DNA from: a virus
Taxonomy: Duplodnaviria > Caudoviricetes
DNA: 64,000 bases
Virus record (IMG/VR): IMGVR_UViG_3300021387_000661
Span: 96,001-160,000 of that record
Strand: one strand, 5' to 3'
Shown one piece after another: positions 1 through 64,000 of the stretch. The notes beneath the pieces were generated by a model. It saw only the letters and a list, made by a program, of their open reading frames with translations. It made no database searches and was not told the origin of the DNA. Within the stretch, counting starts at the first letter, position 1; each line of letters opens with the position of its first letter. A program made the translations under genes and the position numbers.

Positions 1-1181
1 ATGGTTTCTCACTTCCTATTCCAATTGAGAAATCTATTGAAGATTATCTTGATGAAAGACCAATTTTGAAAGATAAGGTTACATCACAAGGTATTTCAAC
101 AGATACTCTTGAGAAGATAAAGAAGAATATGCATAAGGTGTCAGCAGAGGCTCCAAAGACTTGGCTACCTGCTTTCAAGATGAATGCAACCCAGGAAGAG
201 ATTGATGTTCTTAATGATATTGCTAATGGTTATCTTGAGATTAAGAATAAGGATGGTAAAATTGTTAAGACTGAAACTACAGAGGGAGGTATTCTTCTCT
301 TTGATGAATTCTTCCGTGCAAATGAGGAAGTATTCAAGATTATGATGCAGATTATCCTTAACCGTGAATACAGTGGATATATGCTTGGTAATAAGTGGGG
401 TATTCTTTGTTGTTCTAACCGTCCAGAGGATGATGAGGAAGTAAGGGCAGGTTTTGAAAAGACTGGTGCTGTGGTAGGTACTCGTATGTTGTCAGGCGCT
501 TATAACTTCATCCCTTCATTTGATGAGTGGAAAAAGTGGGCAGTCTCTGAAGGTGGTTTTGATGAGATTACTCTTGAGTTCCTTAAGTTTGATAAGGATT
601 CTGGAAATGGTGAATATACCAACTGGCATACCATCAGACCAGATGAATATATTCAGAAGGGTAAAACTGCTTGGCCAACACCTCGTACTTGGTCTGCACT
701 TATGAATGAACTCAATCTTTATAAGGAGAATCATGGATATGCAAATATTATTGATATTCCTAGCGAAAAGATTCGTAGAATGGCAGATGGTATTATTGGT
801 GAGGATATGGCAGTCAGATATGTTTCTTTCCTTCAGAGTCATGCTTCTTCAATTGCTGTTGATGCAAAGGCTGTATTGGAAGACCCTGATTATGTAATTC
901 CATCATCATCAAAATGTGCAGATGTTGTAAGACAGATTGAAAATTATGTTACAATTAAGTATGATGATACAGATCTTCCAGATGTAAGTCTTTTGATGAA
1001 TATGTTCAACAAACTTAATGATACATATTCTGGTTCAAAGGATAACTTTGTAAAACTTATGCACTTGAATATCATTAAACATTTCAAGGTTATGAGTAAT
1101 AAGGATAACAGACTTGCATTGAGGGAGTATCTCGAAGCAACAAATGACAGATATAATTTTGATAAAGCTGATTTTGCTTAA
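1..1181 (+). CDS. MoxR-like AAA+ ATPase, 5'-truncated by the window edge
   Basis: Frame is open from position 3. Walker B ILLFDEFFRA, sensor-1 CSNRPEDD and PTPRTW motif. Adjacent to metallopeptidase and vWA genes. Confidence 0.8.
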   Translation, partial: GFSLPIPIEKSIEDYLDERPILKDKVTSQGISTDTLEKIKKNMHKVSAEAPKTWLPAFKMNATQEEIDVLNDIANGYLEIKNKDGKIVKTETTEGGILLFDEFFRANEEVFKIMMQIILNREYSGYMLGNKWGILCCSNRPEDDEEVRAGFEKTGAVVGTRMLSGAYNFIPSFDEWKKWAVSEGGFDEITLEFLKFDKDSGNGEYTNWHTIRPDEYIQKGKTAWPTPRTWSALMNELNLYKENHGYANIIDIPSEKIRRMADGIIGEDMAVRYVSFLQSHASSIAVDAKAVLEDPDYVIPSSSKCADVVRQIENYVTIKYDDTDLPDVSLLMNMFNKLNDTYSGSKDNFVKLMHLNIIKHFKVMSNKDNRLALREYLEATNDRYNFDKADFA

Positions 1182-1203
1182 AAATTACAATCTTAATATA
1201 TAG

Positions 1204-1231
1204 AAAAGGAAGAGGAAACTCTTCCTTTTTT
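1204..1231 (+). terminator. Intrinsic terminator
   Basis: AAAAGGAAGAG-GAAA-CTCTTCCTTTT hairpin with T-run. Confidence 0.8.
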
Positions 1232-1239
1232 CATAAATA
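1232..1239 (+). promoter_or_regulatory. Late-promoter motif CATAAATA (first of about 15 copies)
   Basis: Recurs upstream of structural genes. One base from the T4 late promoter TATAAATA. Confidence 0.75.
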
Positions 1240-1268
1240 CCATATATTATATATTAAAGTAAATTTAT

Positions 1269-3143
1269 ATGTACAATAGGTATAATGCTTTGAATGAAGC
1301 ATCAACATATGAATCATTATATAGTAATGAAGATATCATAGAGAAACTTGGAGAGATTGATATTTATGATTATGAAAAAAAGGCATATGTAAAAATGAAT
1401 GCTTCTGATATTATAAAGGTTGCAAGTGATGCACTTTATAAGATGCAGAGGGATTATAATTATTTGTATCAGTTTATTACAAAGTGTAAATTAATGTATC
1501 TTCCAACATTCCCAAGTGAAATTACCAACACAATGGCTGTTGATAATCTTAATAATCTTTGGATGAATCTGACATTTATTTATAATGATTGTAAAATGGA
1601 TTCTGAGAATGTATTTGGTATTCTTTTCCATGAGATGTTCCATATTTTCTTTGAACATCTTTTGAGATTTGACAAGAAATTCCCTAAAACAATGTTTGCT
1701 TCCGCTGGTCCTGGTGTTTATAAAAGAGCAAATACAAAGGCAAATCTTTGTATGGACTATGAAGTGAATGCTTCAATGGTTGATGATGGTATTGTTAAAG
1801 ATGATTTCTTCAAGAATATGGGAGGTCTTTATAAGAAAGAATATACAGGTATGACCTGGGAGGAAATTCTTGATAAGTATGGTGATAAAGAATATGATGA
1901 GTGGTTGTTGAAAAATGGAGAAACTCTTGATAATGTAGAGAAACAAGTTCTTGATGCAATTGAGGAAGCAGCAAAGGTATTGATGGATCCAGAATCAGAT
2001 GAGGCAGACAAGAGGTTTGCAAGAAAGAGACTCCAGGAGAAACTTGACAAGATATTTGGTAAACAGGATACTGGTGAGAAATCTCTTCAGGATATATTTG
2101 AAGATTTGGCAAAGACAAAGTTGGCAGATCATGGTGAGATTGCAAGTGACCTTGAAGATGTTGCTGATGACCTTATGAGGAATCCAGAGAATATGACTGG
2201 TCCGGAACTTGATAAGACATTGAATGACATCAATAAGTTGATTGATGAGATTGAGGAAAATTCAGATGCAGTTGGTGATGATTTCAACAAGACAGCAGAT
2301 GAGGTTCATGAAGATGCAGAAAAGGCAAGACAGGCATTGAAGGATGCTATGAAGAAAATTAATGAAGGTGGATTGTCAAAAGAAGAGAAGAAAGAACTTC
2401 TTGACAAGGCAAAGGATGCTCTTGAAGATGTTATCTCTGATGAAACAGAAAAGGATAGGTTAAAGGAGAAGAGAGCAGAGAGGGATGCAAAGAGAGAGGC
2501 GGAAAAGAAAGAGAAATTAAAGAAAATACATCCATTAAGAAAGTTATTGATAGTTCTTAAGAACCTTGCTGAATTATATGATATTCAACTTGTTTCAGAG
2601 AACACAAGGGATATATTGAATAAATGTGTTGATGATATTGATATTCTTACAGAAAAGACTTTTAGTGATATGAAGAAATCAGATTTGAAGAATATTGGTG
2701 ATCATCTTAATGAATTGTATGATCCTATTCTTGCTGATTTGGTCAAGTTGATTGAGAATGAGACCATTCTTCAGAAGACAGAGGATGATATGAAGAAGAT
2801 TCTTGATGATGTGTTTGAAACTGTATTCAATGCATTGAAGAGAATATTTGATCCAGGCCTTGATGACAGTGCAAAGGGTTCATTGATAAAGGCGGCAGCC
2901 ATGAAGTTGAGGACTATTGGTAAGTTATTGAAGACTCAAAAAAAGTGGAGGGTTGGGGATGACTTCAAGAATGGTTATGTTGATGAAATGAAAAGACTTA
3001 TGGAAATCCGTAAGGATGGTGGTGATGAAGCTCTCTTTAAGGAACTCTATGATAAGGGAGTTATTCAGCCTATGATGTTGGATGAGCATGGTATGGAATT
3101 GCTGGGTAAACTCATTGAATCTGGTGAAATTGATGATGAATAA
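1269..3143 (+). CDS. DUF2201-N-like putative metallopeptidase with acidic helical C-terminus
   Basis: TMAVD, ILFHEMFHIFFEH (HExxH) and ANLCMDYEVN motifs. MoxR/vWA context. Confidence 0.7.
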   Translation: MYNRYNALNEASTYESLYSNEDIIEKLGEIDIYDYEKKAYVKMNASDIIKVASDALYKMQRDYNYLYQFITKCKLMYLPTFPSEITNTMAVDNLNNLWMNLTFIYNDCKMDSENVFGILFHEMFHIFFEHLLRFDKKFPKTMFASAGPGVYKRANTKANLCMDYEVNASMVDDGIVKDDFFKNMGGLYKKEYTGMTWEEILDKYGDKEYDEWLLKNGETLDNVEKQVLDAIEEAAKVLMDPESDEADKRFARKRLQEKLDKIFGKQDTGEKSLQDIFEDLAKTKLADHGEIASDLEDVADDLMRNPENMTGPELDKTLNDINKLIDEIEENSDAVGDDFNKTADEVHEDAEKARQALKDAMKKINEGGLSKEEKKELLDKAKDALEDVISDETEKDRLKEKRAERDAKREAEKKEKLKKIHPLRKLLIVLKNLAELYDIQLVSENTRDILNKCVDDIDILTEKTFSDMKKSDLKNIGDHLNELYDPILADLVKLIENETILQKTEDDMKKILDDVFETVFNALKRIFDPGLDDSAKGSLIKAAAMKLRTIGKLLKTQKKWRVGDDFKNGYVDEMKRLMEIRKDGGDEALFKELYDKGVIQPMMLDEHGMELLGKLIESGEIDDE

Positions 3144-3163
3144 GAAAATAACTTGGTAGGAAA

Positions 3164-4930
3164 ATGAATATATTTGAACAATTAGATAAGATTTTGAATC
3201 CTGTTAATGAATCAGAAGAAGTAGAGACTGCCAAGGAAAAGGCAGAAAGGATTGTCAAGGCAATTCCTGTTAATCCTGAAATGGAAACTGAAAAACAGGG
3301 AAGGCAAAAGGCATGGGAGAAACTTGCCAAGTATTTCTATAAACTTTCAATGGGTGGTAGTCCTGGTGATAAGCTTACTCGTAAAGATGATATTGATTTA
3401 CCTGATGATTTCCTTGATCCAAAGATGAAAGGTAAGATGAGCGGTAAGATAGAAGACAAAGAGTTTGAGGCAAATAAGGTAGTTTGGGACCAGGATGAAG
3501 AGATGGAGAAACTGGAGAAGGAGATTGATGTTGATATGCATGGTTCTGATGATGATTTTGATGACTTTGATTATAGAGATAACAGTTTTGGTGATGATAT
3601 TGATAAAGATGAGTTGGATACTGATGATTTAGATAATGATGGTGGTGGTTCTGGAGATGATTCTGACAAATCTGAAGATGAAAAATTGAGAGACACCATT
3701 GATAATGCTCTTGATAAGATGAGTGATAGTGGTGACCTTGATGGTGACCAAGAAGGACAACAAGGTGGTCAAGAAGGTGACCAACAGGAAGGTCAGCAAG
3801 GTGGTCAAGAAGGTGAAAATAGGGAAGGTTCTGGTGGAAAAAACAGTGGAAATGGTGCTCCTGAAACAAGAAAGGACAAGAGATTGAAGGAACTCAAGAA
3901 TGCAATTGACAATAATGATACAGAAGGTGTAGATAAATCCATTGATGAATTGAAGGAAGGTGGAGATGGTTCTGGTGAACTTGCCGGCGAGAGAATTGGA
4001 GAGGTATCTGATAAAGATTTGAGAGGAGATATGTCCAAGGTGGGTGTTTCAGAAAAAGATATTGAAGAAATGTCCAAAGCAACAAAGGACAACAAGATGG
4101 GTGAGATGAGTGAAGAGGAAGCAAAGAAACTTAAGAAACAGGTTGTTGATGGTCTTGAAAAGAAATGTGAAGGAAAGGGTGGTTCAGCATTGGCAAAGAC
4201 AGTTGTTAAAAATGCATTGAGGTCAAAGGTCAATGATGATGAATGGAGATCAATGCTGAAGTTATTCCTTAAGTCCAAGTCAGTCAATAATGGTGATATG
4301 TCAAAGACAAGAAATGGTATCAAGTTTGGACACAAGAATCATCTTTGGAGAGATGCAGTGTTACCAACCAAGGGCCCAAGTAAAGGTACTGTCCAGACAA
4401 TATATTGTTTTGTTGACTTCTCTGGTTCAGTTGAACAGGATTTGGTTTACACATTCCTGGGAAGGGTTATTGATCTTTGTGCAGAGTTGAATTATACAGA
4501 TATCGTTGTTTATGGATTTGGTGAGAGGATAGTATTACCAAGAAAAATCAATGGTAGAATGTTGAAGAAAGATGGTAAGGATGTTGTACTTGCACAGACT
4601 TGGGATTATATTAACAGTCAGAAACCAGGTCCTGGAACAGAAAACTTCAGGGATGTTGCCAATGAAATAATGGAAATAAGAAAGAGACAGAGAGATGCTG
4701 TATATCTTATTTTTGGTGATGCTCTTTGGCAGGATCCTTATGATGGACCAGCATGCTTGAAGGGAATATGTGGAGAGAGACTTCTTGATAGAATGTGTGT
4801 ATTGACATATTATGATCCAGATGGTTATTGGTTTGATATATTCAAGGGATGTATATCAATGTTGAAAGAACTTGTTGGATTAAAGAATGTGATTACAACA
4901 AAGACATCAAGAATAAGAATGGATAAATAA
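3164..4930 (+). CDS. vWA-domain protein (DUF2201 C-terminal-like) with acidic/Gly-Gln linker
   Basis: MIDAS-like FVDFSGSV, then GTENF and IFGD. DQEGQQGGQEG low-complexity repeats. Confidence 0.75.
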   Translation: MNIFEQLDKILNPVNESEEVETAKEKAERIVKAIPVNPEMETEKQGRQKAWEKLAKYFYKLSMGGSPGDKLTRKDDIDLPDDFLDPKMKGKMSGKIEDKEFEANKVVWDQDEEMEKLEKEIDVDMHGSDDDFDDFDYRDNSFGDDIDKDELDTDDLDNDGGGSGDDSDKSEDEKLRDTIDNALDKMSDSGDLDGDQEGQQGGQEGDQQEGQQGGQEGENREGSGGKNSGNGAPETRKDKRLKELKNAIDNNDTEGVDKSIDELKEGGDGSGELAGERIGEVSDKDLRGDMSKVGVSEKDIEEMSKATKDNKMGEMSEEEAKKLKKQVVDGLEKKCEGKGGSALAKTVVKNALRSKVNDDEWRSMLKLFLKSKSVNNGDMSKTRNGIKFGHKNHLWRDAVLPTKGPSKGTVQTIYCFVDFSGSVEQDLVYTFLGRVIDLCAELNYTDIVVYGFGERIVLPRKINGRMLKKDGKDVVLAQTWDYINSQKPGPGTENFRDVANEIMEIRKRQRDAVYLIFGDALWQDPYDGPACLKGICGERLLDRMCVLTYYDPDGYWFDIFKGCISMLKELVGLKNVITTKTSRIRMDK

Positions 4931-4959
4931 AAGGAGGAGGTTTTAAGACCTCCTCTTTT
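4929..4959. terminator. Bidirectional terminator between convergent genes
   Basis: GAGGAGGT-TTTAAG-ACCTCCTC stem flanked by A and T runs. Confidence 0.75.
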
Positions 4960-4960
4960 G

Positions 4961-5683
4961 TTATTTATCACTCCAATCTCTTAACTTCTTTATAACTTTT
5001 GGTATAATTGGATTTCTTACTACTTCATCATCATTAAAGTGACAATAACCTATATAATCTTCATCTTTGAAAATATCTATAATATGTTGTAGGGCTGATT
5101 GTTTTCTTTTCTTTTCCTGGTCAAAATCAACTTGCTCAATATCTCCAAGGAATATCATCTTACTTTCATCACCTATTCTTGTAATTATTGACTTGAATAA
5201 ATTCATTGTAATATTCTGTGACTCATCAATTATAATATAAGATTTATCCAGTGTCACGCCTCTGATATATGCTAATGGAAGTACTTCTACTTTCTTTTCT
5301 TTGAATAATCTTTCTACATTATCTTCACTTTTGAGCATTTTCTTCATATTACCTTTATAAGATATAATATGTGGCTCCATTTTTTCATCAATTGTTCCGG
5401 GGATGTATCCGATATCTTCATTTGGCGTAGATATTACTGATTTACATAAAATTATTTTTTCATATCTTTTTGCCAGAACTCCCAACAGACCTTCATAAAG
5501 AGCTATGTATGTTTTTCCTGACCCTGCGATTCCATCGCAAATTGTTATGTCATGGTTTCTGATTTCACTTAAGAAAAATTTCTGTTTTGGATTCCTACAT
5601 TTAAGCGGTAAAAGAGTTATTGGATTTTTATCTACTATTATTTCAGGAATTTGGGGTTCTTCAGATTTTTTCTTTTTTGGCAT
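4961..5683 (-). CDS. phoH: PhoH-family ATPase
   Basis: GIAGSGKT, IGYIPG, LAYIRGVT, IIDESQN, GDIEQVD and VVRNPII motifs. Confidence 0.92.
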   Translation of the reverse strand: MPKKKKSEEPQIPEIIVDKNPITLLPLKCRNPKQKFFLSEIRNHDITICDGIAGSGKTYIALYEGLLGVLAKRYEKIILCKSVISTPNEDIGYIPGTIDEKMEPHIISYKGNMKKMLKSEDNVERLFKEKKVEVLPLAYIRGVTLDKSYIIIDESQNITMNLFKSIITRIGDESKMIFLGDIEQVDFDQEKKRKQSALQHIIDIFKDEDYIGYCHFNDDEVVRNPIIPKVIKKLRDWSDK

Positions 5684-5712
5684 ATAATTTAAAATATTTT
5701 AGTATATAAAAG

Positions 5713-5742
5713 AAAAAAAAAGGTGGGACAAAAATCCCACCT
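5713..5742 (-). terminator. Terminator after tail tube gene
   Basis: AGGTGGGA...TCCCACCT stem. A-run on plus strand gives a U-tail on minus. Confidence 0.7.
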
Positions 5743-5747
5743 ATCTT

Positions 5748-6338
5748 TTATTCATAGACAGGAAGTCCAACAGTCAAATCATCCCAGCAGTCTGCCTGGA
5801 AGGTCATTGTAATTTCATTTGCTTCATTACCACTGTCATAGTTGCGGTCATTCATACCTGTTGGCTGTCCAGGGATTACATTGATACAAGTAATCTTTCT
5901 CCAGATGGAACCATCACGGTTGTATTCAATGATGACCATAGAGCCACAGTAATCTTTCTTAAGACCATATGCACCTGTTGCAGGGTTGAAAGACTTGTTG
6001 TACCATTTACGGAGAGTTGTATAGATGTAGTTCTCATTAGAATCATTCAAGTTCAAGGAGAATGTCATCTGTAATTCAAGGTGTGTCTGTTCTGGAACAC
6101 CAAGGTAAACTCTTTCTGCTTGTTTGTATTTCTGGATTACAGTACCCATTGGAGGGTTAATACCATCAAGACCAGAAATGGATCTTACATGCTCAAGAAG
6201 AAGCTGTGTTGTTAAGGATGCACCCTCTTTGTCACCATCGAGTTCTGGAGGAAGGATAGTAACCTCAAAAAAGGCAGGATTTACAACTTCCCACTTGTTA
6301 ACTGCGGCATGTGAATTTTTAAAATGGCTAAGTGACAT
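5748..6338 (-). CDS. Tail tube protein (T4 gp19-like)
   Basis: 196 aa. LRKWY...NPATG...KKDY and ITMTFQADCW motifs. Divergent from sheath. Late motif at 6393-6400 on minus strand. Confidence 0.8.
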   Translation of the reverse strand: MSLSHFKNSHAAVNKWEVVNPAFFEVTILPPELDGDKEGASLTTQLLLEHVRSISGLDGINPPMGTVIQKYKQAERVYLGVPEQTHLELQMTFSLNLNDSNENYIYTTLRKWYNKSFNPATGAYGLKKDYCGSMVIIEYNRDGSIWRKITCINVIPGQPTGMNDRNYDSGNEANEITMTFQADCWDDLTVGLPVYE

Positions 6339-6481
6339 ATTTTATGTTTTTTTATTTTATATACTATGTAAAGACTCCGCCTTTACACACATTATTTATG
6401 AAATCATATAATGGTTTGGAACATAATTTCAAAAAACAAGTTTTCATAAATATCTTATAAATATAATAAAAAGTAAAAATT

Positions 6482-9400
6482 ATGGCTTTAGATGCAGAAT
6501 TAATTAATTTGAAATCAGCAGGTACTTATCGTTTTGAGAGAGATAAGTCTGAAATTTCAAATAATGGTGCAATTACAATCTCTAATATGAGATTGATTGT
6601 CGGTTTTAGCAAGATGGGTCCATTCAATACAGTAAGATTGGTAACTTCACCAGCACAGTTTATCAAACTCTATGGTAACATTGACCGTTCACTTGAGAAG
6701 AAGGGTTCTTTCTTCCATAGGAGTGCCTTGGTTGCCTTGAGTGCAGGTCCTATTCTTTGCTTGAATCTTTTGAATCTTGATCCTGATAAAGACCAGGTGG
6801 TTGAGAAATCATTCTCTGTAGGTTCAACAGATATAAATAAAAAGTCAGTCACACTTCCTTTACAGTCACTTTATAATACAGATAAATTCTGGTTTGCAAG
6901 TGATGAGGCATATCTTGATGCCGTTGATAAGATTCTTGGCACAGCAAATCCACAAGAAGATGGAGCTCAAGTTGATTGGAAAAATGGTATTCTTCATTTG
7001 ACCAATATAGGTAAGAAACCTGTTTCTGTTTTAATTAAGAAGGCAAGTGATTATGCTTCAAAGGGTTATCAACTTACTCTCAATGAGTGGTATGGTGAGG
7101 GTAATGTCCCTGAATATCTCAATGGTACTTCATATGTAAGTGATTATCTTGTTGAGGTTTATGTTGTTGGTGGTGATTTCGGTCCAGCTCTTAAGAGTGA
7201 TACAATTTATTCAGGTGTTGACTTGGATGATGATAATATTAATGGTAAAGGAGATGCACTTACAATGTTCTCAATCTATACAGAAAAGGATGAAAATAAT
7301 GTAGATGTTAAAATTCCTTACAAGAGATTTTCTTCAGATATTGTTTATCAGTCATACTTTGATGAAGATGGATTTATCAGGGGTGAAAATGATGCAAATC
7401 TCATTAAGTTCTTGAATCTTCCTTCAGTTGACCTTCGTGCAAAGTATGTTGGTTCATTGATTCCTAATTTTGTTGACAAACTTGGTAGAAATATCTGGAT
7501 TCAGAAGTTGATAAATGATGACACTGACACTATTGGTCTTCTTTGTACAGAGAATGTTGAATTACTTGAAGATGTAGATTTTGATGGTGATTTCATTAAT
7601 GAAAAGATTGATTTGCTTGGGCATAATATCTTTGCAAAATATCAGGAAAAACTTAAAGGTGGTGAATCCATATCATTTGATTTCTTGGGTTATAATTTTA
7701 CATATACAGATGATTTCCAGGAAGTTATTATAGATGGAAGTCTATATAAAAAATTACCTCCTCTTGAGGATGAGGTTATTGAATCACAATCACATCCATA
7801 TCCATTTAAGTGGGAAAAAATAGATGAAAGTGAAGAGGGTACTGATGAATATCTATATTCATCTTCATCAGTTTTGACAGTTGGACAGAGAGTTTATGAC
7901 ACCCCTGATGGTGATGATAGTTCAGATTCAGATGTTGATTATGAACATATTGTAGATTCTATTAAAAAGAGTGTAAAACCTATATTTACAGAATTTGCTG
8001 AATTAGGAAATTCAGAATTTTATCTGGATGCACAGAATAACAAGCCATATGTATATAGAGACAATGAAGTTGTTCTTGACAAGAAAGCAAATGTAAATGT
8101 TGGTGATTATTTCCTTTCTGACTCTGATAATACACATTCAAGAATCACAAGAGTTGTTGAAGTAAAATATGTTTATAATGATACTGCAGTATATGATAAT
8201 GAAACAGGTACATATACAACATTAGCAGAGAAGGCTGGTATCCTTGTAGTTTGTGCTGACAAGATTTACAAGACTGCTCATAGTGTTCCTAATAATGTTG
8301 TAATTAAGATTACACCTATTGATAATATTGCTGATAGACTTCAGTGGGTATGTCTCAATGGCTTCCAGGTAAGGAAGGCAGCAATGCCTAATGGTACAAA
8401 TGAGCGTCAGAATGAGATTCTTGATATGCTCCGAGAGAATCCAGAATATCCTTCAACAGTATCAAATCTCTACAAGGCACTCATTGACCGTGACTATGTA
8501 CAGTTCAGATATCTGGTTGATTCATTTGGTTTTGGTCTTGAGGAAGAATGTAAGAAGGTTTATACCCAGTTATGTAAGGGTAGAAAATCAGCATTGGCAA
8601 TTGTCAACTGTCCTTCACAGCTTGATTTCAAGAAGAGTCTTGATCCTTCCTTCACAAACAAGGTTGGTGGTGTTGAAGCAGAGTTCATTGCCAAGGGTGG
8701 TGACCTTTCAAAGAATCCTTCATTCTTGTTCAGTCTTCCAAAACTTGAGAATGGTGCTTCTTATGGTGCTTACTACTATCCATATTTGAGAATCACTGAT
8801 TTGAGTGCACCTAAATCTGTACCTCCAGCAGCATATGTGTCTAACCTTTATATCCAGAAGTATAATAGGGGATTTGCATGGTCTATTGTTGCTGGTCAGA
8901 AGAGGGGAGTCATTTCAGGAAACCAGGTGGTTGGTGTTGAGGCAACTCTTATCCATGACAACAGAGACTGGTTGGAACCAATGGGTATCAACTCCATTAT
9001 CTGGGAGCAGGGTGTCGGTGTTGAGATTTATGCAAACAAAACTGCAAAACAGACTCCTGTTTCAGCACTTTCTTCAATCCATGTCCGTGAGGCTGCTATC
9101 TATATCCAGGATGGTGTAGAAGATATTTTGAGAAGATATGTATTTGAGTTCAATACTGCACAGTCAAGACTTGAAATCAAGACATTGGTTGATGAGTTCC
9201 TTGAGACAATGAAGAACAATGGTGGTCTTTATGATTTCAGAACAGTTATGGATACCACTAACAATACAGCAGAGGTCATTGATAACAATATGGGTGTCAT
9301 CGACATTTATGTTGAAGTTGTTAGAGGTCTTGAAATCATTGCTCAAAGACTCACAATTCTTAAGACTGGTGCAATTGCTGCTGGTGGATTTGACGAATAA
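6482..9400 (+). CDS. Tail sheath protein (T4 gp18-like) with large central insertion
   Basis: SAGTYRFERD, VGFSKMGPFN, VPPAAYVS, AGQKRG, IHVREA and FEFNTAQSR. Late motif at 6445-6452. Confidence 0.92.
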   Translation: MALDAELINLKSAGTYRFERDKSEISNNGAITISNMRLIVGFSKMGPFNTVRLVTSPAQFIKLYGNIDRSLEKKGSFFHRSALVALSAGPILCLNLLNLDPDKDQVVEKSFSVGSTDINKKSVTLPLQSLYNTDKFWFASDEAYLDAVDKILGTANPQEDGAQVDWKNGILHLTNIGKKPVSVLIKKASDYASKGYQLTLNEWYGEGNVPEYLNGTSYVSDYLVEVYVVGGDFGPALKSDTIYSGVDLDDDNINGKGDALTMFSIYTEKDENNVDVKIPYKRFSSDIVYQSYFDEDGFIRGENDANLIKFLNLPSVDLRAKYVGSLIPNFVDKLGRNIWIQKLINDDTDTIGLLCTENVELLEDVDFDGDFINEKIDLLGHNIFAKYQEKLKGGESISFDFLGYNFTYTDDFQEVIIDGSLYKKLPPLEDEVIESQSHPYPFKWEKIDESEEGTDEYLYSSSSVLTVGQRVYDTPDGDDSSDSDVDYEHIVDSIKKSVKPIFTEFAELGNSEFYLDAQNNKPYVYRDNEVVLDKKANVNVGDYFLSDSDNTHSRITRVVEVKYVYNDTAVYDNETGTYTTLAEKAGILVVCADKIYKTAHSVPNNVVIKITPIDNIADRLQWVCLNGFQVRKAAMPNGTNERQNEILDMLRENPEYPSTVSNLYKALIDRDYVQFRYLVDSFGFGLEEECKKVYTQLCKGRKSALAIVNCPSQLDFKKSLDPSFTNKVGGVEAEFIAKGGDLSKNPSFLFSLPKLENGASYGAYYYPYLRITDLSAPKSVPPAAYVSNLYIQKYNRGFAWSIVAGQKRGVISGNQVVGVEATLIHDNRDWLEPMGINSIIWEQGVGVEIYANKTAKQTPVSALSSIHVREAAIYIQDGVEDILRRYVFEFNTAQSRLEIKTLVDEFLETMKNNGGLYDFRTVMDTTNNTAEVIDNNMGVIDIYVEVVRGLEIIAQRLTILKTGAIAAGGFDE

Positions 9401-9424
9401 TATTACAGTCTATGACTTCATAAA

Positions 9425-9456
9425 TAAAGGAGAAGGTGATAAACTTTCTCCTTTAT
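9425..9456 (+). terminator. Terminator after sheath gene
   Basis: TAAAGGAGAAG...CTTTCTCCTTTA stem. Confidence 0.6.
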
Positions 9457-9471
9457 TGTTATTTTTAAGGT

Positions 9472-11115
9472 ATGAATAAATTGGAAGTACTGAAATATAT
9501 AACTGACCATAATAAAGAATTTGCTGGTAGATTGGTTACAGAAATTGGATTCAAAAAACATTTTCCAGAATTGTATGAAGAAATGTCAAAGATTGAATAT
9601 CCTGATTCTTTTTCATCATTTGATTTCAAACAAAAGTTGTGGCATTTTTTAAGGGATGATTATACAATTCATTATTGTAAATGTGGTGGACTTTTGAAAT
9701 TCAGGAGTTTTTGGTATGGTTACAATGAATTTTGTAGGATGAATTGTCCGGCAATGGTTGAAAACCAAAAAAAATGTGTTGTTGAAAAAAATAAAACAAG
9801 GACAGATGATGAAAAGAAGCAGATATATAATAAAGTGAAAGACACATTTTTGAAGAAATATGGAGTTGAAAGGTATTCGCAAACAAAAGAATGGAAAGAA
9901 AAAACACTTCAAAAAAATAGAGAGAAATTTGGTACTGACTGGTATACACAAACAGAAGAATATAAAAAAGAATATGAAAAACATTGTATAGATAAATATG
10001 ATGTTAAAAATGCATTCCAGGCAGAAGATGTAAAGGCAAAAATACTTAATAAATTTTATGACAGTTTCAAATCAAGACATAAGAATGTAATAGAAATAAA
10101 GAAAGATACATTATTGTGTAAATGTACTGATGAAACTTGTACATTATGTGAAAAGAAAATATATGAGATAAAAAAGACAACATTTTCTGATAGGATATGC
10201 CACAATATAGATACTTGTACAATAAGAACACCATATGGAGACATATGTTCTGGTAGTGAAACATTTGTTTGGGAATATATTAAAAGCATATATAATGGAT
10301 GTATAATAAAGAATGACAGGTCTGTTTTATTGGGTAAAGAACTTGACATTTATCTTCCTGAATTGAATATAGCATTTGAATTCAATGGGGTTTATTGGCA
10401 TAATGAATTCAATAAACCAAGGTATTATCATCAAGAAAAATCTTTGGAGTGTAAAGAAAAAGGTATTCAGTTGATACATATATGGGAAGATGACTGGTTA
10501 TATAGGAATGATATAGTAAAAGATATTATAAAATCAAAACTTGGTTTATCTGATTTCAATATAGGTGCCAGGAAGTGTGAAATTAGAAATGTATCAAACA
10601 AGGATGCAATTGATTTCTTGAACAAATACCATATCCAAGGTGGAGTTTTAAATGGTAAATCAATAGGTCTGTATTATCAAAATAATCTTGTTGAAATATT
10701 GACATTTGGTCAATTGAGAAAAAATATGGGAAGTATACCTGAAAATGAAAAATATGAAATTTACAGGGTATGTTCAAAGGCAGGATATAATATTCAAGGT
10801 GGATTTAGTAGATTACTTCATTTTTTTGAAACTGAATATAAACCAAAAGAAATAATAACATATGGCAATTTGGATTATACTTATGGAAATGTTTATCTTA
10901 AGTGTGGATTTATAGAATGTGGATTATCTGCTCCAACTTATACATGGGTTGTTGATGGAAAAAGATGCCATAGGTCTAATTTTATGAAATCAAAATTGGA
11001 TGAATGTAAATCAAATCCAGAATTGACGGAAAGCGATGTTATGCACAGTAGAGGATGTTGGAAATGTTGGGATGCAGGAAAAATAAAATTTATAAAAATA
11101 TATGAAAGAGGGTAG
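9472..11115 (+). CDS. Free-standing homing-endonuclease-like protein (Vsr/Hef-like PD-(D/E)xK domain)
   Basis: CKCG...C Zn motif, KYGV repeats, ELDIYLPELNIAFEFNGVYWH, LIHIWEDDW and ARKCEIR...GGFSRLL C-terminal domain. Lower GC than neighbours. Confidence 0.75.
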   Translation: MNKLEVLKYITDHNKEFAGRLVTEIGFKKHFPELYEEMSKIEYPDSFSSFDFKQKLWHFLRDDYTIHYCKCGGLLKFRSFWYGYNEFCRMNCPAMVENQKKCVVEKNKTRTDDEKKQIYNKVKDTFLKKYGVERYSQTKEWKEKTLQKNREKFGTDWYTQTEEYKKEYEKHCIDKYDVKNAFQAEDVKAKILNKFYDSFKSRHKNVIEIKKDTLLCKCTDETCTLCEKKIYEIKKTTFSDRICHNIDTCTIRTPYGDICSGSETFVWEYIKSIYNGCIIKNDRSVLLGKELDIYLPELNIAFEFNGVYWHNEFNKPRYYHQEKSLECKEKGIQLIHIWEDDWLYRNDIVKDIIKSKLGLSDFNIGARKCEIRNVSNKDAIDFLNKYHIQGGVLNGKSIGLYYQNNLVEILTFGQLRKNMGSIPENEKYEIYRVCSKAGYNIQGGFSRLLHFFETEYKPKEIITYGNLDYTYGNVYLKCGFIECGLSAPTYTWVVDGKRCHRSNFMKSKLDECKSNPELTESDVMHSRGCWKCWDAGKIKFIKIYERG

Positions 11116-11137
11116 GTGACTACTCTCTTTCTTTTTT
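11105..11137 (+). terminator. Intrinsic terminator
   Basis: AAAGAGGGTAG-GTGA-CTACTCTCTTT plus T-run. Confidence 0.7.
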
Positions 11138-11170
11138 ATCATAAATACTATATATTATCTCTATACTATT

Positions 11171-11464
11171 ATGATACAAAAATATGATGAATATTTTAGT
11201 GATGATATTCAATTGAATGAATCACAGGAAAGGATGATAAATGAAGCTGCAGAAATAATTGCAAAAAAAATCAAGAATGGGGAGGAAGTAGATGAAGGAA
11301 TCCTGGGCAGTGTTGTTGGTGGACTTACCGGTGTTACAATCGGGCCTGCAATCGGTAGGGCAATATGTAAAGCTCTTGGTATTACTGGAGGAATGTTATA
11401 TGACCTCTTTACAAGTAGGTTGTTTACAACTGCTGTTTCTGCATATATAGGATATAAGAATTAA
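11171..11464 (+). CDS. Small late protein with glycine-zipper hydrophobic C-terminus (possible internal/ejection protein)
   Basis: Late motif at 11140-11147. N-terminal KYDEYF..LNE. GxxxG repeats. Confidence 0.55.
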   Translation: MIQKYDEYFSDDIQLNESQERMINEAAEIIAKKIKNGEEVDEGILGSVVGGLTGVTIGPAIGRAICKALGITGGMLYDLFTSRLFTTAVSAYIGYKN

Positions 11465-11479
11465 TTTATTGTTTGAACT

Positions 11480-14407
11480 ATGAGTGATATAATTAAAATT
11501 AAAAAAACTGACATTATTTCAGATTCAGTAGATGTTATCAATCAGAATTTTGATATAATTCAGGGAATTATTGAATCAGATAATTATGTAAAGTCTCTTC
11601 AACTTGGTGACATTGAGACCAGGCTTAATAACCTTGAAAATAAAAATAATCAGAATTTTTCCGATCTGGTAAAAGACCTTAATGATTTAACTGAAAAAAT
11701 TGAGGATGAATTTGATGAAAACAACATCCAAGATATGATTAATAAATCTTTAACGAAATCTGCATCTGATTTAGAAGATTTTATTAAACGTACTGCTGGT
11801 CAACAAGTTTACAAAGCACTGGGACCATATGCCACAACAAGTACTATAGATGGTAAAATAGAACAAAAACTTCAAGGGTATTTAAAACAAGGTGATTTGG
11901 ATGAGTATGATAATTATGTAAAAAATGAGTTGCTTGCTCAATATAATAAATCATCTGCATTTACACAATATCAATCTGATGCTGACAGAAAATATGCAGA
12001 AGTATCCACAATAGTTGCAAACTCTAAATTTTATTTTGAGAAAAATAGTAATGGTGTTGATTGTCTTTATTCAGTAACAGAACCAGTTGGAATAACCAAT
12101 TATACAAGTATAGAGGATTTTTATGATAAAGGAAAGGTTACTTTAGATTCTAATGGTAAAGTTGTTGGTTTGGGGAGTAAACCAGTTAAGGAAGTTGTGG
12201 ATCCAACTAATGCCACTCTCAAAGATTTAACTGTTCTTAAAAACCTTATACAAATATGTGAGAAATTGTTTAAAACTATTTCAACGGAAATGGTAACACT
12301 CAGACAGAGTGTTGGTGAAAATAAAGCAGAATTTGACATCATTGCTGCTATAAAGGGTCCTGATGGTCAAGATATTGCTGCTTCAATATTTGCTTATGCA
12401 GATAAGGAGGGTTCCAGACTTATATTGAGTGGTGATAATATAAATTTGAATGCAGACAAAAAATTGAAGCTCAAATCTGGAACTTTTGAATTGGATTCAA
12501 AGGAGATGTCACTTAATTCTGATGGAAAACTCACAATAAATTCAGAAAATCTAAAACTCAATGATGATGAGTTGATGATGAAGGGAAATATATATGCCAC
12601 TAATCAGAATAATCAGATTACAGCGGGAATTATTGGTGCAAGAAAAAACACAAATGGTAATAATAGAGTGGTGAGATTTTTTGCAGGAACAGAATCAACA
12701 AAAGAGGGTGATGAATATAAACTATTAGAGGAAGATATTGAAAATGCAAAATTTAAAGTATATGATGATGGACATGTTGTTGCAAAAGATATTGAATTAG
12801 TATTTAATGGAAACCACACATCAATTGATGAAGATGGTATTCTACATGCAAATGGTGCAGAGATTTCTGGAAATGTGACTGCAAATAAAATTGATGTAAC
12901 AAGTACCAATAATACAATTACTGTAAAGGGACCAGGTGAAATTAATTATACAGGTAATTTGACTTATGAGACAAATATATCTGCAGATAATTTTAGAATT
13001 TCTGTTGATGGTGAGTTGAAAGCAGAAAGTGGTGATTCCATAAAAATTAAAAATACTAAGAATTATCTTGAATTTGGTATACTTGATGAAATTGACAATA
13101 CCAATAATGAGATAAAAGATGAGAAAGGTGATCCAGCCACGAAATTATATGGTGTACCTAGTTTAATTATGTATTATAATGGAAAACCATTTTATTTGAA
13201 TCCAACTTGTTGGCTGAATAAAGGTACAGAATATAAGGGTGGAAATATGAGGTGGATAAAACAATATGATGCATATAACTATGCAAATCCAAATAATATA
13301 ATAAATAATCAAACTTATACATCAACATCTGGTGTTCTTAAGAATAATCAGGGAAGATATTGTATTGCTCGTCCAAAAAGTGCATTGGAAAATTTATTAA
13401 ACAGTAATGGTTCTAGTAGTGATGAAGTTGTAAGATTGACAATACTTGAATGGGGTGAAAATGAGGGAGATAAAAGAACTTGGTTGAAACGATCTGGTTT
13501 AATGAATGATGGTGATGAAAATGAAGGTGTATTCACTAAAAAATCAATCTTGGGTTCAAGTGGGTATTATGGAAACCCATCATTTACCAGGACTGAAATT
13601 ACTGAAGCTACATGTGAGGCATTTAAAAATAAAGTTCCAAATAGTCAAACTGTGTGGGCAAAGTGTAACTTTTACTATTATGTAGAATGGGTAAAAGATA
13701 ATGGTGAAGATGGTAAAGATTCTATTATAAAAAAAACTGATTTTCCAATAAAGAAAATTTGTACATTGATGCATAATATAGCTAAAGCCCAAAGTGCACC
13801 AACAGATGGTTATGAAAACTGTTGTTGGGGAAGACCAGGAAAATATATTAAAATTGTTAATTTTGATGACATCTTACCATTTACAGAAAAAACAATAACT
13901 GAGGATCGTTTTGATTATGATATGGGTGATGGTGATGGACAATATTTGGAGATAAACATTGATTATTGTCCTTTCTTTGAAATAAAGAATGGTATACCTA
14001 TGGATACTACTAAAAAAATATATGGAAAATGTCAAATTCAGATGGGTGGAAATAATTATAAAAATAAGATACAATATACAATTTATAACTCTATATCAGG
14101 TTCTGAATATGAGAATCTTCAGAGTGTGACTTTAAATTTAAATTTTGATTTTTATTTAGAGTTAAATAATGCTACCAATTTTTCTCATTTGGATGAAGCA
14201 CAAGAAAAGTTTACATTTTGTGAGTCAACTGATTTAGATAAAAGAGAATTATTAAAAAATGTAATAATAAAGTTCTTTGAGAATGAAGATATATATAATA
14301 CTAGTTCTATAAATCCAAATGATTTTTCATTTTCTGGAGTAATAGAAACAGATATGAATAGATATGAAAAAAGTAGTTGGAATCAAGAGGATGCATGGGA
14401 TGTTTAA
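11480..14407 (+). CDS. Putative virion structural / tail-fibre-like protein
   Basis: 975 aa. N-terminal coiled coil (INQNF) and beta-rich FKVYDDGHVVA / GAEISGNVTA segments typical of tail proteins. Late operon. Confidence 0.5.
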   Translation: MSDIIKIKKTDIISDSVDVINQNFDIIQGIIESDNYVKSLQLGDIETRLNNLENKNNQNFSDLVKDLNDLTEKIEDEFDENNIQDMINKSLTKSASDLEDFIKRTAGQQVYKALGPYATTSTIDGKIEQKLQGYLKQGDLDEYDNYVKNELLAQYNKSSAFTQYQSDADRKYAEVSTIVANSKFYFEKNSNGVDCLYSVTEPVGITNYTSIEDFYDKGKVTLDSNGKVVGLGSKPVKEVVDPTNATLKDLTVLKNLIQICEKLFKTISTEMVTLRQSVGENKAEFDIIAAIKGPDGQDIAASIFAYADKEGSRLILSGDNINLNADKKLKLKSGTFELDSKEMSLNSDGKLTINSENLKLNDDELMMKGNIYATNQNNQITAGIIGARKNTNGNNRVVRFFAGTESTKEGDEYKLLEEDIENAKFKVYDDGHVVAKDIELVFNGNHTSIDEDGILHANGAEISGNVTANKIDVTSTNNTITVKGPGEINYTGNLTYETNISADNFRISVDGELKAESGDSIKIKNTKNYLEFGILDEIDNTNNEIKDEKGDPATKLYGVPSLIMYYNGKPFYLNPTCWLNKGTEYKGGNMRWIKQYDAYNYANPNNIINNQTYTSTSGVLKNNQGRYCIARPKSALENLLNSNGSSSDEVVRLTILEWGENEGDKRTWLKRSGLMNDGDENEGVFTKKSILGSSGYYGNPSFTRTEITEATCEAFKNKVPNSQTVWAKCNFYYYVEWVKDNGEDGKDSIIKKTDFPIKKICTLMHNIAKAQSAPTDGYENCCWGRPGKYIKIVNFDDILPFTEKTITEDRFDYDMGDGDGQYLEINIDYCPFFEIKNGIPMDTTKKIYGKCQIQMGGNNYKNKIQYTIYNSISGSEYENLQSVTLNLNFDFYLELNNATNFSHLDEAQEKFTFCESTDLDKRELLKNVIIKFFENEDIYNTSSINPNDFSFSGVIETDMNRYEKSSWNQEDAWDV

Positions 14408-14461
14408 TATATAATAATTCATAAATATATAGTATAGTGTAACTTTTAATACAGACTTTTT

Positions 14462-16177
14462 ATGGCTGGGTTTACAAATACAAATAGAAATAATACAAGT
14501 AATCCCAATCCTGTAACCAGGATGATTCGTAACTTGTCAAGACTTGGAATGAACTACAAGGATGATGTCATCAAGAATGTACGTTCCATGAATCTTGATA
14601 TTACCCAACAGCAGTTACAGACAAATCCAGTTACTGGTCAGGTTGGTTCTATCAATGATGAGAACATCCAGGTTCTTTTTGCCCGAATGTCTGCAACAGA
14701 CCCTTCCATTTCAAAGGGATATTTCAACTTATCAGAAGAGAATTATCAGAAGAAGAAGGAACAGTTGAGAAGATTTGCTCTCCAGGATGAAATTGAAGAA
14801 ATTCTAGATATCATCTGTGAGGAGAGTATTGTTTTTGATGGTGCCAACAAGTTTGCAAACATAAAACTCAACTATAAGGCAGACCAGGATATACTTGATG
14901 AATTTGCAGAAGAGTATAATAAGATTTATAATTACTTTGGATTCTATGATACAGTCCAGGCAACGGATTATTTTAGGAAATGGTTGATTGATGGTTTCCT
15001 TGCATTTGAAATAGTCTATAATGAAGACCAGACTGAAATCATAGGATTCATTGAACTTGACCCTGCTTGTCTTACTCCTGGTGTTGACCCAGAGACCAAT
15101 GAGAAAATCTGGTTTGTCAATCAGAGGGTTGGTATCAATGGTCAGACCACACAGGACAGGGTTCTTTATGATTCACAGATTATCTACCTTTCTTATGCAA
15201 AAGCAGACACTGTTTCCAGGATTTCTTATGTTGAAAGACTTATCCGTTCATTCAACATCTTGAGGACAATGGAGGCAACCCGTATCATCTGGGCTGTTAC
15301 AAATGCATCTTACAAAACACAGTATATCATTCCTGTTGGTTCAGTACAGTCACCAAGAGGTAGACAGACTTTAGCCCAGGCAATGGCAAACTACAAGGAA
15401 CTTGTGGACTTTGACTGGGATTCCGGTGAGATTAAGACCAATGGTAGGCCGATGCTTCAGTTCTACAAGGATATCTTTATGGCATCTGAAGGTGGTGAGA
15501 CTCCACAGATTCAGAACCTTGGTGGTGATGGTCCTGAAATTTCAGACACAGAGGCATTGAGATATTTCCGCGATAAACTTCGTCAGGCGTCAAAAATTCC
15601 TTTCACAAGGTTTGAGAAAGAACAGGGTGAAGGTCAATATACTATGAGTGCCGAAGGTATTGCAAGGGAGGAAATCAGGTTCAGTAAGTTCATTGGTAGA
15701 TTGAGGGCAATCTTTGCTGAAATCCTTATCAAGCCTGTTTATCTTCAGATGTGTCTCAAGCACAAGAGTATTATGTCTGATATGAACTTCAGGGTAAACC
15801 TTGGTCTTGATTATAATAAGGATTCTGTATTTGAAGAGAACAAGGAAGTTGAACTTCTTCAGAAGAAAGCAGATTTCATATCATCTATTATGGGTTCTAT
15901 TGTAGAGACTGATGATGAAGGTAATGAACATCCTTATTTTGATTTAGACTTCCTTGTAAGAGAGTATCTTGGTTTGAGTGATGAGAAACTTGCTTTAAAT
16001 CAAAGATATAAGGATGAGAAGGAATTGAAGAAAGAGGGATATAAACAGGAAGATATTGCCAAGATTCTTGATGGCGCTCCAAAGTCAGAGTTTAAGCCAG
16101 ACAAGAAAAAAGCAAAGGAAAATGAAGAAGAAAATGAAGATAATGGAGGTGGAGGTAATCCACTTGGAGGACTTTAA
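14462..16177 (+). CDS. Portal protein (T4 gp20-like)
   Basis: FRKWLIDG, SYVERLIRSFNILRTME, IIWAV, LRYFRDKL..ASKIPFTRF and REEIRFSKFI. Late motif at 14420-14427. Confidence 0.92.
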   Translation: MAGFTNTNRNNTSNPNPVTRMIRNLSRLGMNYKDDVIKNVRSMNLDITQQQLQTNPVTGQVGSINDENIQVLFARMSATDPSISKGYFNLSEENYQKKKEQLRRFALQDEIEEILDIICEESIVFDGANKFANIKLNYKADQDILDEFAEEYNKIYNYFGFYDTVQATDYFRKWLIDGFLAFEIVYNEDQTEIIGFIELDPACLTPGVDPETNEKIWFVNQRVGINGQTTQDRVLYDSQIIYLSYAKADTVSRISYVERLIRSFNILRTMEATRIIWAVTNASYKTQYIIPVGSVQSPRGRQTLAQAMANYKELVDFDWDSGEIKTNGRPMLQFYKDIFMASEGGETPQIQNLGGDGPEISDTEALRYFRDKLRQASKIPFTRFEKEQGEGQYTMSAEGIAREEIRFSKFIGRLRAIFAEILIKPVYLQMCLKHKSIMSDMNFRVNLGLDYNKDSVFEENKEVELLQKKADFISSIMGSIVETDDEGNEHPYFDLDFLVREYLGLSDEKLALNQRYKDEKELKKEGYKQEDIAKILDGAPKSEFKPDKKKAKENEEENEDNGGGGNPLGGL

Positions 16178-16237
16178 AAATAAGTAAAAATTATTTTCAT
16201 AAATACCATATAAAATATATAAGAAAATCATTTGAAA

Positions 16238-18199
16238 ATGAAAGAGAAGAAACTATTGATAGTAGAACGCTCTAATGCTCCACTTAATTATTCAGTGGAA
16301 CAGGCATTGAATGAAAACAATGAACACAGCGATTCTATAGTATTAACTGGACTTTTCACATCATTCAATACTAAAAACCGTAACGGCAGAATTTATGAGT
16401 CTGCTGATTTCCTTCCACATGTTGAGGCATTGAGGGAACAGATTGAAAGTAAGAGACTTCTTGGTGAGTTGGATCATCCACATGGATTTGAAATCTCACT
16501 TGGTAATGTTTCTCATGTTGTTGAAAGTCTTGAATTTGACCCACAACAGAATGCTATTGTAGGTAAGATTAGACTCCTTAATACTACTGCTGGTAAGGAA
16601 GCACAGGCACTTGTAAGAGATGGTATTCCATTGAATATCTCATCAAGGGCTGCTGGTACTGTGGATGAATCTGGACATGTTAAACTCCAGCAGTTGTTTA
16701 CATATGACCTTGTTGCAGACCCTGGTTTTGCAAATGCACAGCTTAAGAGGGTTAATGAGTCATATGGATTTGGTGATGATGATAATATTGACATCTATGA
16801 TATTTCAGAAGATGCCAATACAGAGTTGGATCCACAGGTGACCAAGACTGCCGATTATGCAGAACCACAGGCACAGAAGAATGAAGATACATTAAAAAAT
16901 ACAAATATGGAAGACAATAATAATGAATTCATCCAATATGGTGATTTCCAGAAGTACAGTGAACATCTGTCAGAGATTGTCGGTGAACTCCAGTCTGCCA
17001 TTTCTAACATCAAGGATGAGTTAATTAGTTATAAGGAGAAGGGTGGTGAAACTCCTACCCAGACCTTTGATGCTGCTAATATTGATAATTCAATGATTGC
17101 AGACCTTGTTGCAAAAGAGGTTGCAAGGATTACCGGTGAAGGTGCTGCTGTTGTTGGCGGTACAGATGCAAAGGCAGATACTGCTGCTCTTGAATCAAAA
17201 TTAGCAGAGATTGAAGAGAAGTATAACAATCTTAAGGCATACACTAATTATCTTGCTGAAACTCTTGACAAGTCTATTATTCATCAGGATTATATTGCTG
17301 ATGAGGCAAACAAGGTTATTGAACATAACAATTATCTTGCTGAAAGTATGAATAAGATGATTGGTCATCAGGATTATCTTGCAGAGAAGATGAATCAGAT
17401 GATTGCACATCAGGATTATCTTGCTGAAAATATCAATGATACTATTTCTTATCAGAACTATGTGGCAGAAATGTTGGATAAGTCTATTGACTATTCAAAT
17501 ATGCTTGCTGAGGAACAGAACAAGAGTATTGCCCATAATGATTACCTTGCAGAGAAGATGAATCAGATGATTGAACATCAGGATTACATTGTTGAGGAAG
17601 TTAATAAGATTGGTGGTAATGTCCTTGAAGAGAACAAGACAGAAGACACAAAGTCAGAAGAAACTCCTGCTGAAAATGTTAATGAAAACAATGAAGTAAA
17701 GACAGAGGAAACTCCTGTTGAGGAAAACAAGACAGAAGATACAAAGTCAGAAGAAACTCCTGTTGAAAAGTTTGATACAAAGGCATACCAGACAGCACTT
17801 ACTGAAAAACTTGATGCTATCCTTGCTGCTGCAAAGGCACAGTATGCTGAAGCAAAGAGACTTGAGGAAGAGGCAATTAAGGAATCAAAGAAGAATGTTG
17901 ATACAAAGAACTTCACACTTATCAACTATATGCCTGAAAGACTCCAGGAAAGATGGTCAAAACTTTCTGATGAGAGAAAGCAGGAAATTCTTGCAGAGTC
18001 CAAAATGTTTGTAATTAGTAATGAAGCAAGTGCAGTTTATTTCTGGAACACACGTGATTTCAGAGACAAGCAGGTAGAACTTCAGAAGATTGATGAATCT
18101 GCTGTTGCACAACCAAATGCCATCAATGAAAATACTGTTTCTGAAGAAAGGCTCAATGCAATGAAAGAGCAGATTCAGAAAAGAATGAGGAGATGGTAA
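16238..18199 (+). CDS. Prohead protease (T4 gp21-like) fused to scaffold/core-like coiled coil
   Basis: KNRNGRIY, LGELDHP, ISSRAAG and TYDLVADPGF, followed by a long repeated helical tail. Late motif at 16198-16205. Confidence 0.9.
   Translation: MKEKKLLIVERSNAPLNYSVEQALNENNEHSDSIVLTGLFTSFNTKNRNGRIYESADFLPHVEALREQIESKRLLGELDHPHGFEISLGNVSHVVESLEFDPQQNAIVGKIRLLNTTAGKEAQALVRDGIPLNISSRAAGTVDESGHVKLQQLFTYDLVADPGFANAQLKRVNESYGFGDDDNIDIYDISEDANTELDPQVTKTADYAEPQAQKNEDTLKNTNMEDNNNEFIQYGDFQKYSEHLSEIVGELQSAISNIKDELISYKEKGGETPTQTFDAANIDNSMIADLVAKEVARITGEGAAVVGGTDAKADTAALESKLAEIEEKYNNLKAYTNYLAETLDKSIIHQDYIADEANKVIEHNNYLAESMNKMIGHQDYLAEKMNQMIAHQDYLAENINDTISYQNYVAEMLDKSIDYSNMLAEEQNKSIAHNDYLAEKMNQMIEHQDYIVEEVNKIGGNVLEENKTEDTKSEETPAENVNENNEVKTEETPVEENKTEDTKSEETPVEKFDTKAYQTALTEKLDAILAAAKAQYAEAKRLEEEAIKESKKNVDTKNFTLINYMPERLQERWSKLSDERKQEILAESKMFVISNEASAVYFWNTRDFRDKQVELQKIDESAVAQPNAINENTVSEERLNAMKEQIQKRMRRW
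17245..17610 (+). repeat. Degenerate 42-nt (14-aa) tandem repeats HQDYLAEKMNQMIA in scaffold region
   Basis: About 8 imperfect copies visible in protein and DNA (CATCAGGATTATCTTGC). Confidence 0.8.
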
Positions 18200-18206
18200 T
18201 ATTTTT

Positions 18207-18240
18207 TCCGGATGGGTGGAGTAACATCCACTCATCTGGA
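18207..18240. terminator. 14-bp GC-rich hairpin (terminator or processing site)
   Basis: TCCGGATGGGTGGA-GTAACA-TCCACTCATCTGGA. Confidence 0.55.
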
Positions 18241-18279
18241 CCCCCTTTTTATACAAACTAAAGCATATAACAAGAAACA

Positions 18280-18750
18280 ATGTCAGACATACTTCTACAA
18301 TTATTGGGTTATTTAGGAACTTTTGTAGGTGGTGGTGGTCTAGTTGGTATTTTCTATTACAAACTAAATAAAAGACTTAAGGCTGCTGAAGTAAAAGCTG
18401 CTGAAAGTGATGTGAAAACAAAAGAGATTGCAAATCTTTCTGCATCAAATGAAGAGTGGATAAAATTATATCATACTTGTAATGATGAGAAGACAAAACT
18501 TGAGGAAGCTCTTGCAAATATGACAGATAAGTTTGATGAAGCCTACAAGATGAAAGATGCTGCAATGGACAGATATAGTGATTGCAGGTCAGAGTGTAAT
18601 AAAAAGGATATGGTCATTGCTGAACTCAACTGGTATAGGTGTGAAGTAAATGGATGTCCTTATAGAAGACCACCTAGAAAGTTTGGTGAAATGGATTTTC
18701 CAAAGGATGCAATTGATCCAACACAACATCCAGATCCGGAATATCTTTAA
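18280..18750 (+). CDS. Single-TM coiled-coil protein (holin/spanin-like accessory)
   Basis: N-terminal hydrophobic helix, coiled coil and C-terminal RCEVNGCPYRRPP. Confidence 0.45.
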   Translation: MSDILLQLLGYLGTFVGGGGLVGIFYYKLNKRLKAAEVKAAESDVKTKEIANLSASNEEWIKLYHTCNDEKTKLEEALANMTDKFDEAYKMKDAAMDRYSDCRSECNKKDMVIAELNWYRCEVNGCPYRRPPRKFGEMDFPKDAIDPTQHPDPEYL

Positions 18751-18933
18751 TAATAAATATTCTATGTAGAGGGTGATACCTCTTCATAGAGCCAAAAAAA
18801 TCAAAAATTGATTTACATAAATATAGTATAACACAACAATATGAAGAGAATCTAAAAAAAGATAATAGAAGCAAAGATCTATTTTTAGGTTGATTCAATA
18901 AATAAAAATACAAAAAAAATCAAAACTAAAATT

Positions 18934-20661
18934 ATGTTACAGAATGTTATTTTGAACGAGGCTGAAGTTTTGAAAACTTGGTCAGGTTTTATTACTGAGT
19001 CAACTGGCGTTACTGATCGTGCTAAATTGACTTGGATGTCAAAGTACTGTGCTTATCATGATATGAATGAGAAGCAGAGTCTTAATGAGAGTGCTCTTGG
19101 TTATGCACATCTCAATCCTAATATGAATGTTGGTGGTATGGGTGCTGCTTACTTCCCAGGTGCAAATCCTAACAATGGTTATGATGGTGTACGTGGTTCA
19201 GGTGATAACCCATTCTCACTCCTTCCTCTTGCAGTTCAGGTCGCAGCTCAGACAATCGCTCTTGACCTTGTTCCTGTAGTTCCTATGCAGGGTCCTCTTG
19301 GCATCCTCCAGTATATGGACTATGTATACGAAGGTGGTAAGACTAACTTCCGTCCTCGTTTCGAGGGTGCAGATGAGTCAAAAACTGCTCCTCTTATGGT
19401 TAAGTTGACTCTTTCAAAGGGTGACGCTAATTCAGACAGTGATGTTGAGAATGCTCTCAAGTCAGATGCTGCTCTTATAAATGAAGATGCTATTGCACAT
19501 GCAGCAAGTTTCAAGGAACTCCGTGAGGATTTCAAGCCTCATATGGCTCCTATTACTATCGGTGACTTTGAGCTCATCTTTGTTGCTCTTGGTCGTATTG
19601 ATGGTCGTCCTATCTTCCAGGTAAAGGAGAAGTCATATTTTGGTGGTAATCCTCTTAATGGTGGTGAAGGTGCTGGTGCTACTCTTGCTGAAACTCTTCT
19701 TACAGATGAGAAGGTTATCCTTGACAAGTACTATGTAGTTGACATTGACACTGTAAAGGCTCTTGAGGACTTCATCCCTGGTTTTACTGGTGCTGGTTTC
19801 AAGAATGGTGATCCTATGTCTGCACAGTCATATGACAGAGAGACTGGTGAATCAACTCCTTCAAACATTATGTCACTCAACACCTTCACATTGAGTGTGA
19901 AGGCTAAGACCATCCAGGTTAAGGGTGCTATCACTCGTGAGCAGATCCAGGATCTTAAGGCTTATGGTATTGATGCAGTTGCTCAGGTAGAAGCAGAGCT
20001 TGTAAATGAGTTGACACAGCATATCAACCGTGAAATCCTTAATGAGATCTTCGCACTTGGTGATCAGAACCATGTTGAAGCAGAGGCATTTGAGGGTATC
20101 AACCTTAATACCTACTTTGTTGTAGATCCTGCTGATGCTGATGTTGAGGGTTATGTTAAGTCATATGTTGGTGGTGGTGCTGAAACCCTTGGCACAATCC
20201 AGAGAAGAATTATGAGTAAGGTTCTTGCTGCTTCCAACCTCATCGCACAGAGAGGTCGTAGAGGTGCTGGTACATTTGCAGTATGCTCAGCAGCTATTGC
20301 AACAGCTCTTCAGGATTGCGCTGGTTTCACCGCTTATCCACTTTCAAATACAATCAACCAGAATGCTGGTTCTCTCTACCCAGTAGGTGCAATTTCAGGT
20401 GTATCTATCTATGTAGATCCTAACCTCCCTTGGAGTGCAACTAAGATAGTTGTTGGTAGAAAGGGTAAGGACAATGAGCCTGGTCTTGTGTTCATGCCTT
20501 ACTTGATGGCTGACAAACTCTCATATCCTGCAGAGGGTATGGAAGGTGCTCCTGTTACTTCATTGAAGTCAAGATATGCTCTTGTTCGTGCAGGTCATCA
20601 TCCACAGTTGTACTACTACTCATTTGACATCAAACTTGGTAATGGTGTAAGTCTTTATTAA
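18934..20661 (+). CDS. Major capsid protein (T4 gp23-like)
   Basis: DLVPVVPMQGP, TREQIQDLKA, ELTQHINREIL, IAQRGRRGAG, IYVDP, GLVFMPY and KSRYAL. Biased high-expression codons. Late motif at 18816-18823. Confidence 0.95.
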   Translation: MLQNVILNEAEVLKTWSGFITESTGVTDRAKLTWMSKYCAYHDMNEKQSLNESALGYAHLNPNMNVGGMGAAYFPGANPNNGYDGVRGSGDNPFSLLPLAVQVAAQTIALDLVPVVPMQGPLGILQYMDYVYEGGKTNFRPRFEGADESKTAPLMVKLTLSKGDANSDSDVENALKSDAALINEDAIAHAASFKELREDFKPHMAPITIGDFELIFVALGRIDGRPIFQVKEKSYFGGNPLNGGEGAGATLAETLLTDEKVILDKYYVVDIDTVKALEDFIPGFTGAGFKNGDPMSAQSYDRETGESTPSNIMSLNTFTLSVKAKTIQVKGAITREQIQDLKAYGIDAVAQVEAELVNELTQHINREILNEIFALGDQNHVEAEAFEGINLNTYFVVDPADADVEGYVKSYVGGGAETLGTIQRRIMSKVLAASNLIAQRGRRGAGTFAVCSAAIATALQDCAGFTAYPLSNTINQNAGSLYPVGAISGVSIYVDPNLPWSATKIVVGRKGKDNEPGLVFMPYLMADKLSYPAEGMEGAPVTSLKSRYALVRAGHHPQLYYYSFDIKLGNGVSLY

Positions 20662-20687
20662 TTGATAATCAAGTGATTAATAGTCAC

Positions 20688-20724
20688 AAAAAAGAGAGAA
20701 ATTGAAAAATTTCTCTCTTTTTTT
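20688..20724 (+). terminator. Terminator after capsid gene
   Basis: AAAAAAGAGAGAA...TTCTCTCTTTTTT. Confidence 0.8.
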
Positions 20725-20776
20725 GTTATATTTATATAGGATGACATCCACAGCAAAAAATATTTTTATAACATTT

Positions 20777-22483
20777 ATGGAGAAAATTGAGTTATTTAAG
20801 TATTTACAATCTATTGAAGATAAATCTGGTGGATTTAAGAAACCAGATTCTATCAAGAAGAATTACCCAGAAATTTATGATGAACTTGAGAGAGTAGATT
20901 TCCCAAAAGAATATACATTTATCCAGAAATTGTGGCATTTCTTACAAGATGATTATACAATTCATAGATGTAAATGTGGAAATCCGGTTCATTTTATAGA
21001 TTTCAAAAAAGGTTATAGACAATATTGTTCTAAAACTTGTCCAAGTGTTGTTGAGTATAATAAATCAACAATACAGAATGCACAAGTTGTTTCCAGAAGA
21101 AAGGAATCCAGGGATAAAGCTGTTAATACTACAAAGAAAAAACATAATGGAAACTTTTGGTCTGATGAACAGTTACACAGAATTCAAGAAAATATTGTAA
21201 ATAATAGGAAAGTAATAAATGAGAAGAATAAAGTTAAAATCAAGGAATATATAAAAGAGTTCAAAGAATTATCTGGAAAAGGAATTTCTGGTTGTTCTTC
21301 AAGAGTTGAGATTGATTTTTATAAGTATTTAATCAACACTTTTGGTTTTGATAATGTAGATCCCCAACATTATGATGATACTTATCCATATTCTTGTGAT
21401 TTCTTCATTCCTGGACTCAATCTTTATATAGAAATCCAAGGTAGTTGGACACATGGGAAGCATCCATTTGATACTAATAATTCCAAGGATGTAGAAAAAC
21501 TCAATTACTGGAAAAGTAAGGATAATGAGTATTACAATAATGCAATCTATACCTGGACAGATTTAGATGTCAGGAAGAGAGTGTGTGCAAAAGACAATCA
21601 TCTTAATTATCTTGAAATCTTCTCTAATAAAATAGATGATTGTATTAATATATTTGAAAATTACCTTACTGAAAAGATTGTTGATTATTGTCTGACTCAA
21701 GATCTTCCAGGGAATGGTAAATGGCCTGCAAATCATCCTATTTGGGATTGTTATGTTGGTAAGAATATTTCTCCAAGGGATGCTTGGTATAAGAGAGATT
21801 ATTTGACTAAGGCAGTTAAGAATATCTTCTATATGTTACCAAAAGATGAAAAATTCAGAATCAAGCATATCTATGAATTATTGAACTGTAAGATGGAAGA
21901 TGGAAAAATTATCAATTCAACACAGAAATTTCTTCAACAGATACAGGATAGGTTTACTATTGCCAAGATCGCCCCAAAGGTGACAGCAATTTCTGAATAC
22001 AGTGTAAAGAAAATTATAGATGAATCAGGTATTGATATTACCAGGGGTGTATATGTACCAATGTCTGGATTTGGTGGGATTATAGATGGTGTCAAATTGT
22101 GGGGAAAGGAACATAATAAAGAAGTTGAATGTGAATGTTATGACATCAATCAGAGGTTATGTGACTGGTATGGATGGAAACAGAGGGATATGTTGGCGCA
22201 AAAGGTGACCACTGACAAAGTGTGTATCTGTTGTCCTCCTTTTGGTGAGAAATATGAACACTGGAAAGGAACACCAAGGGAGATGAGTGATATTGATTTC
22301 AAGGAGTGGTATAAATTGATAAAGGAATATGTCATTGCTCCGGAGTATATTATAATCGGTCCTGAAGTTGACAAGACAGGAACTGGAAGTAACAAGGGAT
22401 TGGATACTGGTGGTAAGAAACAATCAGGATTATTCACAAAAACTGTTGGAATTATGATGTGGACTGATGATATGGTGTATTAA
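20777..22483 (+). CDS. Homing-endonuclease-like protein with C-terminal methyltransferase-like domain
   Basis: N-terminus paralogous to ORF 9472. YSCDFFIPGLNLYIEIQGSWTHG nuclease motif. C-terminal PMSGFGG, YDIN and CPPF. Start chosen by alignment with the paralog (20741 also possible). Confidence 0.6.
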   Translation: MEKIELFKYLQSIEDKSGGFKKPDSIKKNYPEIYDELERVDFPKEYTFIQKLWHFLQDDYTIHRCKCGNPVHFIDFKKGYRQYCSKTCPSVVEYNKSTIQNAQVVSRRKESRDKAVNTTKKKHNGNFWSDEQLHRIQENIVNNRKVINEKNKVKIKEYIKEFKELSGKGISGCSSRVEIDFYKYLINTFGFDNVDPQHYDDTYPYSCDFFIPGLNLYIEIQGSWTHGKHPFDTNNSKDVEKLNYWKSKDNEYYNNAIYTWTDLDVRKRVCAKDNHLNYLEIFSNKIDDCINIFENYLTEKIVDYCLTQDLPGNGKWPANHPIWDCYVGKNISPRDAWYKRDYLTKAVKNIFYMLPKDEKFRIKHIYELLNCKMEDGKIINSTQKFLQQIQDRFTIAKIAPKVTAISEYSVKKIIDESGIDITRGVYVPMSGFGGIIDGVKLWGKEHNKEVECECYDINQRLCDWYGWKQRDMLAQKVTTDKVCICCPPFGEKYEHWKGTPREMSDIDFKEWYKLIKEYVIAPEYIIIGPEVDKTGTGSNKGLDTGGKKQSGLFTKTVGIMMWTDDMVY

Positions 22484-22524
22484 TTTGTTATATTTTATTT
22501 GGTATATAGAAAATAGATAATATT

Positions 22525-23286
22525 ATGAATGAAAGACCAATTGTATTTTTTGATCTGGAGACTACAGGTAAGTCACAGAATCCAGATAATGTGAGGATTA
22601 TTGAGATATCTGCCATAAAGGTAGATGCAAACACATTGGATGTGATTGATAGCCTATATTTCAAATGTAACAATGGTGATGTTCCTATTGACCCAGATGC
22701 AACAGAGAGGCATGGAATGACAGAGGCAGACTTGGTTGGTTGTCCTACTTTCCAGGAGTGTGCAAAGGTAACATTTGATTTCTTCCAGGGTTGTGATGTG
22801 GGAGGTTATTATTGTTCTGTGTTTGATATACCTATTCTTTATTATTCATTCATCAGGGCTGGATTGACTTGGGATTATAAGACCTTGAAGAATTATGATA
22901 TCTATACCCTTTATAGGAAGTTCAATTCAGGTAAGCTTGCTGATGTATATATGAAATATACAGGTAAGGATTTGACCAATGCTCACCAGGCATCTGCTGA
23001 TGTTGATGCAACCCTTGAAGTATATAAGGAGATGAGGAAGAGAAATGAAGAGTTTGAGGATGTGGATCTTGATTATTTCAATGACAGATTGGATTTACCT
23101 GGAAATTTCAAGATTAGGATTTTGGAATCTGGTGTCAAGGAGATTTATGTTGATTTTGGTAAATGGAAAGGAAGCAGTATTGACAAGGTAGATAAATCCT
23201 ATTTCAAATGGATGATGGAGTCAGATATCTTCCCTGTTGATACCAGACATTATGCAAAGCTGATTTATGAAAGGAAAGGTAATTAA
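22525..23286 (+). CDS. DnaQ/DEDDh 3'-5' exonuclease
   Basis: FFDLETTG, FDIPIL, AHQASADV and C-terminal FGKWKG domain. Confidence 0.88.
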   Translation: MNERPIVFFDLETTGKSQNPDNVRIIEISAIKVDANTLDVIDSLYFKCNNGDVPIDPDATERHGMTEADLVGCPTFQECAKVTFDFFQGCDVGGYYCSVFDIPILYYSFIRAGLTWDYKTLKNYDIYTLYRKFNSGKLADVYMKYTGKDLTNAHQASADVDATLEVYKEMRKRNEEFEDVDLDYFNDRLDLPGNFKIRILESGVKEIYVDFGKWKGSSIDKVDKSYFKWMMESDIFPVDTRHYAKLIYERKGN

Positions 23287-23488
23287 GACAGTCTATTTAA
23301 AATTGAATTCCTGGGGAAGTATTGTGGATGATGATAAGTTATTTTATGATAATCTACCTTTCAGGATGTATTTCTGTAATAGGAAATCCAGAAGATTTGA
23401 TACAAAGGAACAACTATATAAGTTCTTCAGACAACCAGTTGATGATAGTTATCCATTGTATATAGATATATTAGAAAAGGAGAGGTAA
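23267..23488 (+). CDS. Hypothetical protein
   Basis: 73-aa ORF overlapping the previous stop and followed by a terminator. Confidence 0.5.
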   Translation: MKGKVIKTVYLKLNSWGSIVDDDKLFYDNLPFRMYFCNRKSRRFDTKEQLYKFFRQPVDDSYPLYIDILEKER

Positions 23489-23503
23489 TCACCTCTCCTT
23501 TTT
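23474..23503. terminator. Bidirectional terminator
   Basis: AAAAGGAGAGGT-AATC-ACCTCTCCTTTT. Confidence 0.8.
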
Positions 23504-23521
23504 GTGTGTTTTATTGTTTGT

Positions 23522-25063
23522 TTAGTCAGCGACAACTTCAAATACAGGAACACCATCTTCTTCAGTTTCAACAACATGGTATCCCTTTGCTACATAACTT
23601 ACGGGACCATTTGGTTCACCATAGGTTTCTGCTGGGTTAAAGTTGTAGAACTTACCACCATAGACATTGATTTTTGCTGTTCCTGCTGTATAGTTTGCAT
23701 CATAACAGTTCAAAAGGAATTTGCAGTGACCCTTTGAATCAAGTTCTGGATTCTCATCAAGAAGTTTGAATGAACCACCATAGACATTGATTGTACCCTT
23801 TTCAGAATATAATACATGTGTGTAAGCTTCAACATCACAGTTGTAGATATTGACTGTTGTGTTTTCAGAATTTGTCCAGATACCATATATACCGCTTGAT
23901 TCAACAATCTTACCTGGACCATAGATATTTATCTTTGGATTAGTGCCTCTGAAATACATTGCAGCAAAATTACCACCCTTCAATGAAACAGTGTGATCAT
24001 TTAAGTTGTATCTGTATGTACCATTAGCAAAGAGACCAAAAGCAACCCTACTTGTACTTACCACATCTTCAACTACATTTGAAACACCATTCTTTGAGAA
24101 TCCTGATATTGATGCATTTGAGATTTCATAAGTGACAGGAATTAATACATTTTCATCTTCAACTACCAATTCATCTACAAGATCATGAATGTCTGCTGCA
24201 GCATAGGAGATGTTACCCTTTCTTACAACAAGTTTCTTTGCATGGAATGCACCAGAAATCTCCAATGTGTTTTCTGCGCAAGATATGGTCAATGTATCAT
24301 ACTGACCACCACTCATAACAACTGTTGCATTTGGAGTATTGATGTTTACTGATGGTTCATTTGCTGAATTAGTATTGGATATTGTAATCCTACCTTCTGC
24401 ATCTGAAATAAGTGTTGAGTTGTCTTGCCAGGAAGCGCCAACACTCATAGAAGCAGTATCATCAACAGGGTCTAATACAATTGTTCCATTGACAGGCGCA
24501 GATACTGTAAGTTTATTTGTCTCTGCATAGATGTCATTAAATCCTGCATCACCCTTGAGCGTGAAGGATGCTGACCTATCTGTATTGGATACTGTAATGT
24601 CAATGGGTTCTTCACCTGTATTATTGACTGTTACATACTTTGGACTCTCATTACTGAAAGTTGCACCATTCTGAACCGGACCGTTCACTGTGACTGATTT
24701 TGGTGCAGATGCAGGGATGGTAACATTATTAATCACCTCATATTCACCGGCTGTATATGCATTACCGGCTGCTATGGCATTGGCGATACTCTCTGATGTC
24801 AAATCCTGTTCTTCAGTATTTTCAATTTCTACTGGTTTTGCTGGGAGTATTGAAACATTTTCCACCTCATTTACAGTATGAATAGAATATAAGATTTTCC
24901 TATAATTGTCATATTGTTCTTGAGTATAAGTAAGATAAGGAGTAATATCTTCTGGTTCAGATCCATATTTTGCAATATACTTCTTAATCTCTTGTCTTGC
25001 ATTTATCCTCTTCAAACGTTCAATTTGTTGAGGAGTAAGATCAAATTTATCAAAAGAAATCAT
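23522..25063 (-). CDS. Late beta-helix-rich protein (adhesin/decoration-like)
   Basis: Late motif at 25091-25098 (minus). Repeated IYGG/VYGG beta strands and LNCYDANY..GGKFYNFNPA. Confidence 0.55.
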   Translation of the reverse strand: MISFDKFDLTPQQIERLKRINARQEIKKYIAKYGSEPEDITPYLTYTQEQYDNYRKILYSIHTVNEVENVSILPAKPVEIENTEEQDLTSESIANAIAAGNAYTAGEYEVINNVTIPASAPKSVTVNGPVQNGATFSNESPKYVTVNNTGEEPIDITVSNTDRSASFTLKGDAGFNDIYAETNKLTVSAPVNGTIVLDPVDDTASMSVGASWQDNSTLISDAEGRITISNTNSANEPSVNINTPNATVVMSGGQYDTLTISCAENTLEISGAFHAKKLVVRKGNISYAAADIHDLVDELVVEDENVLIPVTYEISNASISGFSKNGVSNVVEDVVSTSRVAFGLFANGTYRYNLNDHTVSLKGGNFAAMYFRGTNPKINIYGPGKIVESSGIYGIWTNSENTTVNIYNCDVEAYTHVLYSEKGTINVYGGSFKLLDENPELDSKGHCKFLLNCYDANYTAGTAKINVYGGKFYNFNPAETYGEPNGPVSYVAKGYHVVETEEDGVPVFEVVAD

Positions 25064-25098
25064 ATTAGTTTTATTTGTTTGTTTATACCATATTTATG

Positions 25099-25126
25099 AA
25101 AAAGGGAGAGAAAATCTCTTCCTTTT
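25099..25126 (-). terminator. Terminator
   Basis: AAAAGGGAGAG-AAAA-TCTCTTCCTTTT. Confidence 0.6.
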
Positions 25127-25328
25127 AAATCATTGTACCATGCTGTCCAGTTGTTTCCGGATCAGATTGAACTCTGTTTCTTTTGACTCTTTTCATTGCC
25201 TGTTTTTCCTTTATCTCATAGAATTTTTTTGTGTTTTCTATGGTATATAAAGAATCCCATTTGTGTTCTGAAGCCAAAAACCTTGAATCATATTCAAAGT
25301 TTTCTAAATCTTTTCTAAAACTTCCCAT
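25125..25328 (-). CDS. Hypothetical protein
   Basis: ORF from MGSFRKD, directly downstream of the RNase H-like gene. Confidence 0.5.
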   Translation of the reverse strand: MGSFRKDLENFEYDSRFLASEHKWDSLYTIENTKKFYEIKEKQAMKRVKRNRVQSDPETTGQHGTMI

Positions 25329-25345
25329 AGTTGTTATGTTATTAT

Positions 25346-25831
25346 TTATCTCTTTACTATCCAGTCTGCAAAAGATGTGATAAGAGGACCCAATGTCTTC
25401 CACCTACATTCAAACCCTTCTGCTTCAATCCAACCCTTGGAAGCATCAAATGCCTGATTGGATCCAGTCCCTTTCTTGGGATTGATGTCAATGTCAACAA
25501 ACTCTATCTTAATGCCAGCATCTCTTAACTTCTTTGCAGTATTAATACTTTCTTCAGTTTCCTTCATCAGTCTGTCAAGTCTTTGTTCCTTCTTGTATCT
25601 TGGAACTGACCAGCGTCTATAAACACAGTGAGCACCATGCCCCTGAATACCATCACCATGGTCATACATTGCCACCACTGTTGAAAATTTTGTTTTTCCA
25701 CCTTCTGTTTGAGAATCTGTACCAACCATCACATCAATGTTAGGATGTGTATCTATATAATTCTTTACATATTCTTCAAGATTTGGTATGTTCTCTCCTG
25801 AACTCTTTCTGAAATCTACAATTTCAATCAT
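25346..25831 (-). CDS. RNase H-like YkuK (DUF458) family protein
   Basis: VMVGTDSQ, RLMKETEES, VDIDIN, GSN and FAD motifs. Confidence 0.75.
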   Translation of the reverse strand: MIEIVDFRKSSGENIPNLEEYVKNYIDTHPNIDVMVGTDSQTEGGKTKFSTVVAMYDHGDGIQGHGAHCVYRRWSVPRYKKEQRLDRLMKETEESINTAKKLRDAGIKIEFVDIDINPKKGTGSNQAFDASKGWIEAEGFECRWKTLGPLITSFADWIVKR

Positions 25832-25898
25832 TTTACTTAACTTTAATAATAAACTACCTATATTTCATTTTTATCCATATATAAATATACCAAAAAAA

Positions 25899-27455
25899 TT
25901 ATTCTTCTCTCCACCTCAAAGTGGTTTCTGGAACACCATCTTTGAATATGTTAAAAACTTGATGGTCTTTCACTATGACAATATCACTATTATTTACAAT
26001 ATAAAAACCATTTCTTAATGTCTGTATGTCTTTTGTGAGGTCATCCAATGTTTTTGTTTCATACTCTGTACTGATAACAGTAGCATCTTTGATACCCCTA
26101 TAATCTTCAATTTTCAAATACTCTTTAGAGACATCTGTTTTGGTTATATATTTATCAGCGACAGCAGTTTTTGTAGGATAAATATTTGATGCTTCTACTT
26201 TTGAAAGAATATTGCTATTAATGTATGCCTTATCATATACACTGTTTTTCTTTGCATAAGCAGCAAGTGTATTGGATAGTGAAGACTGTGTTACATATCC
26301 ATTTAAATCAGATTTCTTTGTATATATATCTTCCTTATCTGATAAATATCTCTGTTCTTCAACCCAGGCCTGTGTTGCAAATCCACTTAAATCTGGAATC
26401 TCTGACTTTTTTGCATAGTTGGATAATGATTGATGTTTGGTGAGATATTTTTTTGATATTACCCAACTTTCTGTGGCAAGACCATCTAATGAAGGAATCT
26501 CATTTTTGGTTGCCAGGTTGGATATGTCAGGAATTTCAGATTTTTTTGCATAATCAGATAATGACTGATGCTTGGTAAGATATTTCTTTGATTCCACCCA
26601 ACTTTCAGAAGCAAGACCATCCAATGAAGGAATCTCATCTTTGGTTGCAAGATTACTGATATCTGGAATCTCTGATTTCTTGGCATAATCATCCAATGAT
26701 TGGTGACTGGTGAGATATTTCTTTGATTCTACCCAACTTTCTGTAGCAAATCCATCTATTGAAGGAATCTCATCTTTAGTTGCCAGGTTGGATATGTCAG
26801 GAATTTCATCTTTGACTACAAAATTAGATACATCAGGAATCTCTGATTTCTTGGCAAAATTAGATACATCAGGAATATCAGATATCTTGGCATAATCATC
26901 CAATGATTGATGATCAGTGAGATAACCCTTTGATTCCACCCAACTTTCTGTGGCAAATCCATCCAATGAAGGAATCTCATCTTTGGTTGCAAGATTACTG
27001 ATATCTGGAATCTCTGATTTTTTGGCATATTTTACATCATTTGTTAATTGTGATACCTTTGTGGGCATTTCAGATTTAAGTGCAAATGAACCTTCTTTGT
27101 CAGATGATATTGTTCCTGTTTCAACATCTATCAATCTATCTTTGATGGCAACAATCTCACCCTTTATACCCAGAATATCATTATTGAGTCTTGCTATTGC
27201 ATCATCATCTGTTATTTTATTGACTGTATCGACAACAACAAGATTGGCTTTTTTAATAAGTGTATTGATTTCATTTTTGGATATATAAGAATGCTCTTTT
27301 AACCAGGTACTTAATGCTTCTGATGAAATATATCCAACATCATTTCTGAATGAACTTATGTTTTTTGGAAGTTCACTTTTCTTTAGATATATACTGGATT
27401 CAGATACAGTATTTACATTTGATGTTGTTTTCTGTTGTGTGTTGTTGTTAACCAT
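25899..27455 (-). CDS. Repeat-rich fibre-like late protein
   Basis: Late motif at 27478-27485 (minus). PTKVSQLTND and YLT.HQSL.DYAKKSEIP repeats typical of gut-phage fibres. Confidence 0.65.
   Translation of the reverse strand: MVNNNTQQKTTSNVNTVSESSIYLKKSELPKNISSFRNDVGYISSEALSTWLKEHSYISKNEINTLIKKANLVVVDTVNKITDDDAIARLNNDILGIKGEIVAIKDRLIDVETGTISSDKEGSFALKSEMPTKVSQLTNDVKYAKKSEIPDISNLATKDEIPSLDGFATESWVESKGYLTDHQSLDDYAKISDIPDVSNFAKKSEIPDVSNFVVKDEIPDISNLATKDEIPSIDGFATESWVESKKYLTSHQSLDDYAKKSEIPDISNLATKDEIPSLDGLASESWVESKKYLTKHQSLSDYAKKSEIPDISNLATKNEIPSLDGLATESWVISKKYLTKHQSLSNYAKKSEIPDLSGFATQAWVEEQRYLSDKEDIYTKKSDLNGYVTQSSLSNTLAAYAKKNSVYDKAYINSNILSKVEASNIYPTKTAVADKYITKTDVSKEYLKIEDYRGIKDATVISTEYETKTLDDLTKDIQTLRNGFYIVNNSDIVIVKDHQVFNIFKDGVPETTLRWREE
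26340..27030 (-). repeat. 135-nt (45-aa) tandem repeats with 36-nt sub-repeats
   Basis: About 4-5 copies of IPDISNLATKDEIPSLDGFATESWVESKxYLTxHQSLxDYAKKSE. Confidence 0.85.
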
Positions 27456-27524
27456 AGAACAATTTTCTTATTTATAATATTTATGAAGATTTTGTTATAT
27501 TTAGTATATAAAAAATTTTGAGAT

Positions 27525-27878
27525 ATGGATTTACAGGAAAGAATCAATGTACTCACCCAGGGTGTCGAACTCGCACAGAAGGGTGGTGTTTTAACCCTTG
27601 ACGAAGCATATTATGCCAAACAGGCAATTGATGCTTTGAAAAATAATGTTTCTTTGAAACCAGCATTAGAAATTCTTCTCAAGTTGGTTATTGGAGCACA
27701 AAAGAAGGGGGTTTATACATTAAGAGATGCTTATGTACTTTATTTGGCATCAGATAATATTGATAGTGTAATACCTGCTCCACAACCTGCTCCACAACCT
27801 GCTCCACAACCAGAACCTGTAGTAGAGACCACAGCACATCCAGTTGAGAAAAAATCAAGAACAAAAAAAGAGAGTTAA
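27525..27878 (+). CDS. Hypothetical protein with internal duplication and PAPQ repeats
   Basis: AQKGGVLTLDEAY / AQKKGVYTLRDAY duplication, CCTGCTCCACAA x3, and TTGTTATATTTA at 27492. Confidence 0.65.
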   Translation: MDLQERINVLTQGVELAQKGGVLTLDEAYYAKQAIDALKNNVSLKPALEILLKLVIGAQKKGVYTLRDAYVLYLASDNIDSVIPAPQPAPQPAPQPEPVVETTAHPVEKKSRTKKES

Positions 27879-27896
27879 TTAAAACTCTCTTTTTTA
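27865..27896. terminator. Bidirectional terminator
   Basis: AAAAAAGAGAGTT-AATTAA-AACTCTCTTTTTT. Confidence 0.75.
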
Positions 27897-29168
27897 TTTT
27901 AATGTCTTAAGGTCTTGTTCCCTCTTCTTTTCTGAATCTTCTTTCAACTTGTTTGCTTTGTCAGTAACTTTTTTAAAGACATCTTTTGCATTCTGGATAA
28001 AGTTTGAAGGAACTTTTATGTCTTCATTATTTACAGATTTAAGTTTACCTGATACAATCTCACCAAGTCTGTCAGTGAAATAGTTTCCAGCATCATTACC
28101 TGTCTTGTCATTTAGAGGAAGATTATAACTCAAAGCACCATTTGAAAGGATAGCACATCTTGCCATCAATTCAATCTGTGATTCATCAAACTTACCTGTT
28201 GTTGAACCACACATTCTTACAAATGAATTCATAGAAATACACATTGCCTGGACAGATTGTGCAGGGGTGTCTTTGAATAATTTACTGTCTGCATTCAACT
28301 TGTTATAGAAAGAATCAAGGATGTTGAATGACCTGTCACTCATCTTCAATTCATTTGATCCATTTGTACTTTTGAAGATATGTTTTATACCAAGAAGTAC
28401 ATCATTCTTTGCTGATTCTATGAATTTTGCCTTATCATGGTCTTTGAACAATGCGGAAAGTTTCGCAACTTCCTTATCTCCTGTCACATCTCCTTTTTCT
28501 GGAGTTGCATTTACATTGGTGATAAGAGCTTCTCTTTCTTTCTGTATAGCATCAAGTTGGTCTTTCTGCCATTTCTCCATCTGCTTGTTGCTTTCTTCAC
28601 TCTTCTTCAATGTCTCTGCCTTTTCCTTTTCAAGTTCTTTCTTTACATCATCATCTTTGATGTTTGGAGATATTGCATCATTGATAACAATCTTCATATC
28701 ATCAAGAAGTCTTTGTGACCATTTGAGCATTTGTTCATCATCCCCGGCAATCTCTTTAATTTTCTTCTGGAGTAAATCAAGGTTTTCACGGAGATTGTCA
28801 TTCTTGAACTTCATAGATTTTGCAGGTTTTGGATCCTCACCAGATTCCTTTGCCTTGTTCATCTTAAGTTCATACCAGTCACATGCCATATCAACAAGAG
28901 CTTGACGGATTTGATTGCATTCATCCTTCTTACTCAACTTCATAATTGAATAACCAGTAAGTTTGTCATCAAGTTCTTTATATATAGCAATGATATTAGA
29001 ATCACCTTTAATAGTTTCCCAGTCTTTCTTGAAAAGGTTCTTGGCCATACCAAAAAGAGTCTTAAGAAGACCTTCATTAATCATCTTTAACTCCTCATAT
29101 TGTTTTTGTTCCATCATAGGGTTATATACCTCATTGATGTACTCATCTCTTTTCAAAATCTTATTCAT
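27894..29168 (-). CDS. Helical late protein, probable internal head protein
   Basis: N-terminus KRDEYINE...MINEG. Coupled to the upstream late gene. Confidence 0.55.
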   Translation of the reverse strand: MNKILKRDEYINEVYNPMMEQKQYEELKMINEGLLKTLFGMAKNLFKKDWETIKGDSNIIAIYKELDDKLTGYSIMKLSKKDECNQIRQALVDMACDWYELKMNKAKESGEDPKPAKSMKFKNDNLRENLDLLQKKIKEIAGDDEQMLKWSQRLLDDMKIVINDAISPNIKDDDVKKELEKEKAETLKKSEESNKQMEKWQKDQLDAIQKEREALITNVNATPEKGDVTGDKEVAKLSALFKDHDKAKFIESAKNDVLLGIKHIFKSTNGSNELKMSDRSFNILDSFYNKLNADSKLFKDTPAQSVQAMCISMNSFVRMCGSTTGKFDESQIELMARCAILSNGALSYNLPLNDKTGNDAGNYFTDRLGEIVSGKLKSVNNEDIKVPSNFIQNAKDVFKKVTDKANKLKEDSEKKREQDLKTLK

Positions 29169-30765
29169 TTATGTTTAAAGTTATTTTTGGTAATTTATTT
29201 ACATTTCCTATTTGTGTTGTTCCTAGACCATATGATTTTCCATTGACCATAACAGCACCATTGACACTTAAGTTCCCTGATGGTAAGTTTGAGGTGATTT
29301 CAGAAGGGAGACAAAGTTGTGATTTACCTTTGTTTTTTATGGTCTCCTTACATATTTCTATCCTGTCAATAAGACATTCACTATCTGCATTTATACTAAT
29401 ATCTGACTTGTTACATTTGCTGAAATAAAATTCATATGATTTGAAGTCATCTGTTGAAACTACCTGACTCAAGGAGTTATCATTCACATCAACATATATT
29501 TCACAAGTATCTTCAGATTTTGCATGGATGATAATTTTAACCCCATCTTCAATATTTTTTGATGAAACTATAAGGGTACCATTATTAAAATAAAGGAATC
29601 CGTCACCATCTATATATTTTTGATATACTTCATTTATATATAAGACATTTTCATTACCATAATAATCAAATATCTCCACATCTGAAAATATGGTGTTTAT
29701 ATGGATACCTTCTTCATCAAATTCATCAAGATAAACTATGTCCTCATCTTCAATATCATAATAAGGAACAGGACCGCTACAGTTTGCCTTCAATTTGATT
29801 ATATCATTGTCTTCAAATAATCCAGTATCCTTTCCTATGACAAAACATCTACACCTGTCAGTATTTCCATCCTTCCAACTTATGAACTCATATGTCATAT
29901 CATTATCGGGATCACTATCACCATCAAACCTGTCTGTACTTGGAATACATTTAACAACCATATGATAACCCTCAAGAACATCAACATAATCATGACTGTC
30001 ATCAAATCCATCTTTGTTTCTGTTTGAGATATGATGGTCTATATGGTCATAATTGACATTGAAATGTGAATACATATTTGTAGAATCAGAAACCACATGA
30101 TAAACTTTCCTCGGTCTATAAAGTGCTATTATTGTGGTATCCTCATTGATGGTAAACCTGTATATGTTTTTTGTACTTATAATATTGTCATATATTGTGT
30201 CATCTTCACATTCATCATCATCAAAATCAAATGATGCCCAACCAATGAAGATATGTGTGGAAGTGTCATATGCCGCAACCTCCACTTCAGTACCAGAATA
30301 AAAATCACTTTCCTGGATATTGCTGAATATCTCAGAACTATCATTTTCAACATCCAGCATATATAACTTGAGATAGCACAGATTCTTGTCTTCTGGTGCA
30401 ATTGTATATAGGACAGGATACTCTTCTATCTGTTGTGAAGATATGTTGTCTGGGTATGAAAATGTACCATATGTACAATTATACTGCCCGATTAAATTTA
30501 ATGAAATGGCATCCACATCCCTCAAGTCAACAAGTTCTTTTCCAGATGTGCCCAAATTCTGATCATCATTTTTCAGTTGGTCTGCATATTGCTTCCCTGC
30601 ATAATCGACAATATAGAAATCTAAACAAACATCCTGACCTTTTGTGATTTCTTTCAGACATGGGAAATAAAGAGCATATCCATCTGTACAATATTGTGTA
30701 CCAACATCACAGGAGTTGGTGCCAATATTATATACATTCCTAATTATGTTAGTTGATAAATCCAT
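29161..30765 (-). CDS. Acidic beta-rich late protein with InlB-B-repeat-like domains
   Basis: Two FIGW / FISWKDG repeat units. Late motif at 30785-30792 (minus). Confidence 0.5.
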   Translation of the reverse strand: MDLSTNIIRNVYNIGTNSCDVGTQYCTDGYALYFPCLKEITKGQDVCLDFYIVDYAGKQYADQLKNDDQNLGTSGKELVDLRDVDAISLNLIGQYNCTYGTFSYPDNISSQQIEEYPVLYTIAPEDKNLCYLKLYMLDVENDSSEIFSNIQESDFYSGTEVEVAAYDTSTHIFIGWASFDFDDDECEDDTIYDNIISTKNIYRFTINEDTTIIALYRPRKVYHVVSDSTNMYSHFNVNYDHIDHHISNRNKDGFDDSHDYVDVLEGYHMVVKCIPSTDRFDGDSDPDNDMTYEFISWKDGNTDRCRCFVIGKDTGLFEDNDIIKLKANCSGPVPYYDIEDEDIVYLDEFDEEGIHINTIFSDVEIFDYYGNENVLYINEVYQKYIDGDGFLYFNNGTLIVSSKNIEDGVKIIIHAKSEDTCEIYVDVNDNSLSQVVSTDDFKSYEFYFSKCNKSDISINADSECLIDRIEICKETIKNKGKSQLCLPSEITSNLPSGNLSVNGAVMVNGKSYGLGTTQIGNVNKLPKITLNINE

Positions 30766-30844
30766 ATATAAAATCTATATATGGTATTTATGAAAAAAAG
30801 GAGATGATTGCTCACCCCCCTCTCAATAAAGTTATGGATAATTA

Positions 30845-31558
30845 TTAAGTCCAAAGACTATGGAAATATTCTCTGAATAAATCAAGAGACCTTTCTATGA
30901 TTTTCTCTTCATCATCTGTTCTTTCAGTGTCTTGTGATAGAATTTCAAATCCTTTCAACATCTCCTCAAGTATATTAATCCACTTGTCAAATGTCAGATT
31001 AGATGGATATACACCTATTGTTTTTGTGTCCTCAATAAACACCTTGAGTCTTGGATAAATGAACTTTGCTATTGTACCATCAAGACTCCAGGTCTCTGAA
31101 TCATCAAACCCCCTTTCAAGTCTTTGCTGTGTATATTTTTCCCATCTGCTGTCATCTGCATCAATCAAGGAAAAACACACATTAGGAATACCATATGGAT
31201 CCTTTGATGACACTTCGGGGTCTCTCCTGTCATATGAATAATAGAATTTGGCAATATCATAAGTTCTTACCTGGTCATATTTCAAATCAACTACATATTC
31301 AGAAGAACCTATGGATGGTGTAAGTACTATCAAATCGTTCACCTCCTTGTATAGGTCATATGTGTTTTCATCAGAATGGTTGTGTATATATGACATATAC
31401 AGATTTCTGAAAAATCTTGAATATGCCTTATAATCAAAGAATGTGTACTTTTTCTTTACATTACATTCTTTGACAAGAACATCATCAATTGTGACTTTGA
31501 CAATACCACCATGATTGAAAAACTCAAGTGGTGTAAGTTCATCCAATATTACTTCCAT
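30845..31558 (-). CDS. Hypothetical phage protein
   Basis: 237-aa ORF with RGFDDSETWSLD. TTGTTATTTTTA motif upstream on minus strand. Confidence 0.65.
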   Translation of the reverse strand: MEVILDELTPLEFFNHGGIVKVTIDDVLVKECNVKKKYTFFDYKAYSRFFRNLYMSYIHNHSDENTYDLYKEVNDLIVLTPSIGSSEYVVDLKYDQVRTYDIAKFYYSYDRRDPEVSSKDPYGIPNVCFSLIDADDSRWEKYTQQRLERGFDDSETWSLDGTIAKFIYPRLKVFIEDTKTIGVYPSNLTFDKWINILEEMLKGFEILSQDTERTDDEEKIIERSLDLFREYFHSLWT

Positions 31559-31644
31559 AGTACTAATTAATTCTTATGAAATAAAAATAACAAAAAGTTA
31601 TTTGAATTTTTTTTTAGTGATATACAAATGGGCCAAACATTATT

Positions 31645-31656
31645 TTGTTATATTTA
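31645..31656 (+). promoter_or_regulatory. TTGTTATATTTA non-late promoter motif
   Basis: Exact copies also at 20723, 27492, 36519, 51100, 51558, 53792 and 56445, always intergenic before starts. Confidence 0.7.
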
Positions 31657-31667
31657 ATGTGTTAATT

Positions 31668-32912
31668 ATGGATAAATGTAGATACATAGAATTATTTGCT
31701 GGTGTGGGTGGCTTCCATGTTGGACTTGACAGGTCTGACAAGGATTTTTATAAGTGTGTGATGGCAAACCAGTGGGAACCAGGTGCTAAAGACCAATTTG
31801 CAGCAAATATATACAGGAAGAGATTTCCCAATGATTTGTTGGTAAATGATGATATTTGTAAGGTTTCTGGGAAAGACTTGGAAGCAGACCTTATGGTTGG
31901 AGGATTTTGCTGTCAGGATTACAGTGTAGCAAACAATAAATCAAGAGCATTAGGTATTGAAGGAAAGAAAGGTGTTCTCTGGTGGGAAATCATTAGACTC
32001 ATCTCTGAAATGAAAGAGAAACCTAAATATCTTCTTCTTGAGAATGTTGATAGGATGATCATCTCACCTGCACAGCAAAGGGGTAGGGATTTTGCTCTCA
32101 TCCTACAATCATTGGTCAATCTTGGGTATAATATTGAATGGAGGGTCATTAATGCTGCTGAATATGGATTTCCCCAGAAAAGAAAAAGAATATTCCTTTT
32201 TGCATTTCTTACTGGAGAATTTGAAGTAAAGAGTCCAGATTCCTGGTTATATAAAGAAGGAATCCTTGCAAAAGCATTCCCAGTAAAAGAAGATATTGAA
32301 ATTGGTCTTTGGGGACTTGATAGAAGAAAATTGGATTCAGACCTGGTTTATATATCAGACCATTTCAATGAGAATAATATCATAGACCACCCATTTGAAA
32401 ATGCAGGAGTTGTAATAGATGGTTATATTTCTACTACAAAGGTCAAAACAGACTATTCTGGGTCATTTATGACACTGGGAGGTGTTCTTGCCCAGGGTGA
32501 TGATAGAAAGCTCATTACAGAAGACTATTATCTTTCTGATGATGAGATTGAAAAGTGGAAGTATTCCAAAGGAAACAAGTCATTTGAGAGGACAAATAAA
32601 GATGGATATACATACACTTACACAGAAGGTGCAATGCCTTTTCCTGACCCTCTTGATAGACCGGCAAGGACATTGATAACAAGTGAGGTATCAACAACAC
32701 CAAACAGATTCACCCATATCATAAAAGACCCAGAAACTGGTAAATTAAGGCGTCTAATCCCTCTTGAACTGGAAAGGATACAGATGTTCCCAGATAACCA
32801 CACAGAGGGTATTACAGACAAAAAGAGAGGGTTTCTGATGGGTAATGCACTTGTATGTGGAATTGTGGAAAGAATTGGTAAGGAATTGAAGAGTAGAATT
32901 TATGATTTATAA
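31668..32912 (+). CDS. DNA (cytosine-5) methyltransferase, M.Sau3AI-like (likely GATC)
   Basis: ELFAGVGGF, ANQWEP, GGFCCQDYSVA, ENVDR..SP..QRGRDF, QKRKRIF, PARTLITSE and MGNALV. All ten motifs present. Confidence 0.9.
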   Translation: MDKCRYIELFAGVGGFHVGLDRSDKDFYKCVMANQWEPGAKDQFAANIYRKRFPNDLLVNDDICKVSGKDLEADLMVGGFCCQDYSVANNKSRALGIEGKKGVLWWEIIRLISEMKEKPKYLLLENVDRMIISPAQQRGRDFALILQSLVNLGYNIEWRVINAAEYGFPQKRKRIFLFAFLTGEFEVKSPDSWLYKEGILAKAFPVKEDIEIGLWGLDRRKLDSDLVYISDHFNENNIIDHPFENAGVVIDGYISTTKVKTDYSGSFMTLGGVLAQGDDRKLITEDYYLSDDEIEKWKYSKGNKSFERTNKDGYTYTYTEGAMPFPDPLDRPARTLITSEVSTTPNRFTHIIKDPETGKLRRLIPLELERIQMFPDNHTEGITDKKRGFLMGNALVCGIVERIGKELKSRIYDL

Positions 32913-32922
32913 ATTGTGAATT

Positions 32923-33252
32923 ATGGCAACCTATTTAGAATATCTGTCATTTAAATCTCGTTTGCCCTGGTACAAGAAGATTCTGTTTCCTTTGTTTTTG
33001 AATAAGAAGGAATATGATGAATATATCATGATAACAACAGAGGAAAAGACTGAACTGGATAAAGCCAGGGATCATTATTTCTTCTGTTGGAATGAGTATA
33101 TGAAAAATCCCACATATCAAACAAAGGTGAGTATGGAACATGCAAGGGATATTGTCAAGATGTATTTAAGACAGGAAAATAGGTATTATGAAGATACTTA
33201 CAGGTCAAATGAAGATGTGAATTATTTATTAAGAAGAAATATATTAGTATGA
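32923..33252 (+). CDS. Hypothetical protein
   Basis: ORF in tightly packed operon. Confidence 0.6.
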   Translation: MATYLEYLSFKSRLPWYKKILFPLFLNKKEYDEYIMITTEEKTELDKARDHYFFCWNEYMKNPTYQTKVSMEHARDIVKMYLRQENRYYEDTYRSNEDVNYLLRRNILV

Positions 33253-33731
33253 AAATAACAGATAAATATGTGTTCTTCTGGAAGGAAGACCCATTTTGTA
33301 ATTTCACCAGGTGTGAGATAAATTATGATGGGAATATGTTCTCATCATCAGAGCAGATGTTTATGTGGTTCAAGGCAGATTATTTTAAGGATTATGAAAC
33401 TGCTGAAAAGATTCTGAAAACAAATGACCCCGAGACTGCAAGAAAACTTGGAAGGATGGTGAAAAACTACAATGATGCAGAATGGAATAAGGCAAGAGTT
33501 TGGTATATGTATCTGGTTGTATTACAAAAGTTTATGCAGAATGAGGATTTGAGAAAAAAACTGTGTGATCCGAAGTATGATGGGAAACAGTTTGTAGAGG
33601 CTGCTTATTATGACAGGATTTGGGGAATAGGATACAATGAGAATGATGCTCTCATCACACCAGAGTATAAATGGGGAAGAAATGAACTTGGAAAGGTACT
33701 CAATAAGGTAAGAGATTTTTTAAATAGATGA
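33249..33731 (+). CDS. NADAR (YbiA-like) family protein
   Basis: SSEQMFMWFKA, KLGRMVKNY, KFMQN, VEAAYYDRIWGIG and GRNELGKVL. Confidence 0.9.
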   Translation: MKITDKYVFFWKEDPFCNFTRCEINYDGNMFSSSEQMFMWFKADYFKDYETAEKILKTNDPETARKLGRMVKNYNDAEWNKARVWYMYLVVLQKFMQNEDLRKKLCDPKYDGKQFVEAAYYDRIWGIGYNENDALITPEYKWGRNELGKVLNKVRDFLNR

Positions 33732-34261
33732 AAGTAACCACATTGGATGAAATAATTGAGAAGGATGTTCCGGAAGAACTCTACTTCAAGAAGAAGGACT
33801 GGGAGAAAAGGAAATATCTCAGGACTACTCTTCCTATGATGTGTACTGTTGATGGAGATGATGTCTATCTGTTTGCTGAAGGAATCAAACCTCCACAAAT
33901 CCTGAAACAGAAAAGGACAGAAGATGAGAAGTTGAGAAGACACAGGTTCGGAGACAAGGGAAAGAAGTTTGGAAAAGGTGTCTATGCTGAACCAACAGGA
34001 GATGGATATTCTAATACACTCACCACATTCTCAATGGACAACTATGTGTGGGACAGGAACTACAAAGTAAGGGAACTGACAGACAGGGAGGCATTCAGAC
34101 TGATGGATGTGGATCCAGATGATGTTCAGAAGATATTGGATGCTGTTCCATCTAAATTCAGAAAAAAACTTGCTGGGAACAGTATTGCCGTCAATGTGAT
34201 GACTGAGATATTCAGAAATTTGTTTAATGAAAGGGTAAATCCTGAAAAACCATTATTTTGA
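33728..34261 (+). CDS. C5 methyltransferase C-terminal subunit beta-1 (TRD plus motifs IX-X)
   Basis: DGYSNTLTT TRD, RELTDREAFRLMD (IX) and LAGNSIAVNVM (X). No motifs I-VIII. Confidence 0.85.
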   Translation: MKVTTLDEIIEKDVPEELYFKKKDWEKRKYLRTTLPMMCTVDGDDVYLFAEGIKPPQILKQKRTEDEKLRRHRFGDKGKKFGKGVYAEPTGDGYSNTLTTFSMDNYVWDRNYKVRELTDREAFRLMDVDPDDVQKILDAVPSKFRKKLAGNSIAVNVMTEIFRNLFNERVNPEKPLF

Positions 34262-34263
34262 TT

Positions 34264-34542
34264 ATGGAAAATGCTGTTTATTTTAAATGTAGAAATTTCA
34301 ATTTAGGTAATTGGAATGATATATTAAATATTCAAAAATCTTGGCCAACAGATGAAGTTATTATATTTAATAAAGGTACAGAAAATGAATGTGAAGTGAA
34401 ATATATGACATATTCAAGGATTGATAAATATCCAATATTTAAACTCATCAAAGGTGAGAATAAAAATGTTGAATCAGGTGTATCTGGTTATATAAATGAT
34501 ACTTTGTTTGAGTGTAAAGATGTTGTTATTATTGAAGTATGA
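34264..34542 (+). CDS. Hypothetical protein
   Basis: ORF in operon, AT-rich. Confidence 0.55.
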   Translation: MENAVYFKCRNFNLGNWNDILNIQKSWPTDEVIIFNKGTENECEVKYMTYSRIDKYPIFKLIKGENKNVESGVSGYINDTLFECKDVVIIEV

Positions 34543-34772
34543 AACCAGAAGAATTAAAAAATGGACTTGTTGTTGTCCATGTAAAGCATAACAGACTTTA
34601 CATTATTGTTGAATGTAATATGATGATGAAGGATTCTGTAAATGGATGGGTTGATGCAGTAATTTACAAACCACTGTATGATAATGAATATAACTGTTTT
34701 GTCAGGGAGAAACAATCATTCTTAGATGAATTTAAAATTGTAGAACTTAAATCCTATGTTTATAAATTTTAG
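34539..34772 (+). CDS. DUF1653-like protein
   Basis: HVK..LY, VIYKPLY and FVREKQSFLDEF pattern. Confidence 0.55.
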   Translation: MKPEELKNGLVVVHVKHNRLYIIVECNMMMKDSVNGWVDAVIYKPLYDNEYNCFVREKQSFLDEFKIVELKSYVYKF

Positions 34773-34799
34773 AATTTGAAACTTATATATTAAAGTAAT

Positions 34800-35291
34800 A
34801 TGAAACATTTAGTAGTAATTGCAGAAAAAGAAGAATTGAAACTTGTTGAGCAATTGGGATATAATCATTATCCTGTTCTCATTACAGGTGTTGGTGCATT
34901 GAATGTCATTGAGGCATTGAAGGATATACCAAGGGATACAGTTATCTATAATATTGGATATGCTGGTAGTAAAAACCTTGAACCTGGTAAATTTTATGCC
35001 ATTGACAGGGTTTCACTTTATCATCAGAATGTAAAGTATGATGAACCATCATATTCATTGGGTTATATTCCTTGGGCAAAAGAAGTAGAACCTGAAGAAG
35101 ATTCATATATGAGGCCTATAAAATGTCTGACAGGAACTGATTTTGTACTTGAATCAAACATTGAAGATTGTGTGTTTGATATGGAATTGGCATATATCAA
35201 GGTATTGGGGTTTGAAAATGTCATTGCATATAAGTATGTAAGTGACAATCTTGACCTCAATCAATATAGAATCAAATTCAATGAGGAATGA
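34800..35291 (+). CDS. Nucleoside phosphorylase / MTA-SAH nucleosidase-like protein
   Basis: ITGVGALN, NIGYAGS, TGTDFV, DMELA and KYVSD match the PNP/MTAN motif order. Confidence 0.7.
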   Translation: MKHLVVIAEKEELKLVEQLGYNHYPVLITGVGALNVIEALKDIPRDTVIYNIGYAGSKNLEPGKFYAIDRVSLYHQNVKYDEPSYSLGYIPWAKEVEPEEDSYMRPIKCLTGTDFVLESNIEDCVFDMELAYIKVLGFENVIAYKYVSDNLDLNQYRIKFNEE

Positions 35292-35619
35292 TGTCCATAT
35301 TGTGAAGGTTGGACCCCATCAGCAGGATACAGTGATGTACACTGACGGGGTCTGCCGCTGTATCTGTGTGGGTCAGCACAACAACACCAACAGTTACCTC
35401 AAAATCTTGGATAAGGGAAGAATCAGGAAGATGACCACCAAGGAGATAGGGAGACTGATGGGTGTGGATGATTCTGATATTGATAAGATGACAGGTGTCC
35501 TTGCACCTGGTGTGGTCAATTCACTCTTTGGTAATTCCATTGTGGTGGATGTGATGACAGAGATGTTCAGGGAACTTTTTTATGAAGACAGGAAATTAAG
35601 TGAAATTAAATTGTTTTAA
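35281..35619 (+). CDS. C5 methyltransferase C-terminal subunit beta-2 (different TRD plus motifs IX-X)
   Basis: HQQDTVMYTDGVCRCI TRD-like segment, IRKMTTKEIGRLMGV (IX) and FGNSIVVDVM (X). Confidence 0.82.
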   Translation: MRNDVHIVKVGPHQQDTVMYTDGVCRCICVGQHNNTNSYLKILDKGRIRKMTTKEIGRLMGVDDSDIDKMTGVLAPGVVNSLFGNSIVVDVMTEMFRELFYEDRKLSEIKLF

Positions 35620-35621
35620 AT

Positions 35622-35798
35622 ATGTTGACACAAGAAGAAAAGAAGACAATATGCTTGTTGTTGAGAAGGGAAACTGCTTGTGGAATGATGGATGCTTCAC
35701 GGGCAATTGATGAGCTAATAAAAGCACTTAAAATGAAACCTAAATACATTATGGATGCACCACAAAACATTAAAATAACTTGGGAATATTATGACTAA
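35622..35798 (+). CDS. 58-aa protein resembling the EF-Ts N-terminal UBA-like domain
   Basis: Manual translation gives LRRETACGMMDASRAI. Confidence 0.45.
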   Translation: MLTQEEKKTICLLLRRETACGMMDASRAIDELIKALKMKPKYIMDAPQNIKITWEYYD

Positions 35799-36045
35799 AG
35801 CAGAATATTTTACAAATAAATATCATTGTCATATAAGTTGTACTCCTGAAATTGATAAATGCAAGAATTGTCCTATTTTGAGAGTACTTAAAGAAATATA
35901 TGGGGAGGAAAAAGTATGACAAAAGAAGAAGCAATCAATGAATTGAGGGAATTACTTAATTATTGGAGATACATCAAGATGTATGATAATAAAAGTGAAC
36001 AGGATGCTGTTGAATTTGCAATAAACTATATGGAGGATAAAGTGT

Positions 36046-36246
36046 ATGACTAATGATGAAATAACAAGATACATCCAGGAGAAGTGGAGTAACTATTCAA
36101 GGGGACTGGCAATGTCCTTTGCATTCAGGAAAGACAAGAACTATACTTTTGAGGATGTGAAGGATGCATTCTCATCTGGTGCCTGGGAAATAATCCAGCT
36201 TTTGATTAAGAATAATATTAATAAAGAGGATTTGAAATATGAATAA
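36046..36246 (+). CDS. Hypothetical protein
   Basis: ORF in operon. Confidence 0.55.
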   Translation: MTNDEITRYIQEKWSNYSRGLAMSFAFRKDKNYTFEDVKDAFSSGAWEIIQLLIKNNINKEDLKYE

Positions 36247-36517
36247 AGAAACTATTGACAGACTGGTGAAACAGTACGGAGACAGATGGATGCTCAGAGA
36301 CCTTGACTTCTTCCCTGAGAAGTTGAGTGATGCTTGTAGGATATATCCTTACAAGGTTGAGACTTTTATGAAAGTGGTCACTGGTAATGGGTTTATCTCT
36401 TTTGAAACTGAAAAAGAAGCTCTTGATGCAAGTATCCAGATTTATGAGAAAGTACTTCATAAACAAGTACCATATGGTCTTCTTCACAGGTATTATCTTA
36501 CAGATTCTGAGAAATAA
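36239..36517 (+). CDS. Hypothetical protein
   Basis: ORF in operon. Confidence 0.6.
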   Translation: MNKETIDRLVKQYGDRWMLRDLDFFPEKLSDACRIYPYKVETFMKVVTGNGFISFETEKEALDASIQIYEKVLHKQVPYGLLHRYYLTDSEK

Positions 36518-36534
36518 TTTGTTATATTTATAGT

Positions 36535-36756
36535 ATGAAGAAGTACTACAGGATCAGGAAGATGACACCCAGGGAATGTTATAGATTAATGGGTGTGGAG
36601 GATACAGACACAGATAAATTATTTGAAACAGATTTGAAAGACTCAAATCACTATAAACTTGCAGGTAATTCTATTGTTGTGGATTGTATGGTTCATATGT
36701 TTGACAAGTTGTTCTTTAACAGGAATGAACCTAAAAAGAAAATTACATTATGGTAA
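36535..36756 (+). CDS. C5 methyltransferase C-terminal subunit beta-3 (motifs IX-X only, no TRD)
   Basis: IRKMTPRECYRLMGV and YKLAGNSIVVDCM. Own promoter motif at 36519-36530. Confidence 0.88.
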   Translation: MKKYYRIRKMTPRECYRLMGVEDTDTDKLFETDLKDSNHYKLAGNSIVVDCMVHMFDKLFFNRNEPKKKITLW

Positions 36757-37487
36757 AGAAATATACAAAAGAAAACCCATTGAGAGTGTTCACAGCATTC
36801 TCTGGTTATGATTCCCAGTGTTTGGCACTCAACAGACTGGGGATTGATTATGATTTGGTTGGTTGGTCAGAGATAGACCCTGCTGCCATCAAGGCACATA
36901 ATGCTCTGTTCCCACAGTATGCTGATAGGAATTATGGTGACATCTCCAAGATTGACTGGTCGCAAGTTCCTGATTTTGACCTGTTTACTTACAGCTTTCC
37001 TTGCACGGATCTGTCAAATGCTGGAAGACAGGCTGGATTTGATGAAGGTTCTGGTACCAGGTCATCACTTCTTTGGGAGTGTAGAAAAGCAATATCAGTA
37101 AAGAGACCTAAATATATGATGCTTGAAAATGTGAAGGCTCTTCTTTCAGATAAATTTGTTGATCTTTTTAAAAAATGGTGTGAAGAACTTGAATCATATG
37201 GTTATGTGAACTATTATGATATTCTCAATTCAAAAGATTTTGGTGTGCCTCAATCCAGAGAAAGGGTATTTGTGATCTCCATTCTCAAGACTGAAGATGA
37301 ACCAGAACCTTATTATGAGTTCCCAAGACCAATTCCACTCAAGAAGACAGTTGAAGACTTGTTGGAAGATAATGTTCCTGAAAAGTATTATATGAAGCAG
37401 GAGGTCACTGACAGATATGTTCAGACTATGAGTGTAGAACATTCAAAGGATGAGAGTGTTGAACAGCCAGATGAAGAACTATGGTAA
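36750..37487 (+). CDS. C5 methyltransferase catalytic subunit alpha (motifs I-VIII only)
   Basis: FSGYDS (I), SEID, GDI, SFPCTDLS (IV), ENVK (VI) and PQSRERVF (VIII). Ends after the V..KYY anchor with no TRD, IX or X. Confidence 0.9.
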   Translation: MVKKYTKENPLRVFTAFSGYDSQCLALNRLGIDYDLVGWSEIDPAAIKAHNALFPQYADRNYGDISKIDWSQVPDFDLFTYSFPCTDLSNAGRQAGFDEGSGTRSSLLWECRKAISVKRPKYMMLENVKALLSDKFVDLFKKWCEELESYGYVNYYDILNSKDFGVPQSRERVFVISILKTEDEPEPYYEFPRPIPLKKTVEDLLEDNVPEKYYMKQEVTDRYVQTMSVEHSKDESVEQPDEELW

Positions 37488-37882
37488 AGAATTATAGTAA
37501 CCTCACTCTTGAAGAAATAGAATCCAAGATTGAGAAGAATGATGATATATTACATAAAATCTGGGATTCTGATGGTGGTGATTCCTGGGAAAAGTACAAG
37601 GTAAAGTGTCAGCCTTACTGGGATGATAATGAAGCACTTTATGCAGCAAAATCATTAAAAGAAACCCCGGAAATGAGTCCATTCAGTGATTTGGACAGGA
37701 AGTGTTTGATGACAATAGATAAATTTAAAGCTTATTGTGAATTTGGAGCTATTATGGACTCTGATGGTTTTGGGTATTATGCCACTGATAAGGAAGTGTC
37801 CAATATTGAGGCCAGTCCAAGAGCATTTGAAAAGGGAATTATCAGACCAGATTTTACACATATTTGTTGGTATAATAAGTGA
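37481..37882 (+). CDS. Hypothetical protein
   Basis: ORF coupled to alpha subunit, ending DGFGYYA..THICWYNK. Confidence 0.65.
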   Translation: MVKNYSNLTLEEIESKIEKNDDILHKIWDSDGGDSWEKYKVKCQPYWDDNEALYAAKSLKETPEMSPFSDLDRKCLMTIDKFKAYCEFGAIMDSDGFGYYATDKEVSNIEASPRAFEKGIIRPDFTHICWYNK

Positions 37883-37883
37883 T

Positions 37884-38225
37884 ATGAATAAGAAAGCAAT
37901 AAATACCTGTGAGGACGGAACTTGCAGAACCATTGTTGCCTGGTATGCCAAAGGCGGACGAAGTAATTTCGCAGCTTGGAATGGACCAGACAGGTTTTTA
38001 ATGACAGCAGTCCTTGAAGAATATGACCCATTTGAGTGTATGGAACTTAAAGAAAGATATATAGTTGACCACCAGGGATATGGCCAGGCAAATCCAAAGC
38101 CAGGGTCTCATATGGTCATTTCATCCAGTAAGGATGTATGTACTACTTTAACTACCTTCTGTGGTCTAAACAAAGCAGTAGTTGAGGTTTATGAAGATGA
38201 TGAAAATTCAGATAGTGATAAATAA
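37884..38225 (+). CDS. Stand-alone tandem target-recognition-domain-like protein
   Basis: Two TRD-like units: INTCEDGTCRTIVAWYAK...TAVLE and DVCTTLTTFCG..KAVVE. Confidence 0.6.
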   Translation: MNKKAINTCEDGTCRTIVAWYAKGGRSNFAAWNGPDRFLMTAVLEEYDPFECMELKERYIVDHQGYGQANPKPGSHMVISSSKDVCTTLTTFCGLNKAVVEVYEDDENSDSDK

Positions 38226-38261
38226 ATTTGTTATTATTAAGAATTTATAATTAAATTGATT

Positions 38262-39011
38262 ATGGAAACTGAAAAGAAAGTATCAAGGAACTCTGAAATA
38301 TTCAGGGATGTACTGGAAAGTAAGGGTCTGACATATGCAGATGTATATAGAATCCTCAATTGTGCCGGGATAACTAAATATAATTATATCTTGGATAAGG
38401 ATGGTAATTTTATTGAACAGGAGAATGAAAAATATCTTGGTAAGAGGAGTTTTCATAGTGCTGATGATGGTGCAAGAACACCATTTGAATGTAAAGTGGA
38501 CTGTGTAGTTGGTAATATCCAGGAAGATTTGTTTTGTCTTGATAATAGGGATTTTACTCCAAATTCTGAAGCAACAAACATAAATGTGAAATCAGATAGT
38601 GGGATTACGACAGAAAAACTTGATCTCATTCATAAACCTACTGGTGCCGAGGTTGAATTAAAGACCAGTAGATGTATGGAAATAAATGAGAAATATAATA
38701 CTGTTATATACAAACATCGTGATGCGAAGTTCGCAGAATATTTGAGGAAAGGACACATTATGATTGTTGATTTTCCATATCTTAAAAAAGTTGCGGTCTT
38801 TGATTATAGGAACTTCAAGGATAAGGAAAGGGGAATTTTCAAGGGATCTGTCAATGTCATTAAACCAGATTGGGTTGATGATTGGGGAAAGCATTGGGAC
38901 ATTGTATCGATATGGTCTGGGTTGCTGATTGATTATGATATGATGAAAGGAGGTAATTATAAAATAAGCGATAAGGTTTCATATTTGGTAAATAGTAAAG
39001 GAGTCAAGTAA
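38262..39011 (+). CDS. Putative PD-(D/E)xK (restriction-like) nuclease
   Basis: GNIQE...KLDL...EVELKTS spacing. Confidence 0.45.
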   Translation: METEKKVSRNSEIFRDVLESKGLTYADVYRILNCAGITKYNYILDKDGNFIEQENEKYLGKRSFHSADDGARTPFECKVDCVVGNIQEDLFCLDNRDFTPNSEATNINVKSDSGITTEKLDLIHKPTGAEVELKTSRCMEINEKYNTVIYKHRDAKFAEYLRKGHIMIVDFPYLKKVAVFDYRNFKDKERGIFKGSVNVIKPDWVDDWGKHWDIVSIWSGLLIDYDMMKGGNYKISDKVSYLVNSKGVK

Positions 39012-39074
39012 TTGACTTCTTTTTTTTTAAGATTTTGTTATCTTTATACCATAAGAAACTATAATAAGTTAAAT

Positions 39075-39230
39075 ATGGGTTCAAACAAATTGATAACTGT
39101 TGTTATCCCAAGTGATGAAGAAATTGAAAGACTGAAGGAACTGGGTATTGATATAGAATCACATCTTGTCAGGGTGTTCGTTGATGAATTACATAACAGG
39201 TTACATCCTGGAGATAAAATACAAAAATAG
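39075..39230 (+). CDS. Small hypothetical protein (paralog of 54878-55033)
   Basis: ELGIDIESHLVRVFVDELH. Confidence 0.6.
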   Translation: MGSNKLITVVIPSDEEIERLKELGIDIESHLVRVFVDELHNRLHPGDKIQK

Positions 39231-39236
39231 TTAGAT

Positions 39237-39575
39237 ATGAAATTGTATATTTTATTGGTGTCTGAATATTCTGGTCCTGCATTTGCATATAATGATAGTC
39301 CCTTGATATTCACTGATGAATCAAAAGTGAACAAGAAAAAGGATGAGATTGATTCTGATATAGACAAGACAGTTTATATGTATAGTGAAGATGTTGATTG
39401 TAGTCCTGGTGATTTGATATATGTCATTTCAGTAGGTCAGTATGTGGATGATGAATATATAAACAAGGAAGTTAAATTCTTCAAGACTATAGATGATGCT
39501 TATGAATATATCAAAACAGTAAAGAATACTGAAAATTATAAATTTTTATACACATCCGAATATTTTGTAAGATGA
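39237..39575 (+). CDS. Hypothetical protein
   Basis: ORF in operon. Confidence 0.6.
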   Translation: MKLYILLVSEYSGPAFAYNDSPLIFTDESKVNKKKDEIDSDIDKTVYMYSEDVDCSPGDLIYVISVGQYVDDEYINKEVKFFKTIDDAYEYIKTVKNTENYKFLYTSEYFVR

Positions 39576-40138
39576 AGATATTATTGACCAATTCAATGGC
39601 AGATGAACTGCTGTATAATGAAGACCAGATAAAGAATCAGATCGGTGCATACAGACCTCATTATGACCTGGTTACAAAGAGTTATCTACCTGTCATCAAG
39701 TGTTGGCCACTTGAAGATTTCAAAGGTAAATTTAACCAGGAAAGAGAAGTTATTCCAGGAATGGAGAATGAGGTTGCAGACATTGCTCTGGCAACCATGC
39801 AGGATGATATTATTGAATATAAGGTGAGTCCTGTCATTTGGAAGAAAGGAACTCTTGATAACTACAACATCCTGATATATACTCCAAAATTTGATAACAA
39901 GACCATACTCATCACTTCTCCTAACCAGAAAGATTTCTTTGATAAGTTGAAGGAATATCAGATTGTATCAGATACTGACCTTGAAGAGAGGAACAGACAA
40001 AGAATAGCCTGGGATCCATTCATTATTAACAATATTGACAAGTGGTTCTCAAAGTACCAGGGTATTTGCACTTATATCTATCTTATTGGAGATGGTATTG
40101 CAGCTACCGGGAAATGGGACAATAAAAAGGAATGGTAG
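39572..40138 (+). CDS. Hypothetical protein
   Basis: ORF in operon. Confidence 0.65.
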   Translation: MKILLTNSMADELLYNEDQIKNQIGAYRPHYDLVTKSYLPVIKCWPLEDFKGKFNQEREVIPGMENEVADIALATMQDDIIEYKVSPVIWKKGTLDNYNILIYTPKFDNKTILITSPNQKDFFDKLKEYQIVSDTDLEERNRQRIAWDPFIINNIDKWFSKYQGICTYIYLIGDGIAATGKWDNKKEW

Positions 40139-40401
40139 TTATGGGTTACAGAGTACCAGAAGAATATATAAACAGGAGAGATGTTCAACTACACTTCTAT
40201 TGGCCATATAATAGTATAGAAATTGAACTTTCAAAGAATATCAAGGATGTAATTGCTACTTGGCCAAAAAATAAGCAGAGAAATATTCTGTCTGATATAA
40301 AGACCTCTGTTGAGTATGCCTGTCTATTTGAACAGGCTACACATGATACTTTTGAACAGGGGTATTATCAGATTTTTACTACATTGAGACAAGTTTATTA
40401 G
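40132..40401 (+). CDS. Hypothetical protein
   Basis: ORF in operon. Confidence 0.55.
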   Translation: MVVMGYRVPEEYINRRDVQLHFYWPYNSIEIELSKNIKDVIATWPKNKQRNILSDIKTSVEYACLFEQATHDTFEQGYYQIFTTLRQVY

Positions 40402-40403
40402 TT

Positions 40404-41027
40404 ATGGAAACAAGTAAGAGAAGACCTACTATTGCGATAGATGTTGACGGGGTATTGAGGAATAACCTTGGTATCCTTGTCAAGTTGTATAATGACACTT
40501 ACAGGAATGTCTATCACAAGAATCTGGATATGACTGTTGATGATGTCAAGAAGTTTAAGGTGGAAGAATCATTCCCATTGGTGGAAGAGATGACACATGT
40601 GAAACCAAGTGACTTCTTCTTCTGTCTAAATGCAAAACAGGTGTTCCTGGATGCTCCTGCATATGACAACATCAATGATTGTATCAACAGACTGAAGGAG
40701 GTTGCAGATGTGGTCATTGTCACTTATCAGAAGGACTATACCAACAAGAAATATGCTCTTGAGTGGTTGCAGAGAAATAATATTGACCCTAATGGTATCT
40801 GTTTTGTAAGGGATAAGACATTGATACATGCAGATGCACTTATTGATGATAATGACTGGAACTTTCTTGGAACTCATTGTGGCACAGCAGTTTTGGTTAC
40901 TCAACCTTATAATGAGGATGTAAACTTAGATGAACTCATTACCAAGACCAACAGTAAGCAGATAGTGAGGGTTGATTCATTCGAGGACTTCACTGTCAAA
41001 TATCTTAATGGAGAGATAGTATTATGA
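40404..41027 (+). CDS. 5'(3')-deoxyribonucleotidase (NT5C-type HAD)
   Basis: IAIDVDGVL, IVT, K..WL, DK and LIDD motifs. Confidence 0.8.
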   Translation: METSKRRPTIAIDVDGVLRNNLGILVKLYNDTYRNVYHKNLDMTVDDVKKFKVEESFPLVEEMTHVKPSDFFFCLNAKQVFLDAPAYDNINDCINRLKEVADVVIVTYQKDYTNKKYALEWLQRNNIDPNGICFVRDKTLIHADALIDDNDWNFLGTHCGTAVLVTQPYNEDVNLDELITKTNSKQIVRVDSFEDFTVKYLNGEIVL

Positions 41028-41212
41028 TACAAATAAGGACATTTACAGGTTATTCTGAAGAGGACTGTATAAGGGAAATCAATAATGAATTAAATGAAGA
41101 CCAGGTTATCAACATCATTCCTTGCAGACCAAAGGAAATGGAGGGATATGATGAATATGACAGGTGGTGTGTATATTCAATGAAAGTGATTTATAAAGAT
41201 GGTATAGTATGA
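41024..41212 (+). CDS. Hypothetical protein
   Basis: ORF in operon. Confidence 0.5.
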   Translation: MIQIRTFTGYSEEDCIREINNELNEDQVINIIPCRPKEMEGYDEYDRWCVYSMKVIYKDGIV

Positions 41213-41553
41213 AATCATGGAAGAACAAAAAAGATGGTGGAAGGGTAAAGATATTTGGTAAAGTTTATTCTCTTAAAGACCTCCAGATGATTGGTCAGGA
41301 AAAGGTTGAGGATGACCTTCTTGAATGGATAAACCAGGATTTGGATTATATCTGTGACTGCTCAACGGTGAGGTTTTTTGAGATTTACAGATGGAGATTT
41401 CAGAATAAGCAGAACCTTCAATTTGTAGATATCTATGTGAAATATTATCCTGATACAAACACCATTTCATTTAATGGTGACAAGAAGGAAGAGTTTATTT
41501 ACTATCAGAATTATAGTAAGGAAAGAGGAATAGAAAAGAATAGAGGAGAATAA
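41209..41553 (+). CDS. Hypothetical protein
   Basis: ORF in operon. Confidence 0.6.
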   Translation: MKSWKNKKDGGRVKIFGKVYSLKDLQMIGQEKVEDDLLEWINQDLDYICDCSTVRFFEIYRWRFQNKQNLQFVDIYVKYYPDTNTISFNGDKKEEFIYYQNYSKERGIEKNRGE

Positions 41554-41555
41554 AG

Positions 41556-41864
41556 ATGAATAAACCAGAATTATTGACAAAACCCCTACAGGAGGCATTT
41601 ACTATTTCAACAACAGTGATGTTGGGTCAAGGGTTTAAAGAAATCAGGTATATCTTGGTTGAAAACAAGAAATATATTGATGGTATCTTTTACTTTGAAA
41701 ATGATGATTATGATTATATTAATGAGTTTGTTGATAAATTGAATTCTGCAAATTTGAATTCTCTCATCAATGATTTTGATTTTATCACAGGAGACACTGG
41801 ATTTATATTGTTGAGAAAATACAAGAGAGATGATACAAATAGTGATTTCATAAAAAAAGATTAA
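41556..41864 (+). CDS. Hypothetical protein
   Basis: ORF in operon. Confidence 0.55.
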   Translation: MNKPELLTKPLQEAFTISTTVMLGQGFKEIRYILVENKKYIDGIFYFENDDYDYINEFVDKLNSANLNSLINDFDFITGDTGFILLRKYKRDDTNSDFIKKD

Positions 41865-41865
41865 A

Positions 41866-42216
41866 ATGGGTAGAAATATTGCGATTACGGTACCGAAGAC
41901 CATCAAATGGGAACAGTATGAGAAGGAGATAGATGCTGTCAAGGATGGTGAACAGGAGATGAATTATAGACTTCCCACTTTACCAAAGGATACAGAGGTG
42001 GGTGACAGGTGTTATGTGTGTTATAATGGTCAACTCATTGGCTGGATGGAAATAACAGGTATTTCCAAGAGGGATGGTTTTGAGTGTTCCACCACAGGTA
42101 GGAACTGGGATGAAGGAAATTACATTTCCAGGTCTGGAGAGTTCCACTATTTGAAAAATCCTGTTCCTATGAAGGGATTTATGGGGTACAGATATATTGA
42201 CAAAAATTTAGATTAA
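41866..42216 (+). CDS. ASCH/PUA-like domain protein
   Basis: VGDRCYV...IGW and C-terminal PVPMKGFMGYRY. Confidence 0.45.
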   Translation: MGRNIAITVPKTIKWEQYEKEIDAVKDGEQEMNYRLPTLPKDTEVGDRCYVCYNGQLIGWMEITGISKRDGFECSTTGRNWDEGNYISRSGEFHYLKNPVPMKGFMGYRYIDKNLD

Positions 42217-42231
42217 AAATAAACTATTAAA

Positions 42232-42414
42232 ATGAACTATTATGGAAAATTAAAGAATTTAATTAATGTTTTAATTGATGAACCAACCAATGAAAACAGG
42301 AAAACACTTATTAATGAAACCTGGTTGTGGTTGGTTAATGAATATGATAGAACAGACATAAATCATATTGCTTTATTGACAACAATAAAAAATGCTATTA
42401 TTCTTACTGACTAA
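42232..42414 (+). CDS. Hypothetical protein
   Basis: Short ORF. Confidence 0.45.
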   Translation: MNYYGKLKNLINVLIDEPTNENRKTLINETWLWLVNEYDRTDINHIALLTTIKNAIILTD

Positions 42415-42416
42415 AA

Positions 42417-42448
42417 TTTGGATTAGTTGATTATTTTACTTATATTTG
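42417..42448 (+). promoter_or_regulatory. Bacteroidota sigma-A-type promoter (TTTG ... TAnnTTTG)
   Basis: TTTG at 42417-42420 and TATATTTG at 42441-42448. Similar site near 45576-45607. Confidence 0.55.
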
Positions 42449-42469
42449 TAGTAAAGAGATCAATGAATT

Positions 42470-42661
42470 ATGAAAAATGACATCTTATTACTTTTGACTA
42501 TTTTTATAATTGGGGCATTAAATATAGGCCTTGGTACTTCTGGACTTTTATATTCCCAATTGTGGAGTTCAAATTGGTTTATATTTTTCATCAATATTGT
42601 TATTGATGTATTTCTTTTGGTGTTCACTTATAAATTTGCAAAGAAAAGGAACATATTGTGA
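42470..42661 (+). CDS. Small two-TM membrane protein
   Basis: Two hydrophobic helices and a basic tail. Confidence 0.55.
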   Translation: MKNDILLLLTIFIIGALNIGLGTSGLLYSQLWSSNWFIFFINIVIDVFLLVFTYKFAKKRNIL

Positions 42662-42674
42662 AAAAGGATAAGAT

Positions 42675-43562
42675 ATGAGTTTATTTAAAATGAAAGTAAA
42701 ATTACCAAGAGAAGTTGTTATCAATGGTTTCATTGAAGATTTTTTGAATGATTTCCATTATCAGAGTACCAGGCAGAATCTGGATGTTCCTGAACTGCCT
42801 GATGATGTCATTACCAATATCATCAATGAGTATTTCAACAAGAAGACCCTCACAGAGGCAAACAGGTATATCTATGATGTACTTGATGAGTATGTTGATG
42901 GTTCTTATGAGAAGATTGATTGGAACCTGGGAAGACCTGCTGTAGAAGAGACTCCAGCATACAAGGCTTGGAGAAGGCATGCTGACATCTCATCTCTCTG
43001 GTCTGACTGTAAGAGGATGAATGGTATTGAAGAGACCTGGGTGGACTTGAATGGAAAGGCAAACACCAATGAGGAGGCAGCCAAAAAAGCAGCCGACAAG
43101 TGGTGTGAACTCATCTTTGGTTGGCATCTCCAGGACAATGGCGCAATAGATGAAGATCATGCCGGCGGGTTTATGGCCTGTGCTCTTGGTACTGTCCTTG
43201 CTAATAAAAGTAAGGAGAGGATTTCAGAAGATGTGAAGAAAAAGGCTCACAGTCTTTTCTATGAGTATTACTTGCACCAGCTTCACTACAATGAAACCAA
43301 TGACAAGAAAGACATTGATTGGCTGGTGGAGAACCTTCCTGATGATGACAAGAAAGACCCCTTTGACTGGAGGTACTTTGAGTTCAGGTGTGACCTTTAT
43401 TGTGATTATGGTCCAGGTACACCACTTTATCTCATTCTGGTGAATGCCGGTGTAGATAAGAATGCTGCTGGAAACATCTGTCCCTGGAAGACAGGAATTG
43501 ACATCAGAGCAGTGGACAATGCAGTGATGTACAATACTTATCAACATCAAGAAGAATTGTAG
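42675..43562 (+). CDS. Hypothetical protein
   Basis: 295-aa ORF. Confidence 0.75.
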   Translation: MSLFKMKVKLPREVVINGFIEDFLNDFHYQSTRQNLDVPELPDDVITNIINEYFNKKTLTEANRYIYDVLDEYVDGSYEKIDWNLGRPAVEETPAYKAWRRHADISSLWSDCKRMNGIEETWVDLNGKANTNEEAAKKAADKWCELIFGWHLQDNGAIDEDHAGGFMACALGTVLANKSKERISEDVKKKAHSLFYEYYLHQLHYNETNDKKDIDWLVENLPDDDKKDPFDWRYFEFRCDLYCDYGPGTPLYLILVNAGVDKNAAGNICPWKTGIDIRAVDNAVMYNTYQHQEEL

Positions 43563-43725
43563 TTAGAAGACATTGATAATGGAAAATATTGAAGAAATTA
43601 TTGTAAAGTGTCCTTATGAACCACTTTTGAATGTACCTATAAGTTGTACTAAAAATTGTTCAAAGTGTTTATTAAAAGACATGGGTGGTATTTACAATGG
43701 TCCTTGTGGTTATATTGATTAGAAT

Positions 43726-44316
43726 ATGGAAACAAAGGTTAGACGTGTTTTTATTGAAGATGGTTCTTTTGTCATTGAAGAACCAATCAATGTCTTTGAC
43801 AAGAAGTGTCTGGGTGAATGTTGTTTGAAATGTAAATACTCTGAACTTTTATCATATAGAAGTCCAAATGGAATCGGGTGTTGGAGGGTGTCTGATGTGT
43901 GTGGTGAAGGAGACCACAGGTGGTGTATTGACAATGGAAATGAATTCAAATGTACTGATTGGATTGACAAAGAAGCAAAACTTACTCCAAATCTTGATTT
44001 CTGGGTATGCAGGTGTGATTGGGATGATTATTTTGACTTCAGGATTATTGCAGATTATGGAAGAGGACATGTGAGAGTTTCTTTTTATCAAGATGAGATA
44101 ATCATATCTGACTTGTTTGTCAGGGTGGATAAAAGAGGGGAAAGATATGGTACTGCACTTTTGGATTATGTTGATGAACTGGTACAGAAGTTTGGTAAAG
44201 GAAAACAGGCAAGCATATCTGCATTGACTAATTGGGAGAAGGAATGGTATACCAGAAGAGGATATAAGATTATAGATAAATTAGATAAAGGAAAATATAA
44301 TTATGTTGAAGAATAA
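43726..44316 (+). CDS. Cys-rich protein with C-terminal GNAT acetyltransferase domain
   Basis: LFVRVDKRGERYGTALL and WYTRRGY. Confidence 0.65.
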   Translation: METKVRRVFIEDGSFVIEEPINVFDKKCLGECCLKCKYSELLSYRSPNGIGCWRVSDVCGEGDHRWCIDNGNEFKCTDWIDKEAKLTPNLDFWVCRCDWDDYFDFRIIADYGRGHVRVSFYQDEIIISDLFVRVDKRGERYGTALLDYVDELVQKFGKGKQASISALTNWEKEWYTRRGYKIIDKLDKGKYNYVEE

Positions 44317-44692
44317 GGAAAACAGCAATACAAGTAGGGTGAAGTTCATCTCTTATACAGGTGAATACCCCAATCTCTGTTCCGGTGTTCTCACATTGGA
44401 AATAGATGGTGTACAATACAAGTTCGGACATAACTATATGGCACACCACTACAATGAAAAAACAGGCACATGGAGATATACTGATGAAGATCCGAGCAAC
44501 CCCAATTTCAATAGTTTCTGGACTTCTGGAGGTTCTGTAACTCATAATAAAAACTGGGACTGGAATGTTCAACATGGAGAATGGGAGATAGATGTAGAAG
44601 AACTTCCGGAACAGTTCTGGGATGTGGCTGATGAGATTGACGAAGTAATTAACGAAAATATTCCTGATGGTTGTTGTGGGGGATGTATTTGA
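44303..44692 (+). CDS. Conserved-looking hypothetical protein
   Basis: YTGEYPNLCSG ... GCCGGCI. Confidence 0.65.
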   Translation: MLKNKENSNTSRVKFISYTGEYPNLCSGVLTLEIDGVQYKFGHNYMAHHYNEKTGTWRYTDEDPSNPNFNSFWTSGGSVTHNKNWDWNVQHGEWEIDVEELPEQFWDVADEIDEVINENIPDGCCGGCI

Positions 44693-44695
44693 ATT

Positions 44696-44722
44696 AAAGT
44701 GAGGTATGTTCCTCACTTTTTT
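44696..44722 (+). terminator. Repeated terminator family, copy 1
   Basis: AAAGTGAGG-TATGTT-CCTCACTTT plus T-run. Confidence 0.8.
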
Positions 44723-44755
44723 CATAAATACTGAATAAGAATATATTATATTATT

Positions 44756-45111
44756 ATGGAAACTGTAAAAAAAACTTTAAAGAATTCTCAAATGGTAATC
44801 AATCTAATAAATTGTTAATAGATTTATATGATGCTGTTGATGGATTGGTTGCTGATAAATTTACATTCTTGGATTTTGACCATGATGGAATGGGTTTAAT
44901 AACAACTATTGAACTTGATGATGATGAAGAAATTTATTGCATTATTAAAAAATATGAAGATGAAGGTCCACAAAGAGTAGATAAAATTAATGTTCAATAT
45001 AATTTGTCAAAACCGGGCGGTGTATTATTTTCAATTGATGGTGGTGGATATATTCCAGTTGAAAATATTGTCATTGACCAAGAATTGATAGATAATATTA
45101 AGAATTTATAG
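44756..45111 (+). CDS. Probable internal head protein, frame broken at an A8 tract (or TTG start at 44812)
   Basis: Late motif at 44723. ATG at 44756 joins the 44812 frame by a -1 shift at A8 (44767-44774), giving METVKKNFKEF. Confidence 0.55.
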
Positions 45112-45119
45112 AAAAGAGT

Positions 45120-45440
45120 ATGGTAAAGACATTTAAAGAATTCATAAAAGAATCCCATACCATCCAAGTTGATTTGGATAAGGAGACTGTAACTGATGTG
45201 GAGTTGTTTGATAATGGTGATGCAAACTATTATTTCACAACTGATGAACCTCTTCCTGATAACAGTGCTACAATGGAGGCATTCCTGGAGATGGTTGACA
45301 ATACAGATGAGAGTATTGAATGGGATTATGATGGAAGCCAGGCATTTGGTAAGATGAGAAATGGGAGAACCATACAGATAGATGCTGGTGGTGATGGAGA
45401 TTTTACACACCATCTGGTCAGTGTTACAATAGTTAAATGA
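45120..45440 (+). CDS. Probable internal head protein
   Basis: N-terminus MVKTFKEFIKES resembles the T4 capsid-targeting sequence. Confidence 0.65.
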   Translation: MVKTFKEFIKESHTIQVDLDKETVTDVELFDNGDANYYFTTDEPLPDNSATMEAFLEMVDNTDESIEWDYDGSQAFGKMRNGRTIQIDAGGDGDFTHHLVSVTIVK

Positions 45441-45466
45441 AAGTGAGGCAAGTTCCTCACTTTTTT
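45440..45466 (+). terminator. Repeated terminator family, copy 2
   Basis: AAAGTGAGG-CAAGTT-CCTCACTTT plus T-run. Confidence 0.8.
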
Positions 45467-45662
45467 CATACTCCATAAATACCTTGTATATTGAATTTTA
45501 AAATTACAGGTTATGTTACCTGCCTAAATTTGGTTTGAAAGAGTGGAGAATTTTCTTCACTTTTTTGTTGTTTTATTTGGAAATGTAAGAAAATCAAATT
45601 ATCTTTGTAATTGTAAAATACCCATAAATACATTATACACTTAATTTATAAAGATATAGTAT

Positions 45663-48600
45663 ATGTTAAAACCAAGAACATTTAAGGAGTTCTTAGCCAG
45701 ACTTAAAAATTTTTCTATTATTGAAGAGTCTTTTGCTGATAATGGTGAGTCCAAATTATATAATAAGATTCTTAATATCAGAAATACAAGATGTTTGGTT
45801 ATCAATGATGTGACTCTTGCACAAAAAATAGCTAAAAGAAATAAAGTCATTTGTATATATTTCAATAATGATATTCCAAAAGAACAATTGGAAGGAGATG
45901 CTATATGTGAGTATGTAAAACTTGATGTTGTTGATAGACATGCAAGTGACAATATGATTGAAGGCATCAAGTCTATTGTCTCAAAATACAACAACAAATC
46001 ATTTGATTATATCATTAGTGTGGGGTTGAAACCAGGAGAATCAGGTATGGATTATCTTGGTGTCTCATATTTTAACTATGAACTTTTGACAGCTGGTGCA
46101 TTTGAGGCAGGTATTACCAGTTTCATATCAATTGATGATATGGATGTATATGTGTCATTTGATAAAGAAGTTGAAAAGAATTATGGTCAGGGTGATGACA
46201 CAAAAAAAGGTTCTCATGTTCATATGATAGGTAAGATAGAGAATGGTATCTGGAATGGTCTTTATGGTTCAAGTTTTTCTATTTCTGAACATGAACTTGT
46301 TGAACCAAAAGAAAATTTAGATGATAGTGATAATAAACCAATTGGTGAAAATGGTGACATTATCTATGGTGAGACTGCTGATCCTGTGATTTATGCATTC
46401 GAAACAGATATTATGAATAGTATCTTACCAGATGATGAAACTGCTCTTAAAGTTGGTGATACCAATAGAGATATTGATGTTAGAATGAAAGAGTGGGGAA
46501 AACCTGGATATTACCCTGGTCTTGTACCAAAAGGACATTGGTCTGCTGTACTTGATGGGTTTGGTCCGGCTTTGGATGGTAAGATTTTCAGAGACAAATC
46601 TGTTCACAAGTTTCTGGTAAAGAAAGGGTTTGACAACATAAAGAAATTTGAGGTTGAAGGTAAGGTAGACATGCTTGGAAGACCTATTTATTATTCTAAT
46701 GAGTTTTTCAAGAATTGTACTGTTAAAGATGTTGAAGATGCTATAAATGAATTGAAACAGGCAATTTCTGATGGTAAAAATTCTATCATAAAGAAATTGA
46801 AAGATTTAAAGAAAAAAGAGAAAAATAATGTTATAATGCCTTCTCATCATAAACCTGATATGTTTACTCCAAGAGAACTTCAAAGTCAGGTTATTGATAA
46901 TTTTGAAAAAAGAATTCTTGAGACAAAACCAGGAGAACCAGTAGAGATGCTTATGTATGCAGTGATGAGGTTTGGTAAAACCTTTGTTGCTTGTGAGTGT
47001 GTGAGGTCATTATGTGGTAAAAGAAAGGGTGGAAAATTCATAATGGTTACATCTGCAAAAGTAGATGTCAAGAATGAATGGATGGAACAGGTCAATCCTT
47101 ATAAACTATATGAAAATATAGATATGTATGATGTAGAAGGATTGAAGAAAATGCTTGAAAATAAACAACCATTTGAAAGAAAAAATGGAAAAACATATAA
47201 AGATATTCAAGAATATTTCCAGGATTTCCCAGAAAAGAACATAATGTTGTTTGCATCTCTTCAGGATTTGAATGGTTCCTTGGATAAGAAGGGTATGAAA
47301 GAAAATCATAAGTATTTCTATGATACACCAATAGATATGCTTATCATTGATGAAGCACATTATGGTGCTCAATCACAAAAATATGGAAGACAGACTGGTC
47401 AGAGTTTAGAAGGCATGCTTACTCTTATGCCAAAGATGAAGTTTAAAAGTGATGCTGTAAAACTTCATCTTTCAGGTACTCCATATAAACTTATCAATGA
47501 TGGTATCTTCCAAAAAAAGGACATTATTGCCAGCTTCAGTTTTGCTGATTTAATGGATGCAAAGCAGAAGTGGATTGATGATAATATGGACAAAATTAAT
47601 GCTGGTGAGATGAAATATTCAGACAATCCATATTTTGGTATTCCAGAAATGCTTCAATATGGATACAATCTTGATTTATTCCAGTTGAAAAAATACAAGG
47701 AAGATGGATTGGATTATTCTCTTGATAGATTGTTCAGTGTTGTCAATGTTGAAGGTAAGAGAGTATTTCAATATGAAGATGATATTTATAACCTGTTTGC
47801 TGCAATAGATGGTAGTCAGAAAAATGAAAATGTCATTGAAATACTTGATCTACCAGAAGTAAAAGAAGGTAAATTATGTAGACATATTCTAGCTGCACTT
47901 CCTTCAAAGGATAGTTGTGATGTGATGGAAGAGTTTCTTACTAAATGTAAGAAGGAGACAAAAGACAAAGATGGTAATGTAAGACCTGCATTGAAAAATC
48001 TTGGTCTATATAAAGTTATCAATGTTGCCGGTAAAGAAGAGGGTGTTGAAGAGTGTGAAGAGGTTAAAAGAATGATTGCCAAGGAAGACAAGGCAAACAA
48101 CAAGACTATTACACTTACTGTTGATATGATGCTTACAGGTGTCAGTGTGCGAGAGTGGGATTGTATGTTCTATATGAAAGATGGTAAGTCTGCCCAGGCA
48201 TATGATCAGGCGAAATTTAGAATCCAGACACCATATAAGAAGAAAGCATTGGTATTTGATATTGGTGATGATTTGAAAAATGTTGATATTGCTATGGATG
48301 AAAAAGGTGATCCAGATTATGAAGTTATTGACAATAAGAGGCAGACTGTATTTGTTGATTTTTCTGCCAAGAGAATTTATGAACTTACCAGTGAAAGGTA
48401 TCATGCTCAATTAAGGGCAGATGCTGCTGCTGGTAAGAAAATATATGAACCTGTTCTTGATAAGGATGGTAATCCTGTTCTGGATGAAAATGGAGAACCT
48501 AAAAAGGTAGAAATCCCTGTTGATGAGGCAAATTCAAGTGCATATATCAAATATATGGCAAAGAGAGAAAAACCATATCTTCCTATTCTTGTTAATGAAA

Positions 48601-51050
48601 TTGGAAGTAAGAAATTGAAGAGGCAGGAGTCAAATAACATTATGGATGAATTTGCAAAATATTTTGCAAAGGACTTTGAAAATATGTCACCAGAAGAACT
48701 TCTATCCAAGCAGAAATGGTATATGCCAACAGAAGAGATGTTTGAAAAGATGGCAGGTATGCCTGATACATATGAAAGAAAAGGTGGGCACCCTTATATT
48801 AAGAAACAGGTATTTGGTGATGAGCAGAATCAAGATTCTGTTGATGGAACTACTCCATCAGAAGAAACTAATACTGATGATGGAAGTGGAAGTTCTTCTA
48901 AATCTAAACCAGCAACAAAACCATCTCTTACTATAGAAGAGAAAATTGCCAAACTCAAAAAGTATTACACTATCTGTGATACATTGATGAGAAATATCTA
49001 CATATATCTTGTTACCAGACTTGATAATGTTAAGATTCATGACTTCCATGATTTGTGCCATGACTCTATGCGTGCAGAGAATACTCAAAACTATGATATA
49101 ATTGTATCCATCTTCACAGATAAAAATCCATATGAAATGTCTTTTGACCAGAAGAAGAAGATTGTTGATGAGGTCAGAAATACTATTCAGGAATGGGTAG
49201 ATTTATATTTGAAGAAGGATCCGGAACATAAACTTCTTGAAACAATTCAGAACAAGATTGTTGCTATGTCATACAAATATGGTGAGGATAGAAAGGACTA
49301 TGACAAGATTAAGAGTGTCCTGAAAGACTTCACCAGAGGAAAAATTTCTGATACAGAAATCATTGGTGATGATGATACTCTGGCAGAGAAACTTTTTGAG
49401 AATGTTGTTATATTTAATAAGAAGGATAAGATACTTGACTGCTATGGTAGTAAGGTTGGTGAATATGCTTGGTATCTGGCAAACAAGTGGGAACACAAGG
49501 ATAAGTTCAGTATTGATAACTATTACATTATTTGTAGAAAAGGTATGATTGCTGAACTGTGTAAAGTACCTCTGTTGATTCTTGCCAGAAAGGAGGGTAT
49601 CCTTGGTTATAAGAATCAAAAGGGTATAAATGATTGGTTAAATGCTCATATTCTTGTGTTTGATCCTATGAATGAAGAAAATGTAGTTGCTGTTCCATCT
49701 AAGACTGAAAATCAGGAAGAGAATACTGTAACTACATCTTCTGAAAATTCAAAGGTTGAAATGGATTATAATAAGTTTGAGACCTTCTCTGAATTTATGA
49801 AACTCATAAATGAGGGTGTGGATCCTGATGCTGAAAGAAAGGAGAAAAGAGAAGCAAGTAAATATGAAAAAGCAGGAGGACTCTATAAACTCAAACAAGC
49901 AATACAAAAAAAATGGCCAGAAATGAAATGGAGTTTAGTTGTTGGGAATCCACCATATGGTGATAGGGAGCATGGTGGTGGAATGAATTTACATTTACAA
50001 ATAATGAAAACTGTACTTGATTTATGTACAGATAAATTGACATTTATTATGCCAAGTAAACCAATAATTAAACAATTGGAAGACCCTTGGTATTCAATAC
50101 TTGTAAATGCAGTTTGTACCAATATTACTGTTGTAAGTAAAAATATGTTCCCAAATACAACTATGGAAAATACTGCAATTTATTATTGTGATAGAACAAT
50201 TCCAGAAGATCAAATAGAAGATTCATATGATAAAAAATTAGATGTTGATGATAGAATATATGATATTTTACCTGATGTTGGAAAACTTTTTGTAGATAAA
50301 ATGGGTAAAATGTCTTCACTAAATATATTTTCAACATATAAATTGAGTAAAAAGAATGAAGAAAGTATCTTGAATGGAATAAAGAAAAAAATAGATAATA
50401 ATAATACTAAATATTATCTTAATGTTAGTCGTTCAGGTGTAAAACCTGGTGATGGTGCTCAAATATGGTTTTCAGGTACACTTGAAAAAGAAAATGTTAA
50501 AACAGCAGATGAAGAAAAAAAGTTTATTTTAACACATAGAAAAACCAAAAACATTATCATTTGCCCAACAAAAGAATATGGCGAGAACTTAAAGAATTTG
50601 ATGATAATTGGTAAAGTTTTAAGATATTCATTGTGGCTTACACAGGTTAAACAGGATATTTTGCAAGCACAATTTAAGTATGTACCAGATATAGATTATA
50701 CAATCATAGATACTGATGAAAAACTTCTTTCAGAATGTGGATTCACATTGGATGAGATAGAAAAAGTGATGAACTATCTCAAAGACTTTGACTTCACACA
50801 AAACAGGAATGATATGGTAAGAAATGCAGGTGTGAAAAGTAAACCAGACACCTCTCCATCCAGTTCAGAAGAATCTCCAAAATCTTACCTTGAACGGTTG
50901 AAGGAAACATATTCTAATCCAAGTAAGAAGATTCAAAAAAGAAGAGAAGAATTGGAATCAGAGTTTGCACATGCCAAGGAATATGGTAAAACTGAATATG
51001 ATGACTTCTGGGAATGGTTGGCATATGAGAAAATTCCTGAAGAAGACTAA
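45663..51050 (+). CDS. Fused GIY-YIG/T5orf172-like nuclease, SF2 helicase and N6-adenine methyltransferase (restriction-modification-like)
   Basis: IYAF..LKVGDT.R.I..R..EW, MRFGKT, IIDEAH, LSGTP, MLTGVS and YDQA.FR, then ILDCYGSKVGEY and GNPPY. Late motif at 45623-45630. Confidence 0.8.
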   Translation: MLKPRTFKEFLARLKNFSIIEESFADNGESKLYNKILNIRNTRCLVINDVTLAQKIAKRNKVICIYFNNDIPKEQLEGDAICEYVKLDVVDRHASDNMIEGIKSIVSKYNNKSFDYIISVGLKPGESGMDYLGVSYFNYELLTAGAFEAGITSFISIDDMDVYVSFDKEVEKNYGQGDDTKKGSHVHMIGKIENGIWNGLYGSSFSISEHELVEPKENLDDSDNKPIGENGDIIYGETADPVIYAFETDIMNSILPDDETALKVGDTNRDIDVRMKEWGKPGYYPGLVPKGHWSAVLDGFGPALDGKIFRDKSVHKFLVKKGFDNIKKFEVEGKVDMLGRPIYYSNEFFKNCTVKDVEDAINELKQAISDGKNSIIKKLKDLKKKEKNNVIMPSHHKPDMFTPRELQSQVIDNFEKRILETKPGEPVEMLMYAVMRFGKTFVACECVRSLCGKRKGGKFIMVTSAKVDVKNEWMEQVNPYKLYENIDMYDVEGLKKMLENKQPFERKNGKTYKDIQEYFQDFPEKNIMLFASLQDLNGSLDKKGMKENHKYFYDTPIDMLIIDEAHYGAQSQKYGRQTGQSLEGMLTLMPKMKFKSDAVKLHLSGTPYKLINDGIFQKKDIIASFSFADLMDAKQKWIDDNMDKINAGEMKYSDNPYFGIPEMLQYGYNLDLFQLKKYKEDGLDYSLDRLFSVVNVEGKRVFQYEDDIYNLFAAIDGSQKNENVIEILDLPEVKEGKLCRHILAALPSKDSCDVMEEFLTKCKKETKDKDGNVRPALKNLGLYKVINVAGKEEGVEECEEVKRMIAKEDKANNKTITLTVDMMLTGVSVREWDCMFYMKDGKSAQAYDQAKFRIQTPYKKKALVFDIGDDLKNVDIAMDEKGDPDYEVIDNKRQTVFVDFSAKRIYELTSERYHAQLRADAAAGKKIYEPVLDKDGNPVLDENGEPKKVEIPVDEANSSAYIKYMAKREKPYLPILVNEIGSKKLKRQESNNIMDEFAKYFAKDFENMSPEELLSKQKWYMPTEEMFEKMAGMPDTYERKGGHPYIKKQVFGDEQNQDSVDGTTPSEETNTDDGSGSSSKSKPATKPSLTIEEKIAKLKKYYTICDTLMRNIYIYLVTRLDNVKIHDFHDLCHDSMRAENTQNYDIIVSIFTDKNPYEMSFDQKKKIVDEVRNTIQEWVDLYLKKDPEHKLLETIQNKIVAMSYKYGEDRKDYDKIKSVLKDFTRGKISDTEIIGDDDTLAEKLFENVVIFNKKDKILDCYGSKVGEYAWYLANKWEHKDKFSIDNYYIICRKGMIAELCKVPLLILARKEGILGYKNQKGINDWLNAHILVFDPMNEENVVAVPSKTENQEENTVTTSSENSKVEMDYNKFETFSEFMKLINEGVDPDAERKEKREASKYEKAGGLYKLKQAIQKKWPEMKWSLVVGNPPYGDREHGGGMNLHLQIMKTVLDLCTDKLTFIMPSKPIIKQLEDPWYSILVNAVCTNITVVSKNMFPNTTMENTAIYYCDRTIPEDQIEDSYDKKLDVDDRIYDILPDVGKLFVDKMGKMSSLNIFSTYKLSKKNEESILNGIKKKIDNNNTKYYLNVSRSGVKPGDGAQIWFSGTLEKENVKTADEEKKFILTHRKTKNIIICPTKEYGENLKNLMIIGKVLRYSLWLTQVKQDILQAQFKYVPDIDYTIIDTDEKLLSECGFTLDEIEKVMNYLKDFDFTQNRNDMVRNAGVKSKPDTSPSSSEESPKSYLERLKETYSNPSKKIQKRREELESEFAHAKEYGKTEYDDFWEWLAYEKIPEED

Positions 51051-51072
51051 AGTTTCTTAAGTGATGATGAAG

Positions 51073-51101
51073 AAGATGAGGCATAGTTCCTCATCTTTTT
51101 T
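51073..51101 (+). terminator. Repeated terminator family, copy 3
   Basis: AAGATGAGG-CATAGTT-CCTCATCTT plus T-run. Confidence 0.8.
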
Positions 51102-51136
51102 GTTATATTTAGGTTAAACTTAAAATTTGTATAATT

Positions 51137-51511
51137 ATGGTAAACAAACTTGAAAAGAAGTACTCAAAAGAATTACAGGAAATGACAGATGAAGAGAAAA
51201 TCTATAATGACTGGGATAAAGAATATGAAGACAGATATATAAAACTTTATAATGCCCTTGAAAAGTTTGTTAAAACAACAACAGTTAATAAAAAAGGAAA
51301 AAGAATACCTCTTATTGACAGTGTTGATGGAAAAAAGGTTAAAATTAAAGGATTAGATGGATATCTTGTTCCTTTATCAAAAGAGGAAAAGTTAATATGG
51401 AAAAAATATGAAAAATTGGAAAAATTGATGGATTTATTACTTCAATATGATGCTGAATTTGATTATAAGTATTTTGGTACAAAAAACAAACTTTTATATC
51501 ATATAAAGTAA
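51137..51511 (+). CDS. Hypothetical protein flanked by identical terminators
   Basis: 124-aa AT-rich ORF. Confidence 0.6.
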   Translation: MVNKLEKKYSKELQEMTDEEKIYNDWDKEYEDRYIKLYNALEKFVKTTTVNKKGKRIPLIDSVDGKKVKIKGLDGYLVPLSKEEKLIWKKYEKLEKLMDLLLQYDAEFDYKYFGTKNKLLYHIK

Positions 51512-51541
51512 AAGATGAGGCATAGTTCCTCATCTTTTTTT
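51511..51541 (+). terminator. Repeated terminator family, copy 4 (identical to copy 3)
   Basis: AAGATGAGGCATAGTTCCTCATCTTTTTT. Confidence 0.8.
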
Positions 51542-51573
51542 ATTTATTTCCCAGGTTTTGTTATATTTACATT

Positions 51574-51954
51574 ATGAAAGATCTTGAGATATATACCCTT
51601 GCAGAATGGGACACTTTCTGGGGAGTCATCCATAACTTCCTGGGATGGGCACATATGTGTACCTATGGTCTCATATTGGAACCCAGGAGAACTAATCCGG
51701 ATGAGATGAGGAAAGAACTCCTTCAAAAGGTAGTTGAGAAAGGAGGCAGACTTCATATCTATCACATTTTTGAACCATTTGTCAATTCTGAATATCCCCA
51801 GTATCAAAGGAAGTTCTATGACAATGGTATTAGACTCATCAGGGATATTCTTAAAATAGATGGTTTGGAGGTAGAATGGGATATACCTGATGGAGAGAAA
51901 GAAACACTTCTCAATTATTCACCACCTTTGTATAATAAGATGTTTAAACAATAA
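51574..51954 (+). CDS. Hypothetical protein
   Basis: Promoter motif ends 4 nt upstream. Confidence 0.65.
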   Translation: MKDLEIYTLAEWDTFWGVIHNFLGWAHMCTYGLILEPRRTNPDEMRKELLQKVVEKGGRLHIYHIFEPFVNSEYPQYQRKFYDNGIRLIRDILKIDGLEVEWDIPDGEKETLLNYSPPLYNKMFKQ

Positions 51955-51959
51955 AGAAT

Positions 51960-52199
51960 ATGGGTAAAAGAAGAACAGTATTTGAATGTGATTCCTGTCA
52001 TAAGGAATATAGTGAAGCAGACTACAATGACAGTGGAAGTAGAGCTGAAATCCACTTTGAAGGACAGTACTATGATGAGAGTATTGGACAGAAAACCTGG
52101 AAGGATGACATACAACTCTGTCCTGAATGCTGGGAGAAGTTGAATAAATTCCTCAAGGAAGGTATGAAAATCAACTTATATACTTGGTCAAGATTTTAG
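51960..52199 (+). CDS. Zinc-finger-like hypothetical protein
   Basis: CDSC...LCPEC. Confidence 0.6.
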   Translation: MGKRRTVFECDSCHKEYSEADYNDSGSRAEIHFEGQYYDESIGQKTWKDDIQLCPECWEKLNKFLKEGMKINLYTWSRF

Positions 52200-52204
52200 A
52201 ATAT

Positions 52205-52606
52205 ATGGAAATTAATGAAGTAAATAAGAAGCTCTATGAGAGTGCTTTTGTCTCTGATGGTACATTTGGAGACCTTGATAATTGGAAACCAGATATTGAT
52301 GAGAGGATGATAGAAGAATCCTGTGAAGATGAGAATGGTAATTGGGTACCTGCAACCCCACTTGGTTACAGGGATTACAAACTCTCCAGGGAAGAAGGAT
52401 TGAACACAGTCTTTTATGAATCTGTTCCATCCAGGACATTCACATATGAAGATGCACACAATATCAAGAGGGAAGACAACATCATCAAGAAATATGATTT
52501 AATCACCATTGATAAAAATAATTATATTGTAGTTGGTGATGATGAAACCAAGTTCTATGTTGTGGATAAGGATGACCACAAGTATTATATTGAATATCAG
52601 TTATGA
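52205..52606 (+). CDS. Hypothetical protein
   Basis: ORF in operon. Confidence 0.6.
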   Translation: MEINEVNKKLYESAFVSDGTFGDLDNWKPDIDERMIEESCEDENGNWVPATPLGYRDYKLSREEGLNTVFYESVPSRTFTYEDAHNIKREDNIIKKYDLITIDKNNYIVVGDDETKFYVVDKDDHKYYIEYQL

Positions 52607-52802
52607 GAGACTTATTAATATATGACAAAGGTAGTTTTAAACATTGTGAAGTGTCCTTGCTGTTCAGCATATGTTGAATATGATGAATCAGACATCAAGA
52701 CAGAAGAAAGGTTTTATGATGTGATGACCTATGCAGATGAGACTTATATGGCAAAAATTATCACCTGTCCTAGATGTGGCAGGAAAATAGAGATTTATTA
52801 AT

Positions 52803-53219
52803 ATGATAGACAGTACTTATGACAAATATGTAACCATTGCCTATAATTGGGTTACAAGAAAGAAGACATTTACCACTGTACGCATATATAATCCAAGGCA
52901 TGAGATTTATGGTGAGCGGGAATTTTATGTATTTGGTATTGGTGTTTCAACATTTCTGGAAGCAAATGGATATGACTCCAAAAAGGACTGGGTGAATGAT
53001 CCCCAACTGAATCCAGATGCTGATTATAATCCAAAGAAACTCATCAAGTATATGACTGGGGATACCTGGATATCCATTGATGACCTGAAAGAGTTGTCAG
53101 ATGAGTTGAAAGCAGCAGGTGCCAGTGAAGTCTATCTTCATCCTTCTTATTGGACTGACAATAAGGCACTGTTGGACCGCTATACCCCTAATGAATGGTT
53201 GATTGTAATACCCAAATAA
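52803..53219 (+). CDS. Hypothetical protein
   Basis: ORF in operon. Confidence 0.6.
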   Translation: MIDSTYDKYVTIAYNWVTRKKTFTTVRIYNPRHEIYGEREFYVFGIGVSTFLEANGYDSKKDWVNDPQLNPDADYNPKKLIKYMTGDTWISIDDLKELSDELKAAGASEVYLHPSYWTDNKALLDRYTPNEWLIVIPK

Positions 53220-53221
53220 TT

Positions 53222-53779
53222 ATGAATGATATACATTACAAAAAGGAAGAACTTCAAAAGAAGTTAAAGATAGTTGAAGAATCAGAGAAAATAGACAAAG
53301 AAATCCAGTCCAGCAGATGTCCAGTCTGCGGTGGCGAACTACAATATGTCTTCCACCGGGGTGGTGGTGACTCCATAGTGACACCTTATTCCGCTGAAAT
53401 AAAATGTAAGAAGTGTGATATGTTCTCAAAAGTCATTAAAAGGAACTCACAACAGTCTTATCATTGGATTTCTGATGGAACAGATGAGATTTCTTTGAAA
53501 AGGGATGTGTGGAATTCTGTGAAGGGGTATGTCAAACCGGCAGATGGAAGAAAGGAGATATATGACCTTCTCATCAAGTTAAGAGACCTGTCAGAAGCAT
53601 TCAACAATATGACAGGATATCTTTATTCCGGTATATGTGCTGATGAGATAAATGAAATCATTGAGACACTTAAGAACAAATATGATGTCAATGTGAATTA
53701 TTGGCAGCCATATGATGGTAGGGTGAATTTCACAAATCTACAAAGTTTGATAGAAAAATATGAAGAGAGTGGTAAATAA
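53222..53779 (+). CDS. Zinc-ribbon hypothetical protein
   Basis: CPVCGG...CKKC. Confidence 0.6.
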   Translation: MNDIHYKKEELQKKLKIVEESEKIDKEIQSSRCPVCGGELQYVFHRGGGDSIVTPYSAEIKCKKCDMFSKVIKRNSQQSYHWISDGTDEISLKRDVWNSVKGYVKPADGRKEIYDLLIKLRDLSEAFNNMTGYLYSGICADEINEIIETLKNKYDVNVNYWQPYDGRVNFTNLQSLIEKYEESGK

Positions 53780-53807
53780 CCATTCTCTTTTTTGTTATAT
53801 TTACAAT

Positions 53808-54233
53808 ATGAAAGATACAGATGATGTTATTGAAGTAGTATATGTCAGGTTTGATAAAAACCTGGACTACAAGGAGGTAGTAAATTCATATCCCATTAAG
53901 AAGTTCCTGGAAAGTGCATTTGGGGACTTCCCTAATATGATTTCACCTACCAAGTTTGAGTTTGATAGGGATAAACTGGGTGAGTTTATCCAGGACCAGT
54001 ATGATAAATCACATTCTTATGTTATTGATTGGATGAATTTACCTCCTCATATTTTGGAAGCATATTGTAAAGCAATTGGTGTTGAAAGAAAGAGATGGGA
54101 TGAGGTTGAGCTTGCAGAACTTGAACCTGAAATTCTTTTGGATGACCATATTGTTGTTATTGTGAAGAAAAATAAAGTCTTGGGTGTATTTGCAACAGAG
54201 ATGGACTTTGAACATATAATTGATGAGTTATGA
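53808..54233 (+). CDS. Hypothetical protein
   Basis: Promoter motif ends 4 nt upstream. Confidence 0.6.
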   Translation: MKDTDDVIEVVYVRFDKNLDYKEVVNSYPIKKFLESAFGDFPNMISPTKFEFDRDKLGEFIQDQYDKSHSYVIDWMNLPPHILEAYCKAIGVERKRWDEVELAELEPEILLDDHIVVIVKKNKVLGVFATEMDFEHIIDEL

Positions 54234-54402
54234 ATTGGACAAGGGAAGATGTAATTAATAAATATAGACTTACATTAAAAGAGATTTCTGATATTGAATT
54301 CACATCTGATAAAACCAAGAGATTGAGATGGAGAGAACTCCAGAAAATCAGAAAATGGTTGGAATCAGAGATTTGTAAGTTTAAAATAGAAAAGGAAGAA
54401 TT

Positions 54403-54645
54403 ATGATAGATTTTATTAAGCTTATTTTTATGATACCTTATTTGATGATTAAGGACATAATAACCAGTATATGTAATAAGATATATGACAGAAGAATCTG
54501 GAAGGGTACCAAATATCAGGGTATGAAATTTACTTTGGAATCCACTTGGGATAATTATGATAAAACTTATGCATCCCCTGTATTTGTCTTTGAGAATGGA
54601 AATAAAGTAGTGATTGACAAACAAGGTAATATTATAAATATATAA
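54403..54645 (+). CDS. Hypothetical protein
   Basis: ORF in operon. Confidence 0.5.
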   Translation: MIDFIKLIFMIPYLMIKDIITSICNKIYDRRIWKGTKYQGMKFTLESTWDNYDKTYASPVFVFENGNKVVIDKQGNIINI

Positions 54646-54648
54646 ATT

Positions 54649-54897
54649 ATGATTGGATTAATTGCTAATATTGTTGGTTGGGTTGCAACCTTTTTCCGGG
54701 CTGCCGGAATGTTGATGAAAAGAGCAATGCTCGTAAAAGTGCTCGTAAGTGTGGGAAATGCTTTGTGGTTAGCCAATGGCCTACTCACCCACAATGTCCC
54801 TCTTGTGGCATCTAATGGTATCTGTCTTGCCATTATGCTCTATGAAATTATTATAACTAACATAAGGAAAAAGAAAGATGGAGGACAGGATAATTAA
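54649..54897 (+). CDS. Small 3-TM membrane protein (YgjV/PQ-loop-like)
   Basis: Three hydrophobic helices with GNALW..NG.L...P...N pattern. Confidence 0.55.
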   Translation: MIGLIANIVGWVATFFRAAGMLMKRAMLVKVLVSVGNALWLANGLLTHNVPLVASNGICLAIMLYEIIITNIRKKKDGGQDN

Positions 54898-55033
54898 GAT
54901 TGTAGTACCCACACGGGAAGAGATAGACAAACTTGCTGAATTGGGTATTGATGTTGAGTCTCATCTGGTAAAGGTATTTAGGGATGAATTACACAGAATA
55001 CTTCATCCGGAAGATAAAAGAGTGTTGAATTAA
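54878..55033 (+). CDS. Small hypothetical protein (paralog of 39075-39230)
   Basis: Manual translation MEDRIIKIVVPTREEIDKLAELGIDVESHLVKVFRDELHRILHPEDKRVLN. Confidence 0.6.
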   Translation: MEDRIIKIVVPTREEIDKLAELGIDVESHLVKVFRDELHRILHPEDKRVLN

Positions 55034-55079
55034 TCATACTCTATGAAGGTATAGATTATAAGCTTAATCTGATATAGAT

Positions 55080-55349
55080 ATGGCAAAAGATTGTATAATA
55101 TGTCCTTATGCTGATATTGCTCTGGGTAGTGAGAGGATAATATGTCATCATCCTATGTTTCCACAAGCCAGAGTTATCTTCCCTGGGGATATTTGTCCCG
55201 ATGAAAAGATTAAAATAGATGATATCATTGAAAAGGCATTTCTTGAAAATTCTTGTGGTGTTGCAGAATGTACGGGGTTGTCTTTTGATACATTTAAGAG
55301 GATAGCATTGTACTTTTACAATATTGGTAAAACTGATAATTATGAGTGA
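55080..55349 (+). CDS. Hypothetical Cys-containing protein
   Basis: ORF in operon. Confidence 0.55.
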   Translation: MAKDCIICPYADIALGSERIICHHPMFPQARVIFPGDICPDEKIKIDDIIEKAFLENSCGVAECTGLSFDTFKRIALYFYNIGKTDNYE

Positions 55350-55605
55350 TTATAAAGAAGTGAGTCCTCAATGGATAGATGTTATTAAAAGAATTCTTAT
55401 TAAGCTTGTTGGTTCTACATCCTGGGGACTTCATCCTGAAAATGGTTGGTCAAGACCTATGGTTATAGACTATAAGGGAGAATGGTATATGCTTGTCAAC
55501 CCCAATGAGAATAGATATTTTGAAGAGATGTATTTTGATTATTCTGATGATGTGAAGCGTGGAGATTATGTACCTATGGGTATAAAAGTTGGAGAAGAGA
55601 TATGA
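55342..55605 (+). CDS. Hypothetical protein
   Basis: ORF in operon. Confidence 0.55.
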   Translation: MSDYKEVSPQWIDVIKRILIKLVGSTSWGLHPENGWSRPMVIDYKGEWYMLVNPNENRYFEEMYFDYSDDVKRGDYVPMGIKVGEEI

Positions 55606-55743
55606 TAACAAATGAAAAACCAATGAAAGAAAAGTGTTGTAAAGATTGCTGGCATAATTATCATTGTCCTATGCCACAGGAAGGATATGATTATAATCCT
55701 GATACTTGTCCATATAATCAGGATAATAAAAGGAGTGTAATTG

Positions 55744-56412
55744 ATGAGTAATATGAAACAGTGGAAATTTTTATATACCTGGAAACAGAGTAATGGTGCT
55801 TTCATCAGGCCAAAGTTGAAGTGGTATTTTGGATCCTGGAGGAAGGAGGGTAATCTTCCTGTCTGGAGAAGGGGAAACACTATTCACTTTGGTAAGTACA
55901 AAGAAAGGAATGATACTTATGACTATGCCAAACTTGTGAGTTCAGAATGGACAGAAGAAGGAAAGAAGAATCATCCTATCCTTTCCAAACTGGTGAAACC
56001 AACTTATGAACTCCCTTATTGGTTGAGTTTCTATTTCTTCAATTCTGATATTATGTACAAGACCAAATGGGCAGATGATGATTATAGATATGAGTATCCT
56101 GCACACATCACTCTTGTGTTTTTTGGTCTGGCATTGTCTGTCACAGCATATATTCCAAAGATGGATGAGAATGACTGGACTTGTCAGGATGATTATTGGG
56201 AGAGTCTTTTGACATACAATCATTATGGTGGTGATATAAAGAAGACCAATGAAGTGATGGGGTGGTGGAACAAACCAGATGATGAGAACTTCAGGTTTAG
56301 GTTTCAGCCAAGATTCTTGAAAAATGAAGATGAGCGAAAACAGCTTATTGAACTTCAGGCAGATAAACTGAATAAAATAAGGGGTGGTTATGATTCAGAA
56401 GAGGGTGAATAA
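55744..56412 (+). CDS. Hypothetical Trp-rich protein
   Basis: About 220-aa ORF. Confidence 0.7.
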   Translation: MSNMKQWKFLYTWKQSNGAFIRPKLKWYFGSWRKEGNLPVWRRGNTIHFGKYKERNDTYDYAKLVSSEWTEEGKKNHPILSKLVKPTYELPYWLSFYFFNSDIMYKTKWADDDYRYEYPAHITLVFFGLALSVTAYIPKMDENDWTCQDDYWESLLTYNHYGGDIKKTNEVMGWWNKPDDENFRFRFQPRFLKNEDERKQLIELQADKLNKIRGGYDSEEGE

Positions 56413-56483
56413 CTTTCTTCTTTTGTTATTAGTTTGACAAGACTTTGTTATATTTAATAGGTAACAGTTAAAATTATATTACT

Positions 56484-56810
56484 ATGAGTTTATTTGAAAT
56501 TATTTTGGTTGCCCTTTTGGGTGTTTATGTTTTATCAAGTCTTTATTTTTCCATTTCCGGAAGGATTCTTGCCTTCAAAGACAGGAAGGAAGATATAGAA
56601 AGAAGGAACAAGGATGTAGAATATGAGAATCAGTTGAACATTCTCACAAAGCGTATTGGTGAGATTGGAACAGATAACCATAATCTTAACAATGACTTGA
56701 GAGCATGGAAAGAGGCATATGTCAAGTTGCAGAGTGAGTATGAAGCCTTGAAGAAGAAATCTGAAGAATCAAAGAAGACCACAAGGAAAAAGAAAGAAAC
56801 TGAAGAGTAA
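56484..56810 (+). CDS. TM-anchored coiled-coil protein
   Basis: N-terminal hydrophobic helix plus coiled coil. Promoter motif at 56445. Confidence 0.6.
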
Positions 56811-56811
56811 T

Positions 56812-57606
56812 ATGAAACAATATCTTGACTTATTGAGAGAAATCAGGGATAATGGTGTAACCAAAACAGATCGTACAGGTGTTGGTACAAAGTCCATATT
56901 TGGTCACCAGATGAGGTTTAACCTTCAGGATGGGTTTCCCCTCCTCACAACCAAGAAAGTCTTTCTAAAAGGAATTATATATGAATTACTGTGGTTTCTG
57001 AAGGGAGATACAAACATCAAGTTCCTTACAGACCACAATGTCCATATCTGGGATGAGTGGGCAGATGAGAATGGAGACCTTGGTTATGTGTATGGAAAGC
57101 AGTGGAGATCCTGGGAGACAACTGATGGAAGGGTGATTGACCAGATTTCACAGGCTGTTGATTTGATTAAGAATCATCCAGATTCAAGGAGAATATTGGT
57201 GACTGCCTGGAATCCAGCTGAGATTGACAAGATGGCACTTCCTCCTTGTCATTGTTTGTTCCAGTTCTATGTTGCTGATGGAAAACTGTCCTGTCAACTT
57301 TATCAGAGGTCTGCTGATACTTTCCTTGGTGTACCTTTCAATATTGCATCCTATGCACTTTTAACAATGATGTTGGCACAGGTATGTGGACTTGAACCAG
57401 GTGAGTTTATTCATACAACTGGAGATACACATATCTACCTGAATCATCTTGATCAGGTAAATGAACAACTTTCAAGAGAACCAAGACCACTTCCAAAGAT
57501 GATTATCAATCCTGATGTGAAATCTATTTTTGATTTCAAGTATGAAGATTTCAAACTGGAAGGGTATGATCCATGGCCAGCGATTAAAGCTCCTGTTGCA
57601 GTATGA
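56812..57606 (+). CDS. thyA: Thymidylate synthase
   Basis: [40 protein letters not shown] and HIYLNH. 264 aa. Confidence 0.98.
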
Positions 57607-58088
57607 TTGAGAAAAATATAATAGTTGCAGTATCAGATAACTGGGCTATTGGAAAAGATGGTGAGATTCCTTGGCATATAAATGAAGATTTAAAGTATTT
57701 TCATAATGTTACTTTTGGTCATCCAGTTATTATGGGGTCAAAGACTTATGAATCAATTGGTCACCCACTTACAGATAGGGTAAATATTGTTGTAAGTCAT
57801 AAATATACTTGGGATGGTGTAATTGTTGAAAACTCACTTGATGCAGCATACAAAAGGGCAGAACAGTTTGATAACCAGTGTTTTGTGATTGGTGGTGAAT
57901 CAATTTATAGAGAAGCAATAAAATCTGCTGATAGAATATATCTTACACATATCTATGGTGAGTTTGATGCAGACACATTTTTTCCAAAGATTGATATTAA
58001 TGAGTGGAAGATGATTTCTGCATCAGATGTAAAGGTTGATAAAGAATCTGGAATACCATATAATTTTGAAATATATATAAGGAAATAA
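57603..58088 (+). CDS. folA: Dihydrofolate reductase
   Basis: [37 protein letters not shown] and DTFFP. Confidence 0.95.
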
Positions 58089-58090
58089 GT

Positions 58091-58558
58091 ATGTGGATTA
58101 AGAATTTTTTCAATGAATTAAAGGCCTGGATAATAATAAATAAAGTATATAAAAATAACAAATCAGACTTTAATGCAATTGGTCTCAAGAAAGATTATTT
58201 TGGAAAATTATACAAAGTAATAAATAGAGATGTTTTGATTGAATTGGGTAGTGATGAAGATCAAATTTATTTAAGGAAAGAACTTGCAGAGATATGGTCT
58301 GTATTGGTAAAACACAATGTTGTGGATATCCTTGCCTATGAGCTCAAACCATTGGAGGAGGTCACACAGATTGATGAGACCCATGAAGAGTTTGAGCATG
58401 GTTATCTTGTCACCTTCACACCTGCATGGAATCTTGACAAACAATATGTCACCTTCAAGTCAGTCATCTTTGTAACACTCTTTTTTGGTGGACTTATTTT
58501 TGGTGCAGTCTGGTCAACTATCAAATATCTCATTCCATTCTTTCAGACATTGTTATGA
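58091..58558 (+). CDS. Hypothetical protein with C-terminal TM helix
   Basis: Hydrophobic C-terminus. Confidence 0.65.
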   Translation: MWIKNFFNELKAWIIINKVYKNNKSDFNAIGLKKDYFGKLYKVINRDVLIELGSDEDQIYLRKELAEIWSVLVKHNVVDILAYELKPLEEVTQIDETHEEFEHGYLVTFTPAWNLDKQYVTFKSVIFVTLFFGGLIFGAVWSTIKYLIPFFQTLL

Positions 58559-58926
58559 TAGCAGATAGAGAAAGATTGAAATCCCTTGGACTTGAAAAGT
58601 TCTCAAGGGATTTTGACAACATAGAGAGTCAGTGGTTGAATCTCATCTATGACCCCAACTTCAACAGGGTGGTTGAAAGATGGGTATATGAGAAGACTGC
58701 CGGCATGATGGAATGGAAGTGCGCCATCTGTGGAGAACCAATCTTGGCAGACAGGAACAGGACAGATGTGGAGAATTTTGTCTGCGAAAAATGTCGTGAG
58801 ACATACAACAATAAAAGTCCAATGGTTGACAGGAGGATATTGGACTCCAGGACTATGATGTTCAGATATTTGGAGAACAAACTATATGAGGAACTTGAGG
58901 ACAAATTAAATGGGGGAAAGAGTTAA
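58555..58926 (+). CDS. Zinc-ribbon hypothetical protein
   Basis: CAICG...CEKC. Confidence 0.65.
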   Translation: MIADRERLKSLGLEKFSRDFDNIESQWLNLIYDPNFNRVVERWVYEKTAGMMEWKCAICGEPILADRNRTDVENFVCEKCRETYNNKSPMVDRRILDSRTMMFRYLENKLYEELEDKLNGGKS

Positions 58927-58940
58927 TCTTTTCCCCATTT
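58908..58940 (+). terminator. Terminator
   Basis: AAATGGGGGAAAG...CTTTTCCCCATTT. Confidence 0.65.
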
Positions 58941-58970
58941 CTCATAAATACATATATAGTATTTTATAAT

Positions 58971-61673
58971 ATGAAGTTATATTCAGAGAAACCTGATTAT
59001 GTAAGACTGGATGATGATGTCTCTTTTCAGATATTGAGAACCAATCCAAAACTCACTACCAACACCAAGTTGATGTATGATGGTGAGAATTTATATATGG
59101 AATCTTATGATGCTAATCCTCTTTTGTCAACAATAAATTACAAGCATCATAAGGTATGGAAAACTGGTTTCTTTAACAGGGACATCAGGAACTTTCTTCT
59201 TGGAACAAATGCGGCAGCATATACTCTTGGTCAGAATGTAGATGATACCATCATCCTTGATAATTTTGACAATCAGTTTGAAAATATGTACTGGTGTGGT
59301 GTGGAATCCATCAATTCTGATGTATACCCACAGGAGATGGGTTTTGTCGCCCCTCTTTATTTGAGGAAGAAGAGACCTAATTATTTTGTCATATTCAAAA
59401 TAGATAGTCCGGCCAATACAAATATGGTTGAGACAGATGTATCATTTGATTTCAAAAAAGATGTTTTAAAGAGATTAAAAATACTTAAATCATTTGATTT
59501 GAGGGAGGGAACACCCATTGGGGATTACATAAGTAAGTATGTAGGACAGAGAGATTTTAAATATGACAGGTCTATTTATATAAACTTCTCTTCAAATGAA
59601 ATCTACTATTATGGTATTGATAAGTTTTCAGGTGTTCTGACACAGAAGGTGGAGAACATTGAAGAGGGTATGCTCAACAATGACAATACCATTTCAAAGG
59701 TTGATGCCTGGATAACATCAGGATTTGAAAGGAATAACCTCATCTTCCCTTATATACTTAATCTTGAGTTTTTATTTGATGACAAAGAAACCAAGGACTA
59801 TGAATTTGCAAGATACTTTGGTATGTATTGTAATGACATAGATCTTTATGATATGAAGGTTTTAAGAATATATAATAATACACTGACAGTAGATACCTCA
59901 ACCAGTGAAGACATATTCCTGTTGAATCCTGAAACAGCAAATGGAACAATTAGTTACATAAAGGACAAAAGGGATAATTTATATTCCATTAAGACAAAAA
60001 CAAGTCTTCCTGGATTTTACACATTATTCAGTAGTGCAAAGGAAGAGGACTTTACAGGATTTGAAAATTCATCAACATCAGTATTTGCTGAGCGTATTCC
60101 TGGTTCAGGGCGTTCCATGTTGATTTTTGAAGTCCTTTCCACCCTTAATGATATGGATACTATAAAGGTTTACAGTGGTAGTGGTAAATCATTTCTGGCA
60201 GAATTCATAGCATCAGCAGAACTGCCAAAGGGAACAAGTAATGATAAATATTTTTCCTGTAATGGTACTATTGAAGATACTGCCAAGGCCATTGCTAGTG
60301 CTTTCCAGGATTGTACTACAGATAATCTCAAGTGGATTAAAGCATTCAATATAGGAAGTAAGGTTGTCATAAGCGCAACATATTCAGGTGACAGTTTCGA
60401 TGGGATGATAAGTGTGAACCTTAATAGTATATCCAATTTCAAAATCAAAAAGATAACTGATTCATTCCTTGGTGGTTCTGATGAGGGATGTGTGTTCAAG
60501 GTATATACTGAAGACAAGGATGTATTTTTTGATAATCCTGAAAATGGAAACAGGACTGACAGGGATGGTATCAGGTATTTCAAGAGTAGTACTGGAAAGA
60601 ACAATGCTGAAATTAAGGTGGTTTTGCCATACATCAATGAGAATAATGAGATAGATGACACCTATTCCATTGTGGTTACTGATTCCAATGGCAAGTATGT
60701 GAATATATCAAAAACAGACCAGGTTGAGATAATTGATAAGTACTATGCCAAAATAGGTCTTTTGAGTTTCTTCCCGGTAAAGGATTTTAATTTTGACACA
60801 ATTTCATCACAATATGGAGAGTATGAAGTGATGGATAATGAGATTAAGAGGTCTGAAAATAATGAAATATCATTACCTTACAAAAGGTTTTATGATATAG
60901 ATAGCGGTATTCCTGTTTCCACTGAATATGAATATTATTATGAAAACATCTTACCTGAATTATCCACAGTAAGTAAAACTGTACCTTTTATAACCAAGTG
61001 GGGATACATAGATGATTCAAAGGACAGTTGTGAAAACCCATACAGACTCAATACAAGTAAGATATTTGATACTTCCAATTTCTCTGCAAATACATTTATG
61101 CAGAGTACTGACATTATGGAGTACACACATTCTATGCCTTATTATTTGGTTGATAGTGATTACCAGGAGGATAAATCATTAATGAAGAATGAATATCAGT
61201 ATATAGCAAAAACAGAAGCTGAAAACACCTGGAATGATATTGAGGGGATAAAAAATTATTTTAGTAACACAGAAACAGATAATTTTGATAATTTTTTTGG
61301 AAACACCTCATCAACTATATTCAATAATAAGAGATTCAACAAAAAATATTCCAGATTTTTACTTGGTGATGACACACATAAATCATCTACATTATTCAGG
61401 GGTGTAAAATTTGAAATTACAGAACTTAATGATGGTAAAGAAGTCAATAGTGGAAAATATAATGATTATAGATTTTCATTTTTGTATGTCCCCAAGAAAG
61501 ATGATGAGGAGAATGCACCACTACCACCTATATATTTCATAAAGAATGATGTCTTCAAATTTATTGTAGGAATCCTCTTTTTTAGAATAGAGGGTAAAAA
61601 TAACTATGCCTTCAACAAATCATATGTTTATGAAATAGGTATGGGACTTCTTAATCCTAAAGAAGGTGTGTAA
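58971..61673 (+). CDS. Large late protein, probably virion structural (baseplate/tail-associated)
   Basis: 900 aa. Late motif at 58943-58950. Confidence 0.55.
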   Translation: MKLYSEKPDYVRLDDDVSFQILRTNPKLTTNTKLMYDGENLYMESYDANPLLSTINYKHHKVWKTGFFNRDIRNFLLGTNAAAYTLGQNVDDTIILDNFDNQFENMYWCGVESINSDVYPQEMGFVAPLYLRKKRPNYFVIFKIDSPANTNMVETDVSFDFKKDVLKRLKILKSFDLREGTPIGDYISKYVGQRDFKYDRSIYINFSSNEIYYYGIDKFSGVLTQKVENIEEGMLNNDNTISKVDAWITSGFERNNLIFPYILNLEFLFDDKETKDYEFARYFGMYCNDIDLYDMKVLRIYNNTLTVDTSTSEDIFLLNPETANGTISYIKDKRDNLYSIKTKTSLPGFYTLFSSAKEEDFTGFENSSTSVFAERIPGSGRSMLIFEVLSTLNDMDTIKVYSGSGKSFLAEFIASAELPKGTSNDKYFSCNGTIEDTAKAIASAFQDCTTDNLKWIKAFNIGSKVVISATYSGDSFDGMISVNLNSISNFKIKKITDSFLGGSDEGCVFKVYTEDKDVFFDNPENGNRTDRDGIRYFKSSTGKNNAEIKVVLPYINENNEIDDTYSIVVTDSNGKYVNISKTDQVEIIDKYYAKIGLLSFFPVKDFNFDTISSQYGEYEVMDNEIKRSENNEISLPYKRFYDIDSGIPVSTEYEYYYENILPELSTVSKTVPFITKWGYIDDSKDSCENPYRLNTSKIFDTSNFSANTFMQSTDIMEYTHSMPYYLVDSDYQEDKSLMKNEYQYIAKTEAENTWNDIEGIKNYFSNTETDNFDNFFGNTSSTIFNNKRFNKKYSRFLLGDDTHKSSTLFRGVKFEITELNDGKEVNSGKYNDYRFSFLYVPKKDDEENAPLPPIYFIKNDVFKFIVGILFFRIEGKNNYAFNKSYVYEIGMGLLNPKEGV

Positions 61674-61709
61674 TGATTATACTATCTGGTAATAAAATAA
61701 TATAAAATT

Positions 61710-64000
61710 ATGGCTGCTACATTAAATATTATAACTGATAGGGATAAATTCATAGAATTAGAATTAAGTGAAACTTATTTTTATTGTGTAAAAATTACAA
61801 ATCAATCAGGCGAACCCATATTAGGCGCAACTGTAACATTTAAAGAAAAAAATATTACAGAAAGGACTGGCTCTGATGGTCTTGTCCGTGTGACTGCATC
61901 TTCACAAGACCCTTATTTATGTAATATTGCTATATCTGCTATGGGGTATGAGAATAAAGATGCTACTGCTCAAAAATTTTCAACAAAAGGAATATCAGAG
62001 ACACAACTATATACAATTGTAAAACTGTCAAAATCAGCAGGGAATACTGTATATTGCTTTAAGATAAAGGTTACAAATTCTTCAGGAAAAATACCAATAA
62101 CTGGTCTAACCAAGAAGAATATAAGTGTTGACCAAAATATTCAATTTGATTTAGTGGAGGAGATTGGTACAGGAATATATATTATTAAATGTATAAATAG
62201 TGAATTAACCATCACCATTAAAAATAATGGATATTCAGAGAGTACACAAACCATTATCGGTGAACAAAATATTAAAGATGTTAAGATAACACAATTTAAC
62301 TTGCAACCAACAATAGAGGCTGTTTATTATTATGTTGTTAAAGCCCAAACAGAATCAGGTAATCCAATATCTGGTGTGACTGTACAAATAGGTGATGATA
62401 CTACTCAAATCATAACAGACCAGAATGGATTGGCATTCAAAGAATTAGGAAAAAAAGCCCAACAACCTCAATCAAAAAATGTATATGTTATAAACTACCC
62501 ATCTATATATTATATTGATAAAGAGAATAATGAAGATGTGGGATTGGTGGGAGCTACAATATCTAAAACCAGTCCTGGTTATACATTTAAATTTAAATCC
62601 AACTCTAATATCACATACAACCACAGTCTTATAATTTTTGATTATTATACAGGTGTTGTGGTAGAAGATGCAACAATTATATATACATATGACAATACTG
62701 TAATAGAAACAAAGACATCTATCAGTGGTATCACTAAATTTTCAAGTCCTTATAAAGAACTTACCATAAAAATAAGTAAACAGGGATACAAGGATTACTC
62801 AATAGTATCTACAGGATTGTCAGATACTGATGTTAATGTAATAAATTTAGACCGTGATGATGCTGTACAGATTATCTATGAAGATAACAACCCGGCAACA
62901 CATATCTATGTCAATTTATACAAATATGTAAATAATGAGTATGTAGTTCTTGGAAAATTTTATACATATGGTACAGGATATATAAAATTATTGGGAGATG
63001 GCTATTATAATTCACAGGAAGATATATATATATCTGTTCCAAATTGTAAAGTTATAGGTTCAAATAAACTTGAACGTGGTAATGTACAATACACAATAGA
63101 GAAGGATAATACTCAACAAAAACTACGATGGGACTGTAACAGGGTATCTGTCAATGGTATCAAGAAAAGTATATCCAAAGGTAATAAAGATTTGAAAACC
63201 AATGGTGAGACAAATTCAGTGGAATACAGTTCAAATGATTTCAGAATCAATATTGTTGACCCTGATTCCATTGATACATATGATGTATTTGCAAGCGCAC
63301 CAATTATAACAGATGATAATAATGGTATCACCAGTTCCATTGACATCAAATTAAAACCTGATATCAACAATCTCAGGATAAAAACCTTAAATAGATATTC
63401 TGGTTATTATAATCCTATATTCAAGGATATATTGTTTTATAGTAATTTGGAAAACTGTCCATTTTCAAATGTTAAATTTGATTACTCATATAATGACAAG
63501 TATGGAAAGTTTGGGGTTATTAACAATATGTGGTATCATAAGGTGAATGACAATAAAAACATTGAGATTATCAACACCCTGACACCATATTATCCCTTGA
63601 CTGGACAATATGCCCTTGCTCATAAAGACTATAATATCTTCAGCAGTAACTGGGATATGGATTATTATACAAGACAGATAGACATCAAGCATGCTGAAAG
63701 TTGTAAGAACATAACAAGTATGAAAGATGGTCTCTGTATGTTTGGTTCAAAATATCTCAACACACCTAGTGAAGTGGACATATGTGGATTGACATTGGGT
63801 AATGATGTAAACTGGAATGGGGAATGGAATGATGACTGGATAACCAATCCTGGAGGATGTCCCGGGGAAGTAATGTTTAAAGAGATAAACAACAGTAATG
63901 TCAGTTTCTACTTCTTTTTGAGGAAAAGAATAATAAGATTCTTCTGTGATAAACTGAAAGGAGAGTTTGCAAAATATATAAGTCCTGATAACTCATTCGG
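61710..64000 (+). CDS. Large late protein with carboxypeptidase-regulatory-like/Ig-like repeats, 3'-truncated
   Basis: Not in the ORF track because no stop lies in the window. Manual translation MAATLNII..., with repeats GEPILGATV..TGSDG and GNPISGVTV..TDQNG. Confidence 0.7.
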   Translation, partial: MAATLNIITDRDKFIELELSETYFYCVKITNQSGEPILGATVTFKEKNITERTGSDGLVRVTASSQDPYLCNIAISAMGYENKDATAQKFSTKGISETQLYTIVKLSKSAGNTVYCFKIKVTNSSGKIPITGLTKKNISVDQNIQFDLVEEIGTGIYIIKCINSELTITIKNNGYSESTQTIIGEQNIKDVKITQFNLQPTIEAVYYYVVKAQTESGNPISGVTVQIGDDTTQIITDQNGLAFKELGKKAQQPQSKNVYVINYPSIYYIDKENNEDVGLVGATISKTSPGYTFKFKSNSNITYNHSLIIFDYYTGVVVEDATIIYTYDNTVIETKTSISGITKFSSPYKELTIKISKQGYKDYSIVSTGLSDTDVNVINLDRDDAVQIIYEDNNPATHIYVNLYKYVNNEYVVLGKFYTYGTGYIKLLGDGYYNSQEDIYISVPNCKVIGSNKLERGNVQYTIEKDNTQQKLRWDCNRVSVNGIKKSISKGNKDLKTNGETNSVEYSSNDFRINIVDPDSIDTYDVFASAPIITDDNNGITSSIDIKLKPDINNLRIKTLNRYSGYYNPIFKDILFYSNLENCPFSNVKFDYSYNDKYGKFGVINNMWYHKVNDNKNIEIINTLTPYYPLTGQYALAHKDYNIFSSNWDMDYYTRQIDIKHAESCKNITSMKDGLCMFGSKYLNTPSEVDICGLTLGNDVNWNGEWNDDWITNPGGCPGEVMFKEINNSNVSFYFFLRKRIIRFFCDKLKGEFAKYISPDNSF

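Follow-up and report, generated by a model that had tools for sequence, protein, structure and literature searches.

A phage C5 DNA methyltransferase probably divided into separate polypeptides around a shared catalytic chain

We analysed a stretch of 64,000 nucleotides of a caudoviricete genome (positions 96,001 to 160,000 of IMG/VR record IMGVR_UViG_3300021387_000661), hereafter called the window. Part of it forms a 'methylation island' conserved across a giant-phage clade known from metagenomes only. The best explanation of this region, to which we assign a probability of about 0.6, is that a multispecific phage C5 DNA methyltransferase (C5-MTase) has been taken apart into separate polypeptides, which are assembled in trans and share a catalytic chain. 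The genes concerned are listed below with their window coordinates.

MT1, 31668–32912, + strand: complete single-chain C5-MTase; opens the island; belongs to another subfamily (31% identity with alpha)
beta1, 33728–34261, + strand: 177 aa; hinge segment, TRD and motifs IX–X, without catalytic motifs
conserved gene, 34800–35291, + strand: 163 aa; its end overlaps the start of beta2
beta2, 35281–35619, + strand: 112 aa; single short TRD unit and motifs IX–X
beta3, 36535–36756, + strand: 73 aa; nothing but motifs IX–X
alpha, 36750–37487, + strand: 245 aa; catalytic chain with motifs I–VIII, hinge and acidic tail
inserted ORF, 37481–37882, + strand: 133 aa; between alpha and the TRD gene; not an enzyme part
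free TRD protein, unit A (aa 1–48), 37884–38027, + strand: with AVLEEYD as its final strand
free TRD protein, unit B (aa 49–113), 38028–38225, + strand: CTTLTT motif, docking strand AVVEVYEDD and acidic tail

The Pfam profile PF00145 (length 324; match cut-off, 22 bits) located the class features of a C5-MTase on separate chains, with motifs I–VIII on alpha and motifs IX–X on the betas, all of which scored above the cut-off. Alpha matched profile positions 6–225 (E 1.6e-51), and its translation contains FSGYDS (a variant of motif I), FPC, ENV and QSRER, after which the frame stops, as a preliminary description of this DNA had stated. Motifs IX and X were absent from alpha in this search and were found instead on beta1 (258–323), beta2 (269–322) and beta3 (271–322, E 1.1e-9), again in agreement with that description. 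The IX–X modules were 38–54% identical among beta1, beta2, beta3 and beta4 (the last encoded outside the window), with a shared GNSI[AV]V..M motif, compared with 21–28% to the module of MT1. To our knowledge, the only role of the GNSI[AV]V helix of motifs IX–X is to close the cofactor site of the large domain. The variable N-terminal parts of beta1, beta2, beta4 and the TRD ORF showed no significant mutual similarity, which bears out the earlier claim of unrelated TRD-like N-termini on two of the IX–X ORFs of the window. The N-terminus of beta2, M-x-N-D-[VI]-H-I-V, was common to all relatives.

The ORF at 37884–38225 matched no Pfam or PHROG family. It is read as two TRD-like units without catalytic motifs; in the relative G004, units A and B exist as separate genes of 58 and 69 aa. 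Among 25 homologues of the free TRD protein, unit A was nearly invariant and unit B variable. Unit A matched the variable region of a single-chain enzyme (L020; BLASTP E 3e-4) and also free mini-TRDs of L014, L026 and L056, and, through unit A, the free TRD family matched one of the free TRD ORFs beside the fused core of L052 (hhalign probability 80%, E 1.4e-5). The family profile gave no match in the variable regions of 24 single-chain MTases, nor to any PDB sequence.

Single-chain relatives carry counterparts of these pieces in one polypeptide. In the single-chain protein P0004, the N-half is 56% identical to alpha, while residues 194–369 align with residues 5–169 of beta1 (40% identical); in P0172, the N-half is 60% identical to alpha and the C-terminal part 44% identical to beta2. 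The variable part of beta1 matched one TRD unit (407–477) of a 704-aa single-chain enzyme of L041 (E 7e-7). More generally, the TRD parts of the window and mini-ORFs of other phages matched single internal units of multi-TRD single-chain enzymes of 400–704 aa (E 1e-3 to 1e-20), and as many as about six TRD units stand in tandem in uncultured single-chain relatives of alpha. In four phages (L023, L026, L028 and L052), beta3 and alpha are fused into a TRD-less chain with free TRD ORFs on its flanks; residues 1–61 of beta3 are 52% identical to the N-terminus of the 287-aa chain of L052, which runs straight into motifs I–VIII.

In the mechanism that we propose, alpha would be the catalytic large domain (motifs I–VIII) without its closing helix; motif IX and the motif X helix would come from beta3, and two DNA-reading units from the free TRD protein. 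Beta1 and beta2 would serve as alternative small-domain chains, each with a different TRD and its own motifs IX–X. The pieces would assemble non-covalently, with the motif X helix packing on alpha and the C-terminal strand of the TRD pairing with the strand that opens motif IX, equivalent to a beta-hairpin cut at its turn. An acidic tail would face a basic N-terminus there. Each set of partners would then direct 5mC to a different sequence.

Structure prediction was applied to a single combination, alpha with beta3 and the free TRD protein. The model placed the TRD protein on the core with an ipSAE of 0.64, compared with 0.11 for the best control; among reference cases, 51 of 78 solved complexes but also 2 of 108 mismatched pairs attained the ipSAE mark of this test. 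At least 75% of the contacts agreed between runs and the contacts were canonical, with a low-confidence pLDDT of 51 for the partner; the TRD chain modelled alone gave 47. TRD residues 97–105 paired with beta3 residues 2–10, and TRD residues 83–94 touched residues 167–171 of alpha (QSRER, motif VIII). This pass may stem from likeness to solved single-chain MTases. The three-chain form, raised earlier as a possibility, is supported both by the model and by the phages with a fused beta3–alpha chain beside free TRD genes. Beta3 and the TRD gene, previously taken as free alternatives, are rather the cognate, translationally coupled partners of alpha: the stop of beta3 and the start of alpha overlap by 7 nt (ATGGTAA, 'LW*'/'MV'), at variance with the statement that the pieces are separated by unrelated genes, and the same 7-nt overlap joins alpha to the TRD gene in G002, G003, L072, L074 and L075. 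The ORF between alpha and the TRD gene (matching phrog_14149, function unknown) was present only in the window and G001 and absent from those five relatives; it is an insertion.

The genome contains further C5-MTase genes. MT1 covers profile positions 2–323 of PF00145 (E 1.2e-55); its counterparts in relatives are 70–88% identical (dN/dS 0.06–0.13), and those of G001 and L072 bear an intein. A second split pair, alpha2 and beta4, lies 36 kb away, outside the window (G000:C1, about 172.5–174.8 kb), and alpha2 holds an intein at the Cys of motif IV. MT1, this pair and the beta3–alpha overlap had been overlooked in the preliminary description, and its 'one catalytic subunit' does not hold genome-wide. 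In G000 and G002, each 94% complete, we counted one complete MTase, two catalytic halves and four IX–X carriers apiece, and no further alpha-like remnants. The possibility that each beta has its own alpha elsewhere is contradicted by this count. Since four IX–X carriers face two catalytic halves, at least one catalytic chain must be shared, unless some of the betas do another job. From these comparisons, we infer that beta1 and beta2 would share alpha, assemble with it and confer distinct specificities; beta1 or beta2 might, however, pair with alpha2 rather than with alpha.

It is rather unlikely, albeit far from negligible, that only the cognate coupled sets (beta3 with alpha and the TRD protein; alpha2 with beta4) are methyltransferases, and that beta1 and beta2 are retained for some other function, perhaps as DNA-binding proteins with sequence specificity, as regulators, or as competitors by which a methyltransferase is blocked or retuned. 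Other genes separate alpha from beta1 and beta2, which lie 2.5 kb and 1.1 kb upstream of it and are never coupled to it. Across the window and its relatives, the gene coupled to beta1 is MT1, NADAR or that of an N6/N4 MTase (in compact relatives, MT1 or the N6/N4 MTase gene). About 25 hinge residues are present in both beta1 and alpha, and because of this duplication beta1 was not derived by cutting the gene of this alpha. Moreover, beta1 is better conserved than alpha and stays intact in L068, a relative in which alpha, beta3 and the TRD gene are deleted. All of this would fit a separate role. However, motifs IX and X are retained in both proteins together with the GNSI[AV]V helix, the single-chain proteins nearest to them are ordinary MTases whose N-halves resemble alpha, and neither matched a DNA-binding or other family in Pfam and PHROG searches; in addition, published complementation by overlapping fragments works well (PMC3404938).

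Post-transcriptional or post-translational joining of the pieces into a single chain, whether through split inteins, trans-splicing, group I introns or programmed frameshifting, is highly improbable. Inteins are indeed frequent in these same genes, including at the motif IV Cys in the alpha orthologues of G004, L072, L074 and L075, and the pieces share 7-nt overlaps read in different frames. However, no Rfam family, intron or other, reached threshold in the window, and the ACTATGGTAA junction is not a slippery heptamer. The tail of alpha aligns with the single-chain hinge, and the N-termini of the TRD protein and the betas with TRD or motif IX sequence, so that no space is left for Hint or intein blocks. 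Simple read-through of the order IX–X, I–VIII, TRD would give no canonical chain, and in the window the 133-aa ORF stands between alpha and the TRD gene. A split-intein 'fractured' gene was rejected: alpha, the betas and the TRD protein matched neither a Hint nor an intein family, and the inteins found were contiguous, inside motif IV of other copies.

The order MT1, beta1, beta2, beta3, alpha, TRD recurs in G001–G005, L072, L074 and L075 with 50–93% protein identity, and the island is conserved in at least eight related giant-phage contigs. The beta and TRD content varies around the conserved split, as had been predicted, with an extra beta in L074 besides the divided TRD gene of G004. For every split piece, dN/dS (NG86) was 0.045–0.27 at a near-saturated dS of 0.4–2: alpha, 0.09–0.13; beta1, 0.045–0.095; beta2, 0.07–0.20; beta3, 0.08–0.27. 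These dS values exclude relatives that are one recent clone. The 163-aa gene precedes beta2 in most relatives (dN/dS 0.14–0.29); by eye only, it looks like a PNP/MTA-SAH nucleosidase, and it had no Pfam, PHROG or PDB sequence match. That the pieces are debris of formerly contiguous methyltransferase genes, which mobile elements broke up and which now decay neutrally, is barely tenable. In its favour, alpha has contiguous genes as its closest phage homologues in GenBank, inteins and inserted ORFs are abundant across the island, and the TRD gene after alpha in G004 has suffered a deletion and a frameshift. However, the five ORFs are all intact in the window and in relatives, every piece is under purifying selection (dN/dS 0.05–0.27), lengths and starts are the same in at least eight contigs, stop–start overlaps are maintained, and stand-alone proteins of the free TRD family form 75 clusters.

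The C5-MTases of the Bacillus phages SPR, phi3T and rho11s combine one core with several independent TRDs, each with its own target, and protect from several restriction systems; such multispecific enzymes were reportedly treated by Trautner et al. in 1996 (cited in PMC12707154). Their TRDs all stand in tandem in one chain, whereas the TRDs of the window are on three chains, two of them with their own motifs IX–X, units A and B being the only ones joined in the same polypeptide. Type I restriction–modification systems modify N6-adenine and obtain specificity from an exchangeable HsdS subunit, which varies by hsdS recombination. The proposed logic of a catalytic subunit with a separate, exchangeable specificity subunit is similar, but the enzyme class is unrelated and the proposal here is a standing set of co-expressed alternative subunits.

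M.AquI, as recounted in PMC3404938 and PMC5944983, is a two-chain C5-MTase split in the variable region, its smaller chain holding the rest of that region and motifs IX–X (Karreman and de Waard 1990; Pinarbasi et al. 2002). The same division, with motifs I–VIII and the start of the variable region on one chain, fits alpha versus beta1 or beta2 and alpha2 versus beta4. The exact M.AquI layout, with the two genes side by side, was found for alpha2/beta4 alone in this genome and for an adjacent two-gene pair in Streptococcus Javan prophages. The island differs in that three IX–X carriers, one without a TRD, accompany one catalytic chain, the TRD is a third polypeptide, not all partners lie next to each other and the genes stand in permuted order. 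Natural circularly permuted C5-MTases (M.BssHII, M.Alw26I, M2.Eco31I, M.Esp3I and M2.BsaI) carry motifs IX–X before motif I, with the break in the variable region (PMC5944983). The fused beta3–alpha equivalents are likewise one permuted chain, but the known enzymes are single chains with a TRD, whereas the permuted core here lacks a TRD and occupies two ORFs in the window. N- and C-terminal fragments engineered from M.SssI, M.MpeI, M.HhaI, M.BspRI and M.BsuRI, which are inactive by themselves, assemble in vivo whether or not they overlap, although activity is low, at about 4% in crude extracts (PMC3404938, PMC5944983). These are laboratory constructs, whereas the split described here is natural, conserved and selected. 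We found no published description of such a dispersed split C5-MTase.

The genome holds four mutually unrelated TRD parts, which match single units of multi-TRD single-chain relatives, and from the genome census we infer that they would have a common core. We give even odds to a broader reading, namely that this is a widespread dispersed form of the phage multispecific C5-MTase: a TRD-less core, sometimes permuted and sometimes of two chains, with a standing library of free or IX–X-linked TRDs that dock by a conserved, acidic-tailed strand at the C-terminus. This giant-phage clade would be a variant with several alternative IX–X carriers. If trans assembly holds, phage DNA would be shielded from several host restriction systems. 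If the dispersed form holds as well, at least four target specificities would be obtained from one catalytic chain by combinatorial assembly, and specificities would be gained or lost by single small genes.

The PF00145 profile was mapped on each ORF of the island, and the division of motifs I–VIII and IX–X between separate ORFs that the preliminary description had reported was borne out. The window covers bases 96001-160000 of a record 344,746 bp long (CheckV completeness, 94%); G+C in the window is approximately 34%, and from ~31.6 kb onward nearly all genes lie on the + strand.

Genes of the C5-methyltransferase (MTase) island in the window and their coverage of PF00145 (profile length 324)
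31668-32912, + strand: MT1, complete C5-MTase, PF00145 positions 2-323
33728-34261, + strand: beta1, motif IX–X carrier, PF00145 positions 258-323
35281-35619, + strand: beta2, motif IX–X carrier, PF00145 positions 269-322
36535-36756, + strand: beta3, motif IX–X carrier, PF00145 positions 271-322
36750-37487, + strand: alpha, motif I–VIII chain, PF00145 positions 6-225
37884-38225, + strand: TRD ORF (free TRD protein), no Pfam or PHROGs family

The earlier count of one catalytic subunit has to be corrected, as it overlooked MT1 and a second split pair (alpha2 and beta4) elsewhere in the genome. The same description set all five pieces apart by unrelated genes; this does not apply to beta3 and alpha, which overlap by 7 nt, and the separation of alpha from the TRD ORF is an insertion. 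The alpha translation contains FSGYDS, FPC, ENV and QSRER, followed by the hinge TVEDLLEDNVPEKYYM and an acidic tail. The IX–X modules of beta1 to beta4 showed 38–54% mutual identity with GNSI[AV]V..M common to all four, but only 21–28% identity to that of MT1. By sequence comparison, the variable parts of beta1, beta2, the TRD ORF and beta4 were mutually unrelated. Searched at the nucleotide level, the island gave no match among GenBank phages, and the window has no near relative there.

Relatives were collected by IMG/VR searches with alpha and beta1 (five contigs, G001 to G005), and the loci L072, L074 and L075 were added via distant TRD homologues. The gene order MT1, beta1, (163-aa gene), beta2, beta3, alpha, TRD was conserved in all of these, apart from L075, which lacks MT1, and ORF lengths and N-termini were preserved; in L072, the most compact island, the six genes abut. 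Pairwise Nei–Gojobori dN/dS values against the window, at dS of 0.4–2 or saturated, were 0.045–0.095 for beta1, 0.07–0.20 for beta2, 0.08–0.27 for beta3, 0.09–0.13 for alpha and 0.09–0.10 for the TRD gene. These low values for every piece exclude neutral decay, and the conserved split with dN/dS below 1 that had been anticipated was found (0.045–0.27 over all pieces, with order kept). Three gene pairs are interrupted by unrelated inserted ORFs: beta3/alpha in G001 and G002, alpha/TRD in the window and in G001, and alpha2/beta4 in G001. An N6/N4 MTase gene was inserted before beta1 in L068, L074 and L075. The motif IV Cys is the site of an intein in alpha (G004, L072, L074, L075), in MT1 (G001, L072) and in alpha2 (the whole record, G000). 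A further beta type, the fifth, is encoded in L074: P0248 (131 aa) combines a short TRD of a new kind with an IX–X module 73% identical to window beta3. The set of betas thus differs from one relative to another, which the swapping model put forward in the preliminary description had predicted.

Single-chain relatives indicate how the pieces correspond. An exhaustive HMMER search with beta1 gave 1576 relatives, many of them stand-alone proteins of 130–215 aa and some single-chain MTases. In P0004 (376 aa), residues 2–218 share 56% identity with alpha and residues 194–369 share 40% with beta1; since its hinge (194–218) aligns to both the alpha tail and the beta1 N-terminus, alpha and beta1 overlap by ~25 residues. 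Overlapping C5-MTase fragments are known to complement (PMC3404938). P0172 (322 aa) shares 60% identity with alpha and 44% with the IX–X part of beta2, and by eye this comparison places the beta2 start approximately where alpha ends.

Among 47 viral contigs with alpha homologues, single chains were found in approximately 24, some of 570–704 aa with up to approximately six tandem TRD units. The single-chain alpha relatives at L041 5983-8112 and L030 5983-7713 (571–704 aa, approximately six tandem units) are probably highly multispecific C5-MTases of uncultured phages. Split alpha and beta genes were present in approximately 14 of the 47 contigs, and Streptococcus Javan prophages in GenBank show the same split layout. 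A permuted single chain, beta3–alpha without a TRD, was found in four (L023, L026, L028, L052), with small TRD-like ORFs flanking it, and the remaining five (L011, L012, L013, L049, L055) were island-type relatives. Four split contigs carried three to six mini-ORFs (43–99 aa), each taken to be a single TRD unit, between alpha and the IX–X carrier.

Mini-ORF arrays in split contigs
L014 6814-7633
L035 2502-3222
L047 5710-6432
L056 6614-7683

Most mini-ORFs matched single internal units of multi-TRD single chains (E 1e-5 to 1e-20), and 9 of the 24 scored gave no match at E < 0.01. Runs of G7–G9 lie inside all four arrays, which may be phase-variable on this sequence feature; no poly-G runs were found in the window or its giant-phage relatives. 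The variable part of beta1 matched residues 407–477 of the L041 enzyme (E 7e-7), that of beta2 the L038 enzyme (E 1e-3), and unit A (aa 1–48) of the TRD protein the variable region of the L020 single-chain enzyme (E 3e-4).

A profile comparison by hhalign linked the free TRD family to the ORF next after the fused core of L052 (probability 80%, E 1.4e-5). Most free TRDs terminate in a short hydrophobic strand and acidic residues (e.g. IEIYDKEE, VEVYESE, VLEVDGDE). The window protein bears this ending twice (AVLEEYD, AVVEVYEDD) and is thus a single chain of two TRD units; G004 encodes units A and B as individual genes (58 and 69 aa). Protein and DNA searches with the free TRD and the L014 mini-TRDs gave no match, and a word-based search, which is weak evidence, found no longer protein containing the free TRD. 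The family profile had no credible match among PDB sequences or among 24 single-chain MTases (hhalign probability 2%).

A complex model bears on whether beta3, alpha and the TRD protein form one enzyme. In the model of the three chains with TRD as the partner, the ipSAE score was 0.64, and the highest-scoring of three controls gave 0.11; a value of 0.64 is attained by 51 of 78 solved complexes and by 2 of 108 mismatched pairs. The runs shared at least 75% of contacts, with a partner pLDDT of 51. In the model, TRD residues 97–105 pair with beta3 residues 2–10 and the TRD CTTLTT segment contacts the motif VIII QSRER. The geometry is that of a canonical small domain, so this score may reflect likeness to solved single-chain MTases. 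The modelled docking supports the predicted binding of TRD to alpha and beta3 and, to that extent, the three-chain form suggested earlier. MGKQYRIRK is the N-terminus of the permuted chain, which shares 52% identity with beta3 over residues 1–61. Taken together, the model, the fused beta3–alpha chains and the conserved 7-nt overlaps argue that beta3, alpha and TRD form one enzyme, with a probability of about 0.8.

The permuted TRD-less core, in which IX–X is fused to I–VIII, measures 287–335 aa and belongs to smaller phages (L052 5544-7181, also L023, L026 and L028); between close relatives, TRD units have been fused or deleted. The 7-nt stop–start overlap ATGGTAA (read as LW-stop and as MV) occurs at only two gene junctions in the 64-kb window (36750, 37481), both flanking alpha. 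A genome-wide habit was rejected: of the 30 occurrences on the + strand (against 3 on the − strand), no more than 2 fall at gene junctions, both beside alpha. In relatives (L058, L059, L063, L061, L072, L074, L075), every junction of this kind adjoins an MTase module or an ORF that has been inserted next to such a module, N6/N4-MTase/beta1 in L074 and L075 among them. The overlap may serve as a signal for coupling, or it may be a scar left by recombination during module shuffling.

The second split pair lies outside the window at G000:C1:172527-174835 (L003 127-2435), 36 kb downstream. Alpha2 (614 aa) is interrupted precisely at the motif IV catalytic Cys by an intein that bears a LAGLIDADG domain (SSP|CFVAGT...VHN|CQSFS), and beta4 (155 aa) is joined to it by an ATGA overlap. 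A fused alpha2–beta4 in G001 was rejected, as the ORF listing gave two genes, divided by a 121-aa ORF.

If each beta had its own alpha, the sharing of a catalytic chain would fail. PF00145 and alpha searches of G000 and G002 (both 94% complete) gave one complete MTase, two catalytic halves (alpha, alpha2) and four IX–X carriers in each, and no further alpha-like remnants, which leaves two halves for four carriers. The four carriers are all under selection, and none can act without motifs I–VIII; either a catalytic chain is shared by several carriers or some carriers have a non-methylase role. From this census, the intact alpha-compatible IX–X modules and the single-chain relatives, we infer use of alpha (or alpha2) by beta1 and beta2. 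Against this use, the genes to which beta1 is coupled are MT1 or others, not alpha, the hinge is repeated in beta1, and beta1 is intact in L068, where a deletion removed alpha. L075, without MT1 yet with beta1, indicates that beta1 is independent of MT1. A shared catalytic chain with swappable subunits is partly supported.

The L068 deletion (8001-8684; Logan SRR14369273) joins beta2 residues 1–57 to the C-terminal portion of the gene following the TRD gene; beta3, alpha and the TRD gene are gone, and MT1, N6/N4 MTase, NADAR, beta1 and the 163-aa gene are intact. L068 is a single contig and may be an assembly chimera.

AlphaFold2 gave pLDDT 62 for beta1 alone; Foldseek of this model against the PDB returned nothing below E 1, and a beta1 sequence search against the PDB gave no match. 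A small domain and helix taken in isolation probably do not fold stably. The TRD protein alone reached pLDDT 47, and its model was therefore left out of the fold search.

Between MT1 and beta1 lies a NADAR-domain gene (33249-33731; PF08719, E 2e-39), the stop of which overlaps the beta1 start; it is found in L068, is missing from most relatives, and may serve counter-defence by reversing ADP-ribosylation. The 163-aa gene (34800-35291) overlaps the beta2 start and is kept in most relatives. By eye it is a candidate for a short PNP/MTA-SAH nucleosidase; it had no Pfam, PHROG or PDB sequence match. Rfam gave no match on the whole window, and thus no group I intron was detected. A promoter/terminator scan showed no enrichment over shuffles; the region's best terminator-like hairpin (38997-39022, an 11-bp stem then a T run), right after ORF 38256-39011, may mark the end of the island transcription unit.

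C5-MTases are textbook single-chain enzymes, and to our knowledge the natural two-chain examples usually cited number only two. Among Bacillus phages, multispecific MTases with TRDs in tandem are known (Trautner et al. 1996, cited in PMC12707154). The published two-chain enzymes are M.AquI and M.EcoHK31I, and permuted single chains and laboratory fragment complementation have also been published (PMC3404938, PMC5944983). Our literature search found no account of a natural C5-MTase in at least three chains, of free TRD proteins or of surplus IX–X subunits. Judged from its genes, the system is a combination of known kinds, the split and the multispecific C5-MTase, conserved and under selection. 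Such fragments are annotated as 'hypothetical protein' or partial methylase, and phage methylome predictions therefore miss them. Split or permuted M.SssI and M.MpeI have been engineered for programmable cytosine methylation, with poor solubility and activity (PMC3404938, PMC5944983); a natural, conserved enzyme of at least three chains, with more specificity chains than catalytic chains, would possibly offer ready-made parts for that purpose. If such an enzyme exists, the TRD would be a truly autonomous protein module, and phages would be able to change their anti-restriction specificity in steps of a single small gene.

Follow-up and report, generated by a model that had tools for sequence, protein, structure and literature searches.

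Proteins are known to be delivered from phage heads together with DNA, as seen with the internal proteins of T4, the Dar proteins of P1, and the RNA polymerase of N4. The tag of T4 serves as a laboratory tool for filling capsids with foreign proteins, and restriction-modification enzymes are classic host weapons. To our knowledge, P1 does not possess a capsid-targeting sequence (CTS) of the T4 type. In T4, the CTS reads MKTYQEFIAE (PMC8442874) and loads foreign proteins, a nuclease among them, into active virions (PMC3012670). DarB of P1 is a packaged methyltransferase-helicase that protects DNA in cis (PMC5512222), and its domains run from LPD36 through an EcoKI/TaqI-like methyltransferase to a C-terminal SWI2/SNF2 ATPase (Iyer et al. 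2017, PMC5512222). We analyzed a 64,000-nucleotide stretch (the window) from the 345-kb genome of an uncultured T4-like phage with a G+C content of 35%, and describe here one gene and its product. The gene, its promoters and hairpins, the neighboring 106-aa ORF, and the prohead protease gene all lie on the plus strand.

Domain architecture of the 1795-residue protein

The open reading frame (P0001; positions 45663..51050) is the sole long frame at its locus, is present in a single copy, and encodes a protein of 1795 residues and 205 kDa; a search for paralogs in the genome gave none. The gene appears to form a unit of its own: one terminator-like hairpin (45536..45567) ends the unit before it and sets the gene apart, and another (51064..51106) lies just past the stop codon. 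Pfam detects ResIII and Eco57I in the protein, and the PADLOC profile REase_MTase_IIG matches residues 233-861 (E = 2e-74), while searches of PHROGs and NCBIfam with the protein gave no match.

Residues 240-385 (46380..46817) form a nuclease-like domain assigned to T5orf172, within the GIY-YIG clan, with invariant IYAF and KVGDT motifs and invariant residues R269, R274, E277, H315, and E347. The GIY-YIG-like domain named in an earlier note on this DNA is supported indirectly, by Pfam matches to T5orf172 among bacterial homologs (3 of 16) and by the fold model of this segment, which resembles viral T5orf172 proteins; T5orf172 was not detected directly, as a Pfam search with residues 230-400 of the phage protein alone returned no family. 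An SF2 helicase or translocase of the ResIII type follows at residues ~400-905 (46860..48377), with GKT at 438-440, DEAH at 563-566, SGTP at 604-607, and motif VI around Q849-R853. A poorly conserved middle region at residues ~930-1129 (48450..49049), partly of low complexity and rich in Ser, Thr, and Asp, leads to a helical coupler and gamma-class N6-adenine DNA methyltransferase at residues 1130-1470 (49050..50072). The methyltransferase has NPPY at 1429-1432 and a motif I-like sequence, LDCYGSKVGE, at 1258-1267, which is atypical in having GSK where GSG is expected. The C-terminal target-recognition-like domain, residues 1471-1720 (50073..50822), is of several unrelated types among homologs. 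The DEAH helicase and NPPY methyltransferase read from the sequence earlier are thus both present, and GKT, DEAH, NPPY, and the nuclease-domain motifs are invariant throughout the phage family; the check on nuclease-site conservation that the earlier note asked for thus came out in its favor.

Domain assignment establishes the protein as a single chain laid out like a Type ISP enzyme, comprising a nuclease-like domain, SF2 translocase, coupler, predicted gamma-class N6-adenine methyltransferase, and target-recognition domain. The Type ISP enzymes LlaGI and LlaBIII likewise carry a nuclease, an SF2 translocase, a coupler, a gamma-class N6A methyltransferase, and a recognition domain in one chain. 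The model of the C-terminal 666 residues superposes on LlaGI (Z 14.8, 285 residues) and LlaBIII (Z 14.1, 391 residues), although these scores are tied with those for CamA (Z 15.2), DrdV (14.3), and MmeI (14.1), and no sequence-level match to solved structures was found with either the protein or the family profile. The nucleases also differ, with an Mrr (PD-(D/E)xK) domain in LlaGI and LlaBIII and, by homology and fold, a T5orf172 domain here.

Bacterial short forms and phage long forms

True homologs with the same domain order make up the bacterial T5orf172-ResIII-Eco57I family (PADLOC REase_MTase_IIG). They are chromosomal proteins of ~1330 aa from about 500 species genomes, mostly Bacteroidota, that start directly at T5orf172. 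A ~1330-aa bacterial homolog shares 32% identity with the phage protein over 758 residues, and matches it in domains, their order, and the invariant motifs. In BLASTP, the phage protein matches P0066 with an E value of 5e-92; its matches to the forms of ~1300-1600 aa have E values of 1e-48 to 1e-87. Alignments to the bacterial homologs, like that to the PADLOC profile, start only at residue ~231-233, and the phage protein therefore has an N-terminal extension of ~230 aa, the length given in the earlier note. The bacterial family differs from the phage protein in lacking its leader, Rossmann-like domain, and acidic linker. At 77 of the 77 bacterial loci examined there is no room for the extension upstream, with just 10-49 open codons available, and the same range was seen for all eight short forms on small viral contigs. 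Bacterial homologs therefore lack both leader and extension, and this check, proposed in the earlier note, came out in its favor.

Every one of the 30 or so long forms (30/30) bears the leader, and some lie on phage contigs of 233-420 kb. Among them is P0002, a long homolog that is 95% identical to the protein studied here. The form from phage Lak-A2 has a shorter extension with an LNE site. The genomic context of homologs was taken from loci L001 and L002 and from Lak-A2; loci on viral contigs were found with an alignment as query, a single-protein query having given none. Comparison of these sequences establishes that, in a clade of huge T4-like phages, the enzyme has ~230 extra N-terminal residues, comprising an 11-residue leader, a putative (L/I)xE cleavage site, a predicted Rossmann-like domain, and an acidic linker.

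The Rossmann-like alpha/beta domain (residues 32-175; 45756..46187) is restricted to the phage clade, and Pfam assigns no family to residues 25-235 taken alone. We considered whether it could be a second methyltransferase and rejected the idea: it has no Gly-rich cofactor loop, and its fold matches are tied between short-chain dehydrogenases and class I methyltransferases (Z about 9-10). The acidic linker (residues 176-238; 46188..46376) is predicted to be disordered and contains ISE, LVE, and IGE, which are not conserved among homologs, leaving unsupported the notion that a cut in the linker removes the whole extension as a propeptide. A scan of 1.84 billion representatives for the extension on other cargo found only its own family and two short proteins that are probably truncations or chimeras, so it is not a portable module.

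A T4-like leader and a model for packaging

The protein begins MLKPRTFKEFLARLKNFSIIEES, which agrees with the N-terminus MLKPRTFKEFL...IIEES reported earlier. Within the leader (residues 1-22; 45663..45728), which is modelled as disordered save for one short helix, RTFKEF resembles the T4 CTS. The start is MLKPRTFKEF in this protein and of the MLNLKSFEDF type in relatives. It is the best-conserved stretch of the phage family, with a mean column conservation of 0.73 for residues 1-11, compared with 0.60 in the helicase and 0.57 in the nuclease domain, and it is retained among family proteins whose overall identity is only ~30%. At least 11 unrelated small ORFs of the genome begin with this leader, as do two ORFs adjoining the homolog in L001, and it is common to unrelated small proteins both in the source phage and in a 233-kb relative. 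In the small leader proteins the leader ends in Glu (FKEF-I-x-E), and several long homologs have FLNE or FLVE. In the 1795-aa protein, Arg instead occupies the canonical cut position behind FKEF-L-x, so the first usable site of the protein would be IIE at residues 19-21. Nearly all members of the long family have an (L/I)xE site after the leader, and in most a further site, (L/I)(N/T)E, lies at ~27-32.

These features are like those of the T4 internal proteins in several respects. The leader is ~10 residues long in each, M-K-T-Y-Q-E-F-I-A-E in T4 and M-x-K-x-F-K/E-E-F-I/V-x-E here, and is followed in T4, and putatively here, by a protease site ending in Glu. Both phages have a gp21-type (S77) protease, a gp23-type capsid, and one leader placed on unrelated proteins. 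Peptidase_S77 (1.4e-8), Gp23 (6.7e-36), and Portal_T4 (1.9e-70) were all detected in the phage studied here; the S77 prohead protease (16232..18199), the presumed processing enzyme, also occurs in both related contigs, G001 and G002, and the capsid protein has LNE at residues 50-52 followed by Ser. The differences are also clear. The T4 proteins are small and basic, whereas the protein described here is a 205-kDa multi-domain enzyme, its putative cut site is shifted to residues 19-21, and a folded 145-residue domain and acidic linker stand behind the leader. A cargo of 205 kDa far exceeds the T4 internal proteins in size, which counts against packaging, as does the Rossmann-like domain, for which a packaging model offers no explanation.

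We regard packing of the enzyme into the virus head and its injection with the DNA as a plausible candidate for its role, with about as much to be said for it as against. The phage-only extension, the conserved T4-CTS-like leader, the sharing of that leader with other proteins, the S77 protease, and the late-type promoter motif CATAAATA upstream of the gene all point in this direction. In this process, the protein would be synthesized late from the CATAAATA promoter, and its leader would attach it to the prohead's scaffolding core, where the gp21-type protease could trim it after Glu21 or Glu22. The trimmed enzyme would remain in the head, idle for want of ATP, and enter the next cell with the DNA, able to act from time zero. 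At entry, it may methylate the incoming genome and patrol it in the manner of DarB, or cleave unmethylated DNA of the host or of a rival, or do both.

Promoters and the timing of expression

The late-type motif CATAAATA, with the extended form CATAAATA-nn-TTATA, stands at 45623..45630, exactly 32 nt before the ATG, where the earlier note had placed it. There are 85 copies of CATAAATA in the genome, 62 of them at most 80 nt ahead of a called gene (enriched 12-fold), and within the window the downstream genes include those for the sheath, portal, prohead protease, and tail. The gene thus bears the motif of structural genes, which supports the promoter side of the proposal that it is expressed late, with a host-type promoter standing in tandem. 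This Bacteroidota-like bipartite promoter, ATTTGG-N19-TATCTTTG(TA) (45575..45607; ATTTGG at 45575-45580 and TATCTTTG at 45600-45607), is complete, lies 15 nt upstream of CATAAATA, and is not mentioned in the earlier note. Its consensus has ~24 other copies in the genome, before small, probably early genes. A complete host-type promoter ahead of the late motif makes early expression of the enzyme also likely, and suggests that it may work within the infected cell as well. Early synthesis, as predicted from this promoter, is also what a purely intracellular enzyme would need, and to that extent counts against packaging.

An enzyme that acts only inside the cell is possible, though we lean against it. 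It would be made early from the host-type promoter and again late, would methylate replicating phage DNA, and would cut unmethylated host or superinfecting DNA to shut off the host, salvage nucleotides, or keep out rival phages, with the extension serving regulation, oligomerization, or localization. The form of the bipartite promoter, ATTTGG-N19-TATCTTTGTA, which is identical to that of the ~24 copies before probably early genes, favors such a role, as do the intact enzymatic motifs, the absence of the leader's canonical Glu from the 1795-aa protein, and an extension that is mostly a folded Rossmann-like domain rather than a simple propeptide. However, a purely intracellular role does not account for residues 1-11 being the most conserved part of the family, for the matching leaders that these phages carry on many unrelated small proteins, for the resemblance to an experimentally defined packaging tag, the T4 CTS, or for the (L/I)xE site behind the leader in nearly all members. 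The relatives in L001 and L002 are also preceded by CATAAATA, and carry this late-type promoter alone. The earlier proposal that a bacterial-type restriction-modification enzyme was recruited as an injected protein is supported in part: the bacterial-type layout, phage-only leader, and structural-gene promoter agree with it, but the tandem host-type promoter and the Arg at the canonical cut position speak against a protein that is purely late and packaged.

Comparison with DarB and possible action at entry

In common with DarB and with the methylase-helicase dyad found in polyvalent proteins, this phage enzyme is very large and joins an N6-adenine DNA methyltransferase to an SF2 ATPase; in P1, DarB sits in the head and acts on incoming DNA. 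The order of nuclease, ResIII-type helicase, and methyltransferase is the reverse of that in DarB, and the helicase is not of the SNF2 kind. A tblastn search with the protein against 50,697 phage records (E <= 1e-5) gave six matches, to Lak and gut phages, and none to P1. DarB is only an analogy for the 1795-aa enzyme.

Were the enzyme packaged, it could still be purely an anti-restriction factor in the manner of DarB, riding on the entering DNA and methylating it against host restriction, with T5orf172 used for DNA binding and not for cleavage. The precedent of packaged DarB acting in cis (PMC5512222) favors this explanation; T5orf172 entered the literature as a DNA-binding domain and is so named in the fold matches, and the recognition domain varies among homologs, as sequence-specific methylation would predict. 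We nevertheless consider it quite unlikely, as the Arg, Glu, and His expected for GIY-YIG-type catalysis are invariant in both phage and bacterial forms, the domain order and helicase are unlike those of DarB, and DNA already methylated before packaging needs no re-methylation at entry.

A packaged enzyme that cuts would go further. In this doubtful extension of the packaging model, a clade of huge T4-like gut or rumen phages would use the tag to load a complete ATP-dependent restriction-modification enzyme into the capsid, pre-methylated phage DNA would arrive with it, and unmethylated host, prophage, or rival-phage DNA would be cut within seconds, before phage gene expression.

If packaging is true, the novelty would be the natural capture of a whole host-type restriction-modification motor enzyme and its fitting with a T4-type tag. 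The cargo system of T4-like phages would then accept 200-kDa enzymes, phages would be able to convert an enzyme of host defense into a weapon or shield for entry, and the leader would serve as a search key for injected effectors of huge phages that are uncultured. Because phage forms with the tag and bacterial forms without it separate so cleanly, the idea can be tested directly.

The leader beyond the enzyme

That the shared N-terminal pattern is a functionless by-product of AT-rich codon usage or translation-start preferences is highly improbable: a G+C content of 35% and common Lys, Phe, and Glu codons would favor it, but 12 of the 37 six-frame matches to the pattern fall at N-termini, compared with 2.2 expected (P about 9e-7), the spacing is fixed with a protease-type site at the end of the pattern, and the pattern is kept in proteins with only ~30% overall identity. 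Of the upstream neighbors of the gene, stated earlier to share a KxFKEF leader, the second one (44746-45111) has NFKEF only in the -1 frame relative to its ATG, across an A8 run. The earlier statement is borne out by the neighboring 106-aa ORF (45120..45440), which has the canonical leader MVKTFKEFIKE followed by Ser and is in this respect like the T4 internal proteins.

Domain organization of the enzyme

The ORF at 45663-51050 (+ strand) encodes a protein of 1795 residues, in which Pfam detects ResIII (residues 402-608) and, weakly, Eco57I methylase (1286-1467), and of which residues 233-861 match the PADLOC model REase_MTase_IIG at 2e-74, from profile position 15. The motifs GKT (438-440), DEAH (563-566), SGTP (604-607), and NPPY (1429-1432) are invariant among 17 aligned relatives. 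These results bear out the coordinates, the domain list, and the ~230 extra residues described in an earlier note, whose sequence observation is confirmed. The order of parts, from nuclease through translocase, coupler, and methyltransferase to recognition domain, is that of the Type ISP enzymes, but the nuclease differs from theirs.

In an AlphaFold model of residues 1-408 (19-row alignment, mean pLDDT 66), residues 1-31 are disordered except for one short helix, residues 32-175 and 240-385 form two confident domains, the first of them alpha/beta, and the acidic linker between them (176-238) is disordered. The first domain is predicted to be a generic Rossmann-like fold, for which short-chain dehydrogenases and class I methyltransferases tie as matches (Z 9-10); it lacks a Gly-rich loop and is found only in the long-form phage family described below. 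The second is a T5orf172 domain (GIY-YIG clan), as indicated by Pfam in bacterial homologs (3 of 16, best 6.2e-6) and by the fold matches of the model, which include several viral T5orf172 proteins, while a Pfam search of the 1795-aa protein's own segment gave no match. Its expected Arg, Glu, and His are invariant across phage and bacterial forms, which argues that cleavage matters for the enzyme.

For residues 1130-1795, the modelled structure (mean pLDDT 74) resembles gamma-class N6-adenine DNA methyltransferases bearing recognition domains, with effectively tied scores for CamA (Z 15.2), LlaGI (14.8), DrdV (14.3), LlaBIII (14.1), and MmeI (14.1), followed by BsaXI and M.TaqI. C-terminal to NPPY, the homologs are of at least four unrelated types (alignment columns ~2100-2698, the C-terminal third), as would be expected of recognition domains of differing specificity. 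Otherwise distant homologs share, in mosaic fashion, an acidic tail and a short Ser/Pro-rich stretch in this third, which suggests that recognition modules may have been swapped among them.

Long phage forms and short bacterial forms

Homologs fall into two length classes. The long class comprises 30 proteins of 1186-1936 aa, including two apparently cut or mis-started, some on contigs of 200-420 kb, and all 30 begin with a leader of the MLNLKSFEDF type (MLKPRTFKEF in the 1795-aa protein). The short class (n=47, ~1200-1600 aa) starts straight at GRVEPHIYAF...KVGDTYR, which aligns with residue ~240 of the 1795-aa protein. Among prokaryotes, scanned at one genome per species, 505 short-form relatives were found, the majority in Bacteroidota, with Campylobacterota and Clostridia among the remaining groups. 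The earlier note had treated a leader in chromosomal homologs as evidence against its proposal; none was found, and all 77 scorable bacterial loci have just 10-49 open codons 5' of the IYAF motif, leaving no room for it. Short forms on small viral contigs are likewise limited to 10-49 open codons (8 of 8). The Lak-A2 homolog (1439 aa when TAG is translated as Gln) falls between the classes: its ~90-residue extension has an LNE site (18-20) and an acidic linker but lacks the extra domain. The phage forms are thus tagged and the bacterial forms untagged, a sharp and testable contrast that makes the family of interest.

A T4-like head and a conserved leader

The window covers bases 96001-160000 of a single virus record of 344,746 bp (34.7% G+C). 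Encoded in it are a T4 gp20-type portal (1.9e-70), a gp23-type capsid protein (6.7e-36), a gp21-type prohead protease (Peptidase_S77, 1.4e-8), and a tail sheath. The capsid protein is nearest to that of an uncultured 462-kb phage (44% identity), with Prevotella Lak megaphages at 33-34%. Judged from these protein types and capsid relatives, the source is an uncultured huge phage, distantly T4-like. The capsid protein has LNE then Ser at residues 50-52, a likely maturation site. The ~655-aa protease (16232-18199) has a run of LAE, LEE, and VNE motifs in its C-terminal half, with six LAE within residues 341-587, and this half looks like a fused scaffold-like tail carrying many cut sites of the protease itself. 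Two related phage contigs, of 233 kb (L001) and 411 kb (L002), both encode the same ~655-aa S77 protease.

The T4 capsid targeting sequence, MKTYQEFIAE, is cut once and takes any fused protein into the head (PMC8442874; PMC3012670). A six-frame search of the whole genome for the pattern [FY]x[EDSN][FYW][ILVFT]x(1-2)E gave 37 matches, 12 of them at most 8 codons from an ATG near the preceding stop, where 2.2 would be expected (P about 9e-7). Examples include MVKTFKEFIKE (at 45120), MIKKFEEFINE, MIKSFKEFVNE, MIKKFSEFTNE, and MAYIKKFSEFIKE, and the proteins that they head are mutually unrelated. On L001, the 1927-aa homolog starts with MLNLKSFEDFLNE then Ser, downstream of ORFs starting with MVLKFEEFINE and MVKNVLDFDEFVQE. 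Residues 1-11 are the family's most conserved stretch, with a mean majority frequency of 0.73 (helicase, 0.60; T5orf172 domain, 0.57), and nearly all members have (L/I)xE at 12-13, at 27-32, or both. In the 1795-aa protein, Arg (EFLAR) replaces the Glu that closes short leaders, so that the first usable site is IIE at 19-21.

Directly upstream of the cluster of leader ORFs, a 196-aa ORF (43726-44316) encodes a GNAT acetyltransferase domain (2.2e-6). At 44746-45111, an A8 run follows the ATG (44746), and a 111-codon frame carrying an NFKEF leader-like motif, with no xE site after it, is open in the -1 frame relative to that ATG; this offset may reflect slippage on A-AAA-AAA, either transcriptional or ribosomal, a homopolymer error, or decay of an internal-protein-like gene.

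Late-type and early-type promoters

Resembling the T4 late promoter TATAAATA, the motif CATAAATA has 85 copies in the genome, of which 62 lie within 80 nt upstream of called genes, with a peak 25-44 nt before the start; its extended consensus is TTTT-CATAAATA-nn-TTATA. In the window it stands before sheath, portal, protease, and tail genes and before the 1795-aa protein's gene, and was not found in the small-gene block at 31.6-45 kb. It lies at -13 to -40 in 5 of 11 good leader cases, compared with about 13% of all called genes, and ~30 nt upstream of the homologs on both related contigs, right behind a terminator hairpin. Hairpins also flank the gene here, at 45536-45567 (5') and 51064-51106 (3').

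A second promoter, overlooked in the earlier note, lies at 45575-45609, where ATTTGG (45575-45580), 19 nt, and TATCTTTGTA (from 45600) fully match the bipartite consensus ATTTGG-N17-19-TATCTTTGTA found upstream of about 24 other, mostly small genes at 215-333 kb of the genome. This consensus has the Bacteroidota promoter form (TTTG and TAnnTTTG), so early transcription of the gene is also likely. Both this form and the Bacteroidota bias seen among the bacterial homologs point to a Bacteroidota host.

Packaging and role

The proposal that the enzyme is virion-packaged is supported in part: what the analysis shows is the enzyme's identity, its phage-only extension, its shared and strongly conserved leader, and the presence of the protease and promoter motifs, whereas loading into the prohead, trimming, and injection are inferred. 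We give packaging in the head about an even chance. The conserved leader would be difficult to account for without packaging, and loading of foreign enzymes by the T4 tag is established; both points favor packaging. Four features count against it: the promoter of early type, the displacement of the cut site, the cargo's large size, and the Rossmann-like domain, for which packaging offers no explanation. All four would fit an enzyme that works also, or only, inside the cell. A packaged enzyme could plausibly be stored idle in the head because translocation would need ATP. Self-methylation at entry, in the fashion of the packaged DarB of phage P1, is one possibility. DarB and the methylase-helicase dyad of its 'polyvalent protein' class are functional analogies only: their domains run in the opposite order, their helicase is of the SWI2/SNF2 kind (PMC5512222), and tblastn against 50,697 phage records matched only Lak and gut phages, and not P1, at E <= 1e-5. 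Head cargo tagged with a capsid targeting sequence and Type ISP-like restriction-modification enzymes are both known kinds, and this enzyme is a variation on each.

Sequences flanking the gene

A cassette at 45441-45570 comprises a hairpin, CATAAATA, a 5' leader, and ATGTT, then a 4-codon frame and terminator. By eye, it is about 90% alike over ~80 nt to the region just 5' of the L001 gene, despite only ~30% identity between the two large proteins, and looks like what remains of the ancestral start of the gene or like a short late transcript; at the present start, the promoter region is rebuilt and the leader is a variant. Downstream, two copies of the hairpin GATGAGGCATAGTTCCTCATC plus T run (51064-51106 and 51510-51538) flank a 124-aa ORF (51137-51511), and TTTGTTATATTTA, a further motif that is enriched 5' of genes, comes after the first copy. 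On L002 (6515-17550), the homolog forms an insulated late unit flanked by NAD-related genes (NAMPT-like and NadE-like, by eye) and a ligase-like gene.
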